Shown here: positions 1 through 10,561 of the stretch, piece after piece
How the letters are laid out: each line of letters begins with the position of its first letter
Numbering within the stretch: position 1 is the first letter of the stretch
Assembly: GCA_029856365.1 (NCBI GenBank)
Contig: JAHQWW010000129.1
Span: forward strand, 1-10,561
Source: Candidatus Hodarchaeota archaeon
GTDB lineage: Archaea; Asgardarchaeota; Heimdallarchaeia; Hodarchaeales; Hodarchaeaceae
Reading direction: 5' to 3'
DNA length: 10,561 nucleotides
Position numbers and translations under genes: made by a program
Notes under the pieces: model-generated
Told to the model about the DNA's origin: nothing
The model's database searches: none
Seen by the model: only the letters and a program-made list of their open reading frames with translations

Positions 1-2
1 AA

Positions 3-464
3 CTAAAGGCCTCTGGGGAATATAAGACAATATTTGATTATGAAGTAAGCTTAGAAGTTACCCACCATGGTCCCTTCTCCAAACCCTCCGTGGTCTTTAT
101 AGAGGTAGGTTCCTCTGAGGCCCAATGGAAAGATTTGGAAGCATGTCGTCTCATTGCAGATGCTGTGAATAAGACAGATTTTACTAACCTCAATCAAAAC
201 AGCGATTGGGTGTCTGTCATCGGATTTGGAGGGAATCATTATGCTACGAAATTTACTCGCTACATGGTAGAAAGTGATTATGCGTTCGGCCATATTTGTG
301 CAAAATATGCAATTCAATGGTTAACCGAAGATTTGATTCATCAAATGATTGAAAAAACCACCCCCCCACCTGAGCTTATCCTGTTTGATAAAAAGAGCAT
401 GAAACGAAAACAACAGATTAGAACATGGTTATCTGAATTTGATTTCGAAGTTAAACAGATCTAA
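3..464 (+). CDS. dtdA: D-aminoacyl-tRNA deacylase, archaeal DtdA/GEK1 (DTD2) family, 5'-truncated by the window edge
   Basis: The frame of ORF 90..464 is open back to base 3 and reads LKASGEYKTIFDYEVSLEVTHHGPFSKPSVVFIEVGSSE. It contains the family motifs E-x-THHGP, FIE(V)GS, GFGGxHYA and FGHI. The GTG at 90 is an internal codon, not the start. Confidence 0.93.
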   Translation, partial: LKASGEYKTIFDYEVSLEVTHHGPFSKPSVVFIEVGSSEAQWKDLEACRLIADAVNKTDFTNLNQNSDWVSVIGFGGNHYATKFTRYMVESDYAFGHICAKYAIQWLTEDLIHQMIEKTTPPPELILFDKKSMKRKQQIRTWLSEFDFEVKQI

Positions 465-501
465 TTTTATTCTACAAATAAAGAAAAAGTGGAAAGAATC
501 A
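465..501 (-). terminator. T-rich intergenic segment between convergent genes, putative archaeal oligo-T terminator
   Basis: On the minus strand, just after the stop of the 1147-aa gene, the sequence reads TGATTCTTTCCACTTTTTCTTTATTTG. On the plus strand TTTTAT follows the dtdA stop. Confidence 0.4.
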
Positions 502-3500
502 CTAAAGATCATGTAGTCTTCCGTTTTTTTTCAATACAATAATTGATATCATTGATAGTACAGCCATCAATCCAGTCATTCCAAGCACTGGTATCGATGG
601 TGCAACACTTGTGGTTGTAGAGGAGGAAGTTGTTGTCATTGTTGTTGTAGGCTCTTCATTCTGAATGGTAAATAGATTGGAGACAGCTTCGTTGGTTATC
701 CCTACTAAGCAGGAGGTAACCACTTTAATCCGATAAGTAGTATCATCATCAACAGTGGTGGTGTCCCAATCATAATTAGTGGTGGTCAGTCCTGATGTTA
801 GCTGGTTCCAGGTGTTTCCACCATCATATGAGTAATACACCGTATAAGTGAGGGGATGGCCTAAAGAATCCACTGAAGCTGCCCATTCAATCGTTATGGT
901 GCCTGAAAGGATTTCTCCACCTTTCAAGTTACTCACCTCTGGTGGTGTGAGTACATGGACGTTAATGCGTGACACCAATGGATAGGGATCTTGGTTTTCA
1001 CTACCAATGGAATAAGGATTATCAACGATACCGTCTCCGTCCGCATCAGGGCTAGTCCAGCCACTCCAATAGTTCAGGATGAAAACATTATTTGCCCCAT
1101 CATCATTTACTTGAGGGCCACTTACGAAGTGATTCATCGTAATGGTATTATAATCTGAATTTTTGAGATAAATTCCCTCATTGGGATTGTTTGTAATGGT
1201 GTTATTGCTAATGATGTTGTAATCAGAATCTTCTAGGTTGATTCCATTAATTTCATTATCGTGAACATCATTATCTGAAATGTCATTATAGTGAGCAGAA
1301 CTTAATTTTATTCCTGAATCCTTGTGATTATAAATAAAATTTGCTGTGATTTTATTATTATTTCCAAAGCATAGGATTCCATCATTATTATCGTATAGTA
1401 AATTACGATGGATTTTATTATTTTTTCCTCCTATCATAAACCCATTGATGTTGTTGAATACTGTATTATAAGTAGCAAGGTTATTTTCTTCACTATGATA
1501 AGGATTAATTTGGATCGCGAACTCTGAGTTGTATACAGTATTATGAGATATATTATTACTCCGACTTTCCCATAAAGAAATTCCCCGTCGGTCATTGTTT
1601 CCTGCTACTGTGTAATTAATTATATTGTAGCTAATAATGCAGTTATCGGACTCACTAATAACAATTCCTGCAAAATTATTATCACATGCGGTATTATTGG
1701 AGATTTCGTTCTCGTATGACCATAAAATAAAGATTCCCTCATATGTATTCTCGTAAGCACGATTGCTAGTAATTATATTTCGACTAATATAACTGGATAC
1801 CATCCCTTCGTTATTATATACCCAGATCCCATTTTCATTGTTCCCAAATACGGTATTATTATCAATCTTATTGTAAATGATGTCATCTTCAAGCCGAATA
1901 CCATTCAAATCGTTATTATAAGCTGTATTATGACAAATCATATTTTTAGAAGAAGAATAAAGACGGATACCATCTCCATTAGTATCATAAACGGTGTTCT
2001 TGGCAATTGTATTGTTTTGGGAAAAGGATGATAATTGAATGCCAACCCATTCATTACTGTACACTAAGTTATGAGATATGGTGGTATTGTGAGAAGCAGT
2101 GAGAGAAATTCCCTCATTGTTTTTGTATATAGTATTATGTTCTATGATATTAAGATTCGAAGAAGAAAGTGTTATTCCACCTGTGTTGTTATAGACTAGA
2201 TTCTTGAAAAGAAGATTTTGACTCGATTCCTCAAGATTTATTCCTCCCCAATTGTTATTAACAATTATATTACTAACAATGGAGTTATCATTCGAGGATC
2301 CTCCTTCACCAAGCCATATTCCGTACTCAGAGTTACCGAAAACGGCATTATTGACGACAGTATTATTGTTAGACGACCAGCCAAGTTTTATTCCAGTCCA
2401 ACTGTTCCAATAAACCGTATTGTTAATAATTGAATTATAATTAGATGATTCTAACCAAATACCGTTAAGACCATTGTGATAGATGATATTTTCTTCAATA
2501 GTTACATGCTTCACATTATGGAAATATATACCATAACCTGAACTGGATAACCCATTCAGGAAATTATTTCCAATTTGACAATATAATGTTGTACCGCTGA
2601 TTTCGATTAATGCCCCACTCGAAGTTGTGATATTATATCCTTCAATCCGAATAGGATCATCAATGGTTCCCAATCCAGGGAATGAAGAGTTGAGTTGAGT
2701 ATCAGAAGTAATCGTAATAGGACTATTAGGAGTGTACGTTTTGGTCACTATATTCATATCAGTCATCCATTGGGCCAAATTAGTCGAATTAGTGGGAACA
2801 CTGATTTCTCCGCTGATAATCCTATTTCTAACGGTTACATTCACTTCTTGGATTTTATCGAAACCGATTTTATCTTTCGTATAGATTAAAGGAGATAATC
2901 CAACCCCATTCTCTGCCATTCCTAATGTTTGAACATCAGCACTCCAATTCGAATTATAGACATCCTTAATAGCATTATAGACTGCAAGGTCAACTCTTTT
3001 CATCATAGAACAGAGGATTCGGCCAGGGTAAAGAGAATCTTGGTCTGCATCAACGCCAATGGCATAAAAACCTCCTCCCTGTTCATTTACCGACTCCAAG
3101 GCACCAATTCCACTAGCTCCTGCTGCAACAAAGATTATATCCACCCCCTCCGCCCACATGGCTTCCGCGATATTTTTACCTGTTACAGGATCACCCCATG
3201 CACCAACAAAGTCTTCAATGACCTCAATATAGCTATTATTCTTTTCGTAAAATACTCCAGCTGTATAACCAGCCCAGAATTCACGAATTAATGGAATATC
3301 CATGCCCCCGATAAATCCCACTTTTCCTGTTTGGGTCATCAAACCAGCTATGGCCCCTACAAGGAATGAACCTTCTTGTTCCTCGAATATAACAGACCTA
3401 ACATTACCTTGAATAACGACTTGATCAATTAACACAATTGATTGCGAAGGATAGTTTATGGCTGTTGTATTCACAGCTGATATTTGATCATATCCAATTG

Positions 3501-3945
3501 TTACAATTAAATCATAAGTACCAGAAGCCGCGTAAGTTTGTAACATGCCTGGGTATTGGCTGGAATCAGTAGGTTCTGCATAAACAAAGGTACATAATCC
3601 ATCTGTCTGTGCTTTTTGAAGCCCAGTATATACCATGCTATTGAAGCCTAGATCATTGATCCCTTGGGTAGATGCTGCAAAGACACATGCTACATTGATG
3701 GGAGCATTAATTTCAGTCACTTTATGATTTGGTGTCAGTTGACCTAATAATGGAACAGTAGATTTCTGGTTGGGGATTACCCCCGTTTGATCAAACTGTT
3801 TGGTCGAATACAGTTTCTCTATATTGGGTTTAAGTTCTTCTCCATTATTACCCCTAATATTAACCCCAATAATAAATATTAACATAAGAAGCATTGTTAA
3901 GATTAATTGTTTTGTTTTTCTCATGTGATTCTTCATTTTTGGCAC
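502..3945 (-). CDS. Secreted, C-terminally anchored surface protein: BMP/PnrA-family substrate-binding domain + NosD-like right-handed parallel beta-helix + Ig/Fn3-like domain + Thr/Ser linker + TM anchor
   Basis: Basic plus hydrophobic N-terminal signal (MRKTKQLILTMLLMLIFIIG). BMP motifs GINDLGFN, FEEQEGSFLVGAIAG, GFIGGMD, DIIFVAAGASG, AIGVDADQ, SMMKRVD (about aa 83-384, nt 3699-2794). Many N-x-x-x-GI-x-L-x-x-S-x-x-N-x-I-x-x-N repeats of about 22-24 aa end in NYWS..DADGDGIVDNPY..DPYPL (nt about 2736-973). These are followed by GGEILSGTITIEW..YSYDGGNTW..YDWDTT..YRIKV, then PTTTMTTTSSSTTTS, a hydrophobic helix and KK. The start may be GTG 3945, ATG 3936 or ATG 3924. Confidence 0.9.
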   Translation of the reverse strand: MPKMKNHMRKTKQLILTMLLMLIFIIGVNIRGNNGEELKPNIEKLYSTKQFDQTGVIPNQKSTVPLLGQLTPNHKVTEINAPINVACVFAASTQGINDLGFNSMVYTGLQKAQTDGLCTFVYAEPTDSSQYPGMLQTYAASGTYDLIVTIGYDQISAVNTTAINYPSQSIVLIDQVVIQGNVRSVIFEEQEGSFLVGAIAGLMTQTGKVGFIGGMDIPLIREFWAGYTAGVFYEKNNSYIEVIEDFVGAWGDPVTGKNIAEAMWAEGVDIIFVAAGASGIGALESVNEQGGGFYAIGVDADQDSLYPGRILCSMMKRVDLAVYNAIKDVYNSNWSADVQTLGMAENGVGLSPLIYTKDKIGFDKIQEVNVTVRNRIISGEISVPTNSTNLAQWMTDMNIVTKTYTPNSPITITSDTQLNSSFPGLGTIDDPIRIEGYNITTSSGALIEISGTTLYCQIGNNFLNGLSSSGYGIYFHNVKHVTIEENIIYHNGLNGIWLESSNYNSIINNTVYWNSWTGIKLGWSSNNNTVVNNAVFGNSEYGIWLGEGGSSNDNSIVSNIIVNNNWGGINLEESSQNLLFKNLVYNNTGGITLSSSNLNIIEHNTIYKNNEGISLTASHNTTISHNLVYSNEWVGIQLSSFSQNNTIAKNTVYDTNGDGIRLYSSSKNMICHNTAYNNDLNGIRLEDDIIYNKIDNNTVFGNNENGIWVYNNEGMVSSYISRNIITSNRAYENTYEGIFILWSYENEISNNTACDNNFAGIVISESDNCIISYNIINYTVAGNNDRRGISLWESRSNNISHNTVYNSEFAIQINPYHSEENNLATYNTVFNNINGFMIGGKNNKIHRNLLYDNNDGILCFGNNNKITANFIYNHKDSGIKLSSAHYNDISDNDVHDNEINGINLEDSDYNIISNNTITNNPNEGIYLKNSDYNTITMNHFVSGPQVNDDGANNVFILNYWSGWTSPDADGDGIVDNPYSIGSENQDPYPLVSRINVHVLTPPEVSNLKGGEILSGTITIEWAASVDSLGHPLTYTVYYSYDGGNTWNQLTSGLTTTNYDWDTTTVDDDTTYRIKVVTSCLVGITNEAVSNLFTIQNEEPTTTMTTTSSSTTTSVAPSIPVLGMTGLMAVLSMISIIVLKKNGRLHDL
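607..651 (-). repeat. Low-complexity Thr/Ser-rich linker (ACA-rich codons)
   Basis: Encodes PTTTMTTTSSSTTTS just before the C-terminal anchor, typical of the stalks of archaeal surface glycoproteins. Confidence 0.75.
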
Positions 3946-3980
3946 CGTATAACTTTCTTGATATATTTCACGATTTAAGT

Positions 3981-3999
3981 TATGATAAAAGCATTTTCC
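3981..3999 (-). promoter_or_regulatory. Putative archaeal BRE/TATA promoter of the BMP-beta-helix gene
   Basis: The minus strand reads GGAAAATGC-TTTTATCATA about 36-55 nt upstream of the GTG at 3945. Confidence 0.45.
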
Positions 4000-4144
4000 T
4001 GCTGTTCTGCTTATTATTGTTTAGAATGCAATCAGTAATAGTAAAATTAAATAAATATATGCATTATGAGTTTTTGAGTATGACTATATAAAAAATTTTT
4101 GAAAATAATTATAATATATAACTCTCTTCTTTCACAAAATCCCG

Positions 4145-4429
4145 TTATTTCTTCCCCATTAACTTCTCTACTTGTTGAATATATTCTTGGGTGGTCATCT
4201 CAGTATGATTTTGATCTGGAATGAGACTTTCTTTCGAAACCAGACGCGTTCTACGGATTCGAAGTGTATATCCAAGGCCCATCAGTATTAACATCCCTGA
4301 GAGGACAATAACACCTATTAAAGGATGTAAAGACGGAAGAATATACATTACAAAGAAAAATGTAGTAACTGCAACCAATGTAATACCAATATAATAGATG
4401 AAACTCCTGGAAACCATTCTACCACTCAA
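4145..4429 (-). CDS. Small hypothetical membrane protein (two TM helices, basic cytoplasmic segment, short C-terminal helix)
   Basis: Two hydrophobic stretches (FIYYIGITLVAVTTFFFVMYIL and LIGVIVLSGMLILMGLGYTL) are followed by RIRRTR. The start is TTG 4429 or ATG 4417. The ORF fills an otherwise empty gap. Confidence 0.72.
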   Translation of the reverse strand: MSGRMVSRSFIYYIGITLVAVTTFFFVMYILPSLHPLIGVIVLSGMLILMGLGYTLRIRRTRLVSKESLIPDQNHTEMTTQEYIQQVEKLMGKK

Positions 4430-4557
4430 GCTGTTTTCAATCAGAATTTCATTAATGTATCTTGTTTAATACTTCTTGCCTTGAAAGTTCAGGTCATTAA
4501 AAAGAATTCACCTTCAGTAAATGTAGATAGGTCTATTTTCCAAGGGAAGAATTTCCA

Positions 4558-4956
4558 ATGTATCTCGAAACAAATCATAATGCAGAGACGATGGATCGCT
4601 TACATGAAATTGATAGAATACTTCAAGAACTCCAATCACGGATTCCAGACTTAGAAGGAGTCGCGGTTGTCTCCCGAGAGGGATTATCGATCGTTAGTGC
4701 TTTACTCACTACTATTGATGAAGATCGAATAGGTGCCATGACAGCTGCTAGTCTTTCTTTATCTGATCGAATTGTATTAGAATTAGAACGAGGCATTATG
4801 GATCAGGTAATTATTACAGGAACAGATGGTTTAGTAATTATTCGTGAAGCAGGAGAACATGCTGTGTTAGTAGGTATAGCTAAGACGAATGCCAAATTGG
4901 GGCTCGTTTTGCTCGATATAAAACGAGCTGCAAAAAGACTCGCTGGTCTGATTTGA
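4558..4956 (+). CDS. Roadblock/LC7 (MglB/LAMTOR-like) domain protein
   Basis: Typical roadblock pattern LxELxxxxPDLEGVAVVSREGLSI..DEDRIGAMTAASLSL..LELERG..QVIITGxDG..AKLGLVLLDIKRAA. Alternative start ATG 4591. Confidence 0.93.
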   Translation: MYLETNHNAETMDRLHEIDRILQELQSRIPDLEGVAVVSREGLSIVSALLTTIDEDRIGAMTAASLSLSDRIVLELERGIMDQVIITGTDGLVIIREAGEHAVLVGIAKTNAKLGLVLLDIKRAAKRLAGLI

Positions 4957-4971
4957 TTGGGTGTGATTTGA

Positions 4972-5598
4972 ATGAGCTTTTTTAATTCAATTCTCTCTAA
5001 TCAAAATAAACCGCTAAAACTAGTAATTCTTGGGGAAGGGGGTGTGGGCAAAACAACTTTCGCGAAGACTTTTGTTAATAACAGGTTTTTCTCTGAAGCG
5101 ACCCAAACAATTGCAATTGAATTTCATTCGAAGATTTTTTCAATAGGTATTGACACTAATGTAAAAATTCAAATTTGGGATCTAGGCGGACAAGAGCAAT
5201 TTAAAAACATGAGAGCTGTTTTCAGAAAATTCTGCGAAGGTACGGATGGAGCTCTTCTTTGTTTTGATTTAACTGATATTGGATCTCTGTTTGCCATTCC
5301 TGAATGGTTGGAATTCCTTGAAAACGATGCACAACGGTTTTTAATCGGGACGAAATATGATATCGCAACCATTGAAGAACGAAACATCAATCTTGAAACC
5401 TTTCAACAAAAATTCAATTGTGTATCTTCCTTTAAATGTACAGCAAAAGATGTTAACTCAATAGAAAACATATTTAGACAGATTATAATTTCAATCAAAG
5501 ATTTCAAAGAAAAGCAATTTGAGCAATTATCAGAAACAGTCATGAAACGTCCTAAATGGATGGATTTTATCCCCTCTTACCATAAAGAATTTGGATAA
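4972..5598 (+). CDS. Ras-superfamily small GTPase, Rab-like
   Basis: G1 GEGGVGKT, G2 Thr (QTIAIEF), G3 WDLGGQ, G4 TKYD, G5 CTAK. It lies 15 nt downstream of the roadblock gene, with GGGTGTGA as a Shine-Dalgarno-like element. Confidence 0.93.
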   Translation: MSFFNSILSNQNKPLKLVILGEGGVGKTTFAKTFVNNRFFSEATQTIAIEFHSKIFSIGIDTNVKIQIWDLGGQEQFKNMRAVFRKFCEGTDGALLCFDLTDIGSLFAIPEWLEFLENDAQRFLIGTKYDIATIEERNINLETFQQKFNCVSSFKCTAKDVNSIENIFRQIIISIKDFKEKQFEQLSETVMKRPKWMDFIPSYHKEFG

Positions 5599-5654
5599 GA
5601 GATGTTAATTATGTGATATGGTAAGAAGGGGAAGTCTTGTTAGAAGGAAAGTGA

Positions 5655-5675
5655 AAAACAATACCTTTTAATAAA
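5655..5675 (+). promoter_or_regulatory. Putative BRE/TATA promoter for the MFS gene (probably a near-leaderless transcript)
   Basis: An A-rich run is followed by TTTTAATA at 5666-5673, about 28-35 nt upstream of ATG 5701. No obvious Shine-Dalgarno lies in between. Confidence 0.45.
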
Positions 5676-5700
5676 TCAATTTTCTTTTCCTTTCAAATAC

Positions 5701-6972
5701 ATGAAGGGCGATATTTTTAATTTAACGAGAATCACGTACATCATAGTCCTTGGTGCTAGCATTAATAACCTCGCCGCTGGATTACTTGAACCTACGGTTG
5801 CACCATATTTGGAAATCCTCGGTGCAAGCTCTCAAGAAATAGGAACGATTTTAAGTGCGCGATTCTTGGTCGTTGCGATTGCATCTCTCCCACTCGCCCT
5901 TTTTGCGTCTCGATTTGGCCTTAAACGCTTTTTGTATCTTTCAGCTATTGGTATGGTTATTGGGGGTGTAATTCTTTTTTCTATTGGAGGGAAAACTGCC
6001 ATTTTATGGTTCTATTTGTCTATTGGCTTTACAAGTGCCATCTTTAGCGGACCAGGAGCGGCATTGATCGCTGAAAATACTGGTACAAAACGAATCGCAG
6101 CATTTAGCCTGTTTTATGCGACTTGGATGATCCCAACTGCTCTTGGGGCACTAATTTCGACCATTTGGTTTTGGAACATTCTTGAATATACTCCTGAAAA
6201 TTTAGCAAGTATTTTTCCCCCAACAATTTTTGTAATGATAGCTGGAAGTGTGGTTTTCATTGTTTTAATACTTTTTACCGATCACGAAGAGAGTACGAAA
6301 GAATTACTGACTGTTACTGATATCAACCAAGTTCCTATTAAAAGCCAATTCCAAATATTATTTAGTCCAATTATTGCTTTACCTTTGACACTATTAATAA
6401 TTACAGAATTCTTATCAGGAGCAGGAGCAGGATCCAGTCTTCCGTATTTGACCCCTTATTTAAAAAGTATAGGCGCGACTCCAGGAGAACTTTCCATATT
6501 AGTTTTTATAATGAATATTTTTATGGGTGTTGCTACGCAGCTATCTCCCCTTTTAGCTAAGCGCTTTGGAGATTTGCGAGTTTTTTCCGTAACAATGATT
6601 TTATCTGTTTCTTGTTTGTTAGGAATTGCTTTTTCGAATGATTTGGTTGTATCAGCTTTATTTTTTATCTTCCGTGGTACTTTCGCCAATATGAACGCAC
6701 CAATAACCTCATCTCGGATGTTGGAATTCATTGAAACACGAGTTCGGGCAACAGGTGTTGCAACTACTTCTACAGTCCGTTGGATTGGTTGGAGTTTGTT
6801 TTCACCTATTTCAGGTGGAATTATTGATAATTACGGATACAACATTGCGTTTACTTTCACATCAATCATTTATATTGTCGCTTTGGTAATATTTGTCCGA
6901 GTAATCCAACGATTTAAGAGTTTAGAAGAGATTAAGTCTAAACCAACATTGAGAATACCTAACAATCATTAA
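5701..6972 (+). CDS. Major facilitator superfamily (MFS) transporter, substrate unknown
   Basis: 423 aa with about 12 hydrophobic segments in two 6-TM halves. Motif-A-like loops are ASRFGLKR and AKRFGDLR. RVRATG and GGIIDNYGY occur in the C-terminal half. Confidence 0.92.
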   Translation: MKGDIFNLTRITYIIVLGASINNLAAGLLEPTVAPYLEILGASSQEIGTILSARFLVVAIASLPLALFASRFGLKRFLYLSAIGMVIGGVILFSIGGKTAILWFYLSIGFTSAIFSGPGAALIAENTGTKRIAAFSLFYATWMIPTALGALISTIWFWNILEYTPENLASIFPPTIFVMIAGSVVFIVLILFTDHEESTKELLTVTDINQVPIKSQFQILFSPIIALPLTLLIITEFLSGAGAGSSLPYLTPYLKSIGATPGELSILVFIMNIFMGVATQLSPLLAKRFGDLRVFSVTMILSVSCLLGIAFSNDLVVSALFFIFRGTFANMNAPITSSRMLEFIETRVRATGVATTSTVRWIGWSLFSPISGGIIDNYGYNIAFTFTSIIYIVALVIFVRVIQRFKSLEEIKSKPTLRIPNNH

Positions 6973-7042
6973 TTATGAAGAAGCATCACGAGGGTTAAAT
7001 TTCACTAAATAAATTGAAATCGTGTAGTGATGTGTTGTGATA

Positions 7043-7437
7043 GAGACTTTCGCTGATTAAATGATCAAATAACTTATCTAAAAATCCTCCCTTAACTGGT
7101 TTTGATAATCCATCTTTATAAATACTGATTCTGGAGATGATATTTCTTCATTCTCGTCTGGCGTTAATTGGCAAGGATAACAACCAATTGACTGGGAATA
7201 TTCTACAAAATCCTTAACTTCTCTTTCAGTTTTCATGATTAATTCTTGATTGTTCCATCCGTATTTAATCCCTCTCCATGTTCCATTAGGCTGCTCAATT
7301 ATCGGTATTATTCGTTTTCCTGTAATATCTCCTCCCATAATTAGAACACCTGATTTTAAATACTTTCCTGCGTTTAGAAACTTCTTCCATACACTCTCTG
7401 CCCCATGGATATCCGTACAGAAAAATATCCTTACCAT
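7043..7437 (-). pseudogene. Calcineurin-like metallophosphoesterase (Icc-related), frameshifted and 3'-truncated
   Basis: The N-terminus has motifs I and II (TDIHG, GGDITGK) with a GAGGT Shine-Dalgarno, but the frame stops at TAG 7080-7078 after 119 aa. The -1 frame continues YKDGLSKPVKGGFLDKLFDHLISESL (to 7043), and motif III (GNxD) and later motifs are absent. Confidence 0.75.
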
Positions 7438-7515
7438 TCATTTAACCTCTTGAATGTTGTGTGACTTGTATCAGTTCATAACAAATTCTAAAGCGGTCTA
7501 ATTAATTGTGAATGT

Positions 7516-7534
7516 GAGTAAAATGGTTTTTAAC
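7516..7534 (+). promoter_or_regulatory. Putative BRE/TATA promoter of the MtmB-like gene
   Basis: GAGTAAAATGG-TTTTTAAC, with the TATA-like box at 7527-7534, in the divergent intergenic region. Confidence 0.45.
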
Positions 7535-7551
7535 TTGCTCGAATTAAATCG

Positions 7552-7578
7552 TTTTTTCGGTAAAAGAAATCGAAAAAA
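7552..7578. repeat. Inverted repeat TTTTTTCG-N11-CGAAAAAA, candidate operator
   Basis: Perfect 8-bp arms at 7552-7559 and 7571-7578, overlapping the expected transcription start of the MtmB-like gene. Confidence 0.45.
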
Positions 7579-7610
7579 TCATATGTCTATTCCATCCACT
7601 GGGATAATTG

Positions 7611-8996
7611 ATGCGAATGTCTGACTCATCATTAATAGATGTTATGAGAAAAGCTGAAACAGGCCCAATTTGTCTAGAAAAAGACTTTGATAGGAATATA
7701 CTAAGAATAAAACTCCAAGAGGTTATAAAAGAGTTTGATATCACATATAATCCAGATTTTTTAATTCCGAATGACAACAACTTAGCGGACGCACTGTTTA
7801 ATGCTGCATTTGATCTTTATCTAGAAATAGGCACTTTGTGTGTGAGTACGCATCGACAAATCAAGTTTGAAGAAACAGAAATCAAGGAGGCTCTACGAAA
7901 TGCAGCCAAACGTGTTATATTTGGTGAAGGGTCTGACACAAGAGAAATGGCGCCTCGAAAGGTAGAAGATCAAACCCCGCCTCTTTGTTTAACTTCAGGT
8001 GGATGTGAAATCTCTGAAGACATCTATGTTCAAGTAGTTCAGAGTTATGCACAAAATCCCCTGGCTGACACTATAAGCGGAGGATGTCCATTACACACCA
8101 TTTTTGGCATTATTCCCAAAGCAGGTACTCCTGCGGAGGTTTTAGCATCTATGTACAATGTCATCTATTCAAAAGAAGGAGCAAAGAGAGCAGGTCGCCC
8201 TTTGATAGGATTTCATAATCTTCTCGGAACCGCTCTTTCTGCTGCTGGCTATATCTCTGCAAGTCAACCCGAACTCGGTGTAAGACCTGTTGATGGAAAC
8301 CTCATTGCCTCTCTTGCAGAACTCAAGACGGATTACAGTCAGCTCACCAAAGCGTTATTTTACTCTGAGCGAAAAAATGTCTTGTCAGGAGCTGTGTATG
8401 TGCCACTAATGGGAGGATACGGTGGAGGCCCTGAAGGAACTGCAATAGTCACTCTAGCACACCATCTGCAAGGAGTTCTTGTCCACCAGGTTTCCTATGC
8501 AGACTTTCCAGTTACTCATCTCAGATATTCTTGTAGTACTGCACGGGAATCCCTGTGGGTTGCGAGTATCGTGGGCCAAGCCCTTAGTCGTAATACTCAT
8601 CTGTTAACAGCTTCTGAGGCTATCACTGCAGCTGGACCTTGCACAGAGATGTGTTTATATGAGGTTGCAGCAAGTTCAATCGTTGGTACCGCTTCTGGTA
8701 TCCACATTAATAATGCATCAGCGGCTAAAAGCCAGTATTTAGATCGGGAAACAGGAATGGAAGCAAAAATGGGGTGTGAAGTTGGGCATGCTGCTACTGG
8801 GATGAAAAGAACCAATGCTAATGAGTTAGTTAAACAACTTCTTCAGATGTATGATCAGAAGCTTGAAAAACCCCCACTAGGTCGGAAATTTCAAGAGTGT
8901 TATGATGTGACCACTGTAAAACCTTCTAAGGAGTATGTAGATGTTTACACACGTGTAAAAAATGAATTGGAAGAGCTGGGACTCAATTTAGAGTAA
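7611..8996 (+). CDS. mtmB: Monomethylamine:corrinoid methyltransferase (MtmB) family protein lacking pyrrolysine
   Basis: End-to-end similarity to Methanosarcina MtmB as recalled: THRxxKFxExEI, AGRP, ELKxD, PxxGGYxGGxExT, AGPCTEMCLxE, TGMEA, GxxFQECYDVxTVxP, LEELGL. The length (about 460 aa) is the same and there is no in-frame TAG. The start may be TTG 7608, ATG 7611 or ATG 7617. The symbol denotes the family, not a proven substrate. Confidence 0.92.
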   Translation: MRMSDSSLIDVMRKAETGPICLEKDFDRNILRIKLQEVIKEFDITYNPDFLIPNDNNLADALFNAAFDLYLEIGTLCVSTHRQIKFEETEIKEALRNAAKRVIFGEGSDTREMAPRKVEDQTPPLCLTSGGCEISEDIYVQVVQSYAQNPLADTISGGCPLHTIFGIIPKAGTPAEVLASMYNVIYSKEGAKRAGRPLIGFHNLLGTALSAAGYISASQPELGVRPVDGNLIASLAELKTDYSQLTKALFYSERKNVLSGAVYVPLMGGYGGGPEGTAIVTLAHHLQGVLVHQVSYADFPVTHLRYSCSTARESLWVASIVGQALSRNTHLLTASEAITAAGPCTEMCLYEVAASSIVGTASGIHINNASAAKSQYLDRETGMEAKMGCEVGHAATGMKRTNANELVKQLLQMYDQKLEKPPLGRKFQECYDVTTVKPSKEYVDVYTRVKNELEELGLNLE

Positions 8997-9145
8997 GATT
9001 AAGAATTAAATTCCAGAAAGAAGTACTATAAACTCTTCCTTGTCGAAGGATTCATCTAAATCTAAAGTTAGCAGGGGAGAAAAAACAGGGTCTATTCGAA
9101 AAAAATCTAGTATAGCTAATATATTTTCATGATGGGTTGTTATTT

Positions 9146-9187
9146 TCACACAATCCGAATCATTGAATCAATAGTGATTACCTTCAA
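9146..9187 (-). pseudogene. Remnant N-terminus of a PIN-domain (VapC-like) toxin
   Basis: 5 nt after the AbrB-like stop, TTG opens MKVITIDSMIRIV*. This resembles the first beta-strand and catalytic Asp (hhhD-S/T-x-hh) of VapC. GAGGG precedes it. Confidence 0.5.
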
Positions 9188-9192
9188 ATCCC

Positions 9193-9426
9193 TCAGAATA
9201 ACTTCTCGAATTTGATTGGTGAATTTGTTTCTTGTTTCAGGAATTCACTGATATTATCGGAAAGCTTTTCAAACTCTTTAGCTGAAAGGACTTTTTTTAT
9301 AATCAAAAAATCTTTAATTATCGATAAGTTTAGTTCTACTCCAGTTGTTGACCCTAACTTTTTTCTTAATTCTCGCAGGATAGTAATTCTCCCTTTCTCA
9401 TCGATTGAAACTTTCATCAATACCAC
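9193..9426 (-). CDS. AbrB/MazE/SpoVT-family DNA-binding protein (VapB-like antitoxin), possibly degenerating
   Basis: VSIDEKGRITILRELRKKLG..G..L....IIKK matches the swapped-hairpin consensus (VDxKGRIxIPKExRxxLG) and is followed by a short charged tail. The start is GTG 9426 or ATG 9417. Confidence 0.85.
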   Translation of the reverse strand: MVLMKVSIDEKGRITILRELRKKLGSTTGVELNLSIIKDFLIIKKVLSAKEFEKLSDNISEFLKQETNSPIKFEKLF

Positions 9427-9475
9427 TAAGTGAGTTGAGGGGGGAATTCATTAGAATCTTTCGATATGGTCTTAA

Positions 9476-10009
9476 CTACAGAAACTCTGTTAAAATCTTC
9501 TTTTGTGATTCTAAAGCTAAAAGTTTCTCTTTTCTCCACAGTCCTCCACCATATCCATGTAATTTTCCATTACTAGCAATCACACGATGACAGGGGACGA
9601 CTATAGCGACTGGATTATTTCCATTTGCTCTTCCTACTGCTCGGGAGGCGGATGGATTACCTAGTAATTTTGCAATCTCACCATAGGATCTGGTTTCTCC
9701 GTAAGGAATCTTTTGTAATTCGTTCCAAACAGAGGTTTCGAAGGGAGTACCTCGTAAATCTAGTGGAATGGAAAAATCACGTAATTTTCCATTAAAATAT
9801 TCTTTCAGCTCAATCTCAAGCTTATAAAGAGTTGGATGTGATCCTTCAATGCAATCAAGTTGGTACCTTTTTTTGTATCGTGTTTTAATATTGGATAAGT
9901 CGTGCCTATCGTTGAATTCAAGAAGACAACAGCCCTTAGAGGTTGTACCAAGGATTAAAGAACCTAAGGGGCTACCTAAATATTGATAAACTAATTTATA
10001 TTCAGACAT
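9476..10009 (-). CDS. ogt: Methylated-DNA-[protein]-cysteine S-methyltransferase (O6-alkylguanine alkyltransferase, AdaB/Ogt)
   Basis: Motifs SPLG, GTPFExxVW, IPYGETRSYGEIA, ASRAVGRANGxNP, active-site PCHRV (Cys codon 9592-9590) and GYGGGLWRKEKLL. The likely true start is ATG 10009 (MSEYK, 177 aa), overlapping the upstream gene by 8 nt. The track's start at 10084 is over-extended. Confidence 0.96.
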   Translation of the reverse strand: MSEYKLVYQYLGSPLGSLILGTTSKGCCLLEFNDRHDLSNIKTRYKKRYQLDCIEGSHPTLYKLEIELKEYFNGKLRDFSIPLDLRGTPFETSVWNELQKIPYGETRSYGEIAKLLGNPSASRAVGRANGNNPVAIVVPCHRVIASNGKLHGYGGGLWRKEKLLALESQKKILTEFL

Positions 10010-10544
10010 TGCGACTTTCTCCTGGAGAATGTCCAAATTCCTTAAAAAAAGCTGCTCTAAATCCACTATTCGATCTATAACCACAATGAGATGGGATCTC
10101 GTTGTGATTGGCTCCTTTTTTTATCAATTTCTTTGCGTAAGCAAGACGCAGTTTTCGATGATACGCCAGTGGGGTCACATGATAATGAATTCTAAAGTTC
10201 CTTCTTATAGTCGATATATCTACTCCTGCTATACAACTAAGGAATCCTTCGTTAATTCGCTCAGAAACATTTCTTTTCATGTAACGAAGTACCTTATCTA
10301 ACCATTGTGGGACAACATTGGGAAAAATATCTGGTTTACATCTTTTACAGCTTCGATATTTAGCAGCCTTCGCCTCTTCTCGAGTTGAAAAGAATACTAT
10401 ATTTTTCTCGATAGCTAACTTTGCTTTACATGAAGGAAGACAATATATCTTCATCGTCCGCACCCCAACATAAAAATAACCATCGTATGAAGCATCACGG
10501 CTTACTCGTGCCCTCAACATTTCTTCATACGAAAGTTTCTCCAT
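10002..10544 (-). CDS. adaA: AdaA-like protein: Ada Zn-binding methylphosphotriester-repair domain + AraC-type HTH
   Basis: RDASYDGYFYVGVRT..IYCLPSC..N..FF....A....YRSCKRCKP supplies four Zn ligands (C35, C39, C66, C69). The AraC-type C-terminus has RRNF..TPLAY..RL..AKKL..CGY.S.SGF..AF.KEFG.SP. A GAGG Shine-Dalgarno lies upstream. Confidence 0.93.
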   Translation of the reverse strand: MEKLSYEEMLRARVSRDASYDGYFYVGVRTMKIYCLPSCKAKLAIEKNIVFFSTREEAKAAKYRSCKRCKPDIFPNVVPQWLDKVLRYMKRNVSERINEGFLSCIAGVDISTIRRNFRIHYHVTPLAYHRKLRLAYAKKLIKKGANHNEIPSHCGYRSNSGFRAAFFKEFGHSPGESRNV

Positions 10545-10561
10545 TAAAAAGCCTCTGATTT

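Follow-up and report, generated by a model that had tools for sequence, protein, structure and literature searches.

A pyrrolysine-free, His-Asn-type MtmB-family protein in a Hodarchaeales genome: a predicted corrinoid methyltransferase for another methyl donor

Results

The locus encodes a full-length MtmB-family protein without pyrrolysine

The window analysed here is the whole stretch of 10,561 nucleotides from contig JAHQWW010000129.1 (assembly GCA_029856365.1, Candidatus Hodarchaeota archaeon). Three of its features concern us:

5701..6972, + strand: MFS transporter gene (423 aa), candidate importer of a methyl donor, upstream of and co-directional with the methyltransferase gene (Pfam MFS_1, E 1e-30)
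7611..8996, + strand: pyrrolysine-free MtmB-family gene of the His-Asn type (P0001, 461 aa), a predicted substrate:corrinoid methyltransferase (MT1; Pfam, PDB match, AlphaFold2)
8214..8219, + strand: codons CAT AAT for His202-Asn203, the putative equivalent of the MtmB Pyl202 site (HMMER, hhalign, MAFFT, DSSP)

The open reading frame is listed as 7608..8996 (+) with a TTG start (462 aa); from the ATG at 7611 it encodes 461 aa. It contains zero internal stops and hence no TAG, in keeping with the uninterrupted frame of about 460 aa described in a previous, sequence-only reading of this DNA. P0001 exceeded the curated cut-off of the Pfam MtmB family PF05369 (E 1.3e-114; 384 bits, cut-off 25), with residues 8-458 spanning profile positions 3-450 of 450, and matched MtmB in the PDB (1l2q/1tv2) at E about 4e-80. 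The AlphaFold2 model had a pLDDT of 96.7, and the top Foldseek matches of this predicted structure were 1nth, 1l2q and 1tv2 (TM 0.95, rmsd 1.3 Å; 34% identity to 1nth). No NCBIfam model matched P0001 at E 0.01 or better. The full-length Pfam match, the MtmB fold and the lack of TAG together confirm the previous assignment to the MtmB family as a pyrrolysine-free member. Compared with MtmB1 of Methanosarcina barkeri (1L2Q, 1NTH, 1TV2), P0001 is alike in Pfam family, length (461 versus 458 aa) and TIM-barrel fold, but it is 34% identical and has His202 (or Asn203) plus a one-residue insertion where MtmB1 has UAG/Pyl202.

A conserved His-Asn pair is aligned with the Pyl202 site

Nucleotides 8208-8219 read GGA TTT CAT AAT, encoding G200, F201, H202 and N203, and the His codon CAT lies at 8214-8216, where it had been placed before. 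DSSP on the model put His202-Asn203 at the C-terminal end of a predicted barrel strand (residues 200-203). Pairwise alignment by HMMER set His202 opposite X202 of 1l2q, and the one-residue insertion, also noticed earlier, fell in the loop after it. Profile-profile alignment with hhalign (18 His-type proteins against seven Pyl-type MtmBs read through TAG) again set His202 opposite Pyl. However, MAFFT on 273 sequences opened a gap inside the strand and paired Asn203, not His202, with Pyl. Because the MAFFT gap placement differs from that of HMMER and hhalign, the equivalence is ambiguous by one residue, with His202 as the favoured counterpart of Pyl202 on these alignments. The claim that His replaces Pyl is thus borne out by two of the three methods, and the third would have Asn203 in its stead. 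Both residues were kept in all 52 Asgard orthologs; among more distant clade members His was found in 28/30 and Asn in 29/30, and the pair persisted down to 43% identity. With such conservation among close orthologs and distant clade members alike, His at this site is not there by chance.

We then compared the surrounding pocket, which is acidic in Pyl-type MtmB. Residues E205, E229, E259, Q260, Q333, Y334 and Y335, invariant across the seven Pyl-type MtmBs aligned here, were all replaced in P0001: E205 by G206, E229 by L231, E259 by V262, Q260 by Y263 and Q333 by E336, with Y334 and Y335 also exchanged. In addition, D296 was replaced by F299. The GRP anchor ahead of the active-site strand and the AGPCTEM motif were retained. 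Judged from its residues, the P0001 pocket is rebuilt and non-acidic, having gained hydrophobic and aromatic side chains. Clade-specific His and Cys residues of P0001, considered as a possible zinc site, comprise C126, H284, H285, C308 and H393; of these, H284, H285 and H393 sit within helices and away from the strand ends (DSSP).

Orthologs of P0001 are named monomethylamine:corrinoid methyltransferase in public records. A true monomethylamine methyltransferase, with His202 taking over the activating role of Pyl, would agree with that name, with the TM of 0.95 to MtmB and with the small monomethylamine activity of the non-Pyl enzyme MtqB (PMC13044021). We nevertheless consider this very unlikely, given that the invariant pocket residues are all replaced, that the family tree puts the clade in the half opposite Pyl-MtmB, with a sister clade that does without His, and that the name in public records was assigned automatically from the family.

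His-type proteins form a large clade apart from Pyl-type MtmBs and MtqB

In the family tree, P0001 was placed in an "x-Asn" superclade (SH-aLRT 100), opposite the half that holds Pyl-type MtmB. His-type proteins do form a clade, a point that the sequence-only reading had left to a tree; it is large, spans archaea and bacteria, and has a conserved G-x-His-Asn motif. The His feature is not unique to P0001 and marks this whole clade. Nested alongside it, the sister clade of Lys/Gln-type paralogs (SH-aLRT 83; 42-46% identity) has lost the His, carrying Leu-Lys or Leu-Gln in place of His-Asn, and is without the one-residue insertion.

The dN/dS ratio was 0.09 against a 90% identical ortholog and 0.06-0.10 across P0001 comparisons at dS 0.6-1.7. 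The gene is under strong purifying selection. It is also accessory, as no match was found in 5 of 20 same-genus genomes and the gene is in pieces in another (G360). No internal TAG was seen among the Asgard matches in 300 genomes; Pyl-type matches in a Methanosarcinaceae sample had exactly one TAG each. Apparent Pyl-type fragments among the 150 best library representatives (e.g., P0182, which begins just past column 202) proved to be mis-started Met-Asn-type proteins, and Pyl-type genes were therefore collected by DNA pattern across TAG.

MtqB from Methanococcoides methylutens Q3c, a non-Pyl MtmB, demethylates tetramethylammonium and choline (PMC13044021, 2026), and the previous statement that non-Pyl MtmBs have no established substrate is therefore outdated. 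The same study already reported non-Pyl MtmBs across Asgard archaea. We took P0271 (M. methylutens) as MtqB or a near-identical ortholog, on the basis of 78.0% identity to the strain AM1 homolog, a figure given in PMC13044021. MtqB is, like P0001, pyrrolysine-free with a remodelled, non-acidic pocket, and a separate corrinoid partner is expected for both. However, the two proteins are 33.8% identical, and MtqB clusters with Pyl-type MtmBs (SH-aLRT 90) whereas P0001 falls outside, in the x-Asn superclade. At MtmB columns 259-261, which we infer to be the "position 4 Met, position 5 Cys" of PMC13044021, four MtqB-clade proteins read C-M-C and P0001 reads V-Y-V; at the His-Asn position MtqB has Gly/Ile. 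Furthermore, each of the five Methanococcoides loci has the MtqC gene immediately upstream of mtqB, and no corrinoid gene adjoins that of P0001. By sequence comparison, P0001 is not MtqB.

The host genome contains corrinoid machinery and a homocysteine S-methyltransferase

The best matches of P0001 are named Hodarchaeales, Heimdallarchaeota or Promethearchaeota, and a Roadblock and small-GTPase gene pair lies close by in the window; both agree with the Asgard host, of Hodarchaeales/Heimdall type, suspected earlier. This host had also been thought probably non-methanogenic, and no MCR was found in the genome (83.6% complete). The sequence-only reading had proposed a search of the genome for pyl genes, Wood-Ljungdahl genes, a corrinoid protein, a reductive activator and second methyltransferases. 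CdhC (acetyl-CoA synthase) was not found in the 83.6% complete genome, and no PylS scored above the cut-off (best match 25.7 bits, cut-off 178), an absence that is not proven at this completeness. In lacking a detected PylS and MCR, the host differs from those of Pyl-MtmB. TAG ends 307 of 1591 long ORFs (19% of stops). A listing by aragorn gave 14 tRNAs, none with a CUA anticodon; the listing is clearly incomplete and has no bearing on tRNA-Pyl.

The corrinoid protein and the activator were both present: one MtmC/MtgC-type corrinoid protein on contig C73 (TIGR02370, 218.6 bits, over the cut-off) and one RACo/AcsV-like activase on C160. As second methyltransferase, a homocysteine S-methyltransferase was the only clear one, alongside one weak MtaA-like URO-D protein. 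A methyl-tetrahydrofolate methyltransferase was considered and rejected, the sole pterin-binding protein being dihydropteroate synthase (TIGR01496, over the cut-off). The C73 cluster consists of the corrinoid protein, the homocysteine S-methyltransferase and a non-Pyl MttB. This sole assembled corrinoid protein adjoins the MttB homolog and is on a different contig from P0001.

We predicted the complex of P0001 with the C73 corrinoid protein and obtained a score of 0.46 (best control 0.00), rated "weak support": the mark was passed by 58/80 solved complexes and 2/110 mismatched pairs, scores passing at 0.60 or under came from 7/80 solved complexes and from 2/2 of the passing mismatches, and the pass may reflect likeness to MttB-MttC, a similar complex that has been solved (7xcn). 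Contacts agreed by at least 85% between runs, and the partner pLDDT was at least 79.

The MttB family offers a parallel: the quaternary-amine methyltransferases MtgB, MtcB and MtpB are related to a Pyl enzyme but lack Pyl, and together with a corrinoid protein they take other methyl donors, as P0001 is predicted to do. MttB nonetheless belongs to a different Pfam family (PF06253), and is only a distant structural match to P0001 (Foldseek TM about 0.5, 10-12% identity). The analogy with non-Pyl MttB proteins drawn earlier holds, and the genome has four such homologs without stops. CdmB, a chloromethane methyltransferase with Asgard homologs, belongs to the UroD superfamily rather than to MtmB and does not explain P0001.

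Neighbours of the His-type gene include a transporter, a sister paralog and, in some relatives, corrinoid proteins

In L018, L108 and L112 the His-type gene is immediately preceded, on the same strand, by an MFS gene 80-90% identical to that of the window, giving this arrangement in 4 genomes; MFS linkage held in only about half of the loci examined. No specific substrate family could be assigned to the transporter (NCBIfam matches far below cut-offs); its nearest PDB match was NorA (E 0.005), and its Atlas neighbours were generic MFS proteins.

Of the 12 same-genus genomes carrying the His type, 10 have the Lys/Gln-type non-Pyl MtmB paralog no more than 3.5 kb away from it. Several genomes transcribe this paralog together with a nitroreductase-family gene and a corrinoid protein of its own. 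The host's own copy is truncated (G000:C84:1-705, P0115 type). Corrinoid-protein genes lie directly beside an ortholog or clade member in L019 (71% identity), L110, L111, L112, L094 and L099, of which L110, L111 and L112 are of the same genus as the window. No corrinoid protein, activase or second methyltransferase is encoded within the window, and a corrinoid gene adjoining the His-type gene is absent there and in its three nearest relatives. Sister genomes have a second, dedicated corrinoid protein next to MtmB paralogs; none was found in the host genome, perhaps owing to contig breaks at C84 and C35. From synteny, C161 is predicted to continue into C84 through the 3' portion of the paralog, and a second corrinoid gene would be expected past the end of C35.

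These neighbourhoods argue against the least probable of the readings that we weighed, namely that P0001 retains the MtmB fold but has lost corrinoid methyltransferase activity, for example as a binding or regulatory protein or with other chemistry. Although no partner gene lies in the window, no NCBIfam model matches and P0001 has lost the founding enzyme's catalytic residue, corrinoid-protein genes adjoin clade members repeatedly and in several lineages, the gene is under strong purifying selection, and MtqB, the one non-Pyl member to have been characterised, acts as a corrinoid methyltransferase.

An ogt gene and an Ada-type Zn-finger/AraC regulator gene lie between the His-type gene and the paralog in the window, L017, L018 and L108. 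They could handle alkylation damage if P0001 were a methyltransferase for a halomethane or another alkylating agent, a donor with which the loss of acidic pocket residues and the gain of hydrophobic and aromatic ones would also be compatible. Furthermore, growth of 'Ca. Formimonas warabiya' on dichloromethane induced a non-Pyl MtmB-superfamily protein more than any other protein (PMC9768040), and corrinoid-dependent chloromethane systems have Asgard homologs, though of the UroD superfamily (PMC13222342). Still, this reading seems highly improbable: ada/ogt are missing from the equivalent position in L112, L113, L098 and L019, which limits the linkage to one sub-lineage; a gas that diffuses would not be expected to have its own MFS importer; and the Formimonas protein is only ~30% identical to other family members and need not belong to the His-Asn clade.

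Clusters in L096 and L099 (63% and 49% identity) combine the His-type gene with a histidine-ammonia-lyase-type enzyme, urocanase, an aminotransferase, a branched-chain-amino-acid-type ABC importer, extra MtmB paralogs and a corrinoid protein. In L111, of the same genus, an octopine-dehydrogenase-family gene follows the His-type gene, and on C9 of the host itself genes for urocanase and histidine ammonia-lyase adjoin each other. P0001 might accordingly demethylate methylated histidine or another N-methyl amino acid (e.g., an opine-like secondary amine), with the product entering ordinary amino-acid breakdown, which would be a more specific version of our main proposal. We regard it as unlikely, as the surroundings of the His-type gene are free of histidine-degradation genes in 9/9 Asgard ortholog loci examined, the host's own hut genes are on another contig, and the linkage is confined to relatives below 65% identity that possibly use another substrate.

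Discussion

Our preferred interpretation, which we hold to be probable, is that P0001 is a functional pyrrolysine-independent MT1 whose donor is an imported methylated compound and whose methyl group goes most plausibly to homocysteine. P0001 would bind a small methylated compound, probably imported by the upstream MFS transporter, in a pocket on the C-terminal face of the TIM barrel, where His202-Asn203 and hydrophobic and aromatic residues would replace the acidic ones that hold Pyl. It would offer the methyl group to Co(I) of a separate MtmC/MtgC-type corrinoid protein, with the RACo/AcsV-type activase keeping the cobalt reduced, and the methyl would next pass most plausibly to homocysteine. 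The Lys/Gln-type sister paralog, a neighbour across the genus, may work alongside. The donor is presumably not monomethylamine by the Pyl mechanism; our best guess is an N-methylated amine or amino-acid derivative, whether quaternary or not. The homocysteine route itself was deduced from one cluster elsewhere in the genome.

In this proposal, the part of the sequence-only reading that foresaw a corrinoid methyltransferase for another donor agrees with the corrinoid machinery and the remodelled pocket. An energy-yielding methylotrophic input is not indicated, with no CdhC found, dihydropteroate synthase as the only pterin-binding protein and homocysteine S-methyltransferase as the candidate acceptor enzyme. 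Since the latter is the only clear second methyltransferase, and neither methanogenesis genes nor acetyl-CoA synthase were found in the genome, the pathway would serve methionine methyl scavenging rather than methanogenesis, acetogenesis or other energy metabolism.

Among roughly a thousand known pyrrolysine-free MtmB homologs, one substrate has been demonstrated, that of MtqB in 2026. The family, the absence of pyrrolysine and the Asgard occurrence are already published, and the discovery is incremental. Because the His-Asn clade is large, under purifying selection and distant from both characterised members, it suggests a methyl donor or an activation mode not yet described. The gene, its paralog and a candidate corrinoid partner are well defined. 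The proposed methyl scavenging for methionine would bear on the use of methylated nitrogen compounds by sediment-dwelling relatives of the eukaryotic ancestor.

A bolder proposal, possible but doubtful in our estimate, is that the His-Asn clade forms a catalytic class of its own within the MtmB fold, a genetically "cheap" substitute for pyrrolysine, in which His202, as an acid or by positioning the substrate, would activate an N-methyl compound that is not quaternary. Together with the Lys/Gln paralog, it would strip methyl groups stepwise from a single imported substrate onto a shared corrinoid protein and from there to homocysteine. If so, the archaea closest to eukaryotes would possess a B12-dependent path, independent of folate, by which methyl groups from methylated nitrogen compounds of the environment reach methionine. 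Example donors under this proposal are methylated histidine, an opine-like secondary amine and a simple methylamine.

An uninterrupted MtmB-family gene with histidine at the probable pyrrolysine site

The source assembly is an Asgard genome of 4.24 Mb (204 contigs, 83.6% complete, 35% G+C), and the window is one entire contig of it. At 7611-8996 on the plus strand we observed a 461-codon ORF with no interruption (a mechanical start call gives a TTG one codon upstream). Its product matched Pfam MtmB across the entire profile (E = 1.3e-114) and the solved Methanosarcina barkeri MtmB sequences with an E value of about 4e-80. Codons 8208-8219 (GGA TTT CAT AAT) encode Gly200-Phe201-His202-Asn203. 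In the HMMER alignment His202 faces the X (Pyl202) of 1l2q and the loop that follows is one residue longer in the window protein, and a profile-profile alignment of 18 His-type proteins with seven Pyl-type MtmBs, each read through its own TAG, also set His202 opposite Pyl; a large MAFFT alignment instead opened a gap inside the strand and paired Asn203 with Pyl. Since residues 200-203 form a single barrel strand followed by a loop in the AlphaFold2 model (pLDDT 96.7), the predicted structure makes the loop insertion, and hence His202 opposite Pyl, more plausible than a gap in the strand. The sequence-only reading of an uninterrupted MtmB-family ORF in which His (CAT) replaces Pyl was thus upheld by the ORF, the Pfam match and the HMMER and profile-profile pairings, with MAFFT dissenting.

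The predicted model superposed on 1NTH, a Pyl-type MtmB structure, with a TM score of 0.95 and an rmsd of 1.3 Å at 34% identity. We compared the pockets at residues invariant in seven Pyl-type sequences. E205, H228, E229, E259 and Q260 of Pyl-type MtmB correspond to G206, N230, L231, V262 and Y263 of the window protein, and D296, W303, Q333, Y334 and Y335 to F299, Y306, E336, A337 and I338. These replacements indicate a pocket that has lost its acidic character and is richer in hydrophobic and aromatic side chains than that of Pyl-MtmB. S156, N183, H202, N203, Y263 and C308 are among the residues kept throughout the His-Asn clade (non-Pyl homologs with His-Asn at this site) and differing in Pyl-MtmB. 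Comparison with a 90%-identical ortholog gave a dN/dS of 0.09 at a dS of 0.59; the gene is under strong purifying selection. The analysis shows family, fold (as a predicted model), conservation and selection.

The window protein lies in a superclade apart from MtmB and MtqB

A 2026 study (PMC13044021) demonstrated demethylation of tetramethylammonium and choline by MtqB, a non-Pyl MtmB homolog from Methanococcoides methylutens Q3c. It presents this as the first functional assignment among the non-Pyl MtmBs and states that such proteins occur across the Asgard archaea. Pyl-type mtmB genes were obtained by a DNA pattern spanning the TAG, and 81 genomes of a Methanosarcinaceae-level group were searched for the family. 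One stop-free homolog group had a corrinoid gene directly upstream; exact look-up assigned its members to Methanococcoides orientis, M. methylutens, strain AM1 and others. The M. methylutens member (P0271) was 78.0% identical to the AM1 protein, the value given for MtqB and its AM1 homolog in PMC13044021, and 33.8% identical to the window protein. The methylotrophic methanogens in this set (loci L074-L093) carry at least four distinct stop-free MtmB homolog groups besides the Pyl type; one directly adjoins Pyl-type mtmB, and the MtqB group is the only one with a known function.

In both a FastTree tree of 273 sequences and a quick IQ-TREE tree of 88, MtqB and Pyl-MtmB fell together in one part (SH-aLRT 90), whereas the window protein fell in a separate superclade (SH-aLRT 100), all members of which have Asn after the variable residue. 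Within it one group (99) unites the His-Asn proteins and includes a nested Leu-Gln/Lys clade, which is sister (83) to the Asgard His-type clade. From this separate position, we classify the window protein as neither MtmB in the strict sense nor MtqB. Tree position and remodelled pocket both argue against a true monomethylamine enzyme, although monomethylamine:corrinoid methyltransferase is the automatic name in public records for close orthologs (70-94% identity; named Hodarchaeales, Hodarchaeota, Heimdallarchaeota, Promethearchaeota, Thorarchaeota or Borrarchaeum).

The family is large, with 1041 representatives of 50%-identity clusters at E < 0.001. A sample of 300 genomes of the phylum yielded matches in 46, none of the matches having an internal TAG; orthologs of at least 70% identity occurred in 11 of 20 same-genus genomes and one other. 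The Pyl column holds His, followed every time by Asn, in 78 of 115 near-full-length homologs, other groups having Met-Asn or Leu-Gln/Lys. Five of the 20 same-genus genomes gave no match at all; the His-type gene is therefore accessory within the genus. In another (G360:C65:17652-18775) it matches as two separate pieces, residues 4-270 and 385-460, and may be a pseudogene. That pyrrolysine-free MtmB homologs exist, occur in Asgard archaea and probably use other donors is already published, and orthologs of the window protein are already annotated in public records.

Gene order around the His-type gene

Features of the window, in order
start of window: D-aminoacyl-tRNA deacylase gene, 3' part
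502-3945, minus: Bmp/NosD beta-helix protein, 1147 aa
4558-5598: Roadblock/LC7 and Ras/Arf-like small GTPase pair, the GTPase 15 bp after Roadblock
between small GTPase and short reverse ORF: MFS transporter gene
7078-7437, minus: short reverse ORF, 119 aa
7611-8996, plus: His-type MtmB homolog
9009-9167, minus: PIN-domain toxin, last 53 codons only
9196-9417, minus: MazE/AbrB-like antitoxin, intact
opposite strand to the MtmB homolog: ogt, then an Ada-type Zn-finger/AraC gene (10002-10559) running off the contig

In the closed or long loci of relatives L017, L018 and L108, this order extends to another MtmB homolog plus a nitroreductase-family gene. Contig C84 of the same genome starts inside just such a paralog (C84:1-1408, locus L015, Lys at the Pyl column, motif GRPGIFL-K-SVGT), with a nitroreductase gene next, so it almost certainly continues the window beyond the Ada gene and the two contigs are neighbours. 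His-type and Lys/Gln-type paralogs are sister clades that stand side by side across the genus, at most 3.5 kb apart in 10 of the 12 same-genus genomes carrying the His type. The Lys/Gln-type gene keeps a nitroreductase-family (flavin) gene immediately upstream of it (L112:3956-6686, L015:1-1408), with or without a corrinoid gene between them and with gaps of 4-22 bp.

In four loci (the window, L018, L108 and L112) the MFS gene immediately precedes the His-type gene and shares its strand. The 119-aa ORF aligns only with residues 1-105 of a longer C21 ORF (62% identity) and is probably a gene fragment. Pfam gave no family for it, its D-x-H-G and G-G-D motifs recall metallophosphoesterases, and L018 and L108 have no ORF at its position. 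The Roadblock and small-GTPase pair, eukaryote-like and typical of Asgard archaea, is kept at the same position in L017, L018 and L108. The 1147-aa protein combines a Bmp/PnrA-like substrate-binding domain with many NosD/right-handed beta-helix repeats, and versions of it that are 1118 and 1338 aa long occupy the corresponding position in L017 and L108. The antitoxin is 92% identical to that of L108; the adjoining toxin gene, whole in a 90%-related genome, has lost about two thirds of its length.

The ada/ogt genes beside the His-type gene, together with a dichloromethane-induced non-Pyl MtmB in Formimonas (PMC9768040), suggest a halomethane-linked role; however, ada/ogt lie between the two paralogs in one sub-lineage only, and an importer would not be expected for a gas.

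Linkage to corrinoid proteins and the proposed reaction

Within the clade, genetic linkage with corrinoid proteins was found repeatedly. A corrinoid-protein gene lies directly downstream of the His-type gene in L019, head to head with it in L110 and L111, and 2.7 kb away in L112, within a nitroreductase, corrinoid and Lys/Gln-MtmB operon. This linkage and the purifying selection make a non-methyltransferase role unlikely. The window protein is most likely the first methyltransferase in a corrinoid system, the one that sets substrate specificity. In the proposed reaction, a methylated compound taken up by the cell would bind in the remodelled pocket and give its methyl group to the Co(I) of a separate corrinoid protein, from which homocysteine would be the most plausible acceptor. 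We infer which protein is the partner in this genome, what accepts the methyl group, what His202 does and what kind of donor is used.

The genome has three MtmB-family matches (two cut by contig ends), four MttB homologs without stops, and a single assembled MtmC/MtgC-type corrinoid protein, whose gene is tightly clustered with those for a homocysteine S-methyltransferase and a non-Pyl MttB homolog (contig C73, L013:4421-7440, minus strand). This arrangement resembles a split methionine synthase that would need no folate and would be supplied by a methylated amine. We also found one RACo/AcsV-like activase and one weak MtaA-like URO-D protein; the sole pterin-binding protein is dihydropteroate synthase. 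MCR alpha, CdhC and any PylS over the cut-off were not found in this 83.6% complete genome. TAG makes up 19% of the stops of its long ORFs, resembling organisms that do not decode Pyl (about 17-18%, against under 5% in Pyl users; PMC12180501).

Complex prediction of the window protein with the C73 corrinoid protein scored 0.46 versus 0.00 for the best control, with runs agreeing in at least 85% of contacts and a partner pLDDT of at least 79. Of 80 solved complexes 58 reach the mark used, as do 2 of 110 mismatched pairs; only 7 of the 80 pass with a score of 0.60 or below, as do both of the mismatches that pass, and the pass seen here may reflect likeness to a related complex already solved. 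The prediction lends the pairing weak support.

In more distant His-Asn members the gene neighbourhood contains corrinoid proteins, MttB homologs, amino-acid ABC importers and aminotransferases, and also a histidine-ammonia-lyase-type enzyme and urocanase. These contexts support methylated histidine or another amino-acid-derived compound as a possible donor, and this genome has hutH/hutU elsewhere, but the Asgard group shows no such linkage. An octopine/nopaline-dehydrogenase-family gene comes after the His-type gene in one genome of the genus (L111:3011-4156), and a DUF3830/cucumopine-like gene lies nearby in the distant His-Asn locus L094; these neighbours hint weakly at opine-like secondary amines.
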